Source of the DNA: an uncultured Clostridia bacterium
Lineage (GTDB): Bacteria > Bacillota > Clostridia > Christensenellales > UBA1242
Length of the DNA stretch: 64,000 nt
Assembly (NCBI GenBank): GCA_934747765.1
Contig: CAKVGZ010000003.1
Location: 64,225 to 128,224, forward strand
Direction: 5' to 3'
Shown here: one piece after another, positions 1 to 64,000 of the stretch
Numbering within the stretch: position 1 is the stretch's first letter
How the letters are laid out: every line of letters begins with the position of its first letter
Program-made: the position numbers and the translations under genes
The notes under the pieces: generated by a model
Database searches by the model: none
What the model was told of the DNA's origin: nothing
What the model saw: only the letters and a program-made list of their open reading frames with translations

Positions 1-4
1 TAAA

Positions 5-1330
5 TTGGCTCTTGAAAATTTGATGATTAAAACGAAATTCTATAACAAAGTTTTGTTCAAAGAAAATGGTCAACAAAAAATAAATTATATAAAACAATTC
101 TTGAAACACATTGAAGAAACAAATTTGAATTTTGATATAATTAATTTATTAAAATATCTAAACGATGTTGGAGAAATCAAAGTTTCTTCCATTCAAAAAA
201 AGACCGACAATTGTGTTCAGATAACAACAATTCATTCAAGCAAAGGCTTGGAATATCCAGTTGTTATCTTGGCGGACACAGGCAGAAATTTTTTGAAGAA
301 AAAAGTGCAATCTGGCGACCTGGAAATTGATAAAAAATTTGGAATGGCAATAAAACATTATGACAAAAACGAAAGAAAAATATATAACTCCATTTTCAAC
401 GAAATGATAAAAAGGGCAGAGAAGAAAAAAGAAATTGCAGAAAGTTTAAGGCTTTTGTATGTGGCATTAACTCGTGCAAAGAACAAACTTTTAATAACAG
501 GCAAATTGCCAAAGCAAATTGGGCGAATCGATTTTAACGAAGACTGTTTTTCATGTGAATCGACATATTTAAACTATATTCTTGGAGCCATCGACGGAGA
601 AAAAATTGAAGGAACAGAAATTGAATTTGCTTCGCAAGACGATTTTGAAAATGAAAATTTCGAAAGAGAAAAACTTGATGTTTCGCGTTTTTTCAATTTG
701 AAATTTGAAGAATACAAATATCCTTTTGAACATGAAAAAGACCTTTCAATTAAAACTTCTGTAAGTCAAATATCTTTTGATAATGACGGATATGACACGG
801 TGAATTTTTCTCCAATCAACTTCAAAACAAGCGAACATTTTAGCGAAAAAATCAGTCCAGAACAAGGAATCATTTTGCATGAAGTTTTGGAAAAAATAAA
901 TTTTGAAAGTTCAAACATCGAAAAAGATTTAAAAGAATTAATTGAAAATATTCCAAATGATGTTTTTGACAAAGACGAATTATTTAATGTTTCAATTCAA
1001 AACATTAATTTAATTAAAAAAATAATCCCAGAAAATAATATCTGTTACAAAGAAAAAGAATTTATGGTGTATGCAAGCCAAAAAGAAATTTTTGGAGAAG
1101 GCGACGAATCAAAACTTTTGATTCAAGGAAAAATTGATTTATTTTCTTCTGGTGAAAAAAATATTTTAATTGATTATAAATACACAAACATTTCGTCAGA
1201 TGAAAAGATAATTCAGAAATATAAAAAACAACTTTTTGCCTACAAATTTGCAATCGAAAAATCCATTGGAAAGCAAATTGATGAAATTTATATTTTAAAC
1301 TTGAAAAAAATAAAAATTATAAAAATATGA
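5..1330 (+). CDS. addA: ATP-dependent helicase/nuclease subunit A (AddA/RexA family), C-terminal portion; the 5' end lies upstream of the window
   Basis: UvrD-family helicase C-terminal motifs (TTIHSSKGLEYPVVILAD, RLLYVALTRAKNKLLITG) are followed by a PD-(D/E)XK-like nuclease tail (GKIDLF...DYKYT). The ORF is open to the window start. Confidence 0.6.
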   Translation: MALENLMIKTKFYNKVLFKENGQQKINYIKQFLKHIEETNLNFDIINLLKYLNDVGEIKVSSIQKKTDNCVQITTIHSSKGLEYPVVILADTGRNFLKKKVQSGDLEIDKKFGMAIKHYDKNERKIYNSIFNEMIKRAEKKKEIAESLRLLYVALTRAKNKLLITGKLPKQIGRIDFNEDCFSCESTYLNYILGAIDGEKIEGTEIEFASQDDFENENFEREKLDVSRFFNLKFEEYKYPFEHEKDLSIKTSVSQISFDNDGYDTVNFSPINFKTSEHFSEKISPEQGIILHEVLEKINFESSNIEKDLKELIENIPNDVFDKDELFNVSIQNINLIKKIIPENNICYKEKEFMVYASQKEIFGEGDESKLLIQGKIDLFSSGEKNILIDYKYTNISSDEKIIQKYKKQLFAYKFAIEKSIGKQIDEIYILNLKKIKIIKI

Positions 1331-1401
1331 AAAATATTATAAATTTATTAGTTATTTATTTTTTAATGTGATATACTAATGCCATAAAAATGGAGGAAAT
1401 T

Positions 1402-3570
1402 ATGAAATATTTAGGAGCAGATTTATTCCAAAACATTGTCGTATTTTTCCAATCGGCAAGAGAAAGTATTTCGCTTGAATATCTTTTGTATATTTTTATT
1501 GCCATTGAAGTATTAACGATTTTAGTTTTTAGTTTTATTGTACACAATGTATATGAACTTAAATTGGTTCGTGCAGTTGACAAAATAAATGCATATTTAT
1601 ATGAAGTTAAATATATCAATGAAAATAATTTGATTGAATTTAACAACATGATGAAACGTGTTCCAAAAACACTTAGATATCATTGGCAACAATATATGCT
1701 CAATCGTGAAAAAAATCCAAGTTATTATATGTCAGTTGAAAACTGTGTTGATCGCCCACTCAAAACAAGCACCTTTTCAACCACAATAAAAACTTTCAAA
1801 TATCTTGGATTTGCTTATGCAATTGTTGCGTTTATAATAAGTTGTGGATGGGCAACTGGGCTTGCAACTGTTGCTCCAGATTATTTCATCCTTGTGTTTG
1901 CAATTCCACTTGTTGTTTTGCTTTTGACATATATATTCGTTATCATTTTGAACATCAGAAAAACTTCGAATGCAAATGAACTCTATCAAACATTCCAAAT
2001 TTTCAACAGATTCATCGATAAGGCTGTTTCAACAATGCCAGATTATGTTGACTTTGAAGTTTTGTTCACTCAACAAGAAATTCAAAGAGGAATTCCTGTT
2101 TTGAACGAATATATCGAAAAACGTCAACTCCAAGAACAAGAAGAAATGAAACGTGCACGTGAAAATGCAATTCAACACGAAAATTACAATTTTGAGTCGG
2201 CGGGAGAAAAAGGTGAACTTGTTCTTGAAAGAGCAATGAAAGAAACTGAACTTTTTGTTAGTTTGAGAAGCAGACTTGAAGCTGAAATTCAACAACTTGA
2301 AGGTGAAATTGAAAGTTTAAAACGTAACTTTGATAACACCACAAAGGACTATCAAAAGAAACTTCAAGCAAGCAAAGAAAACAGTGAACGTTTGAGAGAA
2401 CAACAAGAAGCAACAACAAACAGAATTGAAAACAACTATATAAGAAAACAACAAGCTGATGAAATCAGAAAACAAGAGCAAATTGAAAAAGACCAAGAAG
2501 ATGCTCAACTTAGATTTAATCAAGAAATTAACAACCTTGCAACAGAAATTCAAAAACGAAAAGAAGAACTAGAGGAAGCAAGAGTTAACGTTGAAAAATC
2601 TATGCTTGCTGAATATAAAACTTTTGCAAATAAAATTTACAAAGAAATTCGCGACACTGTTAACGAGCAAGTTAAAGAAGAAAGAGAAGAATTGATTGGC
2701 TCTCGTGAAGAAGTTGCACGTGAACTTGAAGCAACTCTTGCAAAACTTGACAAAATAGAAAAAGAAAACAAAGTTTTGGTTGACAAAGCTGATGAACGTG
2801 ATGCAAAGGTTAGAGCGGAAATTGAAACAGAAAAAAATGCTTTGAAAAAAGAACTTGAGCAAAAAGAAGAATTGTTGAATAAAAAGAACAAAGAAATCAA
2901 TTTAATGGCTGAAGATTATGCTCAAAAACTTAAAAAAGCAGAAAAAAAGCCTGAAGAAAAAACTGAAGACGGAAGTTATGATGCTGACGGGAATTATAGA
3001 TATAACAACGGAAGCTTTTATGACAAAGACGGAAATTTCCATGACGTAAATGGAAACGTGTTTGACATTGATGGAAGAAAAGTTGAAATTCTTGAAGAAA
3101 CACCAGCAGAAGAAATTGTTGACAAGCCAGTTGAGTTTGAAGAAGATTCTTTTGATGCATTCAATGCTGAGCCTGACAAAAAGCAAAAAATAGAATTTAA
3201 TGATTTCTTCGAAGAAGATTTGTTTGGAGGAGATGACAACTCTTTGGTCATCGAGCCAAAAAAAGTTGCAAAACGTGGAAGACCAAAAAAGACTGAAACT
3301 GTTGCGCAAGCAAAGCCAGCTGGCAAACGTGGAAGACCTAGAAAAGAAGCGACTGCTGAAAAGAAAGAAGTCAAACATGTTGGTCGTCCAAGAAAAACAG
3401 ATTCACAGCCTGCGAAAAAACCTGTTGGCCGTCCAAGAAAAAGTAAAATTGATTTGGATGAAAATTTACGTTCGATAGAAAATCGTTTGAGAGAACAAAA
3501 TGAACTTCTTAAACAACAACAAAAAGCACTTGACATAACAATTAAAAATGTCATCAAGCCAAAGAAATAA
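1402..3570 (+). CDS. membrane-anchored coiled-coil protein with four C-terminal AT-hook (GRP) DNA-binding motifs; hypothetical
   Basis: GGAGG lies 6 nt before the ATG at 1402, which is inside the track ORF beginning at 1390. Three or four N-terminal TM helices are followed by about 300 aa of E/K/Q-rich heptad-like sequence, then D-x-DGN repeats, then KRGRPKK, KRGRPRK and VGRPRK x2. A terminator follows. Confidence 0.55.
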   Translation: MKYLGADLFQNIVVFFQSARESISLEYLLYIFIAIEVLTILVFSFIVHNVYELKLVRAVDKINAYLYEVKYINENNLIEFNNMMKRVPKTLRYHWQQYMLNREKNPSYYMSVENCVDRPLKTSTFSTTIKTFKYLGFAYAIVAFIISCGWATGLATVAPDYFILVFAIPLVVLLLTYIFVIILNIRKTSNANELYQTFQIFNRFIDKAVSTMPDYVDFEVLFTQQEIQRGIPVLNEYIEKRQLQEQEEMKRARENAIQHENYNFESAGEKGELVLERAMKETELFVSLRSRLEAEIQQLEGEIESLKRNFDNTTKDYQKKLQASKENSERLREQQEATTNRIENNYIRKQQADEIRKQEQIEKDQEDAQLRFNQEINNLATEIQKRKEELEEARVNVEKSMLAEYKTFANKIYKEIRDTVNEQVKEEREELIGSREEVARELEATLAKLDKIEKENKVLVDKADERDAKVRAEIETEKNALKKELEQKEELLNKKNKEINLMAEDYAQKLKKAEKKPEEKTEDGSYDADGNYRYNNGSFYDKDGNFHDVNGNVFDIDGRKVEILEETPAEEIVDKPVEFEEDSFDAFNAEPDKKQKIEFNDFFEEDLFGGDDNSLVIEPKKVAKRGRPKKTETVAQAKPAGKRGRPRKEATAEKKEVKHVGRPRKTDSQPAKKPVGRPRKSKIDLDENLRSIENRLREQNELLKQQQKALDITIKNVIKPKK

Positions 3571-3571
3571 T

Positions 3572-3597
3572 AAAAACTGCCTTGGGCAGTTTTTTAT
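3572..3597 (+). terminator. rho-independent terminator (CTGCC-ttg-GGCAG plus T-run)
   Basis: A hairpin and a U-tract follow immediately after the stop at 3570. Confidence 0.6.
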
Positions 3598-3669
3598 TTT
3601 TTGTAAATAAATTTCCATAATTAAACCAAAAAGTTTGTCATATAATAATTTTGTGATAGAATTGGGTGA

Positions 3670-4500
3670 ATGAAAAAGTTACTTGCCGTTTTGATGATTT
3701 TGTTTTGTTCTTTGCCTTTGGTTGGGTGCACTTCCGCACGCAATCTTTCTTCTGTTAACACAAAAATTTCTTCGCTCTATCTTGTTGCAGATTTGTCGGA
3801 ATCTAAACTTTCTTCCATGACTAGCGAAGAAAAATCTGCAGTTAAATCGGCCTTCGAAACTCAATCTAACAAATATTTGCTCGAATTGAAAACTAGATAT
3901 TATAATGCTCTTGAAGAGCAAGCGGATTTGGGCAAGATAACGTCAAACGAAAAAGTTTTGCTTAAAAATCACATGTCAGACTATGTTAGATGGGACGAAA
4001 ATAAATTTATTATTGAGCTCAAATTTTATTCAACTTTTGCTTCAAAAATTTTCCTTGAAAGTGGAGCAGGTTTTCAAATTGAAAACAAGGAAGAAATGTT
4101 TTGCACAAAAACATATGTTTCCTATGGCCAAATTTTTTCAAAGACGCCAAATAATATAATAACAACAAATATTGAGGATTTTTTTAATAACAAGATTAAA
4201 GACAATTTGGCAACATTGGGCGATAGCAAACTTGAAAACATAAACTATTACAATTTGATTGTTTCTGAGAGTCCGATTATTCATGCAACTGGAACGACGG
4301 ATGAAGTGTCTGTGGGCGATAAATCTGTGTTTTGCTACGATTCAAGCAAAGAACTCTTCGATTTCTATGTTGTTCAAGCAAACACACTTGTATATTATCT
4401 CTTGGCGCTTGCCATAACATTTGTGTTCATTTCAACATATTTAGTTGTGATATATTTCAAAAAAGATAAAAAAGAAGACGAGAATTTTGAAATAGAATGA
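3670..4500 (+). CDS. lipoprotein with a C-terminal TM helix; hypothetical
   Basis: Signal peptide with a lipobox (LPLVGC), and a hydrophobic C-terminal helix (LLALAITFVFISTYLVVIYF). Confidence 0.45.
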   Translation: MKKLLAVLMILFCSLPLVGCTSARNLSSVNTKISSLYLVADLSESKLSSMTSEEKSAVKSAFETQSNKYLLELKTRYYNALEEQADLGKITSNEKVLLKNHMSDYVRWDENKFIIELKFYSTFASKIFLESGAGFQIENKEEMFCTKTYVSYGQIFSKTPNNIITTNIEDFFNNKIKDNLATLGDSKLENINYYNLIVSESPIIHATGTTDEVSVGDKSVFCYDSSKELFDFYVVQANTLVYYLLALAITFVFISTYLVVIYFKKDKKEDENFEIE

Positions 4501-4823
4501 TTTTTCGAGCAATGAAAGTTAAACAATTGACTTTCATTGTTTTTGTTGATAGAATAGTTTCGATGCAAAGTTCTGAAAAAAGAAAAATGAAATCTAGTTT
4601 GAAAAGAAGAACAATCGAACTTCTCAGCACGATTCCTGTTGGAGTTGGCTTTGCGGTGCTTTTTTGGAAGATTGGGCTTTATGTTTCGCTTCAACTTTTT
4701 TTGACGATTGTTTGTTGGGGAGCAGTTTTTGTTATTATTGATATTGTTGTTATGTTGATTCAAAAAAAGATTGCAGAGAAACAAAGCAAAAAACCGAAAC
4801 GAAAAGACCCGTTTGCGGATTAG
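4497..4823 (+). CDS. small integral membrane protein; hypothetical
   Basis: 108 aa with two predicted TM helices. It overlaps the upstream stop by 4 nt, suggesting translational coupling. Confidence 0.35.
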   Translation: MIFRAMKVKQLTFIVFVDRIVSMQSSEKRKMKSSLKRRTIELLSTIPVGVGFAVLFWKIGLYVSLQLFLTIVCWGAVFVIIDIVVMLIQKKIAEKQSKKPKRKDPFAD

Positions 4824-4832
4824 GAGAATTTT

Positions 4833-6266
4833 ATGGACAAGAAAAAAGATTATAAAACCATGCCTCATAGCATTGAAGCAGAGCAATCTGTGCTTGGCTC
4901 GATGTTAATTAATAACGAAGCACCGCTAACAATTTTGTCTGCACTTTGTGCTGACGATTTTTATTCAAACGCAAATAAGATTATTTTTTCGAAAATGCAA
5001 GAGTTGTATCGTGCAAACACACCTATAGATTTTGTCACATTGACTGACATTTTGGATAAGTGTGGTGAACTTGAAAATGTTGGCGGAATTGATTACATAA
5101 CAACTTTGACAAACATTTTGCCATCGGCAACAAACTTTCAATATTATGTTGATATTGTTAAGCGCGATTCGCTTTTCAGAAAATTGATACAAAGCGGTCA
5201 AAAAATAATTGAAAATGCCTATGAAGCAACCGATGACAAAAGTGCATTGAAATTTGCCGAAAAAGAAATTTTTGATATTTCCGAACAACAGGACTTTTCG
5301 TCACTTGAACACATCGACGGCGCCCTTAAAGAAGTTATGGAAAAACTTAATAAAATTGCAAAAGACCCAAATTCTTTGCGTGGACTTTCAACAGGGTTAA
5401 CAGACCTTGACGCAATAACTAACGGTCTTCAAAATTCTGATTTGATTTTGCTTGCAGCTCGTCCTGGTGTTGGAAAAACATCACTTGCGATGAATCTTGT
5501 TAATAATGTTGCCATTCAGGGAAAGAAAAGCTGTGCAATTTTCTCTCTTGAGATGCCTAGAACTCAAATTGCGCAACGTTCAATGTGTTCAATTGGCGGA
5601 GTGAGCATGGAAAAAGCGTTGAAAGGGCAACTTTCTGTTGACGAATGGACAGCGCTTGTTAAAGCCAGCAGAAAACTTTCTGAAGCAAAAATATATATTG
5701 ACGATTCCAGTTTGAACGACCCAAATGACATTCTTTCGAAATGCCGAAGAATAAAAAGAGAACACGGGCTTGATTTGGTTATGATTGACTATCTTCAACT
5801 TATGCGTGCAGACAAAAATTCAAATTATGACAATAAAGTTTTGGAAGTTGGTGAAATAACCCGTTCCTTGAAGATTGCAGCAAGGGAACTTGATGTTCCA
5901 ATTATTTTGCTTTCACAGTTATCTCGTGCTGTTGAATCTAGAAAAGGTGACCATAGACCAGTTCTTTCGGACCTTAGAGATAGCGGTTCAATTGAACAAG
6001 ATGCAGATATTGTTATGTTTATCTATAAACCAGATATGTACAATGACGTTGTGAGCGAAGAACCAGACATTGCAGAATTGATTATTGCAAAGCACAGAAA
6101 TGGTCCACTTGGAACAGTCAAACTTAAATGGGTGGGGGAAACCACAAGTTTTGAAAATTACAGCAAAAGTTATGTGCCAAAAACTGTCGTTGCTCAACCA
6201 ACAGATGACCAAATTGAAGCACCTTTGAGCGAAGATGAACTTAATGAAATTAAAGATTTATTTTAA
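4833..6266 (+). CDS. dnaB: replicative DNA helicase DnaB
   Basis: DnaB N-terminal domain (IEAEQSVLGSMLIN), Walker A (ARPGVGKTS), Walker B (DLVMIDYLQLM) and a RecA-like fold, all at full length. RBS is GGAGAA. Confidence 0.9.
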   Translation: MDKKKDYKTMPHSIEAEQSVLGSMLINNEAPLTILSALCADDFYSNANKIIFSKMQELYRANTPIDFVTLTDILDKCGELENVGGIDYITTLTNILPSATNFQYYVDIVKRDSLFRKLIQSGQKIIENAYEATDDKSALKFAEKEIFDISEQQDFSSLEHIDGALKEVMEKLNKIAKDPNSLRGLSTGLTDLDAITNGLQNSDLILLAARPGVGKTSLAMNLVNNVAIQGKKSCAIFSLEMPRTQIAQRSMCSIGGVSMEKALKGQLSVDEWTALVKASRKLSEAKIYIDDSSLNDPNDILSKCRRIKREHGLDLVMIDYLQLMRADKNSNYDNKVLEVGEITRSLKIAARELDVPIILLSQLSRAVESRKGDHRPVLSDLRDSGSIEQDADIVMFIYKPDMYNDVVSEEPDIAELIIAKHRNGPLGTVKLKWVGETTSFENYSKSYVPKTVVAQPTDDQIEAPLSEDELNEIKDLF

Positions 6267-6295
6267 ATAGTCCTGTTAAAAGGGCTATTTTTTAT
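6267..6295 (+). terminator. rho-independent terminator after dnaB
   Basis: Hairpin ATAGTCCT/AGGGCTAT followed by TTTTTT. Confidence 0.5.
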
Positions 6296-6463
6296 TATCT
6301 TTTTTTTGATATTTCGACATAAATTCTTAAAATTTAAGCACGAATTTGATAATTTTTGGAATATATTTTGGTTAAAATGTACAAAAATGTCTAAAATTGT
6401 CGAATTTTGTAAAAAATAGTTTTGTTTTTTTACAAAAAAGTTATACAATAGTGGCAGACGTTG

Positions 6464-6493
6464 TTGACTTGAGAAAATCATCAATTCTATAAT
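6464..6493 (+). promoter_or_regulatory. sigma-A-type promoter (TTGACT-N18-TATAAT) upstream of the ArpU-like regulator gene. A perfect 12-bp inverted repeat at 6405-6437 lies just upstream.
   Basis: Read directly from the sequence. Confidence 0.45.
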
Positions 6494-6546
6494 TTTATTG
6501 TTTATTAATTTTTAATAGGCATAATTTTTAAGGCAAAGGAGAAAAA

Positions 6547-7116
6547 ATGGAACTTAAAGTTTGGGCAAAAACTATGTTGACGGTTCAAAGACATCTTGGA
6601 AAGGTCACCAAGGCGCTAGATCACGTGATTTACAAAAAGGCAATTGCTTCGATGTTTGTCAATTCAAAAAATCTTCACGAAAACAGCGGTGAGGCAGTTA
6701 GTAAATTTATTATTAATTTGATGGACAGCAAAATTAATTTAATCAATCTCAACACTATTTGTGTTAACGGACTTAAAAAAATTGATAAAACTTGCGCTAA
6801 AATTTTGATTTTAAAACATATTGATGGGAGAACTAGCAACGACATTGCAAAATTGCTCGGCTTGAGCGACAGAACTTATTTCAGACGCCTTAACAAAGCA
6901 TATGAAGAATTTGAAAATTATTTAAGGGAGAATAATTTTACAGATGAATATTTTATAAAACGTTATTCATCTGAAGGTTGGATAATGGAAGTTCATGACA
7001 AATGTTTGGAATTTTTTGAAAGTGGAAATTCTGAAAATGAAATTTTTTCTTCAAATTTTGATTGTTTAAGAATTATAAAAAATATAAAAAAATCCATTCA
7101 TTCGTCATATTCATAA
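6547..7116 (+). CDS. phage-type transcriptional regulator with a sigma-70 region-4-like HTH (ArpU/RinA-like late-gene activator family)
   Basis: C-terminal HTH (TSNDIAKLLGLSDRTYFRRLNKAYEEFENYL). RBS is AAGGAG. It sits directly upstream of a terminase gene. Confidence 0.45.
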   Translation: MELKVWAKTMLTVQRHLGKVTKALDHVIYKKAIASMFVNSKNLHENSGEAVSKFIINLMDSKINLINLNTICVNGLKKIDKTCAKILILKHIDGRTSNDIAKLLGLSDRTYFRRLNKAYEEFENYLRENNFTDEYFIKRYSSEGWIMEVHDKCLEFFESGNSENEIFSSNFDCLRIIKNIKKSIHSSYS

Positions 7117-7961
7117 TAATCTTGATGTCGCAGTTTTTTCTTTCTTTTGCGAGGTTTGGATTCTGCTTCTTCCAAAGCGCGTGCGGTGATTTTCGTTGGT
7201 TTGAAAAGAAGATAGATAATCACAACGCATGGCAAACAAACTGCAACAATTATTATTATTTGAGTTGTTGATGGAAGAGAACTGAGTCCACTTTCTTCAA
7301 CTTGATTTGCTGGTGCTTGGGTTGGAACGGTGAAGTCGGGTTCTTCAATTTCTTCAAGAAGTTCGGTGTTTGAAGGAATTGTGGTTAATAGGTCGCAAAA
7401 CGCGCCATAAACGTATCCAAAAACTTCGCTTCCGTTTCTGATATATTTACAATAAAACCAAGTTGATGATTTGTGTGAAATTGCTTCTTCGCCGTCAATA
7501 GTTCCATAATATCTCAAATTTGTTTCGAGAAATGGCAATGTTTCGATTGTGTTAAGACCTTCCGATTGCGACGGGCTTGAACGAAGTGCAGTGCCTCCTG
7601 GAATGAAAACTCGGAAACTTGCATTTGCAAATGGTGTTTGAGGCACTCCTTTAACGCATTTTACTTCACTTTTTTTCACGTAACCAGTTTTATCTAAATA
7701 TCTTGCCGTGAAAAAATTGGAATTTTCACAACTTGAAATTTCAACAAAATATGTTTGAGGGATGACAAAAAAAATGTTTGAAACTTCTTCACTTCCGTTG
7801 GTTGATCGATATAGTTTTACGTTTGATGAAACAATTTGGGCATAGTAAACCTGTGACACAGCGCACACATAAGATGGTTTTGATTTTGGAAGCAAAAGCA
7901 CAGCGACAAGAAAAATTGATATTAAAAAAACAGTTGTTTTCTTAAATATTTTTGCGGTCAT
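7098..7961 (-). CDS. membrane-anchored protein with two SH3b-like domains; hypothetical
   Basis: N-terminal signal/TM, two ~70-aa segments matching an SH3b-like pattern (V.LYRS.NGS...GYVKKSEV), then a C-terminal TM helix and a basic tail. Confidence 0.35.
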   Translation of the reverse strand: MTAKIFKKTTVFLISIFLVAVLLLPKSKPSYVCAVSQVYYAQIVSSNVKLYRSTNGSEEVSNIFFVIPQTYFVEISSCENSNFFTARYLDKTGYVKKSEVKCVKGVPQTPFANASFRVFIPGGTALRSSPSQSEGLNTIETLPFLETNLRYYGTIDGEEAISHKSSTWFYCKYIRNGSEVFGYVYGAFCDLLTTIPSNTELLEEIEEPDFTVPTQAPANQVEESGLSSLPSTTQIIIIVAVCLPCVVIIYLLFKPTKITARALEEAESKPRKRKKKLRHQDYYEYDE

Positions 7962-8037
7962 GCAAAAAGTATATCAGCATTTTTTTAATTCACCTTAAGA
8001 GAAATATGTCTAAAAATAATGAAATTACGGAGATATT

Positions 8038-9495
8038 ATGACAAAAACTGAAATTTTGAAAATGATATATTCAATCGATAAACAACTGAAAATAAAAAGT
8101 TCTCATAATGCAATTGACAAATACAATTCTGGCAACAAAAAACATTTGAAACAACTTGAATTTCACAAATGTTCCAAAAGAAACAGATGGGTGTTTGGTG
8201 GAAACAGAAGTGGAAAAACTGAATGCGGAGCAGTTGAAACTGTTTGGCTTGCAAGAGGAATTCACCCTTACAGACAAAACAAAGATAATATTTCGATTTG
8301 GGTTGTTTCTCTTTCAAAACAAGTTCAACGTGATGTTGCGCAAAACAAAGTTTTTCATTATTTAAAGCCAGAATGGATTGAAGACGTTGTTATGGAAAGT
8401 GGCAGTAAAGATTTCCCTGAAAGCGGAATTGTGGATTATTTGCTGATAAAAAATATTTTTGGAGGCTACAGCCGAATTGGGTTCAAAAGTTGTGACCAAG
8501 GTCGAGAAAAATTTCAAGGAACTTCGCTTAATTATGTGTGGTTTGACGAAGAGCCTCCGCAAGATATATACAAAGAATGCAAAATGAGGGTTATTGACCG
8601 ACAGGGCGAAATTTATGGCACCATGACTCCACTCAAAGGATTGACGTGGGTGTATGACGAAATTTATCTGAATGAAAAAATGGACGATGAAGTTTGGTCG
8701 ATTTGCATGAGTTGGGATGATAATCCATATTTAAACGAAGATGAGATAAAAAGTTTGAAAGCGTCAATGAGTGAAAGCGAACTTGAAACAAGATGCTATG
8801 GAAAGTTCACTGCAGTTGGCGGACTTGTCTATCCTGAATTCGACCCAGACGTGCACGTCATAGACCCGTTCGATGTTCCAAAAGAATGGTTTGACAAAAT
8901 TTCTATTGACCCAGGTTTGAACAACCCGCTTTCAGCTCACTGGTACGCCGTGGACTTTGATGGGAATGTCTATGTGATTGCGGAACATTATCAGGCGGGG
9001 AAAGATATAATTTATCATTCAAATGAAATCAAGCGCATATGCGAAAGTCTTGGTTGGGGAAAAGGCTTTGGAGGAAAATATGAAGCGATTATCGATTCGG
9101 CTGCAAATCAAAGAACTCTTGCAGGTGTTAAAAGTGTGACCGAACTATTTTTGGAAAATGGAATCTATGTTTCGCCGAAGGTTAATAAAGACCTTTTTTC
9201 TGGAATTAACAGAGTAAAATCCTATCTTAGAAATGCCGAGGGAAAATCTCGACTTTTCATTTTCAGAAACTGTGTGAATTTAATTCGTGAAATAAAAGGA
9301 TATTTTTGGGGGAACAATGATGCTCCAACAAAAAAAGATGACCACTCGCTTGACGAACTCAGATATTATATAATGTCACGGCCTGATATTCCCAAAATGG
9401 ACGTCAAAAAGACCGAAATTGAGCGAGATAAAGAAAAACTTATCAGAAAACTTGATTTTGCTAAAAAATCTCAAGGATTTAAAAAGTTTAAATAA
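8038..9495 (+). CDS. terL: phage terminase large subunit (ATPase plus nuclease); orphan
   Basis: Terminase Walker A (FGGNRSGKTECGA), Walker B (LNYVWFDEEP) and a C-terminal RNaseH-like nuclease region with acidic residues. 485 aa. Confidence 0.75.
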   Translation: MTKTEILKMIYSIDKQLKIKSSHNAIDKYNSGNKKHLKQLEFHKCSKRNRWVFGGNRSGKTECGAVETVWLARGIHPYRQNKDNISIWVVSLSKQVQRDVAQNKVFHYLKPEWIEDVVMESGSKDFPESGIVDYLLIKNIFGGYSRIGFKSCDQGREKFQGTSLNYVWFDEEPPQDIYKECKMRVIDRQGEIYGTMTPLKGLTWVYDEIYLNEKMDDEVWSICMSWDDNPYLNEDEIKSLKASMSESELETRCYGKFTAVGGLVYPEFDPDVHVIDPFDVPKEWFDKISIDPGLNNPLSAHWYAVDFDGNVYVIAEHYQAGKDIIYHSNEIKRICESLGWGKGFGGKYEAIIDSAANQRTLAGVKSVTELFLENGIYVSPKVNKDLFSGINRVKSYLRNAEGKSRLFIFRNCVNLIREIKGYFWGNNDAPTKKDDHSLDELRYYIMSRPDIPKMDVKKTEIERDKEKLIRKLDFAKKSQGFKKFK

Positions 9496-9510
9496 TGGAA
9501 TAATTATATA

Positions 9511-9870
9511 ATGCTAGACAGAAAAGAAAAATTGGTTATGGGATATATCTTTGACAATTGCGAAAGCGGAAAAACAAGACTTTTCCCTTCGCAGGAGTTG
9601 ATTGATTTTCTCGTGCAAAAAAAGAACGTCATTTCCACAAGTGAACTTGACGAAATTATGATTTCTTTGTCTAAAGAAGGATTAATCGATTTTGTTTCTA
9701 GCGACAGCAAAAATGGGGCGGTGTATTGTGTGAGTTTGAAAAACAAAGGACTTCTTTTCAAAAAAGACCTTCAAAAAGAAAAGCGCCATGCTTCATGGGT
9801 GATTCTTCGAACTGCGCTTCTTGCAATTTTCAGTTTTGTTATTGGGCTTTTGCTTAGAGCAATTTTTTAA
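9511..9870 (+). CDS. small membrane-anchored protein with a winged-helix-like N-terminus; hypothetical
   Basis: 119 aa with a C-terminal TM helix (ILRTALLAIFSFVIGLLL). Confidence 0.3.
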   Translation: MLDRKEKLVMGYIFDNCESGKTRLFPSQELIDFLVQKKNVISTSELDEIMISLSKEGLIDFVSSDSKNGAVYCVSLKNKGLLFKKDLQKEKRHASWVILRTALLAIFSFVIGLLLRAIF

Positions 9871-9934
9871 ATCAACTGATTTTCAGTTGATTTTTTTTTA
9901 TTAAAAGGTTATATTTATATTGAAGCGAGGGAAA

Positions 9935-10579
9935 ATGATTCTCATTAAAAATTTATGTTTAAAATTCACAAAAGAATTCTATGCACTTTATGACGTTAAT
10001 CTTGAAATAAAAAAGGGCGAATCTGTTTCGTTTTTGGGAGAAGACCACAGCGGGAAAACAACTCTCTTGCGTGTTCTTTGCAAACTTGAAAATGATTATT
10101 CGGGCGAGGTTTATTTAAAAAACATTCCATTAAAAAAAGTGGATTTTTCTGCGGACATTGACATGGGATACATTCCTGCAACTCCAATTTTTCTTGAGAA
10201 AAAAACTGTATATCAAAACTTGCAACACATCTTGAAAGTGAGAAAAATTTCAAAACGCGAATGTGAAGACAAAATCAATAATCTCTTAATTGATTTCAAC
10301 CTTGAAAAATATCGCGATGAAAAAGTAAAGAATTTGACTCTTTACGAAAAGTACATGCTTTCGTTTGCGCGTTTGTCCCTTCGCAATGTTGAGCTTGTTT
10401 TGATAGATAACATTTTTGAAAATCTTTCCCAAGAAGAATATGAAAAAATTTCGGCAACAATAAAAAAACAATTTCTTCAAAATAAGACAACAACCATCGT
10501 TGCAACAACCTCTTCTTCCATTGCAAAAGACTTGACAAAACGCATAATTAAGTTTAAACTTGGCTCAATAGAAGAATAG
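9935..10579 (+). CDS. degenerate ABC-type ATPase-like protein, probably non-catalytic
   Basis: Walker A (GEDHSGKTT) is present. Walker B reads LVLIDN, with N replacing the catalytic E. There is no LSGGQ signature and no H-loop His. The start at 9935 is chosen by its RBS (GAGGGAAA). Confidence 0.5.
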   Translation: MILIKNLCLKFTKEFYALYDVNLEIKKGESVSFLGEDHSGKTTLLRVLCKLENDYSGEVYLKNIPLKKVDFSADIDMGYIPATPIFLEKKTVYQNLQHILKVRKISKRECEDKINNLLIDFNLEKYRDEKVKNLTLYEKYMLSFARLSLRNVELVLIDNIFENLSQEEYEKISATIKKQFLQNKTTTIVATTSSSIAKDLTKRIIKFKLGSIEE

Positions 10580-10612
10580 CAAAAGATGACACACTGAACT
10601 TGGAGAGCAAAA

Positions 10613-10960
10613 ATGAAAACAAAAACCGCTGTTTTTTCAAATCTTTGTAATAGAGAATTATTTATGCCAGAAAATGTTGTGGGGCAAAAATTGAAAATCC
10701 CTGCATACAAAAGAATTTTTAAGGATGAAAATTTGATAAAAATTCTTGAAAATGAGTCAATTAATCAAACCGTTGACGCATTCATAAAAAATGGTCTTAA
10801 TCTTTCTCTTGCATCGGCAAATTCCTATCTGCATAGGAACACGCTTATTTATAGAATTGAAAAAGTTAACAAAATGATTGGACTTGATTTGAAAAAATTC
10901 GAAGATTGCATGATTTATGTTAATATGCGACAAATTTATTCTATGGTGGTAAAAAAATAA
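10613..10960 (+). CDS. small PucR/CdaR-type HTH (HTH_30) protein
   Basis: C-terminal motif SYLHRNTLIYRIEKVNKMIGLDLKKFED matches the PucR C-terminal HTH. Confidence 0.45.
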   Translation: MKTKTAVFSNLCNRELFMPENVVGQKLKIPAYKRIFKDENLIKILENESINQTVDAFIKNGLNLSLASANSYLHRNTLIYRIEKVNKMIGLDLKKFEDCMIYVNMRQIYSMVVKK

Positions 10961-10961
10961 C

Positions 10962-11900
10962 ATGATGTTTAAGAATTCAACTAAATTATTAGTTGCCAAC
11001 TTCTCGATTGTTTGGAAGTTGATTCTTTATTATATCATTGTTTTTGGAATCACAATTGGCCTCATCGCTCCTTTCTTCACTCAAATTGGTGAAGCTTTTA
11101 ATGGAGCAGGGCTTTTGGATGAAATTGGATCTTTGCTAACAAATTTTAATGTTTCGGTCAATCCTTTCAAATTGGTCGTTAATCTTAATGATGCGTTCAC
11201 AAACATCTTCAGCTTGTTGCTAGGATTTTTGAAATCTAACACTGTTGTAGCGCTTTATGTTTGCTTTGTTGCTTTATATTTGTTCCCATTCCTTTTAAGT
11301 CTTGCCGATTTGCCAGTTGGTCAAGTTCTTTTTGGCTACATGTCTAGTCTAACAAAATATTCTTTCACAGGCTCATATCTCAAATATCTTTCACGTTCTG
11401 TTAGATATCAACTTTTGAAACAACTTCTTTTGTTGCCTTTCAACATTTTGATTGTTCTTGCATTTGTCTATGCTTTGCGCCTTGTGACGCTCGCTTCATG
11501 GATGATATATATCATGCCTCTTATTCTTGTGACCATAATTGTCACATTGAGCGGACTTAAGAAGACCATTTTTTCTGGATGGACACCAGCAATTGTTGTT
11601 TATGATTGCAACATGTTCAAAGGATTTAAAAAAGGGATTAAAGCAGTTTCAAGAAGATTTTTGAAAGTCTTTTCAACTTCACTTATGATAATGTTAATTG
11701 GCATTGCTGTGACATATTTGTTTGGGACTTTCGTGTTCCCAATAATTTTCCCATTCTTTGCATCATTCTTCTATGTTTTTGAAATGGTCATGTTCTATGG
11801 AAGCCAAGGAATGAGATATTATGTTGACTTGGACACAATACTTTCTCCAAAACGACTTGAAGAAAATGACCCATATAAAAAAGTTAGATATATAATTTAA
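10962..11900 (+). CDS. polytopic membrane protein; hypothetical
   Basis: 312 aa with at least 6 hydrophobic helices. Confidence 0.4.
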   Translation: MMFKNSTKLLVANFSIVWKLILYYIIVFGITIGLIAPFFTQIGEAFNGAGLLDEIGSLLTNFNVSVNPFKLVVNLNDAFTNIFSLLLGFLKSNTVVALYVCFVALYLFPFLLSLADLPVGQVLFGYMSSLTKYSFTGSYLKYLSRSVRYQLLKQLLLLPFNILIVLAFVYALRLVTLASWMIYIMPLILVTIIVTLSGLKKTIFSGWTPAIVVYDCNMFKGFKKGIKAVSRRFLKVFSTSLMIMLIGIAVTYLFGTFVFPIIFPFFASFFYVFEMVMFYGSQGMRYYVDLDTILSPKRLEENDPYKKVRYII

Positions 11901-11956
11901 TAAATTTGTTATTAAACAACTTTGTGTTGTTAAAAATATAAAAAGGAAAAAATAAA

Positions 11957-13813
11957 ATGAACGAAAATGAAAATTTATTGCATCAAGAAGGTGCAAATTC
12001 TGAAGTTGTGCCTTCAGAAATTAAGCACGAAAAAAAGCACATAAAACAATTTGCAATTCGCAAAAAACCTACAAAAAGTGCACCTCAAAATGCAACTGAA
12101 AGCCAGCAAAACTCGAATGAATTGAGCGAAACAAAAATTGTTAAATCCTCACAACCAAAATCCAAAAAATCTTTGAAGGTAACTTTCCTTGGCGGAGTTG
12201 GAGAAATTGGAAAAAACATGACCGCAATTGAATACGACAATGAAATAATTGTTATTGATGGCGGACTTTCTTTTCCAACTGGCGAATTCCCTGGGATTGA
12301 CCTTGTTGTGCCTGACATTTCATATTTGCTTGCTAACAAATCAAAGGTTAAAGCAATTGTTTTGACTCACGGACATGAAGACCACATCGGCGGGCTTCCA
12401 TATATTTTGAATGAACTCAAAGTTCCAGTTTATGGCTCTGCAATGACTCTTGCACTTCTCGACAACAAAATGCAAGAACATAGGCTTGAATATAGGGGAA
12501 TTAGGGTTAAACCAAAAAATCTTTTGAAATTGGGCAATTTCCAAATTGAGTTTATCAACGTGAGCCATTCAATCGCTGGCGCTCTTGCGCTTGCAATCAC
12601 AACTCCAGTTGGAACTCTTGTTCACACCGGCGACCTTAAAATTGATTTCACTCCAGTTGACGGAGTTATAACGGATCTGACAAGATTTGGCGAACTTGGA
12701 AAAAAAGGTGTTAAACTTCTTCTTTGCGAAAGCACCAATGTTTGCAGAAAAGGCTATTCCATGAGTGAAGCAAAAGTTGGACAAACTTTGGAACAATTGT
12801 TTGAAAAATTTGTTGGGAAAAGACTTTTTGTTGCAACATTTGCATCCAATGTTCACAGACTGCAACAACTTCTTCGCCTTGCCGAAAAATTTAAACGTAA
12901 GGTGATATTTGCGGGAAGAAGCATGGTGAATGTCACAGAAGCGGCAGCAAAAATTGGTGAAATTTCCTATAACAAAGAAAATATCGTTGAGATGGACAAA
13001 ATTGACAAGTTTGCTGACGGAGAAATCTTGGTGCTTTGCACTGGAAGTCAAGGCGAACCTTTGAGCGCTCTTACTAGAATGGCGCATGGAGAATTTCCAA
13101 AAGTGAAACTTGGCGAAGGAGATGTTATTATTTTCTCTGCGTCACCAATTCCTGGAAATGAAAAAGCAGTTTATGGTGTTATAAACGAATTGTTCAAAAA
13201 AGGCGCAGATGTCATCTATGACGAACTTGCCGACGTTCATGCTTCTGGCCACGCTTGTCAAGAAGAACTTAAAACAATTCATGCATTAACAAACCCAAGA
13301 TTTTTCATTCCTGTACACGGGGAATATCGTCATCTCAAACAACACAAAGAACTTGCAATGGCAATGGGCATGAATGCAAGAGATATCATTTTGCCTGAAC
13401 TTGGAATGCAAGTTGAAGTTGGCGAAAATTTCATCCGTCAGGCTGGATATGTTTCGGCGGGAATACGCCTTGTTGATGGATATGGGCTTGGCGACCTTGG
13501 AAGTTCTGTTTTGAAAGAAAGAAAACAACTTTCTGAAGAAGGTTTCTGTGTTGCTGTTATAAATATGAGTTCGCTTTCGGGTGAAGCAGGATTTGAACCT
13601 TTCATAATCACTCGTGGGGTGGTTTATGAAAAAGAGTCCGAGGCGTTCACTCAAGATGCAAGAGCAGTCATTTCGAAGGCTTTGAAAGAACAAGACTTAA
13701 GAGCGTTTGACCCAAATGAAATTAAAGCAAACATAAAAAAAGTTCTTTCGAACTTTATCTACAAACGCACAAAAAGAAGACCAATGATTATCGCAATTTT
13801 GCTTATGGCTTAA
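11957..13813 (+). CDS. rnjA: ribonuclease J (metallo-beta-lactamase/beta-CASP RNase) with an ~65-aa low-complexity N-terminal extension
   Basis: LGGVGEIGKNM, HxHxDH (LTHGHEDHIGGL), a beta-CASP domain and the RNase J C-terminal domain. Confidence 0.9.
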   Translation: MNENENLLHQEGANSEVVPSEIKHEKKHIKQFAIRKKPTKSAPQNATESQQNSNELSETKIVKSSQPKSKKSLKVTFLGGVGEIGKNMTAIEYDNEIIVIDGGLSFPTGEFPGIDLVVPDISYLLANKSKVKAIVLTHGHEDHIGGLPYILNELKVPVYGSAMTLALLDNKMQEHRLEYRGIRVKPKNLLKLGNFQIEFINVSHSIAGALALAITTPVGTLVHTGDLKIDFTPVDGVITDLTRFGELGKKGVKLLLCESTNVCRKGYSMSEAKVGQTLEQLFEKFVGKRLFVATFASNVHRLQQLLRLAEKFKRKVIFAGRSMVNVTEAAAKIGEISYNKENIVEMDKIDKFADGEILVLCTGSQGEPLSALTRMAHGEFPKVKLGEGDVIIFSASPIPGNEKAVYGVINELFKKGADVIYDELADVHASGHACQEELKTIHALTNPRFFIPVHGEYRHLKQHKELAMAMGMNARDIILPELGMQVEVGENFIRQAGYVSAGIRLVDGYGLGDLGSSVLKERKQLSEEGFCVAVINMSSLSGEAGFEPFIITRGVVYEKESEAFTQDARAVISKALKEQDLRAFDPNEIKANIKKVLSNFIYKRTKRRPMIIAILLMA

Positions 13814-14109
13814 TTCCCAATTTGTTTGTTTTGGGCGCGGAAATCGTATGTTGAAGTCACGGGATTGTTAACTCCATAAAGTTCAACCAAAATTGTGTCT
13901 TCGCCAATTTTACAAACTTGAGAAAAAGGAATAAAAAGGTCATTTCCACCTTTTAAAAATCCAAAGATTGATTTGTTCCCCGGAACAACAATTCCACTGA
14001 TTTGCCCAGTTGCAAGCGTGATGACAATGTCGACAATGTGCCCGAGGCGCGTTCCGTCGACAATGTTAACAACTTCTTTGCAACGTAAATCTAAAAATGA
14101 GGATTCCAA
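13810..14109 (-). CDS. PRC-barrel protein of the YlmC/YmxH sporulation family
   Basis: 99 aa with the motif VVNIVDGTRLGHIVDIVI...GQISGIVVPG. Confidence 0.55.
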   Translation of the reverse strand: MESSFLDLRCKEVVNIVDGTRLGHIVDIVITLATGQISGIVVPGNKSIFGFLKGGNDLFIPFSQVCKIGEDTILVELYGVNNPVTSTYDFRAQNKQIGN

Positions 14110-14171
14110 ATTATCTTCCTTTTACAAATTATATATGCAACAAAAGTTTAAAAAATCACAAAATCTGACAA

Positions 14172-14205
14172 AAAACTCCAAACTTTCATTTGGAGTTTTA
14201 TTTTT
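14172..14205 (-). terminator. intrinsic terminator downstream of nrdR (hairpin AACTCCAAA/TTTGGAGTT flanked by T-runs on both strands)
   Basis: Read directly from the sequence. Confidence 0.55.
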
Positions 14206-14653
14206 ATAATGTTTGCAAAAAACTAATCAAATTTGACACATCTTCAAATTTTCTATAAACGCAAGCAAATCTGATGTAGGCAATTTCGTCAACTTCTTTC
14301 AATTTTTCCATTATCATTTCGCCAATTTGGCTTGATTTCACTTCTTGATTTAGTGAATTTGAAAGTGTTTTTTCAATGTCCGAAACAATTTCTTCAATTT
14401 GCCCCAAACTGACAGGTCGTTTTTCGCATGCCTTTATTATGCCTTTTTTAACTTTCTCTTTGTCAAAAGTTTGTCTGCTTCCATCATTTTTTATCACAAG
14501 AATTGGAGTTGTTTCAACAGTTTCATAAGTTGTAAATCTCTTTCCACAATTCAAGCATTCACGGCGACGTCTTATCGAATTTGATTCGTCTGTTGCTCTT
14601 GAATCGATAACTTTGCTGTCAAAATATCCACAATATATGCATTTCATTTCCAC
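14204..14653 (-). CDS. nrdR: transcriptional repressor NrdR
   Basis: N-terminal zinc ribbon (CIYCG...CLNCGKRF) plus an ATP-cone domain. 149 aa. Confidence 0.9.
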   Translation of the reverse strand: MEMKCIYCGYFDSKVIDSRATDESNSIRRRRECLNCGKRFTTYETVETTPILVIKNDGSRQTFDKEKVKKGIIKACEKRPVSLGQIEEIVSDIEKTLSNSLNQEVKSSQIGEMIMEKLKEVDEIAYIRFACVYRKFEDVSNLISFLQTL

Positions 14654-14756
14654 ACCTCTTCCAATATTTAGATATAATTTACCACAATATAAACCTTTTT
14701 ACAAGTTTTTTTTATAAATTTTCATTTTATTTTTTTATTGTCATAAATTTAATATT

Positions 14757-14993
14757 ATGAACGATAAAACTCTTAACAATTGCCTGAAAGACCACGATTA
14801 TTTCATAACAGGAATTTCCTTGGAAAACAAAAATGTGGCAAGAAGACTGAGCGAACTTGGATTTTATCAAGGCGCAAGTTTTAGGGTGATTGGAATTTCT
14901 GCACTTAAAAAAACTTTTTTGATTCAAATTGGTGGCTACACCTTGTCGCTTAGGGCAAGTGTTGGTCAGCTTGTTTCTGTGAGGGAAAAATGA
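14757..14993 (+). CDS. feoA: ferrous iron transport protein A
   Basis: 78 aa with an SH3-like FeoA motif. It overlaps the feoB start by 4 nt. Confidence 0.7.
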   Translation: MNDKTLNNCLKDHDYFITGISLENKNVARRLSELGFYQGASFRVIGISALKKTFLIQIGGYTLSLRASVGQLVSVREK

Positions 14994-17059
14994 ATATTAG
15001 AAAGATTGAACCATTCAAAATTTTTAAGTCTAATTCAAAAAGGGTGAAATCTCTTGATGCAAAGACCAAATTTTTGCTTGTTGGCAATCCAAACACAGGC
15101 AAGACAACACTTTTCAATTCTTTAACAAAATCCAACGAACATGTTGGAAATTGGCATGGAGTTACTGTTAGCGAAAAAGAAAAAGTTTTTGATATTGAAG
15201 GCAAGGAATGTGTGCTTGTTGACTTGCCTGGGTTGTATTCCTTAACTCCGCTTAGTTTTGAAGAAGAAGTTGCAAGTGAATATATTTTTGGCAATCCGTC
15301 TTGCCCGGTGATAAACATTTGTGATATAAACAATTTAAGACGAAATTTGTTTTTGACATTGCAACTTAAAAAAATTGCTAACGATTTTTTGCTTTTTGTT
15401 AACACTTTCAAAAGTTCAAAAAAAGATAAAGTTTTGAAAGAAAAAATTGATGAAGCGGAAAAAGTGCTTAAAAAACTTGGAGTCAAGTTTTTTATTGGTG
15501 ATGCATCAAACAAAAAGGATATCAAAAAATTTAAAATCCAACTTTCAAAAACTGCTTTTGAAGAAAAATCTGTTGGGTCTGTTAAAAACGAGTTTTCTAA
15601 AAATCGTGAAGATTTTTTGGAAGTTAATGGAAAAGCATTCAAAGAAATTTCGAAATTATTTGAAGATAAAATTGAAACAAAAAAAGTTTATGGAACTTCA
15701 AAACTAGACAAAATTTTATTGAACAAGTATCTTGCGCTTCCGGTGTTTTTTTGCATACTTTTTTTGATTTTTTATTTGACCTTTTTCTCGCTTGGAGCAT
15801 GTCTTTCAAACCTGATGAGGGAACTTATTCAGGATGTGATTGGAAGCAAAATTGTTGGACTTGTTAAAGGTGCAACAAACGTTGCGTGGGTGATTGACCT
15901 TGTTGAAACTGGAATTATTGGCGGAGTGGGGAGTGTGCTTGCTTTTCTTCCGCAAGTTATTTTGTTGTTTTTCTTTTTGTCACTTATTGAAGACAGTGGA
16001 TATTTGGCACGAGTTGCTTTCTTGTTCGAAGACATTTTTTCCAAAGTTGGATTGAGCGGGAAAAGTGTTTACACTCTTTTGATGGGTTTTGGTTGTTCAA
16101 CAACTGCTGCATTAACTGCGCGAAACATGGAAGACAAAAATGCAAAAATAAAAACAGCACTTTTAACACCCTATATGAGTTGCTCGGCAAAACTGCCAAT
16201 ATATGCCGTGATTGGAGGAGCATTTTTTGGCGCAAGCAACATCTTCATAATTTTTGGACTGTATATGCTTGGAGTTTTGGTGGCTGTTCTTCTCAGCAGT
16301 GTGCTTGAACAAAAAGTTTTGAAAAGCAAATCGCAATCTTTTATCCTTGAATTTCCCGCCTACAGAATTCCTTCTATGAAACGTGTCTTTAACATTCTTT
16401 GGGAAAACGTTAAATTGTTTTTGATTAGAATTGGAACAATCATTTTTGCACTTAACATTGTTGTGTGGGTTTTGCAAAGTTTTTCTTTCACATTCAAGTT
16501 TGTTCAGACAGATGGTGGAACAAGCATGCTTGCATCAATTGGGTCTTTTCTTGCACCTGTTTTTGTGCCACTTGGATTTGGAAATTGGGGAGCAGTTTCG
16601 GCACTTGTTGCTGGGCTTGTTGCAAAAGAAGTTATTGTCAGTTCAATTGCCATGTTCAATGGGGTTAACGTGTCGGGCGACAGTTTGAAATCTCAAACTA
16701 TGCGGTCCATTCTCGACCCACTTGCAGTTGTTTCGTTCACTCCTGCAAGCGCTTTATCTTTCATGATTTTCTGTCTTCTCTATTCGCCATGTTTAGCAAC
16801 AATTTCGGTCTTTAAAAAAGAAATTGGAACTAGATGGACGGTCATTTCAATTGTGGTACAACTTATGATTGCATATCTAATTTCGTTTTTTGTGTTCAAT
16901 TTGTACAAACTTATCGAACTGATTGGCGTGGGAAATGGAATTGCGGTTTTGATTGCAATTGTTGCAATTTCAATTTCAGTGATTGCACTTATTGGGAGAT
17001 TAAAAAAGAAAAGAAAATGCAATGGATGTTGTGGAAATTGCGAAAAATGCCAAAAATAA
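14990..17059 (+). CDS. feoB: ferrous iron transporter FeoB with a Cys-rich C-terminal tail
   Basis: G-domain (GNPNTGKTTLFN), a gate/permease region with many TM helices, and the tail KKKRKCNGCCGNCEKCQK. Confidence 0.9.
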   Translation: MNIRKIEPFKIFKSNSKRVKSLDAKTKFLLVGNPNTGKTTLFNSLTKSNEHVGNWHGVTVSEKEKVFDIEGKECVLVDLPGLYSLTPLSFEEEVASEYIFGNPSCPVINICDINNLRRNLFLTLQLKKIANDFLLFVNTFKSSKKDKVLKEKIDEAEKVLKKLGVKFFIGDASNKKDIKKFKIQLSKTAFEEKSVGSVKNEFSKNREDFLEVNGKAFKEISKLFEDKIETKKVYGTSKLDKILLNKYLALPVFFCILFLIFYLTFFSLGACLSNLMRELIQDVIGSKIVGLVKGATNVAWVIDLVETGIIGGVGSVLAFLPQVILLFFFLSLIEDSGYLARVAFLFEDIFSKVGLSGKSVYTLLMGFGCSTTAALTARNMEDKNAKIKTALLTPYMSCSAKLPIYAVIGGAFFGASNIFIIFGLYMLGVLVAVLLSSVLEQKVLKSKSQSFILEFPAYRIPSMKRVFNILWENVKLFLIRIGTIIFALNIVVWVLQSFSFTFKFVQTDGGTSMLASIGSFLAPVFVPLGFGNWGAVSALVAGLVAKEVIVSSIAMFNGVNVSGDSLKSQTMRSILDPLAVVSFTPASALSFMIFCLLYSPCLATISVFKKEIGTRWTVISIVVQLMIAYLISFFVFNLYKLIELIGVGNGIAVLIAIVAISISVIALIGRLKKKRKCNGCCGNCEKCQK

Positions 17060-17135
17060 ACACTTTTTGTTTCGTTAATTAATTGTTTTATGATATAAAT
17101 TACTTAATTAGAAATAATAACATAGGAGAAAACTT

Positions 17136-18434
17136 ATGTCGATTTTTAAGAATAGCAAATTTTTGTGCATTGTTTTGTTTGTTGTTCCAATTTTTGTTCT
17201 TGCCCTTGCAATCGGATTAACAGTTGGGCTGGGGAATGCAAACAAAAAAACAATTAGTTTTGAAACAAGTGAAAATGGGGGAATTTATATTGTTGGAAAC
17301 GTGGCAACGAAAAATTCTGACGGAACTTATTCGATAAAGAAATATTCAGATTTTGAGATTGTTGTGGTGCCAAAAAACGGTTACAAAATTTCCAAAATTT
17401 TTGTTAATGAAAAGGAAATTGAAGTTTCAACTGCCGATGGTGACAGGCAATATGTTCAAATCGACCGTCTTTCAGACGACCTGAAAGTGAGTGCGCAATA
17501 TGAACTTAGGTCTTATGAAATTTCGACTTCTGCTGGAGAAAATGGAACAATAACAGAAACATTCCACGCCAAGTTTGGCGAAACAAAAACTGTTTTGGTA
17601 ACCCCAAATTCAAATTACAAAATTTCAAAGATAACAGTTGATGGGCAAGACGTTGAGGTGACGGCAGGTGACGGCGAAAGTCAAATTGTTACGTTAGAAA
17701 ATATTTCAAGCAAACATAACATTTCTGCTTCGTTTAGTCCAATTGAATTTGAAATTGCAAATAATGTGATAAATCCAGAAGGTGGGGTTGTTGATGTCCA
17801 AACAAAAAGTGCGTTTGGCGAACAAGTTTTGGTGATAGTTTCAAAGAATGCTGGCTATAACATCAAATCAGTTGTTGTTAAAGCAAATGGCATAACAGTT
17901 CCTGTTTCATCGCAAACAGAACTCTCGGGAATTTACGTTTTCACAATGCCAGCGGGAAATGTTGTGGTTGAAGTTGAATTTGAAAAAATCCAATATTCAA
18001 TTCAAAAAGAAACAGAAGAATCAACATATTCTGTTTCAAAAACAACAGGTGTTGTTGGAGAAGAGATAACAATAACAACAAGTCCTCAAGAGGGTTACAT
18101 GGTTGACCAAATTGTGGTTAAAAGTGGAGAATTGGCAATTGTTGTTGCCGAAGGCAAGTTCATTATGCCAGCGGGAAATGTGACCGTTAAGGTGACCTTT
18201 AAAAAGATAGATTATTCAATTTCTAAAGTTGAAGCGGAAAACGGAACATTCAGCGTTCCAACAACTGCTCAAATAAACGATGTTGTTGAAATCATCATTA
18301 ACCCAAGTGCAGGATTTGTTCTTGGAACAATTTCTGTTAAAAAGGGCGACGAAACAATTGCTGTTTCTGCGGAGAACAAGTTTATTATGCCGGCAGGAGA
18401 TGTTCAAGTCACAGTCACATTTGTTGCTGAATAG
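17136..18434 (+). CDS. membrane-anchored surface protein with 4-5 tandem ~85-aa beta-rich repeats (Listeria-Bacteroides/InlB B-repeat-like)
   Basis: N-terminal TM helix. Repeats end in F(I/T)MPAGNV.V.V.F, with GY.I...VV motifs. Confidence 0.4.
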   Translation: MSIFKNSKFLCIVLFVVPIFVLALAIGLTVGLGNANKKTISFETSENGGIYIVGNVATKNSDGTYSIKKYSDFEIVVVPKNGYKISKIFVNEKEIEVSTADGDRQYVQIDRLSDDLKVSAQYELRSYEISTSAGENGTITETFHAKFGETKTVLVTPNSNYKISKITVDGQDVEVTAGDGESQIVTLENISSKHNISASFSPIEFEIANNVINPEGGVVDVQTKSAFGEQVLVIVSKNAGYNIKSVVVKANGITVPVSSQTELSGIYVFTMPAGNVVVEVEFEKIQYSIQKETEESTYSVSKTTGVVGEEITITTSPQEGYMVDQIVVKSGELAIVVAEGKFIMPAGNVTVKVTFKKIDYSISKVEAENGTFSVPTTAQINDVVEIIINPSAGFVLGTISVKKGDETIAVSAENKFIMPAGDVQVTVTFVAE

Positions 18435-18487
18435 ATATTGACAAATAGTTATTTTTTGTTTATAATAATGAAAAAAGGAGATATGTT

Positions 18488-18649
18488 ATGTACAAAAACG
18501 GAAAACCAGTTGAAAATAAAAAAAGCAAAATTGACCCAAACACTTTTTTGCCAATTGAAGAAAAGAAAGAAGTTGGTGTTAAATCGGACAGAAGAAAAAT
18601 TGGAAAAGAAAAATTGACAAAACAAGAACAAAGAGAATTAGATTTTTAA
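18488..18649 (+). CDS. small basic protein (53 aa); hypothetical. Below the ORF-track size cutoff.
   Basis: AAAGGAG RBS about 8 nt upstream of the ATG. Translates as MYKNGKPVENKKSKIDPNTFLPIEEKKEVGVKSDRRKIGKEKLTKQEQRELDF. Confidence 0.25.
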   Translation: MYKNGKPVENKKSKIDPNTFLPIEEKKEVGVKSDRRKIGKEKLTKQEQRELDF

Positions 18650-18662
18650 TGTTGGGTGAAAA

Positions 18663-18935
18663 ATGAAAAACGAAAACAAAATAACAGAACAAAAAATGAG
18701 GAACAACGATTTGATTCTCAAAGGACCTTGGAGAGTGTGTCCAGATTGCGGAAAGGCGCTTTTCCCAACTGCTGGAGATAAGGGCAAAGTTTATAAACAT
18801 GTTTTTGACCCAATTGGAACAACAAAAGATGGAACAGAAGTTTATAAATACAACTGTTTTTACAAAGAAGACGAAAACGAAAATGTCTTGGACAGCAATG
18901 AATTAAGACGCAAAAATGCTGAAATAAGCATGTAA
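18663..18935 (+). CDS. hypothetical protein with a possible CxxC zinc-binding half-site
   Basis: 90 aa containing CPDCG. No family recognised. Confidence 0.3.
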   Translation: MKNENKITEQKMRNNDLILKGPWRVCPDCGKALFPTAGDKGKVYKHVFDPIGTTKDGTEVYKYNCFYKEDENENVLDSNELRRKNAEISM

Positions 18936-18976
18936 CAAAAAAATAAAAAAATTTTTAAAAACTTGGCACAATTTAG

Positions 18977-19037
18977 TTGACAAGTTTTTTTTTAGTGTTA
19001 TAATGGTGCTAGCAGTCTAGGAAATGGAGTGCTAGCA
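18977..19037 (+). promoter_or_regulatory. hrcA-grpE-dnaK-dnaJ promoter (TTGACA-N16-TATAAT) with an overlapping CIRCE-like operator (TGCTAGCAGTC-N9-GAGTGCTAGCA)
   Basis: Inverted repeat with a 9-nt spacer resembling the CIRCE consensus TTAGCACTC-N9-GAGTGCTAA, placed directly 3' of the -10 hexamer. Confidence 0.6.
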
Positions 19038-19087
19038 ATATTTTAAGTTTAATTGCATATTATATTTTTGTTAAAAGGAGATGACGG

Positions 19088-20094
19088 TTGAAACTCAGTG
19101 AGCGAAAACATGAAATTCTGATTGCAACGGTTGAAGACTACATCAAACAAGCAAGCCCAATAACAAGCAGCAGTGTCAAAGAAAGACATCTGAAAAATTT
19201 GTCGAGTGCAACTTTGAGAGTTGAACTTAATGCCTTGGAAGCGATGGGTTTTTTGAAACAACTTCACACTTCAAGTGGACGCATTCCAACAAGCGAAGGG
19301 TACAGATATTATGTTGAATGGCTTTTGAAAGATTTCAAACTTGAACCTGCAAAAATTGAGCGAGTTGGAGAAATTTTGAGTGAAAGAACAAAATCCGTTT
19401 CTGAACTTGTTTCTGAACTTGCAAAAGTTATCAGCGAAACAACAAATTGTCCAACAGTGGTCATGATGAACAGTTTTAACAATTTGGTTATTGAAGAAAT
19501 AAAAATTGTTCCTCTTGTTGGCGAAAGTGCGTTGCTTTTGATAAAAACTCCAAGCGGGTTTGTGAACAGCACAATCAAAACAGTGGCGAATGTGAAATCG
19601 TGCGACGACGCAGGTCGATTGCTTTCCAAAAAATTTTATGGACAAACAATTGGGTATCTGGCAGAAAACATTTCACAGGTTGAAAAAGAAATCAACAAAG
19701 AAGTTGCCGATTACAAGCTTTTGGTTGGAAGTTTGCTTGACGGCTTGAAACAACTTTCAGAGAAACGAACTGTTGGAGTTAAGGGCAGTGTTAAACTTCT
19801 TGAGAGCAAAGAAGAAATTAATGTGGCAAAGAAAACTTATGAAATTCTTGAGGATGAAGAAAAATTGGAAACAATTTTGGAAACCAATGACGACGAACTT
19901 TCGTTTGGGTTCTCCGATGAAAATGACGAACTTGGAGGAGTTGCGGTTGTTAAAGCACCGCTTGTCATTTCCGGGAAACAAGTTGGCTCGATAGGCGTTC
20001 TTGGACCTGAAAGAATGGATTATATGCTGATTGCATCGGCAATTAAATTTTTGACAAATGAGCTTGAAAACATAGATATGTTGGAGGATAAGAA

Positions 20095-20098
<4 letters not shown>
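19088..20098 (+). CDS. hrcA: heat-inducible transcription repressor HrcA
   Basis: TTG start with AAAGGAG 7 nt upstream. N-terminal winged helix plus HrcA C-terminal domain. 336 aa. Confidence 0.85.
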
Positions 20099-22438
<2,340 letters not shown>

Positions 22439-22458
22439 AAATTTTCTTAAGGTGACAA

Positions 22459-23589
22459 ATGGCAAACAAAAACTATTATGAAACATTGGGAGTTGACAAA
22501 AACGCTAGCGCCGACGATATAAAGTCGGCGTATCGTCGTCTTGCAAAGAAATATCATCCTGATTTGAACAAAGACAACAAAGAAGCCGCAGAAAAATTCA
22601 AAGAAATCAACGAAGCTTATGAAGTTTTGGGCGATGAGAAAAAACGTTCCAACTACGACCAATTTGGCTCGGCAGAAGGTCAGCCAAACTTTGGAGATTT
22701 CTTTGGTGGGAATGGCGGATTTTCGTCAGGTGGATTTTCTGAAGGATTTGGCGGATTTGGTGACCTCTTTGGCGACCTTTTTGGAGCATTTGGCGGAAGA
22801 GGAAAAACCATTGAAAGAGGCGAAGATATTGAACTTCAAATGAACCTTTCGTTTGAAGAGGCAGTTTTTGGGGTTGAAAAAGATATCACAATTTCAAAAA
22901 TTGAAAAATGTTTGACTTGCAAGGGAACAGGTGCAAAAAATGGAACTCAGTTCACAACTTGTTCAACTTGCCATGGAACGGGACGTGTTCGCTACACTCA
23001 ACAAACACTTTTTGGAACAGCAATTCAAGATGGTCCTTGCAGAGCATGTAATGGAACAGGAAAAATTGTCAAAGAGAAATGTGATGAATGTGGTGGAAAG
23101 GGCTACAAGAAAGTTGTTAAAACAATCAAGATAAAAATCCCAGCCGGAATAAACGATGGGCAAACAATCACCATGCGTGGCGAAGGAAACGCACCTTTGA
23201 AAGAGGGTGTTTCGGGGGATTTAAGAATATATATCCGAGTTATGCCACACAAAGTTCTTGTGAGAAACGGCTTTGACCTTAATCTTGAATTGTATGTTCC
23301 ATACACTCTTGCGCTTCTTGGAGGGAAAGTTAAAATTCCAACATTAAATGGGGATTATAACCTTGAAATAAAACCTCTCACTCAAAGCGGAACAATCATG
23401 CGCCTCAAAGGAAAAGGTGTTAAGATTTTGAACAAAAGCTCCTATGGTGACCTTATTGTTACAGTTAAAATTGAACTTCCAAAATCACTCGACAAAAAAT
23501 CTTTGCAGTTGGTCCAAGAACTTGAAAAACTTGGAAGCGAAAAAACATATGCTAAATATAGCGCATATTTAGACAAAACAAAAAACTAG
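22459..23589 (+). CDS. dnaJ: co-chaperone DnaJ
   Basis: J-domain with HPD, a G/F-rich region and four CxxCxGxG zinc-finger repeats. Confidence 0.95.
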
Positions 23590-23625
23590 GCAAGATATAA
23601 CAATTTGATGCTAGCAAAATCAAGC

Positions 23626-23666
23626 CAAAAACACTTTATTTAGGTAAATAAAGTGTTTTTTTAAAT
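23626..23666 (+). terminator. rho-independent terminator after dnaJ
   Basis: Hairpin AAACACTTTATTT/AAATAAAGTGTTT followed by TTTTTTT. Confidence 0.6.
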
Positions 23667-23783
23667 TGTTTCTTCTTTAATTATGTGCCTTTCCAAGGCA
23701 TAAAAGTAGCATAAAAAAGAGAACTAGATTTATTACTAATTCTCTTAATTATTGCACTAGCTATATGTTATTTCAATGGGGGA

Positions 23784-24566
23784 TTACTCTCTTTCTTGTT
23801 CTGGTTCTGGCTTTTGTTTTGGCGGATTAGGAAAGGCTCTCATTAAAGTTTCTGTTACTATTCCTTCATATGCCACAATAGTTTCATGTTTGTATTTTTG
23901 AGGATGGACTAACATATAGTTGTATAAATATATATTTTTAATATCTTGAGTATGAAGTGGCAAAATATAATTAAGTTTTTGAATTGTGTCATTTATATAA
24001 AGAGTATGTGTTTGCGCTTCATCTAGCTCCTCGGCAGAAAAATTATTTCCATAAGATTTGATAAGTGAAGCAACTGCAGTTGTGGAAGTTTTTCGTGCAA
24101 AATTTCCTATGGGATTATGAAGACTAAGATAATACATAAGTTCTTCCTGATACTGTTCAGACATTATGTATCCAGCAAGATAACGTTTAAATTCTGTGCT
24201 CAATTTAGTCCAGAAAATTGGATGAAATTTATTTTCAATTAGACAACGTTGACATGCCATTTCCACGTTAAGGAGCATCAAATTATCCAGCCCACTTCCT
24301 GATGTTATAGAGTCTAAACTTAAGATTGCTTTAGGACCCCTTGGCTGTGAAAATACCGTTCCGTTAGAAGGGGTAGACAAACGATTGAAAAGGTTATTAA
24401 AAAATTTAGATGATAGACCAATTCCAGCTTTTTTCGCAATCTTGTCAGCTTTTAAAATAACAAGATTTATACGTTGTTCAAGATTAAGATTTTGCCAAAC
24501 ATCTTTGGTAAAACCCAATTCGCAGTTCTCAGGTTTTGTATATTTTATATATTCTAAATGTTCCAT
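23784..24566 (-). CDS. hypothetical protein, paralog A of the adjacent gene (ENCELGF family). The HExxH site is replaced by VEMAC.
   Basis: 260 aa sharing ENCELGF, ILSLD and IHPE/QY blocks with the 24674-25630 product. A perfect-consensus promoter (TTGACA-N17-TATAAT) sits 6 nt before the ATG. Confidence 0.5.
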   Translation of the reverse strand: MEHLEYIKYTKPENCELGFTKDVWQNLNLEQRINLVILKADKIAKKAGIGLSSKFFNNLFNRLSTPSNGTVFSQPRGPKAILSLDSITSGSGLDNLMLLNVEMACQRCLIENKFHPIFWTKLSTEFKRYLAGYIMSEQYQEELMYYLSLHNPIGNFARKTSTTAVASLIKSYGNNFSAEELDEAQTHTLYINDTIQKLNYILPLHTQDIKNIYLYNYMLVHPQKYKHETIVAYEGIVTETLMRAFPNPPKQKPEPEQERE

Positions 24567-24673
24567 GGTTACATTATATATGCTTTTCGGAGAAATGTCA
24601 ATACCTTTTAAAAAATCTTCATCAACTCACATTTGACAATAAATCGTATGCTAGTCCACCATGTTAGTTTTTT

Positions 24674-25630
24674 TTAATTCATGTAACAATCATAATCGTT
24701 TTGTTGACTCAATGTGAAGAATTTTTTCAAACTTTCTGTGACTTTGTTTTCGCAACGGTTAATTTCTGTGAATCGGTACTGTTCTGGATGAATCAACATT
24801 TCGTTAAATATGTATATATCCTCAATTTGTTTGTTGTTAAGACTCAAGTGACCTACAACTTTATTTTCAAGATTCTTATTGTATGCAATTGACTGTTGAG
24901 CCATAAACAATTCGTCATTAGAAAAATAATTTCCATAAAAATTGAGAAAATTCTTGGCATTATCATCGGAATAATCTCTGGCACTTTGTTCGATAGGATT
25001 AAGATAATAAATGTCAAACATGATTTGTTTCTTCAGGTTTTCATCTTTAATGTGACTATCAAGATATGATTTAAAGTTTGAATCTAAATTATTCCAATAA
25101 TATGAAGGAATATATTGATTATAAATTTTGTCAATAACATGTTTCATTTCGTGGCAAAGAGTCATAAAATTTTCCACACCACTTCTTTTTTCAAGAGCAT
25201 CCAAACTCAAAATCATTTTGCAATCTTCTCGTGTTGTGAATGCCGTTCCGCGAACATCTTCAGACAAACTTTTGTTGAGGTCAGTGAAGAATCCGACCGT
25301 TGAAAGTTTGTCTTCAACATCAACAAATCTTGCCAGCTTTTTGGCGGTCATTAAAAGAAGTTTTCCGCGTTGTTCAATTTCAAGACTTTGCCAAATGTTT
25401 TCAACAAAACCCAATTCGCAGTTTTCCATCGTTAAAAAGTCCATTCTATGTTCGCTTTTTTGATAGTTTATTGGATTAATAATCAAAGGTCTAACTTTTG
25501 TGAAAACAAAGAAGTTTGATATTTCATTAAGTTGAGTCATGTTCGCCATTCTCAACATTTTAGTGAAATCGTTTTTTATATATCCTCTTTCTGCATCAAT
25601 GCAGTGATTTTGAAATACTTTAAGATACAT
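24674..25630 (-). CDS. hypothetical protein, paralog B (ENCELGF family), with an HExxH motif (LCHEMKH); possible zincin-like metallopeptidase
   Basis: The start is assigned to Met (MYLKVFQ), which lies 6 nt downstream of TTGACA-N17-TATAAT. The six-frame ORF extends to 25756 and would overlap the mtaB start. Confidence 0.45.
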   Translation of the reverse strand: MYLKVFQNHCIDAERGYIKNDFTKMLRMANMTQLNEISNFFVFTKVRPLIINPINYQKSEHRMDFLTMENCELGFVENIWQSLEIEQRGKLLLMTAKKLARFVDVEDKLSTVGFFTDLNKSLSEDVRGTAFTTREDCKMILSLDALEKRSGVENFMTLCHEMKHVIDKIYNQYIPSYYWNNLDSNFKSYLDSHIKDENLKKQIMFDIYYLNPIEQSARDYSDDNAKNFLNFYGNYFSNDELFMAQQSIAYNKNLENKVVGHLSLNNKQIEDIYIFNEMLIHPEQYRFTEINRCENKVTESLKKFFTLSQQNDYDCYMN

Positions 25631-25714
25631 GGTTAAATTATATATGTTTTTTTGGAAAATGTCAACATTGTTTAAAGATTTGACATTTTTAGACAAAAAG
25701 TTTAAACTGTTTTC

Positions 25715-26980
25715 ATGAAAATTGTAATTCACACTCTTGGTTGCAAAGTTAATCAATATGAAAGCGACTCAATTGCGCTTGGGCTGATGAACAAAGGTCA
25801 CCAAGTTTCGTCAAACCTTGAAAAAGCTGATGCATATATAATTAACACTTGCGCAGTAACAAATGAAGCAGAAAAGAAATCGCGACAAGTTTTGGCTAAG
25901 GTTCACAGGTTGAATCCAAATGCCAAAATTTATGTTTGTGGGTGTGCCAGTCAAAAAGATGCATCAAAGTTTTTGAAAAATAAAAATGTTATTTTTGTGA
26001 GCGGAGTTGCGAACAAACTGAAGCTTATTGACCAAATTGACAAAAAACGCAGGCAACAAAAAGTTGAAGTTGACCGTCTTCCAAAAGATTACAATGAAAC
26101 ATACATTTCAAAACCTTCAAAAACAAGGGCATACATAAAAATTCAAGATGGATGCAACAATTTTTGTTCCTATTGCATTATTCCTTATTTAAGAGGAAGA
26201 AGCAGGTCGAGAAATGTTGTTGAAATTTTGAATGAAATTGAAATTCTTCAAGAATCGGCAAAAGAAATTGTTCTAACGGGAATCGACATTTCGGACTATA
26301 AGATTGACGGCAAGCCAGCACTTGGCAAGTTGCTCAAAATGCTTGGTGATTACAACATAAGAATTCGTCTTGGGTCGCTTGAACAGGGAGTTATAACTGA
26401 CGAGTTTTTGCAAGTTGCAAGTGAAATGAAAAACCTTTGCCCGCATTTCCATCTATCACTTCAAAGTGGGAGCGACAGTATTTTGAAAATGATGAACAGG
26501 CACTACACAACTGAACAATTCTATCAAACTGTTGTTGCTCTTAGAAAAATATTTGTTAATCCTTCCATAACAACAGATATTATTGTTGGATTTCCAGGAG
26601 AAACAGACGAAGACTTTAAACAAACAATTGATTTTGTTAAAAAAGTTAAATTTTCGTCCATTCACGTTTTCCCATATTCAAAACGTGAAGGAACAGTTGC
26701 TTCGCGATTTAAAGATTTGGATGGAGAAACAAAAAATAAACGAGTTTTGATTTTGGAAAAAATTAAAGAAAAACTTCAAAAAGATTATCTAAAACTTTCA
26801 AGAAAAACTCCACATTCTGTTTTGATTGAACAAAAAGAAGGGAATTATTTTGTTGGGCACAGCGAAAATTATATAAAATGTTACATCAAAGCAAAGGATT
26901 TGGAGCTGAACTCTTTTGTTAATGTAAAAATTAAAAAACCATATATCGATGGCGCAATTGCCAAAATTTGTAAGAGGTAG
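25715..26980 (+). CDS. mtaB: threonylcarbamoyladenosine tRNA methylthiotransferase MtaB (MiaB-like radical SAM plus TRAM)
   Basis: MTTase N-domain (IHTLGCKVNQYES), radical SAM motif CNNFCSYC and a C-terminal TRAM-like domain. Length and lack of a MiaB-specific N-terminus favour MtaB. Confidence 0.75.
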   Translation: MKIVIHTLGCKVNQYESDSIALGLMNKGHQVSSNLEKADAYIINTCAVTNEAEKKSRQVLAKVHRLNPNAKIYVCGCASQKDASKFLKNKNVIFVSGVANKLKLIDQIDKKRRQQKVEVDRLPKDYNETYISKPSKTRAYIKIQDGCNNFCSYCIIPYLRGRSRSRNVVEILNEIEILQESAKEIVLTGIDISDYKIDGKPALGKLLKMLGDYNIRIRLGSLEQGVITDEFLQVASEMKNLCPHFHLSLQSGSDSILKMMNRHYTTEQFYQTVVALRKIFVNPSITTDIIVGFPGETDEDFKQTIDFVKKVKFSSIHVFPYSKREGTVASRFKDLDGETKNKRVLILEKIKEKLQKDYLKLSRKTPHSVLIEQKEGNYFVGHSENYIKCYIKAKDLELNSFVNVKIKKPYIDGAIAKICKR

Positions 26981-26986
26981 GAAACT

Positions 26987-27319
26987 ATGTGTGTATTTTG
27001 TAGTATAATTGAAGGAGAAATTCCTTCAGAAAAAGTGTATGAAGATGAAAGTTGCATAATAATTAAGGACATTGAGCCAATTGCTCCAATTCATCTTTTG
27101 ATGATTCCAAAAAAACATTATGCAAGACTTGAAGAAGCAACTGTCAGCCAAGCAATGGAACTTTCGTTCATGCTGAACAAATTAGGTCAAATAAAAGACG
27201 AGCTTGGTCTTCAAAATGGCTATAGAATTGTTATTAATCAAGGCAAAGATGGCGGTCAAACAGTTGAACATTTGCACATCCATATTTTGGGTGGCAGACC
27301 ACTCACATGGCAGGCATAA
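26987..27319 (+). CDS. hinT: HIT-family (histidine triad) nucleotide hydrolase
   Basis: Carries HLHIHILGG. Confidence 0.8.
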   Translation: MCVFCSIIEGEIPSEKVYEDESCIIIKDIEPIAPIHLLMIPKKHYARLEEATVSQAMELSFMLNKLGQIKDELGLQNGYRIVINQGKDGGQTVEHLHIHILGGRPLTWQA

Positions 27320-27381
27320 AATTGAGTGTTGACTTTTGGGGGTAAAAATAGTAGAATTAATGATAATTAAGGGAGTTTTAT

Positions 27382-28665
27382 ATGGCAAAAAAAAGATACT
27401 TGTATGCTCACAAAAAGTCATTAAAAAATTTACAAGAAGACGATTTTAACTATTTTTATTCCCCAAAATATGCAAAAATTATTGCAGAAAGATATGGAAT
27501 GAATAATAATGGCGTTGAAGATGCTTTTAAAATGTATTTTGATGCGTTAAAAGATTTTGGGCTTATAGAACATATAAACAAGCACATGTTCAGAAGGAAC
27601 GTGGAAAGTGTGTTTTTTCAAAAATATCGCACTTTTGGAGAGAATATGGCATGTGTTGGGGCTGCAACATCATTTGAAAATGAAATTTCAATTAGGAATT
27701 CTTTCAGAAAGGGTAATTTTTCAGATTTATTTCATGAATTTAATCATCTAATTTTGATGCAAGAAGAAAAACTTGCACATAACAAATTTGCTTTTTCAAC
27801 AGGTTTTAATGAAGAAATAGTTCAAGAAATTAGAAATGATGATAGTAAAAAAATAACGCAAGATGAAGATAGGATAATTTATCAAGAAATTAACAGATTT
27901 ATGGGATTTAATGAAGGCGTGACAGAATTGCTTGCAAATATGTTAGTTTCAAAAATTCAAAAAAAACCAGTTGTTTCAAAAGCCTATTTTGACGGTGTTG
28001 GTAATGTAAAAATGTTATATAACATAGTTGGACCAGCGCTGTTCAAGGCCTATGTTCAAGGAAATTTTGATGTCCTCGAAAGGTCCGGGGGGGGGATTAC
28101 AAGCGACCAGTTCAAGGCGCTTGCGGATTTGTTTGACCCGGAAGAAGAATTCGAAAATCCAGAAGATTATTTTGACAATGATTTTGAAATCAAGCTTGAA
28201 TTAATACAAATGTTGCAAACAAAGATAAAAAATGATGCAAAAAATGTTCATTTTGAAAGTTATGAAGAACTTGAAAAAGCAATTGGCAAGGCATACACAA
28301 TTTTTGCAGGTTCAGCAAGATTTTCAGACAAAAGAAACTCGGTTGAAACACTAAGAAACAAGCCAGATTTCTTAGACGAGTTAACGGAGAGTTTTGTTAA
28401 TACGGTTGTGGAAATTTCAGAAGACAAAGGAATAGAAGTTGAATTGGATGACGAAAGAATTGATTCATATTTCGAAACTTTCAAATTTTATAACGAAAAC
28501 GAATATTTCTTGGTGTATGCAAACGAACCATATTTAGATTTGGAAAAATTTAAAAATGAACAATGCATATATGCAACAAACTCTGGAAAAGCAGACTACA
28601 TAAGAAAGAAAGGAAAAATTGATTACGGAATAGACTACAACATTTTAGAGCAAGCAAATTTTTAG
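27382..28665 (+). CDS. hypothetical protein with HExxH (LFHEFNH) and a downstream FNEGVTE motif; possible metallopeptidase
   Basis: Own promoter (TTGACT-N17-TAGAAT) and RBS AAGGGAG. 427 aa. Confidence 0.35.
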   Translation: MAKKRYLYAHKKSLKNLQEDDFNYFYSPKYAKIIAERYGMNNNGVEDAFKMYFDALKDFGLIEHINKHMFRRNVESVFFQKYRTFGENMACVGAATSFENEISIRNSFRKGNFSDLFHEFNHLILMQEEKLAHNKFAFSTGFNEEIVQEIRNDDSKKITQDEDRIIYQEINRFMGFNEGVTELLANMLVSKIQKKPVVSKAYFDGVGNVKMLYNIVGPALFKAYVQGNFDVLERSGGGITSDQFKALADLFDPEEEFENPEDYFDNDFEIKLELIQMLQTKIKNDAKNVHFESYEELEKAIGKAYTIFAGSARFSDKRNSVETLRNKPDFLDELTESFVNTVVEISEDKGIEVELDDERIDSYFETFKFYNENEYFLVYANEPYLDLEKFKNEQCIYATNSGKADYIRKKGKIDYGIDYNILEQANF

Positions 28666-28674
28666 GAGGTAAAT

Positions 28675-29325
28675 ATGACTGTGATACCATACGACCCAAA
28701 AGATTGGTGGAGAATGAACATAAAATCAACTCCACATGCACCTGGTGGGGTGGTCCCATACAACGAAGAAGAATGGTATAACTCAAAGTTGAGAGTTCTT
28801 TACAAAAACGTTTTGAAAAGAATTGGCATCGATGAAAACAAATATTATGCGCCCTACACAATTGCCGAAAGATTGGGAATTATGTGTGTTGAGGGCGAAT
28901 GTGAAGAAGGAACAATTGGCTTCTACACTGTTCATTGTGACGAAGAAACGTCGGAATTGGAAAAGGTTGCAATTTTTCCAAAAGAAGTTTTTCATGACAT
29001 GAAAGAATTTAACAAAAGTTTGTCTTTCATGCTTGCGGTTGATTTTATTAACTTGGTTGAATTGAAGAACGATTTTGAAACTCAAAAAGCAGTTGAAAAG
29101 CTTTTCAAAAAGGCAAAAGAAGTTGCCAAAAAGATCGATCCAAACTTTGTTCTTTCTGATGAAAAGAAAAAAGAGCTTGAAAGCATATATATTTCTCAGC
29201 AAAGTGAAATGAGCGTCAATGTTCCTGTTGACTATGAAACTTTGCTTAACGAATATTCAAGTGTTTCAGCTTTGATTGATATAATCAACAAATATGGGCA
29301 AAAAGACGAACAAAAAATATTTTAA
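28675..29325 (+). CDS. hypothetical protein co-transcribed with the upstream HExxH protein
   Basis: The ATG lies 9 nt after the preceding stop, with RBS GGAGG. 216 aa. A terminator follows. Confidence 0.35.
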   Translation: MTVIPYDPKDWWRMNIKSTPHAPGGVVPYNEEEWYNSKLRVLYKNVLKRIGIDENKYYAPYTIAERLGIMCVEGECEEGTIGFYTVHCDEETSELEKVAIFPKEVFHDMKEFNKSLSFMLAVDFINLVELKNDFETQKAVEKLFKKAKEVAKKIDPNFVLSDEKKKELESIYISQQSEMSVNVPVDYETLLNEYSSVSALIDIINKYGQKDEQKIF

Positions 29326-29350
29326 AGACTGAATTTTCAGTCTTTTTTTG
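29325..29350 (+). terminator. rho-independent terminator
   Basis: Hairpin AAGACTGAA/TTCAGTCTT followed by TTTTTTT. Confidence 0.6.
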
Positions 29351-29392
29351 TCAAAACACGTTTTTATGCTTTAAAAATGTTGATTTTTTCAA

Positions 29393-29446
29393 AAATTGTG
29401 TTATAATCATCATGCTAGAACATTTTGGGAAGGTGAGCCGAGAGGC
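29393..29446 (+). promoter_or_regulatory. rimP-nusA-infB operon promoter (extended -10 TGTTATAAT) followed by a leader hairpin (GTGAGCC-GAGA-GGCTCAC plus TTTCTT)
   Basis: Read directly from the sequence. A candidate attenuator. Confidence 0.4.
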
Positions 29447-29490
29447 TCACTTTCTTAAAAATTGGAGCAAATTTAAAAGGAGAATTCAAA

Positions 29491-29940
29491 TTGGCTAAAG
29501 TTCTTGACATTGTTGAAGAAAAAATCAATCCCATAATCGAAAAACTTGGATATGAAGTTGTTGAAGTTGAATATGGGAAAAAGGTTGATGGAATGAATAT
29601 GACATTCTACATCGACAAAAAGGGAGGAATCACTCTTGACGATTGCGAGATTGTTCACAAAGCAATTGACGCACCGCTTGATGAAATAAATCCAACGGGT
29701 GATGAGAAATATATTTTGAATGTTAGTTCTTGCGGGCTTGACAGACCTCTGAAATCCGACAAAGATTTGGCAAGAAACATTGGCAACGAAGTTGACCTGA
29801 AACTCTACAAAGCAATTAACAAACAAAAAGAGTTCACTGGCAAACTTGAAGCGTTTGACGAAAACACGGTCACAATTTCGGGATTTGAACCTTTTGAAAA
29901 AAAAGCGATTGCTAACATCGTTTTACACTTGGAATTTTAG
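29491..29940 (+). CDS. rimP: ribosome maturation factor RimP
   Basis: TTG start with GGAGAA RBS. 149 aa. Positioned before nusA. Confidence 0.8.
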   Translation: MAKVLDIVEEKINPIIEKLGYEVVEVEYGKKVDGMNMTFYIDKKGGITLDDCEIVHKAIDAPLDEINPTGDEKYILNVSSCGLDRPLKSDKDLARNIGNEVDLKLYKAINKQKEFTGKLEAFDENTVTISGFEPFEKKAIANIVLHLEF

Positions 29941-29959
29941 AAAATAAGGAGAAAATAAA

Positions 29960-31111
29960 ATGATTAACAAAGATTTCTTTTTGGCACTTGAAGAATTAGA
30001 AATGCAAAAAAAGATTAACAAAGAACAATTTATCGAAACACTTGAAAGTGCGCTCACATCGGCATACAAGAAAATGTATGGTGAAGCAAAAAATGCACTT
30101 GTAAAATTGATTCCAGAAAAAAACACCATCAAAATTTACAGTTACAAAACTGTTGTTGAAGAACCAGAAGATTTGGACAAAGAAATTTCTTTGCAAGATG
30201 CAAGAGCAATCAAAAAATCGTATCAAATTGGCGACAGCATTGTTGAAGAAGAATCTACAAAAGATTTTGGACGAATTGCTGCTCAAACTGCAAAGCAAGT
30301 TGTTATGCAAAAACTTAAAGACATGGAACGTCAAATTGCATTAAGCGAACTTAGCGAAAAAGAAGACGAACTTTTGACAACTGTTGTTAAGAGAATTGAA
30401 AACGGAGTTGTTTACGTTCAAATTGCGGGTTCACACAGCGAAGGTGTTATGCTTGAATCTGACCAAATTCCTGGCGAAAAATTCCATGAAGGTGACAGAA
30501 TAAAAGTTTATGTCAAAAAAATAAAAGATTCATTCCGTGGACCTCAAATTCAAGTTTCAAGAAGCAACATTGGATTTGTTAGAAAACTGTTTGAGTTGGA
30601 AGTTCCTGAAATTGAAAATGGAGATGTCGTTATCAAAAACATTGCACGTGACCCAGGAAACAGAACAAAAGTTGCAGTCTATTCAGACAAACCAAACGTT
30701 GATGCTCTTGGAGCATGTGTTGGAAACAGGGGAATTAGAATTAACACCATTGTTTCTGAACTTAACGGCGAAAAAATTGACTTGGTGCTTTATTCCGATG
30801 ACCCACTTGAATATATCGCAAGAGCACTTAGCCCTGCGCAAATTTTGAGTGTTGAAACAAACGACAGTTTAAAAGCATCAAGAGTTATTGTTCCGAACGA
30901 CAAACTTTCGCTTGCTATTGGAAAGAGCGGTCAAAACGTTCGTCTTGCAGCGCGACTCACAGGTTGGAAAATTGATGTTAAACCTGAAAGTGAAATTACA
31001 AAACAAGAACAACAAGCAGATGTTGAATATGAACTCACAGACATTTCTGACGACAACTCTAATTTTGATTTTGAAGGCTTTGATGATTTGGAAGAAATTG
31101 ATGCTGAATAG
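29960..31111 (+). CDS. nusA: transcription termination/antitermination factor NusA
   Basis: NusA N-terminal domain, S1 domain and two KH domains, with an acidic C-terminus. Confidence 0.95.
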   Translation: MINKDFFLALEELEMQKKINKEQFIETLESALTSAYKKMYGEAKNALVKLIPEKNTIKIYSYKTVVEEPEDLDKEISLQDARAIKKSYQIGDSIVEEESTKDFGRIAAQTAKQVVMQKLKDMERQIALSELSEKEDELLTTVVKRIENGVVYVQIAGSHSEGVMLESDQIPGEKFHEGDRIKVYVKKIKDSFRGPQIQVSRSNIGFVRKLFELEVPEIENGDVVIKNIARDPGNRTKVAVYSDKPNVDALGACVGNRGIRINTIVSELNGEKIDLVLYSDDPLEYIARALSPAQILSVETNDSLKASRVIVPNDKLSLAIGKSGQNVRLAARLTGWKIDVKPESEITKQEQQADVEYELTDISDDNSNFDFEGFDDLEEIDAE

Positions 31112-31119
31112 GAGAAAAA

Positions 31120-31365
31120 ATGGAACATCTTAGAATGTGCACAGTTTGCAGAGAAATGAAGCCTAAAGAAAGCCTGACTAGGATTGTTAAAACAAACAGC
31201 GGTGAAATTTTCATTGACCCAACAAAAAAGGCAGATGGGCGAGGCGCATATATTTGTGACAATTGTTGCACAGACAAATTAAAAAAAATAAAACCTCTAA
31301 ACAAAGCATTCAAATGCGTTGTTCCAGATGAAATTTATGATAAACTTATAACCAAGGAGAATTAA
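31120..31365 (+). CDS. ylxR: YlxR/DUF448 RNA-binding protein
   Basis: CTVCREMKPK...ADGRGAYIC. Sits between nusA and infB. Confidence 0.8.
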   Translation: MEHLRMCTVCREMKPKESLTRIVKTNSGEIFIDPTKKADGRGAYICDNCCTDKLKKIKPLNKAFKCVVPDEIYDKLITKEN

Positions 31366-33830
31366 TGACACAACAACAAAATAAAAATGGTGGTTTTGTA
31401 AACTTAAAAAAGATTCACGACATTCAAGTTGGCGGGTCTGTTCAAGCGTTGATTCGTGACCTCCGTTCAACAAGAATCCAACTTGATCATATTGTCTCGG
31501 AAGCAAAAAATCTTCTGCAATCGAAACGTGTGAAAGTTGTTGAAAAAGAAGTTGAAAAACCAATTGAACAAAAGGTTGAAGAAAAAGTGGTGGCAAAACC
31601 TGTTTATGAAAATAGACAGAATTTTTCTCCAAGAGAAACAAGATTTGAAAAACGTGACTTTGAAAAACGTGACTTTAAAAAACAACCTTTTTCAAAAGAC
31701 CAACCTCGTCAGTTTGGGCAAGGCGGAAAATCGTTTGAAAAGAAACCTTTTGGCAACCAACAGTTCAACAAACCTTTCAACAGGGATGGACAAAAACAAG
31801 GCGCAGGATTTGCTTCCAGCAAAGGGAACAATTTCCGTTCTTTTGCCGCTCCAGACATTGTTATTCCTGAAACAAATCGCAGATTTGACAATAACAAAAA
31901 CAAAACACAAACTCGCGATTTAGATGAAAGAAAACAACCAACAAAACGCAATCAACAACAATCGTACAAAAATGTTTTGGTCAACGATTCTGATGGTTTT
32001 GAAGAAATGAGAATGGGTTCAAGAAAACTTATCAAAACAAAAAAGGAAAAGCAAGAAACTTTTGTTGCGCCTGTTATCGACCATGCTGTTGTGACAAGCG
32101 AAAACATTTCAGTTAAAACATTGTCCGAAAAAACAGGAAAACCAGCAACAGAAATAATCAAAAAACTTATGATTCTTGGAATTATGTCAAACATCAACAG
32201 CACAATCGATTATGAAACTGCCGAACTTGTTGCAAGCGAACTTGGAATCACTCTTGAACTTAAACTTGAAAAATCGTTTGAAGAAAAACTTCTTGAACAA
32301 ACAACAACCGAATCAAGCGAAAATCTTGTTGTTCGCCCACCAGTTGTGACTGTTATGGGTCACGTTGACCACGGAAAAACTTCGCTTCTTGACGCAATCA
32401 GAAAAACAAACGTTGTTTCGGGAGAAGCGGGTGGAATCACTCAAAAAATTGGTGCATATTCCATTGTTGCAAATGGTCAAAAAATCACATTCATCGACAC
32501 TCCTGGCCATGCTGCGTTCACGAGCATGAGAGCAAGAGGTGCAAAAATAACCGACATTGCAATTCTTGTTGTGGCAGCCGACGACGGGCTTATGCCTCAA
32601 ACAGAAGAAGCAATCAACCACATCAAAGCGGCAAATGTGCCTATGATTGTTGCGATCAACAAAATGGACAAACCTGAAGCAAATCCAGAAAGAGTCAAAC
32701 AACAACTTGCCGAAAAAGGAATTTTGCCGGAAGAATGGGGTGGTGACACAATTTTCGTTCCTATTTCAGCAAAACAAGGAACAGGAATTGACAAACTTCT
32801 TGAAACAATATTGCTTGTTGCAGAAGTTCAAGAACTTAAGGCAGATCCTTCAAGAATGGCAACTGGCGTTGTTATTGAAGCAGAGCTTGACAAAAATCGC
32901 GGACCTGTTGCATCTGTGCTTGTTCAAAATGGAACATTGCGCGTTGGAGATAACGTTGTTTGCGGTCTGACCTATGGAAAAGTTCGTGCTCTCTACGATG
33001 AAAAAGGAAAGGCCGTTAAAGAAGCTGGACCATCAATTTGTGTTTCTGTTCTTGGATTCAACGAAGTTCCAAGTTCTGGCGACGCAGTTGTTGCAATTGA
33101 TGAGAAATTCTCAAAACAAGTTATTGAAGAAAGAAAGGCAAAAATTAAACTCGAAAAAGCAAGTGCAACATCAGGAGTTTCTCTTGACGACTTCATGAGC
33201 AAAGTTAACGAGGGAAAACTTAAAGCGCTAAACATCATCATAAAAGCGGACGTTCAAGGCTCGGTTGAAGCATTGCGTCAAACATTAACAACAATCCGAA
33301 ACGACGAAGTCAAAGTTGTTTGCATTCACAGCGGTGTTGGATTTGTCACAGAATCTGACGTTATTTTGGCAAAGGCATCTGACGCAGTTATCATTGCATT
33401 CAATGTCAAAACTGGACCAAAAGCAAGCCAACTTGCAAAAACCGAAAAAGTTGAAATAAAAGATTACAGCATCATCTATGAAGTTGTTGACGATTTGACA
33501 GCAGCAATCACAGGAATGCAAACAATCAAATATCAACAAGTTGTTATCGGTCACGGGGAAGTTAGAGCAATGTTCAAACTTTCAACAAGTGGTTACATTG
33601 TTGGAACCTATGTTACTGATGGAAAAGTCACAAGAAATTCTTTTGTTAGAGTTTATCGTGGTGATGAACTTGTTTGCGAAAATCAACTTGAAAGCTTGAA
33701 AATTGCAAAAGATGACAAATCAGAGGTTCAAAAAGGCTATGAATGTGGAATTAAGATTGGTGACGCAAATCTTGTTAAAGTTGATGATAGACTTGAATTC
33801 TATGTTAATGAGCCAATAAAAAACAAGTAG
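31365..33830 (+). CDS. infB: translation initiation factor IF-2
   Basis: [13 protein letters not shown]-domain and full IF-2 architecture. The N-terminal low-complexity region has FEKRDF repeats. Confidence 0.95.
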
Positions 33831-33838
33831 GAGATAAG

Positions 33839-34186
33839 ATGAATTTTCGAATGGAACGCGTTAATTTGGAAATTAAAAACAGTTTGTCTGAAATAATTTC
33901 CAACATGAATAACTCAAAAATTTCAAATCAGTTTGTCACAATTGCTGACGTTGAAACTTCGCCAGATTTATATTCAAGCAAAGTTTTGATTTCATGTTTG
34001 TCTAATGATGAAAAAAATTGCGAAGAAATCGTTGAAATCTTGAATTCTTCCAAGGGTTTTATAAAACGTGAACTTGCAAAAAAAATTAAGATAAAACGAA
34101 TTCCAGACATTTATTTTGTTGCAGATTATTTTGAAAAACACGCACAAAGAATTGACGATTTATTAAAACAAATTAAGAAAGATTAA
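33839..34186 (+). CDS. rbfA: ribosome-binding factor A
   Basis: 115 aa RbfA fold motifs, following infB. Confidence 0.85.
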   Translation: MNFRMERVNLEIKNSLSEIISNMNNSKISNQFVTIADVETSPDLYSSKVLISCLSNDEKNCEEIVEILNSSKGFIKRELAKKIKIKRIPDIYFVADYFEKHAQRIDDLLKQIKKD

Positions 34187-34197
34187 ACAAAGCAATT

Positions 34198-35862
34198 ATG
34201 CTTTGTTTTTTTGTTATGAATATAAAAAACTATTTTCCAAAAACTACGTCTATGGAAACAGTTAAAAAAGAAAACAAATTTGCAAAAGGTGCAATTATTT
34301 TGCTTTTGAGTGCACTTGTTTGCAAAGTCATCGGAGCATTATATCGAATTCCGCTGTCAAACATTTTGGGAGCTGAAGGAATTGGCTTGTATCAACTTAT
34401 TTTTCCTGTATATTCATTGTTTTTGATTTTTTCAAGCGGAGGAATTCCTGTTGCTCTTTCCAAACTTGTTGCATCGTGCAGAGCCAAAGGCAAAGAAAAA
34501 CGAGCAAAAAGATTTCTCTTTCAATCAATTATTTTGTTGCTTTCAATATCAGTTGTTTTTGCACTCATGTTCATTTTTCTTGGAAAACAAATTGCTTCAT
34601 TCCAGGGAAATGTTCAGGCAAGGCTGGGCTATGTGGCAGTTGGAATTGCAATTGTTTTTGCAAGTGTTCTGACTGGACTCAGGGGATATTTTCAAGGCTA
34701 TCAAAACATGACGCCAACGGCAATATCTCAAATTATTGAACAATTTTTGAAACTTATTTTGGGCTTGACTTTTGCATTTCTGTTGATGCCAAAAGGAACA
34801 ACTTATGGAGTTTTTGGAGCAATCATGGGCGTTGCAGTTAGCGAACTTGTTGCTTTTGTTTATCTGGCTTTGTCATTCCTTTTCAAAAGAAAAAAGGCAG
34901 ATGTCTTGTCGATTGAAACGTCAACAAAATTTTCGGAAGATTTCAAAACACTTTTGAAATTGGCGTTTCCAATCACATTAAGTTCCTCAATTTTTCCTCT
35001 CATTTTGGCAGTGGACAGTTTTTTGATTGTTAACTTGCTTTTGTCAAATGGCATGACAAGTTTGGAAAGCACGCAAGTGTTTGGTGTTTATTCAGGGATG
35101 GTGAATTCGCTTGTCAATTTTCCAACTGTTGTTTCAATGGCACTTGCTGTGAGTTTGATTCCGGAAATTTCTTATGCTGAAGAACGTGGAGAAAAGGCAA
35201 ATTTGGGAGCAATTTTTAAAATTGTGTTTTTTATTTCAATTCCTTGTGTTTTTATTTATTTTGCATTTTCGCGAGAAATAATTGCTGTGTTGTATCCAAA
35301 TGCAACAAATCCAGCACTTTTAAATCTTGGGTCGTCACTTTTGAGAATCATGGCAATCAACATTTTCTACATTTCGCTTCTGCAACTTTCAACATCAATC
35401 CTCCAAGCAAAAAATAAAAGTTTGACATCACTTATGAATCTGACAGTTGCGGGCGTCACCAAAGTTCTTTTGACAGTTGTTTTTGTTTCATCACCTTTGG
35501 GAATTTATGGAGCAGGAGTTGCGTCAATCATGTGCTATGCAATTGCTTGTGGACTTAATGTTGTTGCTCTTCGGGGAGAAATAGATTTTGGCATTGATTT
35601 GAAACAAACGGCTTTGGTGTTTTTGAATTCATTTTTTGCACTTGGAATTGCAATTGGGTTCAATTATCTTTTCAATCTTGTTTTTTCAGGTTTTGTTTCA
35701 ATTCTGCTTTCACTTTGCATTGCTGGAATTTTCTATGTGTTTATGTCACTTTTGTTGCCAATATTTTCAAAAGAAGAACTTCAAAAAATACCTTTTGGCT
35801 CCAAAATTTGCGTGATAAGAGAAAAATTTGTTGCAAAATTTAAAATCAAAAAAAAGAGTTAA
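34198..35862 (+). CDS. MOP-superfamily polysaccharide/lipid II flippase (SpoVB/MurJ-like)
   Basis: About 14 TM helices with a Wzx/MurJ/SpoVB-type profile. An alternative start, METVKK at 34252, is more likely. Confidence 0.5.
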   Translation: MLCFFVMNIKNYFPKTTSMETVKKENKFAKGAIILLLSALVCKVIGALYRIPLSNILGAEGIGLYQLIFPVYSLFLIFSSGGIPVALSKLVASCRAKGKEKRAKRFLFQSIILLLSISVVFALMFIFLGKQIASFQGNVQARLGYVAVGIAIVFASVLTGLRGYFQGYQNMTPTAISQIIEQFLKLILGLTFAFLLMPKGTTYGVFGAIMGVAVSELVAFVYLALSFLFKRKKADVLSIETSTKFSEDFKTLLKLAFPITLSSSIFPLILAVDSFLIVNLLLSNGMTSLESTQVFGVYSGMVNSLVNFPTVVSMALAVSLIPEISYAEERGEKANLGAIFKIVFFISIPCVFIYFAFSREIIAVLYPNATNPALLNLGSSLLRIMAINIFYISLLQLSTSILQAKNKSLTSLMNLTVAGVTKVLLTVVFVSSPLGIYGAGVASIMCYAIACGLNVVALRGEIDFGIDLKQTALVFLNSFFALGIAIGFNYLFNLVFSGFVSILLSLCIAGIFYVFMSLLLPIFSKEELQKIPFGSKICVIREKFVAKFKIKKKS

Positions 35863-35890
35863 TTTTAAATTTTTAGGCAAAAATCTTTTT

Positions 35891-36163
35891 ATGAACAAAA
35901 ATGAACTGATTGAATTTGCATCAAGAAAAGCAAAACTAACAAAAAAGGAATGTCTAAATTGCCTCAACGCAATAACAGAACTTATTGGGGAAGTTGTTAA
36001 ACGAGGTGGCGAGGTGAAAATTTGTGGGTTCGGGAAATTCGAGCCTAAAATCCGTCATGAAAGAAAAGGCATTAACCCTCAAACCCTTGAAGAAATTGTC
36101 ATCAAACAAAAACTTTCGCTTGGATTCAAAAGTTCAAGCAAGTTTGATGAAAAGATTAAATAA
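35891..36163 (+). CDS. hup: DNA-binding protein HU
   Basis: MNKNELIEF...GFGKFE...R.GRNP HU/IHF signature. 90 aa. The track ORF starts earlier, at 35828. Confidence 0.85.
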   Translation: MNKNELIEFASRKAKLTKKECLNCLNAITELIGEVVKRGGEVKICGFGKFEPKIRHERKGINPQTLEEIVIKQKLSLGFKSSSKFDEKIK

Positions 36164-36200
36164 GTTGACTTTTAAATTTTAATAATCTACAATCTTCTCT

Positions 36201-37280
36201 ATGAGAATTGGAAACATTGAACTTAAAAATAACATTTTTCTTGCGCCAATGGCAGGTGTTAATGACGTGGGCTTTCGCGCTTTGGCAAGTTTTTTTGGTG
36301 CGGAAATTGCATACACCGAAATGGTCAGTGCAAAAGGGCTTATCTATGGTGAAGGAAAAGCGCTTCACACTCCATTAAATCCAAATTTTGCCAAGGAAAA
36401 CGAAAAGTTTGCTTCCAACAAATCTTCGTGGCTTTTGCTAACGGAGGATGTTGAAAAAATCAAAGCTGTTCAAATTTTTGGCGCAGACCCAAAATATATG
36501 GCGAGGGCTTGCAAACTTGATTATTTAAAAAAATTCGACATTATTGACATAAACATGGGTTGCCCAGCTCCAAAAATTGTTAGAAATGGTGAGGGAAGTG
36601 CACTCATGGAAAATATGGCGCTTGCAAAACAAGTCATTGAAGAATGCGTGAAAGTTTCTGACAAACCAATCACTGTTAAATTCCGAAAAGGTTACAAAAT
36701 TAACAATGCAGTTGAGTTCGCAAAAATGTGTGAGCAAGCAGGAGCAAGTGCAATTTCTGTTCACACACGTTTTGCAAATCAGGGTTACAGCGGGATAGTT
36801 GATTATGATTTGATTAAAGAAATTAAACAATCTGTCAAAATTCCAGTCATCGGGAGCGGGGATATTGAAGATGAAGAAACGTATCGTAAAATGCTTGAAA
36901 CAGGTGTTGACGGAATTATGGTTGGGCGAGCAAGTTTTGGAAATCCAATGATTTTTAAAGCGCTTTGTGAACTTAAATCTGGAATAAAAGTTCCAATGCA
37001 TGAATATATTTTGAAAGACAATTTTTTTGCTGATGTTTTGGAAAAAGATGACATCAATCTTTTGAAAGAAAATGAAAACTACATCAAATATCTTTGTGCA
37101 AAAAAACATATAAAAATTTTGAGAAAATATTTTGCCGAAAACTTTTTGATTAAGTATATGAGAAAGCATATGTTGTGGTATGCAAATGGTTTGAAAAACA
37201 ATCCAGAATTAAAACAAAAAATTGCGCTAAGCAACGACCTTGATTTATCGCTTGAAATGCTTAAAGAAATGATTTTGTGA
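36201..37280 (+). CDS. dus: tRNA-dihydrouridine synthase
   Basis: FLAPMAGVND...IDINMGCPAPK in a TIM-barrel Dus family protein. Confidence 0.85.
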   Translation: MRIGNIELKNNIFLAPMAGVNDVGFRALASFFGAEIAYTEMVSAKGLIYGEGKALHTPLNPNFAKENEKFASNKSSWLLLTEDVEKIKAVQIFGADPKYMARACKLDYLKKFDIIDINMGCPAPKIVRNGEGSALMENMALAKQVIEECVKVSDKPITVKFRKGYKINNAVEFAKMCEQAGASAISVHTRFANQGYSGIVDYDLIKEIKQSVKIPVIGSGDIEDEETYRKMLETGVDGIMVGRASFGNPMIFKALCELKSGIKVPMHEYILKDNFFADVLEKDDINLLKENENYIKYLCAKKHIKILRKYFAENFLIKYMRKHMLWYANGLKNNPELKQKIALSNDLDLSLEMLKEMIL

Positions 37281-37335
37281 AACTGTTCTAATTGAACAGT
37301 TTTTTTAATATAAATATATAAGAAACGGAGGAAAC

Positions 37336-37788
37336 ATGAAAATCAAAGCACTAAAATTTAAATCACCAAAAATCAAGATGCCAAAAAATCGCGAAGTTTC
37401 AGAACAAGACAGCCCAAAAGCTTGGCTCACAGTTTTGAAGGGGAGTTTGGTCGCACTTTCAATTTCACTTGTTTCAATTTTGATTTTTGCATTTTTCATA
37501 AAATATGTTGCTGTGCCAACCAATGCAATAAAACCTATAAATCAAGTTATCAAAGGTTTAAGTTTGCTCATAGGAACATTTGTTGCACTAAAGAAAGTTG
37601 ACAAAATGGGGCTTATCAACGGGCTTCTGATTGGGCTTGCCTACACAGTTTTGGCTTTTGTTGTTTTCTCAATTTTAGACGGACATTTTGAGTTCACAAA
37701 ATCTCTTGTTAATGACCTTTTGTTTGGGGGATTGATTGGAGGAATTTGCGGAGTTATTGCTGTTAATTTCAGACGAAAAACAAATTGA
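37336..37788 (+). CDS. small membrane protein (TIGR04086/YrzE-like); hypothetical
   Basis: 150 aa with three predicted TM helices. Confidence 0.35.
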   Translation: MKIKALKFKSPKIKMPKNREVSEQDSPKAWLTVLKGSLVALSISLVSILIFAFFIKYVAVPTNAIKPINQVIKGLSLLIGTFVALKKVDKMGLINGLLIGLAYTVLAFVVFSILDGHFEFTKSLVNDLLFGGLIGGICGVIAVNFRRKTN

Positions 37789-37846
37789 CTTTCTAAAGGA
37801 AGTCTTTTTTCTTTGTAAAATTGAAAATTTGGATTAAACTATATTC

Positions 37847-38506
37847 ATGATTAACATAGCAATTGACGGAACTGCGGGAAGTGGGAAAGGAACAATTTCA
37901 GAACTTCTTGCAAAAAAATTGGGTTATTATCACCTTGACACAGGGGCAATTTATCGCAGTTTGACATACTTCTTAATTCAAGAAAAAATTGACTTAAACG
38001 ATGAAAAAGAGATTTGCAAAACGCTGGAAAAAATTGATTTCAAAGTTCAGTTTGAGAAAGATAAAGATGGAAATCAAGTTCAAAAAAATTTGTTGTTTGG
38101 AGAGGACCTAAAAAATAAAATTCGAACGGAAGAAATAAGCGTTTCAACGTCAAGAATTTCAAAGTTTGATTGTGTCAGGAAATTTGCAACAAAAATTCAG
38201 CACGAACTTGCCTCAAAATATGACCTTATCATTGAAGGAAGAGATATTGGAACTGTTGTTTTGCTCAACGCAGATTACAAGTTTTTCCTAACTGCAAAGC
38301 CAGAAATTCGGGCAAAACGAAGAGCGGAGCAACTTAATCAACCGCAAAACTATAACAAAATTTTGAAGGATATCATTGAAAGAGATGAGGCTGACATGAA
38401 AAGAAAATCATCTCCTCTAAAACGAGCAGATGATGCAATTTTGATTGATAATTCATTTCAAACCGCATTTCAAACGCTTTCTGAAATGATTTCTTATATC
38501 AAATGA
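37847..38506 (+). CDS. cmk: cytidylate kinase
   Basis: IAIDGTAGSGKGT P-loop. 219 aa. Confidence 0.85.
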   Translation: MINIAIDGTAGSGKGTISELLAKKLGYYHLDTGAIYRSLTYFLIQEKIDLNDEKEICKTLEKIDFKVQFEKDKDGNQVQKNLLFGEDLKNKIRTEEISVSTSRISKFDCVRKFATKIQHELASKYDLIIEGRDIGTVVLLNADYKFFLTAKPEIRAKRRAEQLNQPQNYNKILKDIIERDEADMKRKSSPLKRADDAILIDNSFQTAFQTLSEMISYIK

Positions 38507-39230
38507 ACCCACCGTCAACAACAAGAGTTTGACCAGTGATATAATCTGACGAAGCCAAAAAGAATATTGCGTCTGCAACTTCTTTTGGTTTTCCCATTCG
38601 ACCAAGCGAAATTGAATCTTCAAGTTCGCTTTTTTCTTTTTGAGTCAAGTTTTTGTTCATGTCGGTGTCGATGACTCCAGGGGCAACACAATTAACTTTT
38701 ATATTTGAACTTCCAAGTTCTTTTGACAGTGCTTTTGAAAGACCAATTAGTCCTGCTTTTGTTGCGGAGTAGAGCGCCTCACATGAACCTCCAGAAACTC
38801 CCCAAACAGATGACACACAAACAATGCTTCCGTTTTTGTTGGAAATCATGTTGGAAATTGCGGACAAAATCATATTGTGCGCACCTTTAAGATTGGTTCC
38901 AATCAGTGTGTCAAAATCTTTAGGACAGGTGTCAATTATAAGTTTGTTTTGAGCAATTCCTGCATTGAGAACAAGGCAATCAATTTTGCCAAAAATTGAC
39001 AGAGCGTAGTTGACCATTTTTTTGCATTCTTCATATTTTGAAACGTCACACTTATAAATTTCAGCAATAACGTCAGGAAAACATTTGTTGATTTCTTTTT
39101 TAATTTCAAGCGCAGAAGATTGAGAAGAGTTGTAGTTTATTAAAACATTGTAACCTTCTTTTGCAAATTTTTTTGCTGTTTCGGCACCAATTCCTTTTGA
39201 TGCACCTGTTATAATCACATTTTTTCTCAT
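38499..39230 (-). CDS. SDR-family oxidoreductase (3-oxoacyl-ACP reductase FabG-like)
   Basis: TGASKGIG Rossmann motif and the YSATKAG catalytic Tyr/Lys. Confidence 0.75.
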   Translation of the reverse strand: MRKNVIITGASKGIGAETAKKFAKEGYNVLINYNSSQSSALEIKKEINKCFPDVIAEIYKCDVSKYEECKKMVNYALSIFGKIDCLVLNAGIAQNKLIIDTCPKDFDTLIGTNLKGAHNMILSAISNMISNKNGSIVCVSSVWGVSGGSCEALYSATKAGLIGLSKALSKELGSSNIKVNCVAPGVIDTDMNKNLTQKEKSELEDSISLGRMGKPKEVADAIFFLASSDYITGQTLVVDGGFI

Positions 39231-39248
39231 AAAAGAATTATAACATAT

Positions 39249-40838
39249 TTATTTCAATAACACAACATTTCCACTTATCCATGCATCAAAATAATTTTTT
39301 AAATTTGTTTTTGAAGTTTTCTCAAAAGAGGCAATTAAGTTGTCCGGCGTGACATTTTGAAATCTGTATTCTTCAAAATAATTCTGGATGCATTTTTGGA
39401 ATTTTTTTGGTCCAATAATTTCTCTCAGCGAATCGAAAAGTAACATTCCTTTAACATAAGCAACATAAACATATTCTTGGTCGGAATTATAGTCGCAAAG
39501 GTCACGTGACATTGAAGTGTCAACTTTTCCGTTAACTTTTTCAGCAAGTGAAACAAACAGATTGTAACTAGAATAGGCATTTGAAATTATTGTGTCTTTC
39601 TTTATGTTGTATTCAGGGTGATGCTCATAGAAAAGGGCAGTTGAATATTCTGTCAAACCTTCGTCAAGCCAACCATACGAATAGGCACTGCTTCCAACCA
39701 TGTTATACCACCATTGGTGAGCAATTTCATGAATAATAACTTGTTGATAGGTGTCCACATTTGTCACATCATCAGAGATGTAAACAAGGTTTGGAAATTC
39801 CATTCCACCGTGTACAAAATTTGCTTGAACAACGCTCAAAGTTTTGTAGGGATAATTGCCAATGTAATTGCTGAAAAATTTCAATGCTTTTGTTGCAGTT
39901 TCCAAAGATAAAGCAGAATTTTCGTCGCTGTAATAGAAGTATTTAACTTGGGTTTCTCCAACTGTTTCAGACATAATTTTGAATTCTTTCGACATAACAA
40001 TTGCAAAATCTCTAACAACTTTTGCCTCAATATTTAAAAGATTTTTATTGTCAATTTCATCTTTGGAAACAACATTTCCTGTGTTTGAAACAACGTAACT
40101 TTTTGACACTTTTAGGTTAACAAAATAGTTTGCCATGTCGGAATAGAATGGGTCACCATTTGAATTATACAAAGATTTGTCAAAATCTCCGTTGTTAAAC
40201 ACACAAGCTATTGGATAGAAATTTGCAATGTTAACCGTGTTGTTGCCATAGCCAAAACGATGATTTATGTTTGGAAGTGTAACAGTGAAATTGATTTTTA
40301 TGTCAACCTTTTCATTTGGATAGAGGGGAGTTTTCAAAATGACATACAAAATATTTTCATCTTCACCCCCAACAAAATATTGATTTTCATCAATTGGCGA
40401 AGTGTTCAATGTTTTTGCAATTTCACTATATGTTGGTTGTTCTATGCTAAAAATATTAGCAGATGTTGCGGTACTATTCAAAACAGACACATTTTCTATT
40501 TTTATGTTGCCATAACTTTTCCCGTTTGGATATGCTTTAATAAAATCGGAAAGTGAAACAACCGATGCTTTTGCTCCTTCACGAAAAGCATTTGGATAAA
40601 GATGAAAACAAAGATGATTCAGTGCGGTGTTGGTTTTGTTCACGTACAAAACGTTTTCAGAGCATGAAAGAGTTTTTTCTTCGTCGTTAAAATCTATGTC
40701 TATGGTGTATGATGAAAGTTTGCTTTCTTCCTTATCAAGGTCGCTTGCGCATCCTGTTAAAAGAACAATAAGCAAAGCGACAATGCTTAAAAGACAAACT
40801 AAAATTAAAATTTTTGTTGCAATTTTTTTTATTTTCAT
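39249..40838 (-). CDS. M1-family zinc metallopeptidase (aminopeptidase N-like) lipoprotein
   Basis: Lipobox LLTGCAS, then [13 protein letters not shown]...WLDEGLTEY (HExxH-x18-E). Confidence 0.7.
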
Positions 40839-40910
40839 TTGGTCTCCTTTTCAAATATTTATATGTTTGAAATGTTTGCTATATTATTGAAATTGATTTA
40901 TAATAATTCC

Positions 40911-41582
40911 GTGAAAATAGATATTTTAACTTTGTTCCCTAACATGTTTAATCCTCTTTTTGAAAGCATAATTGGACGTGCTGGAGAAAATGGGAAATTG
41001 GATATAAATGTTGTTGACATAAGGGAATTTTCCAAAGATAAACACAAGAAATGTGATGACACTCCTTTCGGTGGCGGAGCAGGAATGGTTATGACCGCTC
41101 AGCCAATTTTTGATGCAATAAAAAGTGTTATGACCGAAAACTCAAAACTCGTCTATCTTTCTCCAAAGGGTGAAGTTTTCAGGCAACAAAAAGCAATTGA
41201 ACTTTCCAAAGAAAATCACCTCATTTTTCTTTGCGGACATTATGAAGGGATTGACGAAAGAATTTTGGAAATTTTCAAGCCTCTTGAAATTTCAATTGGA
41301 GATTATGTTTTGACTGGTGGAGAACTTCCTGCAATGGTGATTGTTGATGCAATTGCAAGAAATGTTGAAGGGGTTTTGTCAAGTGACTCACTCAGTGAAG
41401 AAAGTCATTCGAACGGGCTTTTGGAATATCCTCAATACACAAGACCTCAAGTTTTTGAAGGTCTTGAAGTGCCTGCAGTTTTGCTGAGCGGAAATCATGA
41501 AGAAATTCGCAAATGGCGCCAACAAAAATCCATTGAAATAACAAAACAAAGAAGAGGAGATATGTTGAAATGCAAAAGATAA
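40911..41582 (+). CDS. trmD: tRNA (guanine37-N1)-methyltransferase TrmD
   Basis: GTG start ([13 protein letters not shown]). SPOUT knot motifs ([19 protein letters not shown]). The track ORF starts at 40839. Confidence 0.9.
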
Positions 41583-42403
41583 ATTGGTTCCCTGGGCACA
41601 TGCAAAAAGCGCTTAGGATGATGCAAGAAGAGGTCAAAAATGTTGATGCTTTGATTTATGTCCTTGATGGACGAGCACCTGTTGCTTGTTTGAATCCTGA
41701 GTTTGTTTCCCTTGCCAAAGAAAAACCAATTTTGTTTGTCATTAACAAAATTGACCTTGCCGATGAAAAGAAAATTGAAAAAATCAAACAAATGTTGAAG
41801 GGTGAAAACAATGCAATTTTGGAACTTAACAGCACAGCTTCTGGAGCAATAAAATCTGTTGAAAACGCCTTGAACACTTTATGTAAAAAAATTATTGAAA
41901 AGTTCAAAAACAAAGGTGTGAACTATTTTGTTAGAGCAATGGTGGTGGGCGTTCCAAACTCTGGCAAATCAACATTGGTCAACAATCTTTGCGGAAACGC
42001 AAGGGCAATCACTGGTGACAAACCAGGGGTCACAAAAGGAAAACAATGGGTCAAACTTTCAAACAACATTGAAATTTTGGACACACCAGGAACTTTGTGG
42101 CCAAATTTGATTGATGAACAAAATGCAAGGAAACTTGCTTTCATTGGTTCAATTAAAGATGAAATAATTTCTTCTGAAGAACTGTCGCTCTTTTTGATAG
42201 AAGAACTATGCGAAAACTATCCAAAAGAATTTTGCAACAGATTTGGTGTTGAAATTGAAAATTTGTCGCCAGTTGAAATTTTGGAAGCTGTTGCAGTTTC
42301 TCGAAAATATTTGATTAAAGGTGGAGAAATTGATTATGAAAGAACTGCAAAAGCAATTATTGATGATTTTAGAAAAGGAAGAATTGGGAGAATAACACTT
42401 TGA
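41570..42403 (+). CDS. rbgA: ribosome biogenesis GTPase A (YlqF/RbgA, circularly permuted GTPase)
   Basis: G4 precedes G1 (NKIDL ... [12 protein letters not shown] ... DTPG). Confidence 0.85.
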
Positions 42404-42738
42404 ACAGCAAAATTTTGGGTGACGTGGGAGAGTCAAAAGTTTTTGTTTATCTGAGGGAACACGGATACATTCTTGTTGAAAAAAATTATGTGTGTCCTAT
42501 TGGTGAAATAGACATCATTGCAAAACATGACGGAATGATTGTGTTTGTTGAAGTTAAAACTCGAAGTTCAAAAAAATTTGGACTTCCTCGTGAAGCAGTT
42601 GGCTTTCGAAAACAACAAAAATTGAGAAATTTGGCAATGTATTATTTGAAAGCAACAAAGAATTTCAACACACAATGTCGTTTTGATGTTGCAGAAGTTT
42701 TGGGTGATGAAATAACTTTGATTCAAAATGCGTTCTAA
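42400..42738 (+). CDS. yraN: YraN-family (UPF0102) endonuclease
   Basis: GE..IDII...VFVEVKTR motif. 112 aa. Confidence 0.75.
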   Translation: MNSKILGDVGESKVFVYLREHGYILVEKNYVCPIGEIDIIAKHDGMIVFVEVKTRSSKKFGLPREAVGFRKQQKLRNLAMYYLKATKNFNTQCRFDVAEVLGDEITLIQNAF

Positions 42739-43763
42739 AGAAAAAGAAGCGAAAGCAAAAGGCAAATCACAAATGTTATGATTGCGTGAGTGGTTTTTTG
42801 AAGAAAGAAAAGTTTTTTTGAAATTTTAAATTCGTTCAGGAATGCAAATGCTTGAAAGGAGATTGCAAGTCCTCCAAAAGATATGAGAAGAGCGCATACT
42901 GAGGTTTTTATTGCAAGGTTGGCTGTTGAAGCAGACACAAGCAAACAACCTTTTGTCATTTCAAACATTCCTGTTATGATTCCGTTTGAAAGAGAGGCTT
43001 CAATGCCAATTTTGCCAAGCAAATTTGTGAAAGGAACGAATGCACCAAGTGAAGAAAGAACTTCTGTTATTATGAAAAATATAACAATATATCCTCCAAC
43101 AAGAAGAGAAGATGTGACTGCTGACATCATGGTTTCGGTCAAAACGTCTTCACTTTTTTTGTTTTGAAAAACTTTTTTGTTTGGAAGTTCAAAAGTTGTG
43201 TATTTTCGATATATAAGTCCATTCAAAAGGGCGGAGAGTATGTGAGAAATCAAAATGATATATCCCGCAAGCGGACAAACCAACATTCCAACTCCAACTG
43301 TTCCAACAATGAACATAGGACCTGAATTTGAAGTGAAACAACAAATTCTGTGCGCCTCGGCACGAGTGATTTTGTTTTGGCTGTAGAGGTCTGCGGTCAG
43401 TTTTGCTCCAAGTGGATATCCAGACAAGATGCTCATAAGGAAAACATAAGAAGAAATTGCAGGGGAGTTATATAATTTTTTTGTTATTGGAGAAAATAGT
43501 CGTGAACTTTTTTCAACATAGCCAGTGGCAGTCAAAAGCCTTGTGAAAATCATGAAAGGAAAAAGGGCAGGCAAAACGTTTGTTGCCCAAACAAGAATTG
43601 CATTCAATGCAACAGAAATGTATTTGTCTGGCGAAACAACAATCGACACAATTATCACAACAAGAAAAATTGCAAGAAACAAATTTGCCTTTTTAAAAGG
43701 ATTAATTTTTGCAAAAAAAGTGTTTAATTTGCTATTTACGTTTGACAAAAATTTTCTATTCAT
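42735..43763 (-). CDS. nucleoside-recognition (Gate) domain membrane protein, YlbJ-like
   Basis: 342 aa polytopic protein with two Gate-like halves. Confidence 0.4.
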   Translation of the reverse strand: MNRKFLSNVNSKLNTFFAKINPFKKANLFLAIFLVVIIVSIVVSPDKYISVALNAILVWATNVLPALFPFMIFTRLLTATGYVEKSSRLFSPITKKLYNSPAISSYVFLMSILSGYPLGAKLTADLYSQNKITRAEAHRICCFTSNSGPMFIVGTVGVGMLVCPLAGYIILISHILSALLNGLIYRKYTTFELPNKKVFQNKKSEDVLTETMMSAVTSSLLVGGYIVIFFIITEVLSSLGAFVPFTNLLGKIGIEASLSNGIITGMFEMTKGCLLVSASTANLAIKTSVCALLISFGGLAISFQAFAFLNEFKISKKLFFLQKTTHAIITFVICLLLSLLFL

Positions 43764-43816
43764 TTAAAATATTTTTACGTTGAAACACAAGTTTGTATGA
43801 AACATTGGAGAAAAAT

Positions 43817-44794
43817 ATGTTTAGTGAAAAAAAATTGATAAAACTTGCAAAACAAAAACAAAAAACAATTGTGCTCCCTGAAGCGGGCTACAGTGACCGC
43901 ATTGTTGAGGCGGGATATATTTTGAATAAAAAGAAAATTGCCAAAGTTGTTCTTTTGGGTGATGAAAGTTCACTTGTTCTAAGATACAAAGATAAACTTA
44001 AGGGTCTGACAATTATCAATCCAAAAACATCGGCACTGTTTGACGAACTTTTGAAAATTCTTTTGGAGAAACGAAAAAACAAGGGTCTTGACCAAAAGCA
44101 AGCAGAAAAATTGCTTCTAAATCCTCTGTATTTTGGAACTCTTCTTGTTGAAGCTGGATATGCCGATGGAATGGTTGCTGGCGCAGAAGAACCAAGTTCA
44201 AATGTTATTCGTCCTGCACTTCAGATACTAAAATCTAAAGACGAAAAAGAAATTGTGTCTTCTTTCATGATTTTTTATGGAAAAGGAAAAATATTCAAAA
44301 AACGAAAAGTAATTTTTGGGTCGGATTGCGGGCTTAATGTCAGTCCATCTGCGGAAGAACTTTCTCAAATCGCAACTCAAACAGCAAAAAGTTTTGAACT
44401 TTTGACAAAAGAAAAAGCCAAAATTGCAATGCTATCCTATTCAACAAATGGCTCGGCAACTGGCGAAAGTGTTGACAAAGTTAAAACTGCAACAGCGCTA
44501 GTTAACCGCAAAAAATTTGAAGTGTTTGGCGAAATTCAGCTTGACAGTGCAATTTCAAAACACGTTTGTAAGCTCAAATGTCCGTCGTGCAATCTTGATG
44601 GAAACGCAAATGTGCTTGTTTTTCCAGACCTTAATTCAGGAAACATAAGTTATAAAGCAATTCAATATTTTGGAAATTGCAGAGCAATTGGACCTATTAT
44701 GCAAAATTTGAAAAAACCAGTTAATGATTTATCTAGAGGATGTTCGGTGCATGACATTGTTGTTGTTTCAGCAATAACTGCACTCCAAGCGTAA
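43817..44794 (+). CDS. pta: phosphate acetyltransferase
   Basis: Near-colinear with short Pta (ALQILKSK, GPIMQNLKKPVNDLSRGCS). Start chosen at 43817 for its GGAGAA RBS; the track begins at 43793. Confidence 0.8.
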   Translation: MFSEKKLIKLAKQKQKTIVLPEAGYSDRIVEAGYILNKKKIAKVVLLGDESSLVLRYKDKLKGLTIINPKTSALFDELLKILLEKRKNKGLDQKQAEKLLLNPLYFGTLLVEAGYADGMVAGAEEPSSNVIRPALQILKSKDEKEIVSSFMIFYGKGKIFKKRKVIFGSDCGLNVSPSAEELSQIATQTAKSFELLTKEKAKIAMLSYSTNGSATGESVDKVKTATALVNRKKFEVFGEIQLDSAISKHVCKLKCPSCNLDGNANVLVFPDLNSGNISYKAIQYFGNCRAIGPIMQNLKKPVNDLSRGCSVHDIVVVSAITALQA

Positions 44795-44800
44795 AAGTTT

Positions 44801-45856
44801 ATGTACTATGAAAGAATGAAAGAAAAATATGAAAAACTGCGAACAAAAGTAACTGTCCGCATTCTTTCCATAGAATCTTCTTGTGACGAAACAAGCATTG
44901 CCATCATCGAAAATGGAAGAAAAATTCTTTCGAACATTGTTGCATCACAAATTGAAATTCACAAACGATTTGGCGGAGTGGTTCCAGAAATTGCATCCAG
45001 GAATCACATTCTTGCAATTTCGTCGCTCTACAAACAAGCACTTGAACAAGCAAACATTTCTCAAGAAGAAATTGACGCTGTTGCTGTGACCTATGGCGCT
45101 GGTTTGGTGGGAGCGCTGTTGGTTGGGGTCAATTTTGCAAAATCGTTGGCATTTGCACTTGACGTTCCTTTAATTGCTGTCAGTCACATAAAAGGTCACA
45201 TTGCAGCAAATTATTTGACTTCGCAAACGTTAGTTCCTCCTTTTGTTTGTTTGATGGTTAGCGGGGGGCACACGGCAATTTTGAACGTCACAGATTATAA
45301 CTCGCATGAACTGATTGGCTCAACTGTTGACGATGCAGTTGGCGAAGCATTTGACAAAGTTGCAAGAGTTCTTGGGCTTTCGTATCCGGGCGGACCTAAT
45401 GTTGACAAATTTGCCAAAGAGGGCAAAGCATCAATCAAGTTTGTTTCTCACAGTCCAATGCAAGGAACATTAAATTTCAGTTTCAGTGGTCTAAAAACAG
45501 CAGTTATCAATTATGTTCACAAACTTTCACAAAATGGCGAAACAGTTTCAATCCCAGATGTTTGTGCAAGTTTCCAAGACGAAGCAACAAACGAACTTGT
45601 TTCAAAAACAATTGACGCTTGCAAAAATCTTTCAGCAAAAAAACTTGTGGTGGCTGGCGGAGTGTCGGCAAACTCAGAATTGAAACGAAAATTTGAACTT
45701 GAAACAAAAAAACTCGGAATTGAACTTTACATGCCTGGGCTTGAACTTTGCACCGACAATGGTGCAATGATTGGAAGCGCAGGATACTTTTTGATGAAAG
45801 ACGGAATGGGGCTTTCAGACCTGTCGCTAACTGCTAAAGCAACAGTTGCGTTATAA
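44801..45856 (+). CDS. tsaD: tRNA N6-adenosine threonylcarbamoyltransferase TsaD
   Basis: ILSIESSCDETS, FGGVVPEIASRNH and the ASKH fold. The exact start is uncertain. Confidence 0.9.
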   Translation: MYYERMKEKYEKLRTKVTVRILSIESSCDETSIAIIENGRKILSNIVASQIEIHKRFGGVVPEIASRNHILAISSLYKQALEQANISQEEIDAVAVTYGAGLVGALLVGVNFAKSLAFALDVPLIAVSHIKGHIAANYLTSQTLVPPFVCLMVSGGHTAILNVTDYNSHELIGSTVDDAVGEAFDKVARVLGLSYPGGPNVDKFAKEGKASIKFVSHSPMQGTLNFSFSGLKTAVINYVHKLSQNGETVSIPDVCASFQDEATNELVSKTIDACKNLSAKKLVVAGGVSANSELKRKFELETKKLGIELYMPGLELCTDNGAMIGSAGYFLMKDGMGLSDLSLTAKATVAL

Positions 45857-45884
45857 AAATTTGATTATTTGAGAAGATATAAAT

Positions 45885-46454
45885 ATGGAAAGTTTATATC
45901 TTCTTTTTCTTGCTGTGCCAATATTGATTGTTGTTTTTCCGCTTCCAATCAACATCAAATTTTATGTTGATATGACAAAAAATCAGGGCGCTTTTTCAAT
46001 TTATATTTGGAAAATAAAAATTATTGTTGCCAAGGCTGAAATAAAAGGAAAAGACATTCTTTTGAAAACAAAACGACGCAACACCGAAGTTGACGTTGAA
46101 ATTGGCGAGGAACAACTGCGTTTTTTGAACTTTTTCAAAGATGAAGTTGCAAACAAAGTCAAAATTCGTGAAATGAATGTGTATTCTGTGTTGGGACTGA
46201 GCGACCCTTTTAAGTCGTCACTTTTTTCCGCTTTTGTTTCGAATTTAATTCTGATTCTACTAACAAAATTGAAAATGTGGCAACCAACAGCAAGTTTCAA
46301 TTTGAACAATAAAACCGATTTTTATGAAACGCATTTTTCTTTTGCACTGAGTGGCAAAGTTGCGCTTTCTGTGTTTGATATTCTTTACAGTTTCATAATT
46401 TCAATTTTAAGGTCAAAACAAGACCGTATTTTTCAAGAAATGTTGGAAAACTGA
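45885..46454 (+). CDS. ytfI: YtfI-like (DUF2953) sporulation-associated membrane protein
   Basis: N-terminal TM helix, hydrophobic blocks, and position immediately upstream of a ytfJ homolog. Confidence 0.45.
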   Translation: MESLYLLFLAVPILIVVFPLPINIKFYVDMTKNQGAFSIYIWKIKIIVAKAEIKGKDILLKTKRRNTEVDVEIGEEQLRFLNFFKDEVANKVKIREMNVYSVLGLSDPFKSSLFSAFVSNLILILLTKLKMWQPTASFNLNNKTDFYETHFSFALSGKVALSVFDILYSFIISILRSKQDRIFQEMLEN

Positions 46455-46499
46455 TAATAAAAATTTTTAAGTCGCGCAAAATATTTTTCGAGGTGAAAA

Positions 46500-46901
46500 A
46501 TGAAAATCTATGAAAGAACGAGTACTTTGGATAATTTAATTGAAAAAACACTTTCTTCTCTTCAATCAATTTCCACAACTAAAACAATTTTTGGTGAACC
46601 AACAATTCTTCCAGATGGCACTTCGATTGTTCCTGTTTCAAAAGTTACAATCGGTTTTGTTGTTGGTGGTGGCGAATATTCTGACCTTTCAACAAGACGC
46701 GTTGCAACTCACTATCCAATGGCTGGCGGAAGCGGTGGAGGAGTTATGTTGACCCCAATTGGATTTCTGGTGACTTCAGGTGGTGAAGTTAAATATGTTT
46801 CAACAATGGCAGAACAAAATTTCCAAAAAATTATGGAAATGCTTGCAAAAGCATCTCAAAAAATTGCAAAAACAATGTCTAAGAAAGGAGAAGAAAAATG
46901 A
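46500..46901 (+). CDS. ytfJ: sporulation protein YtfJ (GerW family)
   Basis: GEP...PDGTSIVPVSKV..GF..GGGEY...GGSGGGV.LTPIGFLV matches the GerW/YtfJ signature. Confidence 0.7.
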   Translation: MKIYERTSTLDNLIEKTLSSLQSISTTKTIFGEPTILPDGTSIVPVSKVTIGFVVGGGEYSDLSTRRVATHYPMAGGSGGGVMLTPIGFLVTSGGEVKYVSTMAEQNFQKIMEMLAKASQKIAKTMSKKGEEK

Positions 46902-48088
46902 AATCGAAAAAAAATATAAAATCGATTGCTTTTGTTTTGCTGGCTCTTATGTTGGGCATAAGTTTCGTTATTGGCGCAGTTGTTTCGTCAAGGTTTGGAA
47001 GTTTGAAAGCGGAAACTTCCGATTTTGATGCAAAAGACGAAACGTCAACTTATGCAAAGGCAATGGCAGTTATTGAGGCAGACAGCGGAAGACTTTTATA
47101 TCAAAAAAATTGCAATGAGCAATTGGCAATGGCTTCAACAACAAAAATTATGACCGCACTTGTTGCAGTTAACAGTGGATTGGATTTTGATGAAGTTTTC
47201 AAGGTTGACCCCAAAAGTGTTGGAATTGAAGGAACAAGTTTGTATCTTCGAAAAAATGAAGAAAAGACACTTAAAGAACTTTTATATGGACTCATGCTTC
47301 CATCTGGGAATGATGCTGCCGTGGCAATTGCTTGCAGAGTTGCAGGAAGCGAAGAAGAGTTTGTTAAACTCATGAACAAACAAGCAAAAGACCTTGGACT
47401 GAAAAACACAAGTTTTGCAAATCCACATGGACTTGATGCCGAAAATCATTACACAAGCGCCTATGACCTTGCAATTATTACAGCAGAGGCCATGAAAAAC
47501 GATTTATTTCGCGAGATTGTTTCCACCAAAAATGTTCGTGTTAGCGGAAATGATGAAATTCAAGCAAAATTGCTAAAAAACAAAAATAAATTGCTTTGGA
47601 ATTTGGATGGGTGTGAGGGGGTTAAAACCGGATTCACCGACAATGCAAAAAGATGCTTTGTTTCTTCAACAAAACGAGATAATATGCGTGTTATTTGTGT
47701 TGTTTTAAATTGTGGACCTATGTTTGAAGAAGCTGCAAGACTTACAAATATGGCTTTCGAAAATTACAAAAATTATAATCTTCTTGGCTCTTACACGCCG
47801 TCAAACGATGTTAAAGTTGAAAAAGGCGTGAAAGATAGTGTTGAAACTTTTTCGATTCGTCATTTTTCCTTTCCATTAACTTATGAAGAATATAACAAAG
47901 TTGAATATAAACTTGATTTGCCTTCGTCAATTGAGGCGCCTGTTGAAAAGGAGCAAAAACTGGGAAAAATTGAAATTTCTTTGGACGGAAAAGTGTTGTT
48001 CACAGAAGATGTCTACGCAACAGAAGAAGTTAAATCAACGAAATTTTTCGACAAAATTGAACAAATTGTGGACTATTGGAATCTTTAA
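46898..48088 (+). CDS. D-alanyl-D-alanine carboxypeptidase (PBP5 family; DacB/DacF-like)
   Basis: Signal/TM, SxxK (ASTTK), SGN (LPSGND), KTG (VKTGFT) and the C-terminal PBP5 domain. Confidence 0.85.
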   Translation: MKSKKNIKSIAFVLLALMLGISFVIGAVVSSRFGSLKAETSDFDAKDETSTYAKAMAVIEADSGRLLYQKNCNEQLAMASTTKIMTALVAVNSGLDFDEVFKVDPKSVGIEGTSLYLRKNEEKTLKELLYGLMLPSGNDAAVAIACRVAGSEEEFVKLMNKQAKDLGLKNTSFANPHGLDAENHYTSAYDLAIITAEAMKNDLFREIVSTKNVRVSGNDEIQAKLLKNKNKLLWNLDGCEGVKTGFTDNAKRCFVSSTKRDNMRVICVVLNCGPMFEEAARLTNMAFENYKNYNLLGSYTPSNDVKVEKGVKDSVETFSIRHFSFPLTYEEYNKVEYKLDLPSSIEAPVEKEQKLGKIEISLDGKVLFTEDVYATEEVKSTKFFDKIEQIVDYWNL

Positions 48089-48172
48089 AAATAACAGCGT
48101 GTATCGCTGTTTTTTTTAACATCCTATCAATTTTTGCATATTATGAATTAGATTTTGCATTTTGGAGCACAT

Positions 48173-48937
48173 ATGTCAAAAATTATCAATCAATCACAAG
48201 TCAGTTCAAAATACACTTTGCCCGATTCAACATCAAAGACCTATCAAGTTATGAGCAATGTGTCGGAAACAGAATACATGACAGATTCTTTTCTAAAAGT
48301 CAGGTCTTCATCAAAATTATATGTCATTCCAAGTGAAGAAATTGAACAAACTTTGATGCTAACAAACAACAGCGAAGCTGAAATTGAAAACGTTGTGATA
48401 AGGGACACAATTGGAGAAGGAGCAAATTTTAAAGCAGGCAGTTTGACAATCAATGGTCAGCCCTATGTCAATTTGGAACCGAACCAATTCACTCTTCCAA
48501 CCTCAATTATGCCACAAGATGCTGTCACAGTTAAATATGTCATTGTGATTGACGACGCTCCAACAGTGACAAAATTCGCCACCATATCGAACATAAATTA
48601 CACTGTTGATGAAGTTGACAATTTGAATGAAAATTCTAATAGTGTGGAAATAAATATTTCAAACAACGTGATAACAATTGACAAAACTTCCGACAAATCT
48701 GCAGTTGTGTCTGGGCAAATTTTAACTTTCCAAAATGTCATCACAAACAAAGGCGCTCTAAAAAACACCGAAATCACTTTCAAAGATGAGTTGCCAGATG
48801 GAACAAATTTTGTGGAAGGAAGCGTTGAAATTGATGGTGTTTCTCAGCCAACTTTTGATCCAGTTGCTGGATTCATGATAAAAGATTTGAATGTCGGAGA
48901 TGAGGTAACAGTGTCATTCAAAGTCATGGTGGACTAA
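48173..48937 (+). CDS. DUF11 (conserved repeat domain) protein, two repeats
   Basis: DKTSDKSAVVSGQILTFQNVITNKGALKNTEITFKDELPDGTNFVEGS fits the DUF11 pattern. The track ORF begins at 48155. Confidence 0.5.
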   Translation: MSKIINQSQVSSKYTLPDSTSKTYQVMSNVSETEYMTDSFLKVRSSSKLYVIPSEEIEQTLMLTNNSEAEIENVVIRDTIGEGANFKAGSLTINGQPYVNLEPNQFTLPTSIMPQDAVTVKYVIVIDDAPTVTKFATISNINYTVDEVDNLNENSNSVEINISNNVITIDKTSDKSAVVSGQILTFQNVITNKGALKNTEITFKDELPDGTNFVEGSVEIDGVSQPTFDPVAGFMIKDLNVGDEVTVSFKVMVD

Positions 48938-49167
48938 TGAAAAAGCAACTAATTTTTAAGTCTAAAATAATTACCAAGGCTAACGGAGTTGAATATGAGT
49001 TTGTTAGCAACGAACTTATCATTACAGTTGAACCTGCAATCCCTCAGAGCTCTGAAATTATAAATGTCTACACCTTTGACAAATATAAAAGACTTTGCTT
49101 AAACGGGTGTTGCTCAAAATATCCAAAAAATATAAATACAAAATGCAAAAGGTTCAGAGATGTCTGA
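48937..49167 (+). CDS. small hypothetical protein
   Basis: 76 aa, coupled to the upstream gene. A terminator follows. Confidence 0.3.
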   Translation: MKKQLIFKSKIITKANGVEYEFVSNELIITVEPAIPQSSEIINVYTFDKYKRLCLNGCCSKYPKNINTKCKRFRDV

Positions 49168-49176
49168 ACCTTTTTT
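49151..49176. terminator. bidirectional intrinsic terminator between convergent genes
   Basis: Hairpin GGTTCAGA-gatg-TCTGAACC followed by TTTTTT. Confidence 0.6.
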
Positions 49177-49379
49177 CACCAATCTTGCTTCTTGTTTGTA
49201 TGCGATTTTATGTCGTCATAAAAATCAAAATATTTTTCTTTGAATTCTTTTGTTTTGCGACTATCTTTGTTCATTTCATAAAATTCCTGAGGAGTGTAGT
49301 CGCTGAAACTGAAATCTTCATCAAAATTTTCTATATATCGAAGAGCATTTGCCTTTGAAAACTTACATTTTTCATCCAT
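49176..49379 (-). CDS. small acidic hypothetical protein
   Basis: 67 aa. Confidence 0.3.
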   Translation of the reverse strand: MDEKCKFSKANALRYIENFDEDFSFSDYTPQEFYEMNKDSRKTKEFKEKYFDFYDDIKSHTNKKQDW

Positions 49380-49453
49380 AAAATTATTATATCATAAATT
49401 TCATTATATTAAAAATGTTTTGAAAAAGTTATTTTTTGTTATAAAATACAAAT

Positions 49454-49756
49454 ATGGACTACAAAGATATTATTTACAGAATTGGTTATTTTAGAAACAA
49501 AAAACGCATTTCCGCATACGAATTAGGGCAAAGATTGGGGCATGCCAAAACATATTTCTATCGAATTGAGAGTGGCGAAATTATGTTGGACATGGAAACT
49601 TTTTTGGATATTTTAACCATCTTAGAAGTTCCAGTTGAAGAGTTCTTTTATCCAAATTTGAACGAATTTAAGGATGACAAAGAAAGACTTTCATTTGTTA
49701 AATCGTTAAATAAAGAAGAAATTGAAGTGTTATCAAAATTGTTAAGAAGAAATTAA
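49454..49756 (+). CDS. XRE-family HTH transcriptional regulator
   Basis: ISAYELGQRLGHAKTYFYRIESGE helix-turn-helix. Confidence 0.65.
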   Translation: MDYKDIIYRIGYFRNKKRISAYELGQRLGHAKTYFYRIESGEIMLDMETFLDILTILEVPVEEFFYPNLNEFKDDKERLSFVKSLNKEEIEVLSKLLRRN

Positions 49757-49771
49757 TGTTAATTTCTTTTT

Positions 49772-50275
49772 TTAATTTGTTTCAATTGATTTAATTAATT
49801 TTTTTAGTATTAATCTATGAGTTTCCTCATCGGACAAAATTGCCGAAAGAAGCATTTTTATCTGTTGATTTTCAACTTTCGAAATGGCAAGTTTATAGTC
49901 AATTATTGCTTTTTCTTTTGCTTCCAAGTTTGCGTGAAGAATTTGTTTGATGTCTTTTATATAATCAATTTGCCTGCCGCCAACCCATTTTCCTTGCGTT
50001 GTTGCATAAATTGGATTTCCATAGGTCATCTCAATGGCGTTTGACAAAAGTTGTTGATGTTTTAAATCGGTCAAAGAGATTTCAGTCAAAATTTCTGAGA
50101 TTTTTGGATTGTAATTTTTAAGAATATTTGAATGATATTGAAGTTGCATAAACAAAACAACTTCACCTTCGGACCCAGCAAAAAGATTTTGCAAAATTCC
50201 ACTATAATACGAATTTCTGCAAAAATTTTTTATTTCAGGATATTCTCTGTTCAAGATATCTTTATAATCTTCCAA
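49772..50275 (-). CDS. ferritin-like / Mn-catalase-like (CotJC-like) four-helix bundle protein
   Basis: Paired E..H motifs (SEGEVV...QYH, EAKEK...DEETH). 167 aa. Confidence 0.35.
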   Translation of the reverse strand: MEDYKDILNREYPEIKNFCRNSYYSGILQNLFAGSEGEVVLFMQLQYHSNILKNYNPKISEILTEISLTDLKHQQLLSNAIEMTYGNPIYATTQGKWVGGRQIDYIKDIKQILHANLEAKEKAIIDYKLAISKVENQQIKMLLSAILSDEETHRLILKKLIKSIETN

Positions 50276-50338
50276 ATTTGCCTCTGGGTTTATATATGAA
50301 AGACAAAAATAAAGTGTTAAAAAAAAGGCTTTCGCCTT

Positions 50339-51142
50339 TTATGAATACATTTTTGAAACAATCCATTCAACAAATCTGTTTGGAAGAAGTTTTGCAATGA
50401 AAAGCAAAAATTTGTAGGGAACACCAATTGTTTTTGTGAGTGGGGGACGTTTTTTGTTTGCAACTTTGAAAATAACATTTGCAACGTAACTGCTTGACAT
50501 TCCGTTTTGTTCATCTTTTTCCATTTTTTCGATGGATGAAACGTATCTTTTTTGATAAACTCCATCATCTTGTTTAACACGATTTGCTGTGAAAGATGTT
50601 TTTGTGTCGCCAGGAGAAACGTTTGTTATCTTAACCCCAAAAGGCTTTGTTTCTGCACGCATAACAGCCGAAATTGCATCGATTGATGCTTTTGTTGCCG
50701 AGTAAAAACCTTGGAATGGAATGAAAAACTTGCTTGCAACTGACGAAACGTTAATGATTCGACCTTTTGATTGTCTTAAATATGGCAAAGCAGATTTGCA
50801 CATAAAAAATGTTCCAAAAAAGTTAATGTCATAAATCTTTCTTGCATCTTCTTCGCTTGTGTTTTCAATTGAACCTGAAATTCCCATTCCAGCATTGTTT
50901 ATGACCAAATCAATCCTTTTTTCTTTTTCAACAATTTGACTGATTGCATTTTTGCAATCTTCAAGTTTTGAAACATCGCAAATTATGTGATTTAATCCGT
51001 CAAGAGCAAATTCATGGCGACTTGCTCCATAAACAATGTCACCTTTTTTTATAAATTTCTTTGCAAGTTCCAATCCAATTCCCGATGAAACGCCCGTTAT
51101 CAAAACAACTCGTTTTTTCATGTTTCTCCTTAATTTAGCCAT
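50339..51142 (-). CDS. SDR-family oxidoreductase
   Basis: TGVSSGIG Rossmann motif and the YSATKAS catalytic motif. Confidence 0.75.
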   Translation of the reverse strand: MAKLRRNMKKRVVLITGVSSGIGLELAKKFIKKGDIVYGASRHEFALDGLNHIICDVSKLEDCKNAISQIVEKEKRIDLVINNAGMGISGSIENTSEEDARKIYDINFFGTFFMCKSALPYLRQSKGRIINVSSVASKFFIPFQGFYSATKASIDAISAVMRAETKPFGVKITNVSPGDTKTSFTANRVKQDDGVYQKRYVSSIEKMEKDEQNGMSSSYVANVIFKVANKKRPPLTKTIGVPYKFLLFIAKLLPNRFVEWIVSKMYS

Positions 51143-51978
51143 GTTGGTTTAATTTCAAAGTTTAAATTGTTTAAGTATTTCAAATCTTTGTCTTTGAAAT
51201 TAAAAACCAATTTAAAAGCCGTCAATTTTTGTGTTTTCGATTTGAATTTTCTGTTGTCTGTGTTTTTCCCATATTTTCCATCACCAACAATTGGATATCC
51301 AATGTGAGCGAGTTGAGCACGAATTTGGTGAGTTTTTCCATTGTGGATTTCGGCAATCAAAACAGAAGTTCCGCCAGACGAACGACTCACAACGCTTAAG
51401 TTGGTTTCAATTTTCACGCTGTCTTTTCTTGGGCTGTCAAAAATTTTAACTGCACTTTTTTCCTCGTCTTTTTGCAGAAATGAAACAACATTTTTATTTT
51501 CAAAGTTTGGTGTTCCAACAACTTCGAGAAGATAATATTTTTCAATTTCACCGTTTTTCATTGCTTTTTTCAGTTTTTCAAAAAAATCTTTTGTTTTTCC
51601 AAAAATAACAAGACCTTCGGTGTTTCTGTCAAGACGATTTAGAGGAAAAACTTTTTTCTCTTTCAAAAGAATTTTTTCAATTGAATTTTCAACTGGGGAA
51701 GTGACTTCAATTCCTTTTTGTTTGTTGATAATCAATATGTTTTCATCTTCATAAACAATTTCGAAAAATTTCTTTTCATTCATCAAAAATTCTTCTGGCA
51801 TAAACACAGTTATTTTTTGCCCAGGATAAACAACTATGTTTTCGTTTATCTTAACATTATCAACGCGGATGTCTTTTTTTCTCAAAAGTTTGTTTGCGTT
51901 TGAATAACTTATTTCATTCTTAGACACAATGTTCAACACTTTGTCTTGTTTTTGGCATGTAAATTCTTTTTTTATCAT
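51130..51978 (-). CDS. RluA-family pseudouridine synthase (RluD-like) with an S4 domain
   Basis: LNRLDRNTEGL and HQIRAQLAHIGYPIVGDGKYG. Confidence 0.8.
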   Translation of the reverse strand: MIKKEFTCQKQDKVLNIVSKNEISYSNANKLLRKKDIRVDNVKINENIVVYPGQKITVFMPEEFLMNEKKFFEIVYEDENILIINKQKGIEVTSPVENSIEKILLKEKKVFPLNRLDRNTEGLVIFGKTKDFFEKLKKAMKNGEIEKYYLLEVVGTPNFENKNVVSFLQKDEEKSAVKIFDSPRKDSVKIETNLSVVSRSSGGTSVLIAEIHNGKTHQIRAQLAHIGYPIVGDGKYGKNTDNRKFKSKTQKLTAFKLVFNFKDKDLKYLNNLNFEIKPTWLN

Positions 51979-52078
51979 AAATAGAATTTTACTTTAAAAA
52001 AATCAAAAAGTAAAATGTTTTTGTTAAATAAATTTTTTATTTGAATTTTAACTTGATTTGTGATAAAATATTTTCGCT

Positions 52079-54829
52079 ATGGAAATTTTCGAAGACGACA
52101 ACAAAATCCCCGGTCAAATGTGCTATGACGAACTTGAACCCATAACAGAAGAGGAAAAGCCACAACAAAATGAGATAATCGACGGGCAGATTGGTTTAGA
52201 GGAAATAAATTTGAAAAACGGAAATAATATCGAAAGAGGAAACGAAATGATTAATGAAGAAGACAAAAACAACGAAATTTTGGACGAAATAAACGGCGAA
52301 AACGTTATGAATGAAGAAAATGACACAAAAAGTGTTTTGGACGAAATAAACACCGACAAAGAAACAAGTGTTCCAAAAAACAATGTTCGAAAAGAACGCG
52401 CCAAGCAAATAAAACTTGACCTTTCAGAAGCAGACGGAAGCGGAATTATTCTCACAACATTGGAAGCAGTTTTGCATAATTCCATGATTCCATACACAGA
52501 ACACGTTGTTTTGGACCGTGCTCTTCCACGTGTTGAGGATGGACTCAAACCTGTTCAAAGAAGAATTTTGTACACCATGCTTGAACTTGGCCTTCAGCCA
52601 GACAAACAGTTCAGAAAATCTGCCAGAATTGTTGGTGACTGCATGGGTAAATATCACCCTCACGGCGACAGTTCTGTTTATGACGCAATGGTTAGAATGG
52701 CTCAACCATATCTTCTTCGTGAACCTTTGGTTCATGGCCATGGAAACTTTGGGTCAATTGATGGTGACAGTGCAGCAGCAATGAGATACACCGAAGCAAA
52801 ATTAACACCTCTTGCCATGGAACTCTTGAGAGATTTGGACAAAAACACCATTCGCTGGATGCTGAACTTTGATGATACTTTGAAAGAGCCAACAATGCTT
52901 CCAGGCAGATTTCCAAATTTGCTTGTTAATGGAGCATACGGAATTGCAGTTGGACTCGCAACAAACATTCCACCTCACAATCTTGCAGAAGTTATTGAAG
53001 GTGTTGTTGCATATATTGATAATCCAAAGATTTCACTTGATGAAATGATGAAAATAATAAAAGGTCCAGATTTTCCTACTGGAGGAATCATCATTGCTGG
53101 CGACGAACTTAAAGAAGCTTACAGAACTGGAAAAGGCAAAATTTTGATTCGCGCAAAAACTCATATCGAAGAAAAAGGCGACAAAAAATCAATTGTCATA
53201 ACAGAAGTTCCTTATCAAACAAACAAGGCAACAATTTTGCAAAAAATTGCAGAACTTCGCGAAGAAAACAAAAATATCCTTTCAGGAATAATTGAAATTC
53301 GAGATGAGTCCGATAGAACTGGAATGAGAGCAGTTATTCGACTCAAAAAAGAAGCAAACGAAAACTTTATTTTGGAACATTTGTTCAAACAAACTCAACT
53401 TCAAGTCACTTTTGGAATTAATATGGTTGCAATTGCTGGCGGAAAACCAAAGCAAATGGGACTGATGGAAATCATTTCATACTATGTTGAATATCAACGA
53501 GAAATCATTTTCCGCAGAACAAAATTTGAACTTGACCAAGCAAAAGACCGCGCGCACATTTTGGAAGGTCTTTTGATTGCCATAAAAAATATTGATGAAG
53601 TCATCAAAATAATAAAAACTTCTGCATCTGTTAGCGAAGCAAAACTTCGTCTTCGTTCAAAATTTGTTTTAAGCGAAAAGCAAGCGCAAGCAATTTTGGA
53701 TATGCGTCTTGCTCGTCTTGTTAACCTTGAAGTTAACAAACTTAAAGAAGAACTTGAACAGCTTAAAATCAGAATTGCCGAGTTAACAAAAATTTATGAA
53801 AGCAAACGCCTTCAACTTGCTGTTGTGAAATCGGAGCTTGGAGAAATTAAACGCAAATTCAAAAACCCAAGAAAAAGCACTTTTGACAAAAAATTGCAAG
53901 TAGAAGATGTCAAAACAAAAGTCAAAGCTGAACCTATTATCGTGGAAAGTGAAGTTGTGCTTGGAATAACTGCAAGTGGAAATGTGAAATCGATTCCTCT
54001 GAAAAATTATAGCCTTGCTCAAAAAGAAATTTCCGACACAACAACAATTGAACATATACACACTCAACTTTTGAAAGTTAAAAACACGCAAAAGATTTTG
54101 ATTTTCACAAACAAAGGAAATTGTTACAAAACTGTTGCAGGAAATCTTCCAGAAATAAAATGGAAAGAAAAAGGTTGTGTTTTGAAAAATGTTGACAAAA
54201 AGATTGGAAGTGATGAGAAAGCGATAAAAATCTTTGTTCTTCCAGAAAAACTAGACGGCAAAGAACTTGTTTTCTTCACCACAGACGGCATGGTTAAACG
54301 CTCGAAATTTGAAGAATATGACATTGCAAAAGCATATTTCCAAGCAATCAAATTGAAAGATGGCGAAGAGGTTGTGGATGTTCAAGAACATCAAGACAAA
54401 GGCTCGCTTCTGTTTGTTTCGCAAATGTCCATGGTTCTTAACTTTGAAAAATCCGACATCCCTGTACAGGGCAGAGTTTCGGGAGGGGTTAGAGGAATGA
54501 ACCTTGACCAAGGCGACAAAATCATCTATGCAACTCAGGTTGACAAAGCAGGCTTTTTGACAATCCTCACAGATAAAGGTGATGGAAAACGAGTTTCTGT
54601 TGCTGAGTTTGGACTTTCCGCACGATACAGAAAGGGTTTAAGAAGCATTTCACTTGGCGGAAAAGGAAAGCTGATTTATGCAGAATATGACTACGAAAAA
54701 CCTTCTGTTGCAGTTTGTGCAAACGAAAAATTCAAACAAATTTCTGATGCACCAGTTTTAAGCAGAATCAGTGAAGGGAAACGCATTGTTGCTGGAAAAA
54801 TTTCTGGTGCCTATAAATATTCAATTTAA
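52079..54829 (+). CDS. type IIA topoisomerase subunit A (GyrA/ParC family) with an ~110-aa acidic repetitive N-terminal extension
   Basis: [38 protein letters not shown], a catalytic Tyr region and a beta-pinwheel C-terminal domain. No subunit B gene is adjacent. Confidence 0.85.
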
Positions 54830-54840
54830 CAGGAGATAAA

Positions 54841-55380
54841 ATGAACATAAGTTCAGATTCAACGGTCAATAAATTAATTTTGCTTTTTGTGCTTGAAAAA
54901 ATTGAGATTCCTCTTGCGGAAAACTCAATTTTAGATATGTGCTCAAGTCGAAATAATTGGATAAATTACATGGAATGTAAAGAGATTTTGTATTCTCTTT
55001 TGGAAGTGGGATTTATCTATAACATAGACCAAAACGGGGAAGAACCAAGATATAACATAACTTATGAAGGAAGAAATTGCCTTTCACATTTCTACAGACG
55101 CATTCCACTTGCCTTGCGTGAAGAAATAACTGAGTTCACAAAGCAAAATCGTCTTTTGTTCAAACGTTCTCAAGAGTATCTTGCCGACTATGAAAAACTT
55201 GAAGATGGTTCGTATAACTTGAAATTGAGAATTCGTTCGCCTTTCGACAGCGAGCCAATGTTTAATATTGAGTTCAGAGCTCCTTCACGTTCAAGTGCAA
55301 TAAATGCAGTGCATTTGTGGCGCGAAAAGGCGCCGATGATTTATGAATCAGTTTATGAAGCATTGATTGAAGAAGAGTAA
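54841..55380 (+). CDS. hypothetical protein
   Basis: 179 aa, coupled 11 nt after the topoisomerase gene, with GGAG RBS. Confidence 0.35.
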   Translation: MNISSDSTVNKLILLFVLEKIEIPLAENSILDMCSSRNNWINYMECKEILYSLLEVGFIYNIDQNGEEPRYNITYEGRNCLSHFYRRIPLALREEITEFTKQNRLLFKRSQEYLADYEKLEDGSYNLKLRIRSPFDSEPMFNIEFRAPSRSSAINAVHLWREKAPMIYESVYEALIEEE

Positions 55381-55385
55381 AATAA

Positions 55386-55413
55386 AACAAGTGAAAAAAC
55401 ACTTGTTTTTTTT
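55386..55413 (+). terminator. rho-independent terminator
   Basis: Hairpin ACAAGTG-aaaaaa-CACTTGT followed by TTTTTTT. Confidence 0.6.
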
Positions 55414-55450
55414 GTTTGTGTTTGATATAATACAAAACGTAGAAAGAAAT

Positions 55451-55525
55451 GCCCTCATGGTCAAGCGGTTAAGACGTCGCCCTCTCACGGCGGAATCTGG
55501 GGTTCGATTCCCCATGAGGGTACCA
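55451..55525 (+). tRNA. tRNA-Glu (anticodon CUC) with encoded CCA
   Basis: Full cloverleaf: acceptor GCCCTCA/TGAGGGT, 3-bp D-stem with GG loop, anticodon stem TCGCC/GGCGG, loop CTCTCAC, T-arm TGGGG-TTCGATT-CCCCA. Near-identical backbone to Bacillus tRNA-Glu. An extended -10 (TGATATAAT) lies upstream. Confidence 0.85.
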
Positions 55526-55985
55526 TAGTAGAAAACGAAAGAAAGTGTAATACTTTCTTTTTTTTGATTGATATGCAAAAAGGGGAATCGAACTAAGCGT
55601 TAAGAAAAACAATCCGGGGGATTGTTTTTTAGCGCCGGCGTGAAAGCGAGCCCAGCAAGAGGCGAAGACAGGCGAAGCGGAGCGATTCCCCATGAGGGTA
55701 CCATAGTAGAAAACGAAAGAAAGTGTAATACTTTCTTTTTTTTGATTGATATGCAAAAAGGGGAATCGAACTAAGCGTTAAGAAAAACAATCCGGGGGAT
55801 TGTTTTTTAGCGCCGGCGTGAAAGCGAGCCCAGCAAGAGGCGAAGACAGGCGAAGCGGAGCGATTCCCCATGAGGGTACCATAGTAGAAAACGAAAGAAA
55901 GTGTAATACTTTCTTTTTTTGATTGATAAGCAAAGAGGGGAATCGAACTAAGCGTTAAGAAAAACAATCCGGGGGATTGTTATAA
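55505..55985 (+). repeat. three tandem ~178-bp units (starts at 55505, 55683 and 55862; the third is truncated and carries 2 substitutions). Each begins with the 3'-terminal 21 nt of tRNA-Glu.
   Basis: Direct comparison of the three units. Each holds two terminator-like hairpins, an inverted GGGGAATCGAAC T-arm fragment and a GC-rich ~50-nt block. Confidence 0.9.
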
Positions 55986-56013
55986 TATTTTTTCTTTTGA
56001 GAAAAATAAGTTT

Positions 56014-56382
56014 ATGTTAGATAAACGTTGCGAAGAACTTTTGCGAATTGTCAATAAAGAATGCCAAGAAGGGTCATACAAAGTTTTGGAAGTTGATGAC
56101 TTAATTCGTTTAATGCCAAAAAAATTTAAAGTTGATTATGAAACAATAAATCAACTTATGGGATATTTAAAAGCGGGGGAATATGTTTCCGTCAAGTACA
56201 GCGACAAGGAAGTTTTTTGCGTTTCTCCACTCCCACGAGGCAGGCGAATATTTGAAGTTGAAATTGAAGAAAAAAGAAATAAGAAAAAAAGCAAGTTCAA
56301 AAGTTTCTTGCTTTTAACGTTTTATTTGTTACTGATTTTTGGAGTGTCGCTGGGTGCATCATACATTTCGAGAATTATTTAA
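56014..56382 (+). CDS. hypothetical protein with a C-terminal TM helix
   Basis: 122 aa. Extended -10 (TGTTATAAT) at about 55978. Confidence 0.3.
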   Translation: MLDKRCEELLRIVNKECQEGSYKVLEVDDLIRLMPKKFKVDYETINQLMGYLKAGEYVSVKYSDKEVFCVSPLPRGRRIFEVEIEEKRNKKKSKFKSFLLLTFYLLLIFGVSLGASYISRII

Positions 56383-56908
56383 CGTCAACTTGACCTTTAT
56401 CTTTTGATGCTTCCATAAATAAATTATATTTTATAATCATCATTTCCAAATTATATTTCTTTTGGAATGGACGATCAACATTTAATTCATATTTTTCTAT
56501 AAATGACCAAAATTTTTTCGCGGAAGAAGAAATTTTTGAAAGAGAAAGATTGTCACATTTGTGATACTTGCTGTTTTCTTTTTCAAATTTTCTTTTATTT
56601 TCAAAATTTGTTCTAAGAAGTTTGAGCCAATTGCTTTTGATGTTTTTTACGAGGTCTTCTTTCGATTGTTCTGAATCATAATTTTCAATAATTTGATTTA
56701 ATTGTGCTTTTTTGTTAGGGTCACAGTACACATTTCCTGTGTATTTTTCAAGGTGAGATTCTTCTTGCATGTCTGAAGAATTGTCTATTTTGTCATCTTC
56801 ATTGTTTTGAGCAATGTTGTTTTCTGGATGAGAAATAGATTCGTGGAAAGTTTGTATAACAAACACATCCTCTTTTGTTAGATATTCATATTTACTATCA
56901 TTAATCAT
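56375..56908 (-). CDS. hypothetical acidic protein
   Basis: 177 aa. Confidence 0.3.
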   Translation of the reverse strand: MINDSKYEYLTKEDVFVIQTFHESISHPENNIAQNNEDDKIDNSSDMQEESHLEKYTGNVYCDPNKKAQLNQIIENYDSEQSKEDLVKNIKSNWLKLLRTNFENKRKFEKENSKYHKCDNLSLSKISSSAKKFWSFIEKYELNVDRPFQKKYNLEMMIIKYNLFMEASKDKGQVDVK

Positions 56909-56942
56909 TAGTTTTTTCCTTAAATTGATTTACGGCAAATGC

Positions 56943-57214
56943 CGTTGTTGCACAAATTGCTTTGTTGAATAATTCTAACGAGCCAATATGAATTTTTGCT
57001 CCACCAAAGTTTCCTTAAATCACTTGTTTAGGTCTGCTTAATGATGCTTCCGTCAGGACCTGACATGGTTCACAGTTAAACAATGCTTAAGACCTTGATT
57101 TCAACACAAAAATCATATCTCATACCGAGAAAATTATTCACCGCAACCAATCGTTCAGTCTTGCTGTAGCGGATTGCAAGTTCAGGGCACCGCTGGCTCC
57201 CCACCTAGTGCAAC
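56943..57214 (-). ncRNA. ffs: signal recognition particle RNA (long Bacillus-type scRNA/4.5S with Alu domain)
   Basis: The minus-strand sequence GCACUAGGUGGGGAGCCAGCGGUGCCCUGAACUUGCAAUCCGCUACAGCAA matches the B. subtilis scRNA 5' Alu region. Domain IV is GUCAGGUCCUGACGGAAGCA. The 3' end UUGUGCAAC pairs with the 5' end. Promoter TTGATT-N16/17-TATAAT lies upstream on the minus strand. Confidence 0.8.
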
Positions 57215-57276
57215 AAAAACATTATACCATAAAACAGCAAAAAATCAACTATATTTTTCAAAAGATATTTCGTCGA

Positions 57277-57300
57277 GTTTTGTCGGCAATAATAAAAACC
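57277..57300 (-). terminator. intrinsic terminator of the 57315-58139 gene
   Basis: On the minus strand, AAACCCAC...GTGGGTTT followed by a U-rich tract. Confidence 0.45.
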
Positions 57301-57314
57301 CACGTGGGTGGGTT

Positions 57315-58139
57315 TTAGTCTATATTTTCTTCAGAGATTTCCAAAACTTCAGATTCTTCTTCTTTTTGTTTTAAGGAAGATTTTAAACTTTGTTCTTTGA
57401 TTGGAAGAGTAACTGAAAAATTGTTTGCTTGATTTTGGGAATAGATAATTTTGCTGTCGCCGTTTTTGCTTTCAACTTTTCCTTCAATTTGTGCATCAAT
57501 TTTGGAGTTGCCCATAAGCAGGTCAATGTTTCCGTTGTTTTGGCTACAAATTTTTGTTTGGTCGCATACTTTTCCAATTGTTCCATTGTTGATTGTGCCA
57601 ACAACAGATTTGTTCAGCAAATGTTCAATTGTGCCATTCATTATTGTTGTTATTTTTGCATTGTCTTCAAGAGCGAATATTTCGCCATCAATAAGTGTGC
57701 CAATTTTTGCGTTGTTTCTGATGTACAAAATTTTTCCACTGTTAAAAGTTGTCACTTTCGATTTGTCGTCCATGAACTTAATGCTTCCAGAATTGAAGGT
57801 TCCAATTTTGGATTTGTTCTTTAAATAATCAATTTCAGCATTATTAACTGTTGTTAGTTTTGCTTTGCCTTCAACATTTGTTATCGTTCCAGTTTTAAGC
57901 ATTCCAACTGTTGCTTTTCCTTTCAAAAGTTTGATTGAGCCACTGTTAAAAACATGAACAACGGCTTTGCCCGAAATTTCGTCGAAGTTTGAATTTGTTG
58001 TTTCAAGAACAACAACTTTTCCAGTTGCCACAACATTGTTGCAGTTGTCCAAAAAATGTTTGCCTTCTTTTAAAACCAGGTCGTTTTCACCTTTATGGAA
58101 CACTGGTTCTTCATCTTTTTTCTTAATAAAAAGTGCCAT
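57315..58139 (-). CDS. beta-solenoid repeat protein (bactofilin/DUF4097-like, ~17-18-aa repeats); hypothetical
   Basis: At least 10 tandem repeats of the form NG.I..L...SKIGT. Confidence 0.4.
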   Translation of the reverse strand: MALFIKKKDEEPVFHKGENDLVLKEGKHFLDNCNNVVATGKVVVLETTNSNFDEISGKAVVHVFNSGSIKLLKGKATVGMLKTGTITNVEGKAKLTTVNNAEIDYLKNKSKIGTFNSGSIKFMDDKSKVTTFNSGKILYIRNNAKIGTLIDGEIFALEDNAKITTIMNGTIEHLLNKSVVGTINNGTIGKVCDQTKICSQNNGNIDLLMGNSKIDAQIEGKVESKNGDSKIIYSQNQANNFSVTLPIKEQSLKSSLKQKEEESEVLEISEENID

Positions 58140-58431
58140 ATTTTTTCTCCTTTGTTAATTATATTACCATAAATGAAAAAATAAACAAAAAATTTATCAA
58201 ACATTTATCAAATTGTTTTATGAAAAATTTAATTTATGTAGAAAATTTTGTGAAAGAAAAACGCACTTTTTGTACCTTTTTGTTGGAAAAATTTTAATGT
58301 TTTTTCCTTTCGATATATTCATTTATTAACCCTTATTTTTCGACTTTTTAAACTCTTTTTCTCTTACTTTTTGACCTTTAATTTCCTATATACTGACCCC
58401 GCAAATACAAATGAATTTGAGGAGGAAAATT

Positions 58432-58794
58432 ATGGAAAAAAATTACAATTGTGATGCACTAAAAAGACTTGCAAGGCAAGCGAAAAACAGGTTGAGTAAC
58501 CACAAATATTTAAACGGGAAAGGTGAATACAACGTGAAAAACGGAGAATACTTGGCTGAGTACAAACTCATGCTTCTTAGTTCAAAAGAAGACGAAAAAC
58601 TTTACTCAAAAGTGTGCCAAATTTTGAGTGAGAACAGAGATGTCATAAATCCACTTGGAAAGCTTGTTGACAAAACCAAATTCAGCACTTTGTCCGACAA
58701 AGACAAAGAAAGATACATATTTAATTTGGCAGACAAATATAGGCAAATGAAACAACGTTTCGAAAAAGAAAATGAATTTTCAGAGGTTGTTTAG
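58432..58794 (+). CDS. hypothetical protein
   Basis: GAGGAGG RBS 7 nt before the ATG at 58432. The track ORF from 58411 includes the RBS. Confidence 0.35.
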   Translation: MEKNYNCDALKRLARQAKNRLSNHKYLNGKGEYNVKNGEYLAEYKLMLLSSKEDEKLYSKVCQILSENRDVINPLGKLVDKTKFSTLSDKDKERYIFNLADKYRQMKQRFEKENEFSEVV

Positions 58795-58829
58795 TTTGAT
58801 TTTTGTTATATCTGTGATATATTATTTTC

Positions 58830-61043
58830 GTGGATATTTTAGAAGACCTTAACAGTGAGCAACAAAAAGCGCTCCTTCAAACCGAAGGGGCTGTTTTGGT
58901 TGTTGCCGGCGCAGGAAGTGGCAAAACGCGCCTTTTGACTCATAGAATTGCATATTTGATAAAAGAAAAGCACGTTTCGCCATATAACATTTTGGCAATT
59001 ACTTTCACCAATAAAGCGTCCAGAGAAATGAAACAACGTTGCGACCAAATCATCGGAGAAGAAGGAAATGTTTGGATTTCAACATTCCATTCAATGTGCG
59101 CCAGAATCTTAAGAATGGACATTGAAGAATTGGGAGATTACACAAAAAATTTCACCATTTATTCCGACCAAGATAGTGACAAAGTTTTTAAGAATATTTT
59201 TTCAACATTGAAAATTGACAAAGATGAAACAAAAAAAAGTGTGATGTTTCACATTTCAAATTTGAAAAATAATAATATGACAATTCAAGAATATGAGAAT
59301 TTATATTCTTATGTTTCAAATTTTGATAATATCAAAAAAGCATATTTCATGTATGAAAGTGAACTGAAAAAAGCAAATGCGCTGGACTTTAATGACCTTT
59401 TGAACAAAACATATGAACTTTTGAAAAAATGTCCAAACGTTCTTGAAAAATATCAAGAAAGATTTAAATATATTTTGGTCGATGAATTTCAGGACACAAA
59501 CAAAATTCAATATGACCTTGTCAAACTTTTGGCTGGGAAATATAAAAATATATTTGTTGTTGGCGATGAAGACCAATGCATTTACACTTGGCGTGGAGCA
59601 AATTACACAAATATATTTGATTTTCAAAAAGATTTCGAAAATGTGAAAGTTTTCAAACTTGAACAAAACTATCGTTCAACAAAAAATATACTAAATCTTG
59701 CAAATGCTTTGATAAAGAAAAACAAATCTAGAATTGACAAAAATCTTTGGACAGAAAGAACTGAAGGCAAAAAACCCGAAGTCCGTCTTGTTTATGATGA
59801 ACGAGAAGAGGCAGAAATTGTTGCAAGAGAAATTGTTGATTTGGTGCAAAACGAAGGATATTCCTACAGTGATTTTGCCGTGCTTGTGAGATTGAATGCT
59901 TTGACATTTCCGTTTGAAGAAAAGTTTTTGACATATAACATTTCTCACAGAATTTTTGGTGGATTTAAGTTTTATGAAAGAGCAGAAATCAAAAATTTAA
60001 TTTCTTATCTTCGCTTGTTTTTAAATCCACGCGATGATATATCGTTTTTGCGAATTATAAATTTCCCAAAACGAGGAATTGGTGAAAGTGCAATAAAAAC
60101 CTTAACAACAGTTGCAAACGAAAATGAAACGAGTTTGATGATTGTTGTTTTGCAAAGTGAAAAATTTGACCTTGGAGGCCTTGCAAAAAAAATTGAAAAT
60201 TTCAAAAAAACTTATGTGTCACTTTTGGCAAGCTATGAGGATTTGACTTTGTCGAATTTTGTTGAAAATGTCATAAAACAGTTTGATATCAAGAGTGCAT
60301 ATTCAAGCGGGAGTGAGGAAGACCTTGAACGTCAACTTAACATAAACACTTTTGTTTCGGCTGTGCAAGAATTTGAAAAAAACAATCCAAGCGGAACACT
60401 TTTGGATTTCTTGGAAAGCGTCACTCTTGTTTCGGACATTGACACCATGGACGATTCAAACAACGCGGTCACAATTGCCACAATCCATTCGGTCAAAGGT
60501 CTTGAATTTAGATATGTGTTCATTGTTGGATTGGAAGAGAAAATTTTTCCAATTTCAAGAGCCTATGGCAAAGATGAAGACATGGAAGAAGAAAGACGTC
60601 TGATGTATGTTGCCATAACGCGCGCGAAAGAAAACTTGATGCTAACTCGCTGTCGAACACGTTTTTTGTATGGTCGCCGAGAATTTGAAATTGATTCCAG
60701 ATTCTTAAAAGAACTTGGACTTTCAGGTCAAGAAAAAATGAGCCCACAACTTAGCGTTGACAAGTTGCCAAAAGTTTATTTCAGTGAGGCAATTAATGTT
60801 GCCGAAAAACCTGAAACAAAATATTCTTACAATCCTTTTGCGCAAAAAACAAAATACGAAGAATATATTGAAAAATCTGAAAAGAAAGAAAAGAATTATG
60901 TTGCAGGGCAAACTGTTTCTCATCCAAAATTTGGAACAGGAAAAGTTTTGAAATGCGATGACATGTTTGTTGACATAGAATTTGAGAAACTTGGAATTAA
61001 GACGCTTGTTAAGGAAATTGCGCCTTTGGAAATAGTTGAATAG
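58830..61043 (+). CDS. pcrA: ATP-dependent DNA helicase PcrA (UvrD family)
   Basis: GTG start. Walker A (AGAGSGKTRLLTHRIAYLI), UvrD motifs throughout and C-terminal VAITRAKE. Confidence 0.9.
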   Translation: MDILEDLNSEQQKALLQTEGAVLVVAGAGSGKTRLLTHRIAYLIKEKHVSPYNILAITFTNKASREMKQRCDQIIGEEGNVWISTFHSMCARILRMDIEELGDYTKNFTIYSDQDSDKVFKNIFSTLKIDKDETKKSVMFHISNLKNNNMTIQEYENLYSYVSNFDNIKKAYFMYESELKKANALDFNDLLNKTYELLKKCPNVLEKYQERFKYILVDEFQDTNKIQYDLVKLLAGKYKNIFVVGDEDQCIYTWRGANYTNIFDFQKDFENVKVFKLEQNYRSTKNILNLANALIKKNKSRIDKNLWTERTEGKKPEVRLVYDEREEAEIVAREIVDLVQNEGYSYSDFAVLVRLNALTFPFEEKFLTYNISHRIFGGFKFYERAEIKNLISYLRLFLNPRDDISFLRIINFPKRGIGESAIKTLTTVANENETSLMIVVLQSEKFDLGGLAKKIENFKKTYVSLLASYEDLTLSNFVENVIKQFDIKSAYSSGSEEDLERQLNINTFVSAVQEFEKNNPSGTLLDFLESVTLVSDIDTMDDSNNAVTIATIHSVKGLEFRYVFIVGLEEKIFPISRAYGKDEDMEEERRLMYVAITRAKENLMLTRCRTRFLYGRREFEIDSRFLKELGLSGQEKMSPQLSVDKLPKVYFSEAINVAEKPETKYSYNPFAQKTKYEEYIEKSEKKEKNYVAGQTVSHPKFGTGKVLKCDDMFVDIEFEKLGIKTLVKEIAPLEIVE

Positions 61044-61052
61044 GAGGAGAAT

Positions 61053-61964
61053 ATGGGACTTTTCAAAAAGATTGCAACTGCGCTGAAAAAAACACGCGAG
61101 GCAATTTCGCGAAAATTTGACGCACTTTTGAGCGGAGGAGAACTTACTGATGAATTTTATGAAGAACTTGAAGACATTCTGATTTCTTCAGACATTGGCG
61201 CTCGTGCAAGCATGGAAATTGTGGATGAACTTAGAATTTATTCCCGTAAAAACAAAATAAGAAATGGTGAAGATGTTAAGAAAGCATTGAAGGAAATTCT
61301 TGCAAACATTTTTGAAGAGATAAAGCCTGAAAAAACTGAAGAAGGTTTTTTCAAATCTCCAGCTGTGATTTCTGTTATTGGCGTTAACGGGGTGGGGAAA
61401 ACAACATCTCTTGGAAAACTTGCTGGGAAACTGAAAGAACAAGGAAAAGAGGTTTGCCTTGTTGCGGGTGACACTTTTCGTGCGGCCGCTTCCGACCAAC
61501 TGACTGAATGGGCAAATCGCGTCAAAGTGAGAATCATAAAGCATGCAGAGGGTGCAGATGCAGGTGCAGTTGTGTTTGATGGAATTTCAAGTGCAAAGGC
61601 AAAACACACTGATGCGCTTTTGATTGACACAGCAGGCCGTTTGCACACAAAAGGCAATTTGATGAACGAACTTGCGAAAATTGACCGTATAATAAAAAAA
61701 GAATACCCTGAAGCCAATCGATACAACTTGATTGTGATCGATGCAACAACAGGGCAAAATGCGATTAATCAGATAGAAAGTTTTAATGAGTTTGTCAAAC
61801 TCGACGGCATTATTTTAACAAAACTCGATGGAACGGCAAAGGGTGGAATTGTGATTTCAATTGCCAAAACCTTAAAAATTCCAGTTTATTATGTTGGAGT
61901 TGGCGAAGGAGTTGGCGACATTGAAGAATTTGACCCAGCTGAGTTCGTTCAAAACTTGTTCTAA
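61053..61964 (+). CDS. ftsY: signal recognition particle receptor FtsY
   Basis: NG domain (GVNGVGKTTSLGKLA, DTAGR, TKLDGTAKGG). Confidence 0.9.
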   Translation: MGLFKKIATALKKTREAISRKFDALLSGGELTDEFYEELEDILISSDIGARASMEIVDELRIYSRKNKIRNGEDVKKALKEILANIFEEIKPEKTEEGFFKSPAVISVIGVNGVGKTTSLGKLAGKLKEQGKEVCLVAGDTFRAAASDQLTEWANRVKVRIIKHAEGADAGAVVFDGISSAKAKHTDALLIDTAGRLHTKGNLMNELAKIDRIIKKEYPEANRYNLIVIDATTGQNAINQIESFNEFVKLDGIILTKLDGTAKGGIVISIAKTLKIPVYYVGVGEGVGDIEEFDPAEFVQNLF

Positions 61965-62941
61965 TCTTCGTTATCTAAATCAACAATTTGTTTGGATTTT
62001 TCTTCATTATCAATTTGGTCAACATTGCGCCAAATTGATTTTTTCTTTGTCACAGTTTCTTCTTCCTTGGGCTCGTCAGCGAAAAAATATGGAGCCATGC
62101 TTTCTTTGAAGAAAGGACCATTTTTGTTGCCGGTTGGAACAATGGTCACAAATTTAGGTTTGTTTATTTTTGTTTCACTTGGATTTTTCACTTGCCATTC
62201 TTCAAAGCTTTGACCGCCAAAAATTCCTGTTCCACTTGGTGCATCAACATTGGAAAGCGCGGAGGCGATTTTTGCTGGGAACTTTGTTTCTGTTAAGTCA
62301 ATTTTTATGATTTCAATGCCAATTTCGGAAAGATAATTTGATAATTTGTTATATATGGTTTTCAAAAGTGTTTCATCTTTTAAATATAACTTTCTTGCAC
62401 TTGGATTTTCTTTTTCAATGATTCTTGCAATCTTTTCGCTTATAACTCGTGCAATTGTTTTTTGTGTTTCTGTTGAACTAACAATTCCCATTAATGGAAT
62501 CAAAAATTCAAGCAATTTTTTTGAATTAGCCACTTTGAAAGTTGTGTTTCCATAACATCTGACGGAGTATACTCCAAATTCTTTGTCTTCAAGTTCAATT
62601 GGGGAAGTTTCAAAAACAAATTTTTCAAATATGTTTCTGTTAACAAAATATGTTTCTGCGTCAAAAAACTTTGGCGTTTTTCCATTGTTAAGTTTGTAAA
62701 GTTTTAATCCTTGTGTTGCTTCAGGAATGTTCTTTGGTGAAATAACAAAATCTTCTGTGAGTTCGTCAAAAACTTTTCCATCTTTCGTTATCACAAACGA
62801 AAAATTTCTTGGAACAGTGACTGGAGTTCCAAAGTAGATTCTATTTCTTTTAAATTCTTGATAAAAAACAAGTTCTTTTGATGTTATGTTCAAGTTAGGT
62901 TTAACAAATTTCGTTTTTCCAAAACACATAAAAACCTCCAA
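61961..62941 (-). CDS. SPFH/band-7-like (YdjI-like) protein; hypothetical
   Basis: 326 aa with no TM helix. Loose resemblance to SPFH-domain YdjI-type proteins. Confidence 0.3.
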   Translation of the reverse strand: MEVFMCFGKTKFVKPNLNITSKELVFYQEFKRNRIYFGTPVTVPRNFSFVITKDGKVFDELTEDFVISPKNIPEATQGLKLYKLNNGKTPKFFDAETYFVNRNIFEKFVFETSPIELEDKEFGVYSVRCYGNTTFKVANSKKLLEFLIPLMGIVSSTETQKTIARVISEKIARIIEKENPSARKLYLKDETLLKTIYNKLSNYLSEIGIEIIKIDLTETKFPAKIASALSNVDAPSGTGIFGGQSFEEWQVKNPSETKINKPKFVTIVPTGNKNGPFFKESMAPYFFADEPKEEETVTKKKSIWRNVDQIDNEEKSKQIVDLDNED

Positions 62942-63045
62942 TTTCTATTTATATATTATCACAACAAGTTGTAAATTGCAACAGGTTGGAATAAATTAGA
63001 CGCTTTTATAATAAATTAGATTAAGACTCTTGTCGGAGGGAAATA

Positions 63046-63834
63046 ATGCATAAAATTTCGGAAATAATTTCCAAACCTGTTTTTACCCTTTATGAAGGAA
63101 TTAATATTGGCACAGTAAAAAGCTTTTTATATAACGAAAAGACAAAAAAAATAAAAGGTTTTTTTATTTTTGACGACGAAACAGAAACCCATGACCATTT
63201 TATTTTATCTAGCAAAATTTTTTCAATTGGAGAAAATTGCCTTATCGTAAAAAATATGAAAGCCATGACTCCTCAAATTGATATAGGCGAAAACGGAATC
63301 ATGAACTTGCCGGCAATCTCAGCTGATGGGCTTAGCTTGGGAAAAATTTCTGATGTCTTTTTTGACGATAATTATGATATAAAAGCATTTTTAACCACGA
63401 AAAATATAGTTGTTCCATCTGAAAAATTGATTAATTTTGGGCGAGATGCCATGATTTTTGACTTTAAGGAAAGCCCATTGAAAGTTGCTCGTTTTAAACC
63501 GCAAAATAGAATAGCAGTTCTTGATTTGCCAGAGATAAAAGTTTCCATTTTGGATACGCAACAAAAATCCGAAATTATCAGCAAAAATTTTAAACAAAGT
63601 GATTTTAATTCGGATAACAAAATTGAAAGCCAAACAAATGTCAAACAGGATGTTGTGTTGCCAAAAAAACTTGTTGCAAAGCCAGAAACCATAATAGGCA
63701 AACGAGCTAACAAAACAATCTATGGATTGAATGGCGAAGTTGTTGTTAAAGATATGCAGGTCATAACAGACAAAATTTATGAGAGAGCAAAAAAACATTC
63801 CAAATTGTTTGAGTTAAAGAACTCAGTTGAATAA
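63046..63834 (+). CDS. PRC-barrel domain protein; hypothetical
   Basis: The N-terminus has a PRC-barrel-like pattern (VFTLYEGINIGTV...G). 262 aa. Confidence 0.3.
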   Translation: MHKISEIISKPVFTLYEGINIGTVKSFLYNEKTKKIKGFFIFDDETETHDHFILSSKIFSIGENCLIVKNMKAMTPQIDIGENGIMNLPAISADGLSLGKISDVFFDDNYDIKAFLTTKNIVVPSEKLINFGRDAMIFDFKESPLKVARFKPQNRIAVLDLPEIKVSILDTQQKSEIISKNFKQSDFNSDNKIESQTNVKQDVVLPKKLVAKPETIIGKRANKTIYGLNGEVVVKDMQVITDKIYERAKKHSKLFELKNSVE

Positions 63835-63879
63835 AAGCGACCAAGTTCGCTCGTAAGTTCCCAAATGTAAGCAAAAAAG

Positions 63880-63903
63880 AAAACACCCGAAAGGGTGTTT
63901 TTC
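63880..63903 (+). terminator. rho-independent terminator
   Basis: Hairpin AACACCC-gaaa-GGGTGTT followed by TTTT. Confidence 0.6.
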
Positions 63904-64000
63904 AAACGAAAAAGGTGAGTGGTGCTTAACCTTTTTTAGATTTTTTCATTTTGATTGTTTGTAATTTTGTGTGCAGTATTTTGTGCTGAAGTCATTGCTT

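What the first reader, a model, noticed from the sequence alone, without database searches (positions are those of the whole stretch)
1402..3570. Membrane-anchored coiled-coil protein with four AT-hooks
This is a 720+ aa protein. It has three or four N-terminal TM helices, then about 300 residues of E/K/Q-rich coiled-coil. A block of short D-x-DGN repeats follows (YDADGNY, YDKDGNF, HDVNGNV, DIDGRKV), resembling Ca-binding or beta-turn repeats. The C-terminus carries four canonical AT-hook cores (KRGRPKK, KRGRPRK, VGRPRK, VGRPRK) and a short terminal coiled-coil. AT-hooks bind the minor groove of AT-rich DNA and are uncommon in bacteria. Fused to a membrane anchor and a long coiled-coil, they suggest a chromosome-to-membrane tether. 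That is plausible in an AT-rich spore-former and would be functionally analogous to RacA- or Noc-type anchoring, but the architecture is unrelated.
Basis: partly seen in the sequence, partly recalled or inferred. Interest (0 to 1): 0.6.

Follow-up and report, generated by a model that had tools for sequence, protein, structure and literature searches.

The report
ZorB-less ZorA relative with AT-hooks
This gene encodes an uncharacterised membrane protein of uncultured gut Clostridia whose base is a distant relative of ZorA (the membrane part of the Zorya anti-phage motor), whose long helical stalk ends in four DNA-gripping AT-hooks, and which almost always sits directly behind the DNA-break-processing genes addB-addA, so it probably holds DNA at the cell membrane.

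Summary
ORF 1402-3570 (+) encodes 722 aa. It has three TM helices, about 270 helical residues, Tyr/Asp/Gly hairpin repeats, an acidic spacer (net -16), four AT-hooks (net +19) and a C-terminal helix.

- **Family:** it belongs to a conserved, unnamed family of 216 clusters at 50% identity, all from metagenome assemblies.
- **Differences from ZorA:** no zorB-like gene lies nearby (0/20 loci, against 5/5 true zorA loci). ZorA's TM2 motif and the aligned ion-filter positions are not conserved.
- **Tail:** in relatives it varies between 3-12 AT-hooks, histone-H1-like K/A/P repeats, or no strongly basic tract.
- **Context:** addB-addA lies directly upstream on the same strand in 19/20 loci, usually without a terminator.

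Best reading, by inference: a non-rotary ZorA-derived membrane stalk that tethers AT-rich DNA to the membrane and is functionally tied to AddAB. This is a new variant of a known kind.

The parts
5..1330 (+). 3' part of addA (C-terminal 441 aa: UvrD_C helicase lobe plus PD-(D/E)XK nuclease), the conserved upstream neighbour
   Evidence: Pfam UvrD_C E 2e-16 and PDDEXK_1 E 1e-5. NCBIfam addA_Gpos E 8e-42. An addA homologue lies directly upstream of the homologous gene in 13/13 genome loci. addB-addA does so in 6 further loci.
1369..1377 (+). possible extended -10 promoter element (TG-a-TATACT) in the 71-nt, 15% GC spacer; there is no terminator between addA and this gene
   Evidence: Read from the sequence; this is my inference, and the consensus scan did not list it. 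No terminator-like hairpin in the spacer here, nor in 18/20 loci overall.
1392..1396 (+). ribosome-binding site GGAGG, 5 nt before the ATG at 1402
1402..3570 (+). the gene: 722-aa ZorA-like membrane protein with a helical tail and an AT-hook tip
1402..2184 (+). ZorA-homologous base (aa 5-265): N-terminal helix, TM1, helical membrane-proximal cytoplasmic domain, TM2-TM3 hairpin, post-TM3 helix
1477..1545 (+). TM1 (aa 30-52)
   Evidence: hydropathy; helix 29-52 with pLDDT >90
1549..1800 (+). cytoplasmic loop domain (aa 54-137; 14 K/R) holding the family's most conserved motifs, LR-x2-W-Q-Q-Y and R-x3-PS-x-Y-x-S-x5-[DE]-x-PL-x-T, both shared with ZorA
   Evidence: conservation table; alignments to ZorA
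1801..1869 (+). TM2 (aa 138-160); poorly conserved and lacks ZorA's GiiGTF.Gl..GL motif
1882..1956 (+). TM3 (aa 165-189); only Pro173 is conserved (112/119)
2095..2907 (+). helical tail or stalk (aa 236-506; helices 236-263, 273-341, 345-506). The proximal part to about aa 410 is strongly conserved; the distal part is variable
   Evidence: AlphaFold pLDDT mostly 73-94, ~65 at the distal end; heptad analysis; conserved columns; PADLOC ZorA3 model matches aa 247-522 at E 1.6e-5
2968..3087 (+). Tyr/Asp/Gly/Asn-rich 7-residue repeats (YDADGNY, YDKDGNF, HDVNGNV, FDIDGRK), predicted as beta-hairpins
   Evidence: two or more copies in 58/116 family representatives
3088..3255 (+). acidic, disordered spacer (aa 567-622, net charge -16)
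   Evidence: pLDDT <50
3262..3447 (+). AT-hook array (aa 625-686, net charge +19). Hooks are at 3271-3291 (KRGRPKK), 3325-3345 (KRGRPRK), 3379-3396 (VGRPRK) and 3424-3441 (VGRPRK)
   Evidence: Pfam AT_hook 22.4 bits against cutoff 17.4; coordinates; near-invariant GRP-x-K columns; disordered in the model
3454..3555 (+). C-terminal amphipathic 'tip' helix (aa 689-722) followed by KPKK. The motif I-x2-EN-x2-L-x6-L-x3-I recurs across the wider family
   Evidence: pLDDT 83-92; heptad pattern; consensus of 60 diverse members; 87/116 members end K-rich
3572..3604 (+). intrinsic terminator (10-bp stem, 4 G-C pairs, T-run) two bases after the stop codon. The next gene has its own promoter-like site at 3635-3662

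Best explanation
The gene encodes a ZorB-less relative of ZorA.

**Base.** The N-terminal ~260 residues are homologous to the membrane base of ZorA: three TM helices plus a helical membrane-proximal cytoplasmic domain. ZorA is the pentameric A subunit of the Zorya ZorA5B2 ion-driven motor. By analogy this protein probably also forms a ring, perhaps a pentamer, in the membrane.

**Tail.** As in ZorA, a long alpha-helical tail projects into the cytoplasm. It has about 270 residues, which would reach about 40 nm if fully extended.

**Differences from ZorA.** No B subunit is encoded nearby. The TM2 motif and the polar ion-filter positions that ZorA uses to conduct protons are not conserved. It is therefore most likely a static stalk, not a rotary motor.

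**Tip.** The end of the tail is an HMGA/CarD-like module: an acidic spacer, four AT-hooks and a final helix. [quoted passage not shown] An oligomer would present many hooks (20 in a pentamer), giving avidity-based attachment of DNA to the membrane.

**Context.** The gene is kept directly behind addB-addA and is usually not separated from it by a terminator. The DNA it holds is therefore probably connected with AddAB action, for example broken chromosome ends or linear DNA near the membrane.

**Shown:** gene structure, topology signals, ZorA homology, absence of zorB nearby, AT-hook conservation, addBA linkage.
**Inferred:** oligomeric state, lack of rotation, DNA binding, the tie to AddAB function.
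For: **ZorA homology**
- Foldseek: 4 ZorA chains come first, followed almost only by TolQ, ExbB and PomA.
- Family profile against 177,635 PDB sequences: the top four are ZorA constructs, E 0.014; the next hit is unrelated at E 0.52.
- hhalign, family profile against ZorA profile: prob 93.1%, P 3.3e-7, 168 columns, family 42-211 to ZorA 25-218.
- Controls: reversed ZorA profile scores 19; 20 column-shuffled family profiles score at most 17.7; ZorA against TolQ/ExbB scores only 31.6.
- Shared motifs include the residue aligned with ZorA Arg108, which is needed for Zorya function.

**Not a motor**
- TM2 and TM3 are poorly conserved apart from P173.
- ZorA T147 and S184 align to Ala and Leu positions.
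- No ZorB/OmpA/ExbD-like ORF was found among 1508 ORF segments from the window and 20 related loci (best E 0.15). zorB follows zorA in 5/5 true loci.

**Cytoplasmic tail:** positive-inside pattern.

**DNA-binding tip**
- Pfam AT_hook is above its cutoff.
- The hook cores are nearly invariant.
- Copy number is 3-10 in the 120-homologue survey, and about 12 GRP cores in the L009 protein by my count.
- Relatives swap the hooks for H1-like (Pfam HC2) tails.
- CarD sets a precedent for an acidic block followed by four RGRP hooks, and for AT-hook/H1 equivalence.

**addBA link**
- 19/20 loci, down to 28-37% identity, while the downstream genes differ.
- No terminator in the spacer in 18/20 loci.
- A terminator lies right after the gene.
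Against: - No experiment exists on any family member.
- The oligomeric state was not modelled.
- Sequence similarity to ZorA is remote (about 12-16% identity). PADLOC ZorA models did not match the base.
- 39 of 116 distant representatives have no strongly basic tail by my criteria, so DNA binding is not universal in the family.
- One locus (L014) is not next to addBA.
- Adjacency could be inherited operon structure without shared function.
- A B-type partner could be encoded elsewhere in the genome, since only about 18 kb per locus was examined.
- The alignment inside the TM helices is uncertain, so the 'lost ion filter' rests on low-confidence columns plus the general lack of TM conservation.
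Confidence: 0.5

Rival explanations
1. A Zorya-like defence or surveillance machine. The protein would be the sensor and transducer of a chromosomally fixed system in which AddAB, a helicase-nuclease, plays the part of ZorD, and the fused AT-hooks play the part of the DNA-binding ZorC. A B-type partner encoded elsewhere, or none at all, would couple envelope events such as phage DNA injection to capture and degradation of incoming linear DNA at the membrane.
For: - ZorA homology.
- In Zorya the ZorA tail and its tip are needed to recruit a DNA-binding protein and a helicase-nuclease to the membrane (PMC11946911).
- Here a DNA-binding tip is fused to the tail, and a helicase-nuclease operon is the fixed neighbour.
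Against: - No zorB, zorC, zorD or other defence gene lies nearby.
- No PADLOC hit except a coiled-coil match.
- TM helices and ion-path positions are not conserved.
- Conserved synteny and the housekeeping surroundings (dnaB, ribosomal operon, RNase J, dnaK) look like a vertically inherited core gene, not a defence island.
Confidence: 0.15
2. A pure chromosome-organisation or segregation anchor, as the first reader proposed (functionally like RacA, Noc or RocS). It would pin AT-rich chromosomal regions to the membrane for segregation, division-site control or sporulation. The position behind addBA would be only inherited gene order.
For: - Membrane base, long stalk and multivalent AT-hooks.
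- Core-genome behaviour.
- Several loci lie among replication and origin-type genes: dnaB, ssb-rpsF, gyrB, holA, dnaX-recR.
- A YabP sporulation gene lies near one homologue.
Against: - The upstream addBA adjacency is kept while the downstream side has been reshuffled many times, which argues for selection on the adjacency.
- A third of family members have no strongly basic tail.
- No HTH, ParB or DivIVA-binding features.
- Sporulation capacity of the host was not shown.
Confidence: 0.2
3. The basic tail does not bind DNA. It would bind another polyanion (RNA, polyphosphate, anionic lipids), or simply act as a disordered spacer. The protein would then be a membrane scaffold, for example working with the SPFH/Band_7 proteins often encoded nearby.
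For: - The tail composition is very variable and sometimes not basic.
- Band_7/NfeD genes lie 1-2 genes downstream in several distant loci.
- Extended AT-hooks are known to bind RNA (my own knowledge, not tested here).
Against: - Canonical RGRP cores with flanking K/R are kept nearly invariant.
- The alternative tails are histone-H1/HC2-like, which are classic DNA binders.
- The acidic-plus-four-hook layout mirrors the DNA-binding domain of CarD.
Confidence: 0.1

Closest known systems
ZorA, the A subunit of the Zorya ZorA5B2 anti-phage motor (E. coli ZorA, PDB 8qyd; PMC11946911)
   Same: - Three TM helices with a helical membrane-proximal cytoplasmic domain between TM1 and TM2.
- The C-terminus continues as a long cytoplasmic alpha-helical tail.
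- ZorA is the best structural match and the only credible sequence match.
- Shared motifs LR-x2-W-[NQ]-[EQ]-[FY] and R-x3-PS...PL-x-T. The latter includes the residue aligned with ZorA Arg108.
   Different: - No adjacent zorB, zorC, zorD or zorE, whereas zorB follows zorA in 5/5 fetched loci.
- The TM2 GiiGTF.Gl..GL motif is absent, and the Thr147/Ser184 positions are not conserved.
- The helical tail is shorter: about 270 residues, against ZorA's ~70-nm tail (PMC11946911).
- The tail carries hairpin repeats, an acidic spacer and AT-hooks.
- Monoderm Clostridia host, with core-genome synteny next to addBA.
ExbB / TolQ / MotA (Pfam MotA_ExbB, PF01618), A subunits of other 5:2 motors
   Different: - No Pfam PF01618 hit in 0/60 family members.
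- hhalign against a TolQ/ExbB profile gives prob 0.5%.
- No exbD, tolR or motB partner.
CarD of Myxococcus xanthus (bacterial HMGA-like domain)
   Same: The C-terminal module consists of a highly acidic stretch of about 50 residues followed by four RGRP AT-hooks, and is intrinsically disordered. [quoted passage not shown] The same AT-hook / H1-like interchange is seen among homologues here.
   Different: CarD is a soluble transcription factor with an RNAP-binding Tudor-like N-terminal domain. It has no membrane domain and no coiled coil, and the rest of the protein is not homologous.
Membrane-DNA tethers RacA, Noc and RocS (from my own knowledge of these proteins)
   Same: The proposed outcome is the same: DNA held at the membrane by a protein that combines a DNA-binding part with a membrane-targeting part.
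   Different: Those proteins use HTH or ParB-type DNA-binding domains, with amphipathic helices or DivIVA for membrane contact. Here there is an integral ZorA-type base and AT-hooks, and no HTH or ParB domain was detected. None of them is linked to addAB.

Membership tests
ZorA (Zorya A subunit) | Fold of the base: TM1, helical membrane-proximal cytoplasmic domain, TM2-TM3 hairpin | tested here: met
ZorA (Zorya A subunit) | Detectable sequence homology to ZorA | tested here: met
   hhalign family profile against ZorA profile: prob 93.1%, P 3.3e-7, 168 columns. Reversed and shuffled controls score at most 19. hmmsearch against PDB: top four hits are ZorA, E 0.014.
ZorA (Zorya A subunit) | Long cytoplasmic alpha-helical tail continuing from the base | tested here: met
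   Helices at aa 236-263, 273-341 and 345-506, pLDDT mostly 73-94. PADLOC ZorA3 model matches the tail at E 1.6e-5; this could be compositional.
ZorA (Zorya A subunit) | Adjacent zorB gene (single TM with Asp, plus an OmpA-like peptidoglycan-binding domain) | tested here: not met
   0/20 related loci and the 64-kb window contain a ZorB-like ORF (ZorB HMM best E 0.15). Gene tables show no OmpA, MotB or ExbD. zorB follows zorA in 5/5 reference loci. Only about 18 kb per genome was examined.
ZorA (Zorya A subunit) | Ion-path residues in TM2/TM3 (ZorA Thr147, Ser184; GxxGT-type TM2 motif) | tested here: not met
   The aligned positions are Ala/Ser/Val and Leu/Ile. TM2 and TM3 are poorly conserved apart from Pro173. 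The alignment within the TM helices has low confidence.
ZorA (Zorya A subunit) | Zorya effector genes (zorC/zorD, zorE, or zorF/zorG) in the same operon | tested here: not met
   The neighbours are addB-addA upstream and variable housekeeping genes downstream.
ZorA (Zorya A subunit) | Pentameric assembly and anti-phage activity | not testable with these tools
   No multimer prediction or experiment was available.
MotA/ExbB/TolQ (Pfam PF01618) | Match to the MotA_ExbB profile (conserved TM2-TM3 proton-channel motif) | tested here: not met
   No PF01618 hit at E<=0.1 in the window protein or in 60 diverse family members. hhalign against a TolQ/ExbB profile gives prob 0.5%.
AT-hook / HMGA-like DNA-binding module (Pfam PF02178) | R-G-R-P core flanked by basic residues, in several copies | tested here: met
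   KRGRPKK, KRGRPRK and 2x VGRPRK. Pfam AT_hook 22.4 bits against cutoff 17.4. Cores are at least 90% conserved in 44 homologues. Two of the four hooks lack the Arg before Gly.
AT-hook / HMGA-like DNA-binding module (Pfam PF02178) | Intrinsically disordered context | tested here: met
   pLDDT <50 over aa 568-686.
AT-hook / HMGA-like DNA-binding module (Pfam PF02178) | [quoted passage not shown] | not testable with these tools
   Needs EMSA or footprinting. Indirect support comes from the swap with H1/HC2-like tails in homologues.
RacA / Noc-type chromosome anchors | HTH (RacA) or ParB-like (Noc) DNA-binding domain | tested here: not met
   No such Pfam or NCBIfam domain in the protein or in 60 relatives.

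The most novel reading that the evidence does not exclude
A ZorA-type membrane stalk has been wired directly to DNA and to the AddAB helicase-nuclease. Either it is a chromosomally fixed, ZorB-independent counterpart of Zorya that captures linear or broken AT-rich DNA at the membrane and hands it to AddAB. Or it is a housekeeping relative of the kind from which the Zorya defence motor was recruited.
Probability: 0.2. Interest if true: 0.85.

Novelty: new variant of a known kind. Interest (0 to 1): 0.72.

Why it matters
**ZorA outside defence.** ZorA has so far been described only as part of the Zorya defence motor, always paired with ZorB. Full-text searches for 'ZorA-like', for AT-hook with AddAB, and for membrane AT-hook proteins found nothing on this family. 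A conserved ZorB-less relative in monoderm gut Clostridia would show that the ZorA base-plus-tail design is used outside phage defence, and probably without rotation. This relative carries its own DNA-binding tip and is fixed next to the main double-strand-break processing enzyme.

**A testable DNA-membrane link.** It would also give a concrete candidate for a physical link between DNA and the membrane, an old and poorly resolved question in bacteria.

**AT-hooks in bacteria.** It would add a second bacterial lineage, after myxobacterial CarD, in which AT-hooks and H1-like tails are interchangeable.

**Limits.** All members come from uncultured organisms, and every functional statement is inferred.

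Tried and rejected
- **MotA/ExbB/TolQ membership.** My first hunch came from the topology. Pfam PF01618 is absent in 0/60 members. hhalign against E. coli TolQ and ExbB alone, and against a profile of 110 homologues, is not significant. Rejected as a family assignment; only the fold class is shared.
- **Profile search of the 5.8-billion-protein collection** with the N-terminal alignment, to bridge to annotated families. It returned only 12 fragments of the same family.
- **Candidate B subunits next door.** The 276-aa lipoprotein (3670-4500) and the small two-TM protein (4497/4563-4823, with an acidic residue in TM2) lie behind a terminator and have their own promoter-like site. By tblastn they accompany the gene in only 6 of 13 genome loci, and 4 of the other 7 loci end before the downstream region. 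They do not resemble ZorB, TolR or ExbD. Rejected.
- **DUF2207_C.** The Pfam match is below its cutoff (E 0.003) and seen in 3/60 members. Treated as noise.
- **Prion-protein hits** of the full-length profile in PDB (E 0.1-1). Attributed to the Tyr/Gly/Asn-rich repeats.
- **Ca-binding reading of D-x-DGN.** The motif has Gly at position 4, not the D-x-D-x-D-G spacing, and is modelled as hairpins. Not favoured.
- **Recent repeat expansion at the DNA level.** None found.
- **Phage origin.** No PHROG hit. The nearby terminase-like gene is itself a conserved chromosomal gene.
- **Organism identification.** Cluster names give only 'Clostridia / Firmicutes bacterium' MAGs. A search for assembly GCA_002919055 in the papers found nothing.
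- **afdb50 fold library.** Not available.
Full report
**1. The observation**

The window holds an ORF at 1390..3570 on the + strand (726 aa).
- **Start.** A GGAGG at 1392-1396 lies five bases before the ATG at 1402. Most of the 44 aligned homologues start at that Met (M5 is at least 90% conserved). Residue numbers below use the 726-aa frame.
- **Hydrophobic segments.** Hydropathy gives three: aa 30-52, 138-160 and 165-189. A weaker N-terminal helix (aa 5-26) precedes them.
- **Topology.** The 84-residue loop after TM1 has 14 Lys/Arg. The four-residue loop between TM2 and TM3 has none. TM3 is followed by Arg-Lys. Whether or not the N-terminal helix spans the membrane, the positive-inside rule puts the C-terminal ~530 residues in the cytoplasm.
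- **Full-length AlphaFold model** (44-sequence alignment, mean pLDDT 73):
  - helices 236-263, 273-341 and 345-506 (pLDDT mostly 73-94);
  - six short strand pairs at 529-566 (pLDDT ~80);
  - disorder at 568-686;
  - a helix at 689-722 (pLDDT 83-92).
- **AT-hooks.** Pfam AT_hook is above its gathering cutoff (22.4 against 17.4 bits). GRP is expected 0.023 times per protein from local composition and occurs four times within 55 residues.
- **Charge blocks.** The hooks sit in a block of net charge +19, preceded by a 56-residue block of net charge -16.

There are three TM helices rather than four. The helical stretch is about 270 residues rather than 300. The D-x-DGN repeats are predicted beta-hairpins.

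**2. A real, conserved gene family without a name**

- A search of 5.8 billion proteins gave 418 hits. The best 120 score above 500 bits, and most cover at least 92% of the query. Their only names are 'hypothetical protein' from Clostridia or Firmicutes metagenome assemblies.
- A filter-free phmmer scan of 1.84 billion cluster representatives with aa 1-280 found 216 clusters at E<=0.001. In full-length members the domain sits at the N-terminus, and the listed proteins run up to 1405 aa.
- Genome loci come from uncultured gut Clostridia, for example Candidatus Caccopulliclostridium gallistercoris.
- Conservation is concentrated in three places:
  - the TM1-TM2 loop (Y55, E56, N67, N80, P92, W99, R106, P110, S111, Y113, P123, S127);
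  - Pro173 in TM3;
  - aa 197-410 just after TM3.
- The TM helices themselves and the distal stalk vary.
- The hook cores (G-R-P-x-K) are at least 90% conserved, while the spacers between them are not.
- Copy number ranges from 3 to 10 in the 120-homologue survey. I count about 12 GRP cores in the L009 protein's printed sequence.
- No tandem repeat exists at the DNA level, so the hooks are maintained by selection on the protein.

**3. The membrane domain is a divergent ZorA**

The topology recalled the A subunits of 5:2 ion-driven motors: N-terminus out, TM1, a large cytoplasmic helical domain, a TM2-TM3 hairpin, then a cytoplasmic helix. Four independent tests agree.

| Test | Result |
|---|---|
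| Foldseek against 350,542 PDB chains | Four ZorA chains first (prob 1.0, TM 0.49, E 0.02), then almost only TolQ, ExbB and PomA |
| HMM of 27 diverse N-terminal domains against all 177,635 distinct PDB sequences | The four ZorA constructs are the top hits (best E 0.014). The next hit is unrelated at E 0.52. Family 102-206 aligns to ZorA 108-217 |
| hhalign, family profile (119 sequences) against a 5-sequence ZorA profile built from plasmid loci | Probability 93.1%, P 3.3e-7, score 54.8, 168 columns, family 42-211 to ZorA 25-218 |

Controls for the hhalign result:
- the reversed ZorA profile scores 19;
- twenty column-shuffled family profiles score at most 17.7;
- ZorA against a TolQ/ExbB profile, which are accepted homologues, reaches only 31.6;
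- the family against TolQ/ExbB scores 17.

Two cytoplasmic motifs are shared:
- family L95-R96-x2-W99-Q100-Q101-Y102 with ZorA L80-R81-x2-W84-N85-E86-F87;
- family R106-x3-P110-S111-x-Y113-x-S115-x5-[DE]121-x-P123-L124-x-T126 with ZorA R108...P112-S113...F116...S118...D124...P126-L127...T129.

In E. coli ZorA, Arg108 forms a salt bridge at the base of the tail, and disrupting that interaction abolishes defence (PMC11946911).

The ZorA structure dates from 2024. To my knowledge it was therefore not in AlphaFold2's training set, so the structural match is not a memorised template.

**4. It is not a standard Zorya or 5:2 motor component**

- **No motor-family sequence match.** Pfam MotA_ExbB is not matched by the window protein or by any of 60 diverse relatives. 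PADLOC ZorA models match only the coiled-coil tail (ZorA3, E 1.6e-5, aa 247-522).
- **Ion path not conserved.** ZorA's TM2 motif (GiiGTF.Gl..GL, with Thr147) has no counterpart. Thr147 and Ser184, the ion-selectivity filter whose double mutant is inactive, align with Ala/Ser/Val and Leu/Ile positions. The TM helices are the least conserved part of the family, the opposite of MotA, ExbB and TolQ.
- **No B subunit nearby.** In all five reference loci a zorB/OmpA-family gene directly follows zorA. An EH-signature zorC-type gene comes next in four of them. Around this family no such gene exists:
  - a ZorB HMM finds nothing among 1508 ORF segments of the window plus 20 related loci (best E 0.15);
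  - TolR and ExbD queries find nothing;
  - the precomputed Pfam tables of seven loci show no OmpA, MotB or ExbD.
- **Neighbouring membrane proteins are not partners.** The two downstream membrane proteins in the window lie behind a strong terminator (3572-3594 plus a T-run) and have their own promoter-like site. By tblastn they accompany the gene in only 6 of 13 genome loci, although 4 of the other 7 loci end before the downstream region. I therefore do not take them for partners.

A B subunit encoded elsewhere in the genome cannot be excluded.

**5. The tail and its tip**

Domain order: ZorA-like base, conserved proximal stalk, variable distal stalk, Tyr-rich hairpins, acidic spacer, basic tract, tip helix.

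Among 116 full-length representatives of the wider family the basic tract falls into these classes:

| Basic tract | Representatives |
|---|---|
| AT-hook array (3 or more GRP) | 49 |
| K/A/P-rich, histone-H1-like | 7 |
| K/S/T-rich | 8 |
| Otherwise strongly basic | 13 |
| Not strongly basic by my criteria | 39 |

- In a separate Pfam scan of 60 diverse members, 3 hit HC2 with a best E of 3e-10.
- A tip-helix motif (I-x2-EN-x2-L-x6-L-x3-I) appears in the majority consensus of those 60 members. 87 of the 116 representatives end Lys-rich.
- The layout 'about 50 acidic residues followed by four RGRP hooks' is that of the DNA-binding domain of Myxococcus CarD. [quoted passage not shown]
- The same interchange has happened naturally in this family. 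This is the best indirect evidence that the basic tract binds DNA.
- The members without a strongly basic tract show that the family's core function lies in the base and the proximal stalk.

**6. Genomic context**

- The upstream ORF (5-1330) is the C-terminal part of AddA.
- An addA homologue lies directly upstream, on the same strand, in all 13 genome loci. addB-addA does so in six further loci found through distant members down to 28-37% identity.
- The single exception (L014) sits beside comEC and holA.
- The spacers are 62-242 nt at 5-23% GC. They lack a terminator-like hairpin in 18 of 20 cases.
- In the window a TG-n-TATACT element (1369-1377) may add an internal promoter (my reading).
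- Downstream genes differ between lineages: dnaB here, ribosomal protein genes, iPGM, yabP or Band_7 elsewhere. One side of the gene has been reshuffled repeatedly while the addA side was kept. That pattern argues for co-transcription or a shared function with AddAB.
- The rest of the window is ordinary chromosome: DnaB, RNase J, FeoB, HrcA-DnaK-DnaJ, NusA-IF2, a GyrA/ParC-type topoisomerase subunit, PcrA, FtsY.
- The protein has no PHROG match.

**7. Most likely mechanism**

*Shown:* a conserved membrane protein with a ZorA-homologous base, a cytoplasmic helical tail, conserved AT-hooks at the tip, no zorB nearby, and fixed linkage to addBA.

*Inferred:*
- Like ZorA and ExbB it forms a ring, probably a pentamer.
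- Lacking the B subunit and the ion path, it does not rotate.
- The tail, about 40 nm if extended at 1.5 Å per residue, presents many AT-hooks (20 per pentamer). [quoted passage not shown]
- The acidic spacer may mask the hooks when they are unbound, as proposed for HMGA-type proteins (my own knowledge).
- The tip helix bundles the ends or recruits a partner. In Zorya the tail tip is required to recruit the nuclease ZorD.
- Given the addBA linkage, the bound DNA is probably connected with AddAB action, such as double-strand ends or linear DNA near the membrane.

My estimates: about 0.85 that it is a ZorA homologue, about 0.7 that the tip binds DNA, and about 0.5 for the full tether-with-AddAB reading.

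Rivals:
- a true Zorya-like surveillance system using AddAB as the nuclease (0.15);
- a tail that binds something other than DNA (0.1).

**8. Novelty and verdict**

Full-text searches found no description of this family, of ZorA-like proteins outside Zorya, or of membrane-anchored bacterial AT-hook proteins. The parts are known kinds: the ZorA base and tail, and the HMGA/CarD-like hooks. The combination, the loss of the B subunit, the monoderm host and the addBA linkage are new. I class it as a new variant of a known kind, with interest 0.72. The main caveats are that every functional step is inferred, only local genome context was available, and all members come from uncultured bacteria.

Noticed in passing
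window 8038-9495 (+): A lone terminase-large-subunit-like gene (Pfam Terminase_6N E 3e-17; PHROG 2 E 8e-31). No further phage gene appeared among the downstream ORFs scanned; an ABC ATPase and RNase J follow. tblastn finds the gene at 71-90% identity, and the following ABC ATPase at 79-89%, in six related MAG loci. It looks like a domesticated TerL-like chromosomal gene.
   Followed up: partly
window 4497-4823 (+), likely true start near 4563: A small two-TM protein just upstream of dnaB. It has a conserved acidic residue (D or E) inside its second TM helix and an invariant C-terminus KPKR[KR]DPFAD in seven relatives. Function unknown. Considered as a B-subunit-like partner and rejected.
   Followed up: partly
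window 3670-4500 (+); L014 6211-7245 (-): A lipoprotein (LVGC lipobox) that also carries a C-terminal TM helix and a short charged tail. A protein of similar architecture lies two genes upstream of the homologue in L014, but BLAST found no similarity between them.
   Followed up: partly
L015 11307-12668; L016 11203-12297; L020 11168-12208; L014 18478-18511: SPFH/Band_7 genes, with NfeD in one case, recur one or two genes downstream of distant homologues of the ZorA-like gene.
   Followed up: no
proteins P0168 and P0211 (family members from the representative search): Some relatives have about 10 copies of the Tyr-rich YDxxGNY hairpin motif and no basic tail. The block is aromatic- and Gly-rich and gave weak PDB hits to prion protein. 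Its role is unexplained.
   Followed up: no
window 6547-7116 (+) and 7098-7961 (-): A sigma-70 region-4-like regulator (Pfam Sigma70_r4_2 E 2e-5; PHROG transcription regulators). It overlaps tail-to-tail by 19 nt with a 287-aa membrane protein. Both are conserved in the six close relatives.
   Followed up: no
L023-L027 (reference Zorya loci on plasmids): The Prevotella plasmid pE2-28 carries an unannotated ZorA-like gene ('hypothetical protein') followed by an OmpA-family gene and flanked by FtsK-like translocase genes. It may be an unclassified Zorya-type system.
   Followed up: no

Follow-up and report, generated by a model that had tools for sequence, protein, structure and literature searches.

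The canonical Firmicutes gene order is hrcA-grpE-dnaK-dnaJ-prmA-rsmE-mtaB, the last part of which is yqeT-yqeU-yqeV in Bacillus subtilis. Among metallopeptidases, the gluzincin signature consists of an HExxH motif in a helix and a glutamate about 50 residues downstream in another helix; families of this kind include M32, M1, M48 and minigluzincins such as selecase. A third relevant system concerns gene starts rather than gene content. In the leaderless genes of the genomes that GeneMarkS-2 assigns to its 'group C', known from Actinobacteria and Deinococcus, the Pribnow box lies 6-8 nt from the start, a Shine-Dalgarno sequence is absent and it is the first gene of an operon that has this layout; 3.4% of Firmicutes fall into this group of frequent leaderless users (PMC6028130).

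The locus described here lies in a 64-kb stretch of DNA from an uncultured Clostridia bacterium (the window, 64,000 nt in full). It is, on balance, probably explained by a vertically inherited zincin-like hydrolase gene with a leaderless message (paralog B), beside which a dead paralogue (paralog A) has been inserted. As in the canonical cluster, hrcA-grpE-dnaK-dnaJ is followed by mtaB on the same strand, and a HIT gene is also among the neighbours. Unlike that cluster, and as the first-pass annotation had reported, the dnaJ-mtaB interval contains neither prmA nor rsmE, and a Pfam scan covering 24 ORFs of the window did not reveal them either; B occupies the interval on the opposite strand. 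The same annotation described two related minus-strand genes at this site, and the relationship was recovered: alignment of A with B gave 37% identity across 237 residues (E 4e-45), with the common blocks ENCELGF, WQxLxxEQR and ILSLD and a final block, LIHPEQY for B and LVHPQKY for A. The genes concerned are as follows.

23784-24566, minus strand: coding sequence of paralog A, 260 aa from an ATG start, a catalytically degenerate family member.
24674-25630, minus strand: coding sequence of paralog B, 318 aa when read from the ATG that the promoter defines; its N-terminal extension of 56 residues has no counterpart in A.
25631-25756, minus strand: non-coding 5' extension of the six-frame ORF of B, with TTG at 25756 and containing the B promoter.
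25715-26980, plus strand: mtaB, conserved as the divergent partner of B; its product has UPF0004 plus radical SAM domains.

The longest ORF of B (24674-25756, minus strand, 360 aa, TTG start) overlaps mtaB, whose ATG is at 25715, by 42 nt, and is 42 codons longer than the frame that opens at the promoter-defined ATG at 25630. The shorter start removes the overlap, as had been proposed. Since 318 aa is the called length in all four clusters of B orthologues, and an in-frame stop lies two codons before the B ATG in the related loci L001 and L008 (TAA in L008), the ATG at 25630 is, by sequence comparison, the true start of B.

B belongs to a family that comprises six representative clusters among 1.84 billion proteins, and a scan of GTDB genomes for further relatives found one locus. 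Neither A, B nor any of the ten aligned members gave a match above threshold in Pfam, NCBIfam, PHROGs or PADLOC, and neither scans of viral contigs and JGI metagenome contigs nor tblastn against phages and plasmids returned relatives. Judged by these searches, this is a very small, undescribed family from uncultured low-GC Clostridia. Further copies or remnants were not detected by HMM search in any six-frame ORF of the window and the compared loci, including the non-coding gap in L004. Two neighbouring ORFans were rejected as additional paralogues, namely p216 and p427, the latter of which carries HEFNH (hhalign probability 0.6%). The family motifs are HExxHxxD and NPxExxA, and the conserved residues across the ten members are H160, E161, H164, D167, P212, E214, A217 and S221. 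E161 is present in all ten, H160, H164 and E214 in nine each, and P212 and A217 are invariant. A alone lacks both histidines, the aspartate and the downstream glutamate; at the HExxH site B reads LCHEMKH and A reads NVEMACQ, with the glutamate of the motif kept. The proposal that B retains HExxH and A has lost it is thus borne out, with nine of ten family members carrying the motif. The codons in question map to three segments.

25139-25153, minus strand: HEMKH of B (H160-E161-x-x-H164).
24977-25000, minus strand: NPIEQSAR of B, in which E214 is the candidate third metal ligand.
24252-24266, minus strand: VEMAC of A, aligned with HExxH; both histidines lost, glutamate kept.

The position of B is far more stable than that of A. 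B occurs alone in L002, L003, L005 and L008, with tyrS in L004, and together with A only in the window, L006 and L007. In L010, a B family gene is divergent from mtaB, and its other flank carries plsC, a pseudouridine synthase gene and gyrB rather than dnaJ; the P0006 member is divergent to mtaB-HIT with a different second flank. MtaB is 67% identical where members of the B family retain only 28-30% identity. These arrangements indicate vertical inheritance of B beside, and divergent from, mtaB; B travels with mtaB and not with dnaJ. The earlier idea that the pair replaces prmA and rsmE after dnaJ does not hold, as B keeps its partnership even without the dnaJ flank (L010). B proved to be a conserved core neighbour in related genomes, the outcome that had been named beforehand as counting against that idea. 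No RNA elements were found by Rfam near the locus in the window, nor a T-box before tyrS in L004.

A, in contrast, appears in the slot between B and dnaJ that other strains leave empty or fill with tyrS, and its junctions can be read against genomes that carry B only. These genomes have in common a CTAGG...CCTAG hairpin between B and dnaJ, and the A cassette sits in its loop, replacing GGCG. The elements of the cassette and its border are given below.

23594-24664: A cassette, 1,071 nt, comprising promoter, gene and two terminators; junction read against B-only genomes.
23717-23746, minus strand: terminator-like hairpin that includes a T run and immediately follows A.
23627-23660: perfect 16-nt inverted repeat within the cassette, with A and T runs at its flanks, a likely bidirectional terminator.
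23586-23593: right arm of the ancestral hairpin, reading TTGCCTAG in minus-strand orientation, which holds the dnaJ stop TAG (23587-23589).

A is absent from L002, L003, L004, L005 and L008 and is known as one identical sequence from a single strain lineage. Between strains dS is 0.04-0.2, whereas A and B share just 37% identity. Local tandem duplication is therefore rejected, because A is missing in close relatives and its divergence from B goes far beyond that between strains. The reading of A and B as tandem paralogs gives way to that of a strain-specific inserted cassette, too divergent to have arisen in situ; from the sequences compared, A is a strain-specific insertion and not a local duplicate of B. 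In this scheme, a distant paralogue would have come in on a self-contained 1.07-kb cassette, equipped with a promoter and terminators of its own, that inserted into the B-dnaJ terminator hairpin in one strain lineage. The ends of the cassette show no convincing terminal repeats or target duplication of a mobile element, and no foreign composition was seen, the GC content of A and B being host-like.

The status of the inserted copy follows from what it has lost. A has no N-terminal extension, and of the five conserved residues with a catalytic or metal role it is missing four, so that, if functional at all, it is presumably a non-catalytic pseudoenzyme, which agrees with the suggestion of the first-pass annotation that one copy may be catalytically inactive. 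In this respect it resembles described protease pseudoenzymes, such as iRhoms and inactive zincin homologues, which likewise keep scaffold residues without the metal and catalytic residues. It differs from them in being a strain-specific acquisition, known here from its sequence, rather than a conserved partner. An alternative that is unlikely, although it deserves serious weight, is that A is a remnant in decay, without function, that came along with the insertion. The loss of four conserved residues and of the N-terminal extension, together with the occurrence of a single sequence in one strain lineage, would fit such decay. Against it, the ORF of 260 aa is intact, the invariant non-catalytic residues of the family (F, W, P, A and S) are retained, and the gene has a promoter matching the consensus at 12 of 12 positions and spaced exactly as in a leaderless gene, a message with an unstructured 5' end, and terminators of its own. 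A, known as one identical sequence only, may be non-functional.

For B, an enzymatic role is the preferred reading. HEMKH at residues 160-164 lies inside a predicted helix (151-170), and E214 of the NPxExxA motif begins a second one (212-235). Metal would most likely be bound by H160, H164 and E214, with E161 acting as catalytic base, and on that ground B may be regarded as a zincin- or gluzincin-like hydrolase, probably a peptidase. No hydrophobic segment was found in the localisation check; B is soluble and, in the best explanation of its sequence, is a cytoplasmic protein. With gluzincins it shares HExxH in a predicted helix, the conserved glutamate at the start of a later helix and solubility; it differs in its lack of a significant sequence or fold match, in a beta-sheet subdomain that is not confidently modelled, and in an extra aspartate (HExxHxxD) and an N-terminal NCExGF...W..L..E.R block, both specific to the B family. 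Searches of solved structures gave no meaningful sequence match (PDB, two profiles) and no Foldseek match at E <= 0.001, and about 15 of the top 60 Foldseek matches for model 2 were zincins, all sub-threshold. The only recurring Pfam family was SprT-like (PF10263), found for five of ten members with a best E of 5.8e-4 and spanning the strand-plus-HExxH-helix segment (B residues 119-166) that B has in common with SprT-like, Spartan and Wss1 proteins. Membership in PF10263 was rejected, as B (15.3 bits) and P0006 (16.3 bits) stay under the gathering cutoff of 25.6 bits; B also differs from these proteins in lacking the third histidine, the zinc ribbon and the DNA-binding domain, its putative third ligand being a distant glutamate. 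An ImmA/IrrE-type protease acting with an XRE repressor was dismissed as well, there being no Peptidase_M78 match and the neighbours being dnaJ, mtaB and HIT. The original suggestion of a zincin-like metallopeptidase is backed by motifs together with weak sub-threshold matches; no family threshold was reached and no confident fold match was obtained.

It is improbable, in our estimate, that B is not a peptidase at all and that its His/Glu/His/Asp/Glu set binds metal for a non-proteolytic hydrolase or for a structural or regulatory site. In favour of this, B has no significant match in fold or family to a peptidase, and the predicted structure is nearly all helix, with pLDDT below 50 in the region expected to hold the zincin beta-sheet. 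Divergent linkage to mtaB is kept across 67% MtaB identity, which might tie a non-peptidase B to mtaB function, but distant family members do not adjoin mtaB. The HExxH helix followed by a glutamate about 50 residues on, in a second helix, is the established gluzincin signature and argues against this alternative, and zincins are the sole recurring weak matches.

B evolves much faster than its neighbours, mainly in its N- and C-terminal regions. Its dN/dS is 0.30-1.10, compared with 0.02-0.12 for dnaJ, mtaB and nusA, with few substitutions behind these values; where L002, the strain of greatest divergence, is one of the pair compared, the core gives 0.12-0.14 and the termini 0.34-0.94. A raised dN/dS was also obtained for p216, an ORFan close by. 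This pattern allows a conflict scenario, in which B would be a phage-sensing or effector protease and A a horizontally acquired dead mimic serving as decoy, inhibitor or substrate trap. The high dN/dS of B relative to neighbouring genes, concentrated in its termini, the raised value of p216, the strain-to-strain variation of the slot adjoining B, and the retention in A of non-catalytic conserved residues and a perfect promoter all point in this direction. Relaxed constraint, however, explains the raised dN/dS equally well, most relatives carry B without A, family members always reside among core genes (mtaB, recF-like, gyrB-like and rplK-rplA), and no match exists in PADLOC, PHROGs or phage, plasmid or viral collections; we therefore consider the scenario quite improbable. 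Its fuller form, in which the variable termini of a fast-diversifying cytoplasmic protease would recognise a changing phage or mobile-element target and the pair would constitute a leaderless protease/pseudoprotease conflict module in a core-gene hotspot, is slightly more doubtful still. A known anti-phage defence or toxin-antitoxin system was rejected on the PADLOC result, the lack of phage, plasmid or viral relatives and the core-gene context.

Expression of the two genes appears to follow the leaderless layout. Three promoters are relevant here.

25637-25665, minus strand: B promoter, TTGACA-N17-TATAAT, 12/12; its -10 box ends 6 nt before the ATG, and the predicted transcription start site (TSS) is the A of AUG.
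24573-24601, minus strand: A promoter, TTGACA-N17-TATAAT, 12/12; its -10 box ends 6 nt before the ATG.
25680-25708, plus strand: mtaB promoter, TTGACA-N17-TAAACT-N6-ATG, back to back with the B promoter.

The scans recorded consensus matches, and TSS positions were derived from consensus geometry. TTGACA-N17-TATAAT-N6-ATG stands before both A and B, as originally described, with no Shine-Dalgarno or G-rich element in the 6-nt gap of either gene. Perfect TTGACA-N17-TATAAT sites number just three in 64 kb (mean 0.01 in shuffles), and the longer pattern TTGACA-N14-ATATATAAT-N-TAACCATG is found at the A and B sites only (0 expected); from -35 hexamer to ATG, 32 of 38 positions are identical. No unusual structure was seen in the opening 40 nt of the mRNAs of A, B and mtaB. 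In B, the -10-N6-ATG spacing is kept in L001-L008 and L010. All mtaB-linked orthologues retain it, even those with just 28-30% protein identity, while N6 itself varies (TTAACC, TAAACC, TAAATT, TTAGTT, GTAACC, ATAAAA) and always measures 6 nt. The corresponding mtaB spacing is conserved in L001, L008 and L010. Constancy of length across deep divergence, with drift in sequence, strengthens the leaderless inference: transcripts of A and B look leaderless, with TSS positions predicted from the promoters. B would be transcribed from a consensus sigma-A-type promoter and, given a -10 box ending 6 nt before the ATG, its mRNA would have the A of AUG as its first nucleotide, and translation would proceed without a Shine-Dalgarno sequence. 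The conserved spacing upholds this part of the first-pass annotation; the layout is not special to the pair, since 9 of 62 gene starts in the window have it.

These nine -10 boxes form a peak at 6-7 nt from the start, against 0-2 for every other distance within 60 nt, making the leaderless layout the modal promoter position in the window. It is used by first-in-operon genes, including mtaB, dus and RluA-like, SDR and HTH genes, and AAGGAG-type sites are retained by internal genes; a large share of the genome's first-in-operon genes appears to be expressed likewise. ATG is the start codon of both A and B and, in the window, of eight of nine leaderless-layout candidates; of 18 ATGs with a leaderless-type promoter, eight open ORFs of at least 100 aa. 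The match to group C extends to the 6-7 nt distance, the missing Shine-Dalgarno and the use by first genes; the differences are that the -35 hexamer is also consensus here and that the host has a low-GC Clostridia-type genome, group C covering just 3.4% of Firmicutes. It is very unlikely that the transcripts have leaders, with the hexamers not an active promoter or the TSS elsewhere and the ATG used by a Shine-Dalgarno-independent mechanism: the promoter calls are consensus matches, and since no terminator is evident between B and A, read-through from B could produce an A message with a leader, but the 84-nt B-mtaB spacer, with -35 hexamers 14 nt apart, fits just two back-to-back promoters, the exact spacing recurs at nine gene starts and is deeply conserved as N6 drifts, and the prevailing ATG is a requirement of leaderless translation.

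The locus answers no long-standing open question; its interest lies in the family and in the organism. If B works as an enzyme, its family of zincin-like hydrolases would be both new and extremely narrow; no curated library contains it. Should B be active, the pair of active and inactive paralogues and the natural strains with and without the inactive copy would offer a ready-made comparison. The layout also affects the calling of gene starts, as the longest ORF of B exemplifies. More broadly, leaderless transcripts appear to serve a large share of the first-in-operon genes in this low-GC Clostridia-type organism, which recommends the lineage for tests of leaderless translation beyond Actinobacteria and Deinococcus.

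Two related minus-strand genes, A and B, lie between dnaJ and mtaB:

23784-24566, minus strand: gene A, 260 aa, ATG start
24674-25756, minus strand: gene B as its longest six-frame ORF, 360 aa, TTG start

The two proteins are 37% identical across 237 aligned residues (E 4e-45) and share the blocks ENCELGF, WQxLxxEQR and ILSLD, as well as a last common block, LIHPEQY in B and LVHPQKY in A. The paired-gene observation of the first-pass annotation is correct and well beyond chance. The GC content of both genes resembles that of the host, and neither protein has a hydrophobic segment. The longest frame of B overlaps the mtaB start (25715) by 42 nt, and reading from the downstream ATG at 25630 gives 318 aa. 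A database of 5.8 billion proteins contains four orthologue clusters of B, and each was called at this length. At the related loci L001 and L008, where the orthologues are 53% identical, the upstream frame is closed, with a TAA two codons 5' of the L008 ATG, within the promoter. This shows the window's 42-codon extension to be non-coding and bears out the earlier promoter-defined start, which removes the overlap.

As first described, TTGACA-N17-TATAAT and then exactly 6 nt precede the ATG of both genes. Perfect TTGACA-N17-TATAAT occurs at three sites in 64 kb against 0.01 expected, and the longer pattern common to A and B is found at these two sites only. From the -35 box to the ATG, 32 of 38 nt are identical, which is far above what 37% protein identity predicts for unconstrained DNA. 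Both hexamers and the 6-nt spacing are kept in all B orthologues, while the gap sequence itself drifts (TTAACC, TAAACC, TAAATT, TTAGTT); P0006, the 28-30% identical family member at the more distant locus L010, has TTGACT-N18-TATAAT-N6-ATG. Counting the -10 hexamer as -12 to -7 puts the canonical +1 position on the A of the ATG, where transcription of both genes is predicted to start. Over its first 40 nt the A mRNA is unstructured; over the same length, the B and mtaB mRNAs are unremarkable. The third perfect site (18438-18466, plus strand) stands ahead of a 53-aa Lys-rich ORF (18488-18649), also called in relatives, with 21 nt between -10 box and ATG.

This layout extends to mtaB on the plus strand (TTGACA-N17-TAAACT-N6-ATG), whose -35 box lies 14 nt from that of B:

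25631-25714: divergent B-mtaB spacer, 84 nt, two back-to-back promoters

Neither gene appears to have an untranslated region here, and the same back-to-back arrangement occurs in L001, L008 and L010, with MtaB 67% identical at the deepest. In a scan for promoter matches of at least 9/12, 18 of the 2,078 ATGs in the window had a match ending 6-7 nt upstream, and eight of these lead into ORFs of 100 aa or longer, namely A, B and the first six starts listed below. Starts other than A and B with the -10 box ending 6-7 nt before the start codon are as follows:

3670: ORFan
25715, plus strand: mtaB
36201: dus
39230, minus strand: SDR gene
49454: HTH_3 gene
51978, minus strand: RluA-like gene
58830: weaker case with a GTG start

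No Shine-Dalgarno sequence was seen at these seven starts, and the internal genes of the window carry ordinary AAGGAG-type sites. Across 62 gene starts, promoter matches lie at 6-7 nt in nine, against 0-2 at each other distance up to 60 nt. In this spacing the host resembles the leaderless-rich Firmicutes of the GeneMarkS-2 group C, a pattern reported for 3.4% of Firmicutes (PMC6028130). The distant family members P0007 and P0008, from other lineages, have normal leaders with Shine-Dalgarno sequences, so the leaderless architecture belongs to the host lineage and not to the gene family. The claim of leaderless mRNAs is well supported by comparison of promoter sequences, but as a genome trait rather than a peculiarity of the pair.

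Gene order in related assemblies is dnaJ, a variable slot, B, and then mtaB-HIT-p427-p216-rimP-nusA. The view that the pair replaced prmA/rsmE after dnaJ does not hold, since B travels with mtaB. At L010 and L011, whose genomes have MtaB 67% and HIT 77% identical to those of the window, P0006 is again divergent to mtaB-HIT, and its other flank carries an acyltransferase gene, a pseudouridine synthase gene, gyrB and rplQ-rpoA instead of dnaJ. B is thus a fast-evolving gene, inherited vertically alongside mtaB as its partner.

The proposed comparison of the dnaJ-mtaB interval also shows that the slot varies. It is empty in L002, L003, L005 and L008; in L004 it holds tyrS and, ahead of it, ~720 nt of non-coding sequence; only the window, L006 and L007 have A there. 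In genomes with B alone, 16 nt separate the stops of B and dnaJ, which have a common hairpin, AAAAACTAGG-CGTTG-CCTAGTTTTTT. The inserts and the B-A junction are as follows:

23594-24664: insert parting the half-hairpins in the window, 1,071 nt, with the A promoter, A and two terminators
24602-24673: interval from the B stop to the A promoter, no terminator evident
10958-12988 of L004: tyrS insert, bounded by ~30-nt imperfect inverted repeats (10983-11012, 12944-12973)

Recent local duplication as the source of A is ruled out by its 37% identity to B against a strain dS of 0.04-0.2. Nor does loss of A from an ancestral pair fit: deletion would not remake the hairpin in perfect form, and L008, though more distant, carries B without A. 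A is thus a derived insertion. It scores highest with the B clade, at 142-154 bits; P0004 gives 124 and the distant members 38-47. It is known as a single identical sequence on eight contigs, which implies an unsampled donor. By splitting the hairpin, the insertion probably removed the terminator of B, so that B transcripts may read into A. No T-box was detected before tyrS in the non-coding DNA of L004. The slot looks like a recurrent insertion site.

B changes much faster than the genes around it. Its dN/dS between the window and three strains is 1.10, 0.71 and 0.39, and 0.30 against L008, values that rest on small substitution counts; dnaJ, mtaB and nusA give 0.02-0.12 and HIT 0.05-0.25. 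In three comparisons with L002, the most divergent strain, core residues 69-224 give 0.12-0.14 and the termini 0.34-0.94. This pattern shows a constrained core with weakly constrained or diversifying termini; positive selection is not demonstrated.

Searched exhaustively with a profile, 1.84 billion representative proteins yielded six clusters (P0004, A and P0006-P0009), and a word-indexed profile search added nothing beyond them. No relatives were found in viral contigs, JGI metagenome contigs, phages or plasmids. Distant members sit in core-gene neighbourhoods, beside a recF-like gene fragment (L013), a gyrB-like gene (L012) or rplK-rplA (L009):

1674-3899 of L009: P0008 locus, an insert of two genes directly 3' of rplK-rplA, with an unknown 198-aa ORF first and P0008 second

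In the ten-sequence alignment, F75, W80, E161, P212, A217 and S221 are invariant, and N70, E72, G74, R88, H160, H164, D167 and E214 nearly so. A is the single exception at H160, H164, D167 and E214, reading VEMACQRC and NPIGNFAR; its NVEMACQ aligns with LCHEMKH of B, in agreement with the earlier view that A has lost HExxH. It also lacks the 56-residue N-terminal extension of B. A is a strain-specific paralogue, catalytically degenerate, inserted beside the conserved, rapidly evolving B.

Evidence for the metallopeptidase reading of B is weak but favours it. Curated libraries gave the family no match above threshold. The only recurring weak match, in five of ten members, was SprT-like (PF10263; best E 5.8e-4), covering the strand-plus-HExxH segment; the members listed individually scored 15-16 bits against a 25.6-bit cutoff. 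The first AlphaFold model had a pLDDT of 64.6, and a core-only model 77.8 (pTM 0.75). In both, a long helix contains HExxH and a second helix opens with E214, with the segment of the expected beta-sheet at low confidence. A Foldseek search of the PDB gave no match. This does not amount to membership in any known family. A gluzincin-like site is suggested by the motif and, weakly, by the models, and a metallopeptidase is plausible.

Two lineage-specific ORFans follow the HIT gene, and feoB and the hrcA operon flank an InlB B-repeat gene:

27382-28665, plus strand: p427
28675-29325, plus strand: p216
17136-18434, plus strand: InlB B-repeat (Flg_new_2) protein, 432 aa, four divergent domains, N-terminal hydrophobic segment

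Neither ORFan has Pfam or PDB matches, and p216 shows dN/dS of 0.4-1.6 between strains, similar to B. p427 carries HEFNH and, ~21 residues later, GFNEE, a gluzincin-like spacing; no relation to A or B is detectable. Further mid-sized ORFs without a Pfam match occur at 3670-4500, 7098-7961, 10962-11900 and 57315-58139. The genome is rich in lineage-specific genes, and against this background it is less exceptional that A and B are ORFans. The case is moderately interesting rather than surprising: A and B represent a new, very small family whose proteins are probably zincin-like.

Follow-up and report, generated by a model that had tools for sequence, protein, structure and literature searches.

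The closest described counterpart of the locus considered here is the RtT RNA of Escherichia coli (rttR, Rfam RF00391), the tyrT "178-bp repeat," which carries the last 19 nt of tRNA-Tyr. In the E. coli tyrT-tyrV locus, which we verified, the repeat has a period of 178 and is present in 3.1 copies, and there are four RF00391 matches in which an inverted copy of the T-arm is paired with the repeated tRNA-Tyr end as the outer stem (GGGGAAGGAU/AUCCUUCCCC), followed by the tail CCACCACCA. The rttR annotation starts 8 nt after the CCA of tyrV and extends into the first repeat as far as its CCA, and the RNA is described in PMC3318445, which cites Bosl & Kersten 1991, as a processing product of the primary tRNA transcript. 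The E. coli unit is found in 1 to 9 places per genome and is missing from about 700 of 5426 genomes. To our knowledge, RtT repeats have been treated as enterobacterial and specific to tRNA-Tyr. Termination at the E. coli tyrT locus is reportedly Rho-dependent.

Two other types of system are also relevant. The 3′ETS-leuZ RNA of E. coli is a small RNA derived from a tRNA trailer, while integron attC and CTX attP are folded single-strand recombination sites. Herein we compare these systems with a repeat array that directly follows a tRNA-Glu(CUC) gene in a 64-kb stretch of clostridial DNA, referred to as the window.

Anatomy of the repeat array

A preliminary description of the window had the 3′ end of tRNA-Glu(CUC) recurring three times at a period of about 178 nt, and this is borne out by ARAGORN, Rfam, TRF and a count of exact matches. 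The string GATTCCCCATGAGGGTACCA occurs exactly three times (at 55506, 55684, and 55862), compared with 0 occurrences in 100 shuffles, and TRF gives a period of 178 nt with 2.7 copies and 99% matches over positions 55505-55981. The repeated end is indeed 21 nt in length once the C preceding GATTCCCCATGAGGGTACCA is counted, although the string originally quoted for it has 20 letters. The coordinates of the various features are listed in Table 1.

Unit 1 proceeds from the last 21 nt of the tRNA through terminator-like hairpin 1, the inverted T-arm copy and a long hairpin (P2) to a GC-rich block, and unit 2 is identical to it, as had been stated. The two hairpins with their T-runs and the 12-nt inverted T-arm copy attributed to every unit were all found, the latter (GGGGAATCGAAC) at 55582, 55760, and 55937, and further copies of hairpin 1 are located at 55711-55743 and about 55889-55920. 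This hairpin is a putative leaky terminator. A GC-rich block had likewise been assigned to every unit, but it is confined to units 1 and 2, as unit 3 is partial and stops before the block. Besides hairpin 1, unit 3 contains the upper hairpin and an inverted T-arm copy (55937-55948), and it is the same sequence as the "empty" alleles of other strains (compared with empty allele L006). It has the two substitutions that had been noticed and, beyond these, a T-run that is shorter by 1 nt. As proposed, unit 3 ends where the extended −10 element of the next gene, TGTTATAAT, begins. The position of this element is conserved in both empty and filled alleles, and an 11-mer at 55977 is similar to the TGATATAAT region before the tRNA according to the direct-repeat search. 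A promoter role is putative for both elements; a scan for consensus −35/−10 sequences gave no match at 55423-55431, nor did a consensus scan find a sigma-70 promoter inside the units.

Table 1. Features of the tRNA-Glu(CUC) repeat array (window positions)
Feature	Position	Strand	Basis and remarks
Extended −10-like element TGATATAAT before tRNA-Glu	55423..55431	+	Read from sequence; no −35; putative tRNA promoter
tRNA-Glu, anticodon CUC, CCA encoded	55451..55525	+	ARAGORN; Rfam RF00005, 60.5 bits
Repeat unit 1, 178 nt	55505..55682	+	TRF; direct-repeat search, 100% identical to unit 2
Terminator-like hairpin 1, AAACGAAAGAAAGT / ACTTTCTTTTTTTT, directly after tRNA	55533..55565	+	Inverted-repeat search; AU-rich stem
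Module M1, 123 nt	55581..55703	+	RNAalifold consensus
GC-rich block, 52 nt, AGCGCCGGCGTGAAAGCG...GGCGAAGCGGAG (AGCGCC...GCGGAG)	55631..55682; copy 2, 55809..55860	+	
Repeat unit 2, 178 nt, same as unit 1	55683..55860	+	Opens with second tRNA 3′ end copy (55683-55703)
Module M2, identical to M1	55759..55881	+	
Repeat unit 3, partial, 121 nt	55861..55981	+	Third tRNA 3′ end copy at 55861-55881
Third module, left half: inverted T-arm copy, TAAGCGTTAAG, upper hairpin	55936..55981	+	Without GC-rich block or closing strand
Extended −10-like element TGTTATAAT	55978..55986	+	Overlaps last hairpin; putative promoter of downstream 122-aa gene (56014-56382)

A predicted folded module of probable RtT-like type

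The segment that starts with the inverted T-arm copy and finishes with the repeated tRNA end constitutes a module (M1) with a predicted closing helix, P1, of 9 bp (GGGGAAUCG/CGAUUCCCC), in which 55582-55590 pairs with 55683-55691, leaving the 3′ tail AUGAGGGUACCA (55692-55703) outside the helix. Within it RNAalifold places the long hairpin P2 at 55597-55635, followed by a CGU-GAAA-GCG hairpin with a GAAA loop at about 55640-55649 and then a variable purine-rich stretch. Folding of the unit, which the preliminary description had recommended, gives M1 an MFE of −42.6 kcal/mol with z = −3.1, and 0 of 200 shuffles have an equally stable fold. Among 4-5 independent lineages only, 98.5% of the cells of the alignment are paired and five pairs are changed on both sides, and 0 of 500 shuffles reach the covariation score that was observed. 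In particular, the upper stem of P2 has three different sequences in three lineages, each of them fully compensated, and this covariation could reflect terminator function alone. The G.U pairs of P2 favor the plus strand, as they become A.C mismatches on the minus strand. An RNA from the minus strand, which would be antisense to the tRNA end, is accordingly less favored, given these mismatches and a weaker fold (z = −2.2). The recommended Rfam covariance scan retrieved nothing beyond the tRNA and SRP RNA, and inspection by eye and ARAGORN both failed to find a tRNA-like, tmRNA-like or split-tRNA fold in the unit. A conserved peptide like Tpr was also considered and rejected; a GTG-initiated frame is open, but the frame in which it reads the repeated tRNA end in the window species is not the one used in sister species B or L066.

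We compared the array with about 70 related loci from at least four species, whose host genomes are uncultured Clostridia/Christensenellales-like MAGs. A count of copies in related strains, one of the checks suggested previously, gave 0, 1, or 2 inserted units. Within the same species there are none in three loci (L004, L006, L020), one in four (L001, L003, L005, L016) and two in the window and L013, while in sister species B there are none in four (L072, L084, L088, L102), one in 16 and two in four (L067, L070, L087, L091). As copy number varies freely among isolates, the triplication itself is a strain-level variant, and the persistence of empty alleles in both species means that the module is dispensable. 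Filled alleles contain 52-131 nt of unique sequence that is missing from empty ones (52 nt in the window species and 131 nt in species B), and this includes the GC-rich block, which is conserved between species at its 5′ and 3′ ends and variable in its middle. The duplicated block has a length of 47, 66, 122, or 168 nt depending on the species (122 nt in the window species); identity starts in the T-loop at C56 and continues 26-147 nt beyond the tRNA. The copy-number polymorphism fits unequal recombination between such long direct repeats. The module is conserved in the window species, L021, species B and L066, where adjoining intergenic DNA is unalignable. In L066 the same module follows a tRNA-Glu in a non-syntenic context, and in L064 a variant lies beside SRP RNA and tRNA-Arg, bordered by a 64-nt direct repeat that has a different sequence. 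In the locus from species C (L095) the interior, of about 170 nt, is a different one, but closure is again by a helix that leaves a 3′ tail, here with 10 bp (CAAGGGGAAU/AUUCCCCUUG).

The window array shares the architecture of RtT, a functionally obscure kind of element, and here it is at another tRNA in another phylum. In both cases tandem units are located directly behind a tRNA and each contains the tRNA end with its CCA (19 nt in E. coli and 21 nt in the window), and in both the inverted T-arm copy pairs with the tRNA end in a helix around a GC-rich structured interior, from which the acceptor 3′ strand and CCA emerge as the tail. The period is 178 nt in both, with layouts of 19+59+10+90 nt in E. 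coli and 21+56+9+92 nt in the window, the modules are of comparable length (119-130 and 123 nt, respectively), and copy number varies among strains in both. The two cores are weakly similar (AGCGCCAGCGAGAGAGCG in E. coli and AGCGCCGGCGTGAAAGCG in the window, with GGCGAAGCG common to both). A local alignment of the GC-rich cores scores 33, with p about 0.001 against dinucleotide shuffles, although the alignments of the E. coli core to the blocks of the other species are weaker (p = 0.02-0.2). Of the 18-mer in common with E. coli, 15 positions match in every tRNA-Glu-linked copy of the block, while the L064 variant differs. A covariance model built from the clostridial modules assigns the E. coli copies about 9 bits (E about 2), which is not significant, with the correct strand and location. 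Conversely, RF00391, which has a gathering threshold of 45 bits, gave no match at E ≤ 10 in 3.5 kb of the window or in a 151-nt search of one module alone, and none in L064 and L066. The two systems are also distinct in other respects. RtT is associated with tRNA-Tyr in Enterobacteria rather than with tRNA-Glu(CUC) in low-GC Clostridia, the units in the window each have two intrinsic-terminator-like hairpins while there are none in the E. coli unit sequence that was read, and the module in the window lacks a conserved small ORF comparable to tpr.

We propose that the locus probably consists of RtT-like modules arrayed in tandem in a tRNA trailer. In the basic state, which is seen in several related species, tRNA-Glu(CUC) is followed by a weak terminator hairpin, the module (about 123 nt), the terminator region once more and then the next gene. 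The inverted T-arm copy and the direct copy of the last 21 nt of the tRNA would pair as the 9-bp helix that closes the long hairpin and the GC-rich domain, with the acceptor 3′ strand and CCA remaining as a free tail. Since the tRNA end and the region downstream of it are present twice (122 nt in the window species), unequal homologous recombination could gain or lose whole 178-nt units. By analogy with the E. coli rtT RNA, the RNA of the module would most likely be made by read-through from the tRNA promoter, and we infer that the tRNA 3′-end machinery might trim it at the repeated CCA, as the annotation of rtT RNA has its 3′ end at such a CCA, that of the first repeated tRNA end. Its product would then be a stable folded RNA displaying the 3′ end of tRNA-Glu, and such an RNA could be either a by-product or a decoy or regulator of factors that recognize uncharged tRNA ends. 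Read-through may be low because there are two terminator-like hairpins per unit. Small RNAs of tRNA trailers such as 3′ETS-leuZ would be a parallel in that they are released from the 3′ external spacers of tRNA transcripts, although these are short unstructured sponges that lack a copy of the tRNA end and are not in tandem. Hence, the three explanations originally put forward (integration and excision scars, a small tRNA-linked repetitive element, or structured RNAs processed from the tRNA transcript) are partly supported as a set, with the last giving the best fit in terms of the conserved foldable 123-nt module, its compensatory changes and the RtT architecture, and with transcription presumed.

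Alternative origins of the array

The module could instead be a non-autonomous mobile element that acts as DNA, in which a folded single strand uses the P1 duplex to mimic the double-stranded T-arm of its target. According to this explanation, which we regard as unlikely, a recombinase or transposase encoded elsewhere inserts the element at the T-loop of a tRNA and every insertion duplicates the tRNA end; the junction of a 178-bp circle would be GCGGAG joined to CGATTCCCC (GCGGAG|CGATT). The tRNA identity does begin inside the T-loop, where a type of tRNA integration site also lies, and the interiors vary by lineage while the ends obey one rule. The non-syntenic module of L066 and the L064 variant with its 64-nt direct repeat are consistent with mobility, as is the increased coverage of the tyrT/rttR region in an E. 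coli mobilome study. The design also recalls attC and CTX attP sites, in which an inverse core and a core pair to imitate a double-stranded target, and a core is present at each unit boundary of an array. This remains an analogy, since there is no integron integrase, the cassettes are not variable, and the repeats are tens to hundreds of nt rather than 7. Elements like rtT have been likened to BIME/REP repeats (PMC2965389), which are also GC-rich, hairpin-forming intergenic sequences, but a link to tRNA ends is not a REP feature, the genome here is low in GC, and there are no dispersed copies of the unit in the 64-kb window or in the other loci that were fetched. In addition, BLASTN searches with the unit gave nothing in phages and one 35-nt chance match (Vibrio) in plasmids, the GC-rich block has no match in IMG/VR viral contigs or JGI metagenomes, and the conserved left half has none in viral contigs. 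The absence of an integrase from the window, as previously claimed, extends to all recombinase and transposase Pfam families, none of which are represented among its 47 ORFs of at least 150 aa. Moreover, with their length and variability (47-168 nt) the duplicated flanks do not resemble target-site duplications or att cores, homologous recombination fully explains the changes in copy number, and the G.U pairs of P2 favor a structure at the level of RNA.

It is also improbable that the array is a neutral, strain-specific tandem duplication of the tRNA trailer, without function, that arose by slippage or unequal crossing-over. Such a process would account for the 100% identity of units 1 and 2, for the variation in copy number among strains of two species and for the viability of empty alleles. 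However, it explains how one inserted unit becomes two and not the origin of the unit, as the GC-rich block cannot be derived from the empty allele, and it does not explain why the module ends, P1 and P2 are conserved across species in which the spacers are unalignable. Loss by recombination is irreversible, and yet the filled state persists in several species. The preliminary description considered that free variation of copy number among isolates, together with a lack of transcripts, of other genomic copies and of a cognate integrase, would point to slippage; the variation was found, but the unit holds unique sequence that is conserved across species. The base unit is neither a slippage product nor an integration scar, as it contains unique sequence, never has cargo, and is not accompanied by a recombinase in the window.

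The classic interpretation of a repeated tRNA end, serial site-specific integration and excision scars (attL/attR) of a lost tRNA-targeting island or prophage, which was among the original explanations, was not supported and we consider it very unlikely. As with islands and prophages, the 3′ segment of a tRNA is directly repeated, identity begins in the T-loop and there is presence/absence polymorphism at the locus. But as had been observed for the array itself, there is no cargo between the copies, with only 52-185 nt separating the repeats and all of the loci compared (about 70, representing at least four species) devoid of cargo, and there is no integrase in the window. The repeats run well past the tRNA (by 26-147 nt), the interval of 52-131 nt is conserved as a folded structure with compensatory changes, and the identical design in E. 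coli is an expressed RNA. Lastly, that the GC-rich block and the repeated 3′ end are decayed tandem copies of tRNA-Glu in which the 5′ 54 nt have diverged is highly improbable, in spite of a period equal to the tRNA plus a spacer (75 + 103 = 178) and of a block with the place and approximate length (48-54 nt) of the tRNA 5′ part, as ARAGORN and the Rfam tRNA model find one tRNA only, the in-register identity is 13/54, local alignment of the block with the tRNA 5′ part is no better than that of shuffles (p = 0.25-0.65), and 100% identity gives way abruptly to random similarity.

RtT-type modules as a possible class

If the locus is an RtT-like array, as we favor, the RtT design is now also found behind tRNA-Glu in abundant human-gut Clostridia, with natural 0-, 1-, and 2-copy alleles and at least two interiors. 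A broader reading, which we offer tentatively and which may well prove incorrect, is that RtT-type modules represent a cross-phylum class of tRNA-trailer elements with an exchangeable interior and with ends that are re-templated on the resident tRNA (Tyr, Glu, and perhaps Arg). The rule for such a class may be that a structured RNA is closed by a T-arm copy in inverted orientation together with a direct copy of the 3′ end of the cognate tRNA, and the exchangeable interiors may include the core of E. coli RtT, that of the clostridial modules (AGCGCC...GGCGAAGCG) and the unrelated one of species C. If this were true, there would have to be a dedicated mechanism for copying tRNA ends, based on either recombination or reverse transcription, or strong convergent selection for a mimic of the tRNA 3′ end, and such a mimic might, for instance, serve to sense the factors by which uncharged tRNA ends are read, or to titrate them. 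Should the elements be homologous or generated mechanistically, an unrecognized process would be acting on the ends of tRNA genes. The rule also suggests a simple search for more such elements, and the empty alleles offer natural knock-outs with which to approach function. What is constrained, the cognate-end closing helix and the long hairpin, can be separated by comparison from the parts that are free. In some strains of species B (L024, L025) the repeated tRNA end has 1-3 mismatches, and the tail is therefore not strictly constrained.

The array behind tRNA-Glu(CUC)

We regard the array as a novel form of RtT-type tRNA-trailer repeat that lies at tRNA-Glu in gut Clostridia. It is a real feature of the chromosomal DNA of a low-GC bacterium (the window is ~34% GC), and the repeat observation is confirmed with corrections to the preliminary description. 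Recurrence of the tRNA 3' end (GATTCCCCATGAGGGTACCA) at a 178-nt period is borne out by Tandem Repeats Finder (2.7 copies, 99% matches) and by its absence from shuffles, and the reported identity of the first two units and the inverted T-arm copy in each unit also hold. The two substitutions noted in unit 3 are present, but its T-run is in addition one base shorter and the unit is partial, while the GC-rich block, said to occur in every unit, is confined to two.

Features of the array and of other regions of the window
Feature	Position	Remark
tRNA-Glu(CUC)	55451-55525	single tRNA (ARAGORN); Rfam agrees, 60.5 bits
Tandem repeat	55505-55981	period 178 nt
tRNA 3' end	55506 / 55684 / 55862	exactly three occurrences
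Unit 1	55505-55682	identical to unit 2
Unit 2	55683-55860	identical to unit 1
Unit 3	55861-55981	partial
GC-rich block, 52 nt	55631-55682 and 55809-55860	two copies only
Inverted T-arm copy GGGGAATCGAAC, 12 nt		three copies
Extended -10-like motif TGATATAAT	55423-55431	precedes tRNA
Extended -10-like motif TGTTATAAT	55978-55986	precedes 122-aa gene
SRP RNA, large (Bacillus-type)	56948-57213	minus strand, 154.7 bits
DnaB	4833-6266	adjoins Terminase_6N group
Small ORF	6547-7116	weak sigma-70 region 4 / HTH matches
Terminase_6N ORF	8038-9495	E = 3e-17

The array has ParC/GyrA-like and DUF4364 genes on its 5' side and an uncharacterised 122-aa gene on its 3' side, with the SRP RNA ~1 kb downstream. 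Extended -10-like motifs precede both the tRNA and the 122-aa gene with no recognisable -35 ahead of either, which accounts for the blank consensus promoter scan in the array region. As previously stated, the window lacks an integrase: no integrase, recombinase or transposase was found by Pfam among the 47 ORFs of 150 aa or more in the whole 64 kb. Related contigs come from assemblies of human-gut metagenomes and from MAGs that carry the label Clostridia, Firmicutes or Christensenellales. Elsewhere in the window, the group at 6547-9495, comprising the small ORF, the Terminase_6N ORF and several ORFs without Pfam matches, may be a phage-derived remnant or satellite.

A conserved foldable module

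The tRNA trailers cannot be aligned between species apart from a set of conserved pieces, namely the inverted T-arm copy, TAAGCGTTAAGAAAA, a hairpin with a species-specific stem sequence, TTTTTTAGCGCCGGCGTGAAAGCG, and GCGGAG followed by the tRNA end. These are present in the window species, the related locus L021, the sister species B and L066, a metagenome contig with a tRNA-Glu variant amid entirely different genes, where the repeated end agrees with that organism's own tRNA (CGATTCCCTATGGGGGTACCA). RNAalifold, applied to seven distinct modules of 120-123 nt, gives a closing helix P1 (GGGGAAUCG paired with CGAUUCCCC), a long hairpin P2 (GCGUUAAGAAAAACAA paired with UUGUUUUUUAGCGC, which explains the conservation of both blocks) and then a short GAAA-loop hairpin. 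The upper stem of P2 exists in three versions, each fully compensated, and P2 has two invariant G.U pairs that would be A.C mismatches on the opposite strand. By pair counting, 98.5% of cells are paired and five pairs are changed on both sides, and none of 500 shuffles attains the covariation score of the real alignment. Folded one at a time, the modules of the window, L021, L024 and L066 all give this three-domain shape, and the window fold has z = -3.1 on the plus strand and -2.2 on the minus strand. The GC block varies in its central part, where no consistent pairing is seen.

The locus of a further species, C, is syntenic (downstream protein 74% identical), and its repeated tRNA-Glu end lies 249 nt downstream of the original, inside a 66-nt direct repeat (L095:1143-1412, and L096). 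The ~170-nt interior is multi-hairpin and unrelated to that of the window, yet a helix of the same kind closes it, 10 bp long (CAAGGGGAAU/AUUCCCCUUG) and formed between an inverted T-arm copy and the tRNA end, leaving a 3' tail. Such exchangeable interiors, the module at the non-syntenic L066 and an odd variant in L064 would suit a non-autonomous mobile element, which we nevertheless consider unlikely given that the window and the related loci compared hold no dispersed copies and the window no candidate enzyme.

The L064 variant (290-900; metagenome contig ERZ779888 NODE-25966) scores 39 bits with R1, a covariance model built from the Clostridial modules. It has the left half of the module (AAGGAATCGAACTAAGCGTTAAG, hairpin, TTTTTTAGCGCCTGCGTG), without a repeated tRNA end, ~320 nt behind an SRP RNA and tRNA-Arg(CCT), the SRP RNA being directly ahead of the tRNA. 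After the left half comes a 64-nt copy (757-820) of a stretch 277 nt upstream (480-543), and its inverted T-arm copy with flank (reverse complement GTTCGATTCCTTT) is similar to the tRNA-Arg T-arm. Behind their tRNAs, L066 (900-1510, minus strand) and L064 (400-700) have further conserved intergenic pieces in common: a hairpin GTCGAGC...GCTCGA followed by a T-run, a long hairpin ATACCGACCAAACGC...GGTCGGTA, and a GCAAGTGCG.GGT...GCGGTAGC element, none of them matched by Rfam.

Whole-unit gain and loss

Exact look-ups of two flanking proteins gave 20 same-species loci. L004, L006 and L020 have no insert and no GC block, their order being tRNA, hairpin 1, inverted T-arm copy, hairpin 2 and gene; a single 178-nt unit is inserted in L001, L003, L005 and L016, and two units in the window and L013. 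In sequence, the empty allele is the same as partial unit 3 of the window. Two scaffolds have N-gaps precisely at the array, indicating a repeat that is hard for assemblers. Species B (downstream protein 84% identical) is polymorphic in the same way, again in steps of 178 nt, with at least four loci lacking an insert, 16 having one and at least four having two. Its direct repeat is just 47 nt, made up of the tRNA end and a further 26 nt, and the unique part is 131 nt. Copy number thus shifts by whole units, as unequal homologous recombination between direct repeats predicts, and the window triplication is a strain-level state.

The preliminary description held that freely varying copy number, together with a lack of transcripts, of other genomic copies and of a cognate integrase, would point to mere slippage. 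Unit number does vary, and pure slippage accounts for the step from one unit to two, but for nothing beyond it, the unit holding sequence that is not derivable from the empty allele, and we regard this explanation as quite improbable. The scars of tRNA-targeting integration proposed there agree with the start of identity in the T-loop, and are very unlikely in view of the lack of cargo in the loci compared and of an integrase in the window, the unsuitable repeat length and the conserved structure. Decayed tandem tRNA copies, extremely improbable, are contradicted by the sequence.

Species B loci (L067-L093, e.g., L068:606-1567) also have two extra genes between DUF4364 and tRNA-Glu, missing from the window species; one encodes a double zinc-ribbon (DZR) protein of 171 aa, the other a protein of 143 aa. 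In filled species B alleles the insert truncates the tRNA's own terminator hairpin, and read-through into the module is therefore predicted to rise.

An E. coli analogue and a proposed route to RNA

The E. coli tyrT locus has 'a 178 base pair sequence that is repeated 3.14 times', and every repeat includes the 19 nt at the 3' end of tRNA-Tyr. In MG1655, rttR and tpr come after tyrT and tyrV, the period is 178 with 3.1 copies (TRF), and RF00391 (RtT) has four matches, each above 130 bits. Its consensus outer stem (GGGGAAGGAU/AUCCUUCCCC) pairs an inverted T-arm copy with the repeated tRNA-Tyr end and encloses a structured, GC-rich interior, CCACCACCA forming the tail; annotated rttR starts 8 nt past the tyrV CCA and ends at the first repeat's CCA. 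RtT and the window array have a common architecture, with units laid out as 19+59+10+90 nt in E. coli and 21+56+9+92 nt in the window, although the equal period is partly coincidental, being 342 nt in L066 and 249 nt in species C. The GC cores can be aligned (AGCGCCAGCGAGAGAGCG...GGCGAAGCG against AGCGCCGGCGTGAAAGCG...GGCGAAGCG) with a score of 33 that none of 2000 mononucleotide shuffles attains; with dinucleotide shuffles the p value is ~0.001 for the window block but only 0.02-0.2 for the blocks of other species. RF00391 gave no score for the window module (region and module searched), and the E. coli copies reach just ~9 bits with R1.

We propose that the putative tRNA promoter (TGATATAAT, 55423-55431) drives transcription across AU-rich hairpin 1 into the module, where the repeated tRNA end, backed by the same trailer, would direct the 3'-end processing that the tRNA itself undergoes. 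This would yield a folded RNA ending in the tRNA-Glu acceptor strand and CCA, which might be a by-product or might act as a mimic or decoy of uncharged tRNA ends. The units showed no consensus promoter of their own, and no conserved peptide is encoded by them.

Published work describes rtT as an RNA encoded by the repeated units of the tyrT operon that may be tied to the stringent response and whose mode of action is not known. Elements of this kind are reported to resemble BIMEs (PMC2965389). The E. coli unit, too, is polymorphic: 4726 of 5426 complete genomes have it, at 1-9 places each, and ~700 lack it at megablast sensitivity; it also occurs at 18 places on plasmids.
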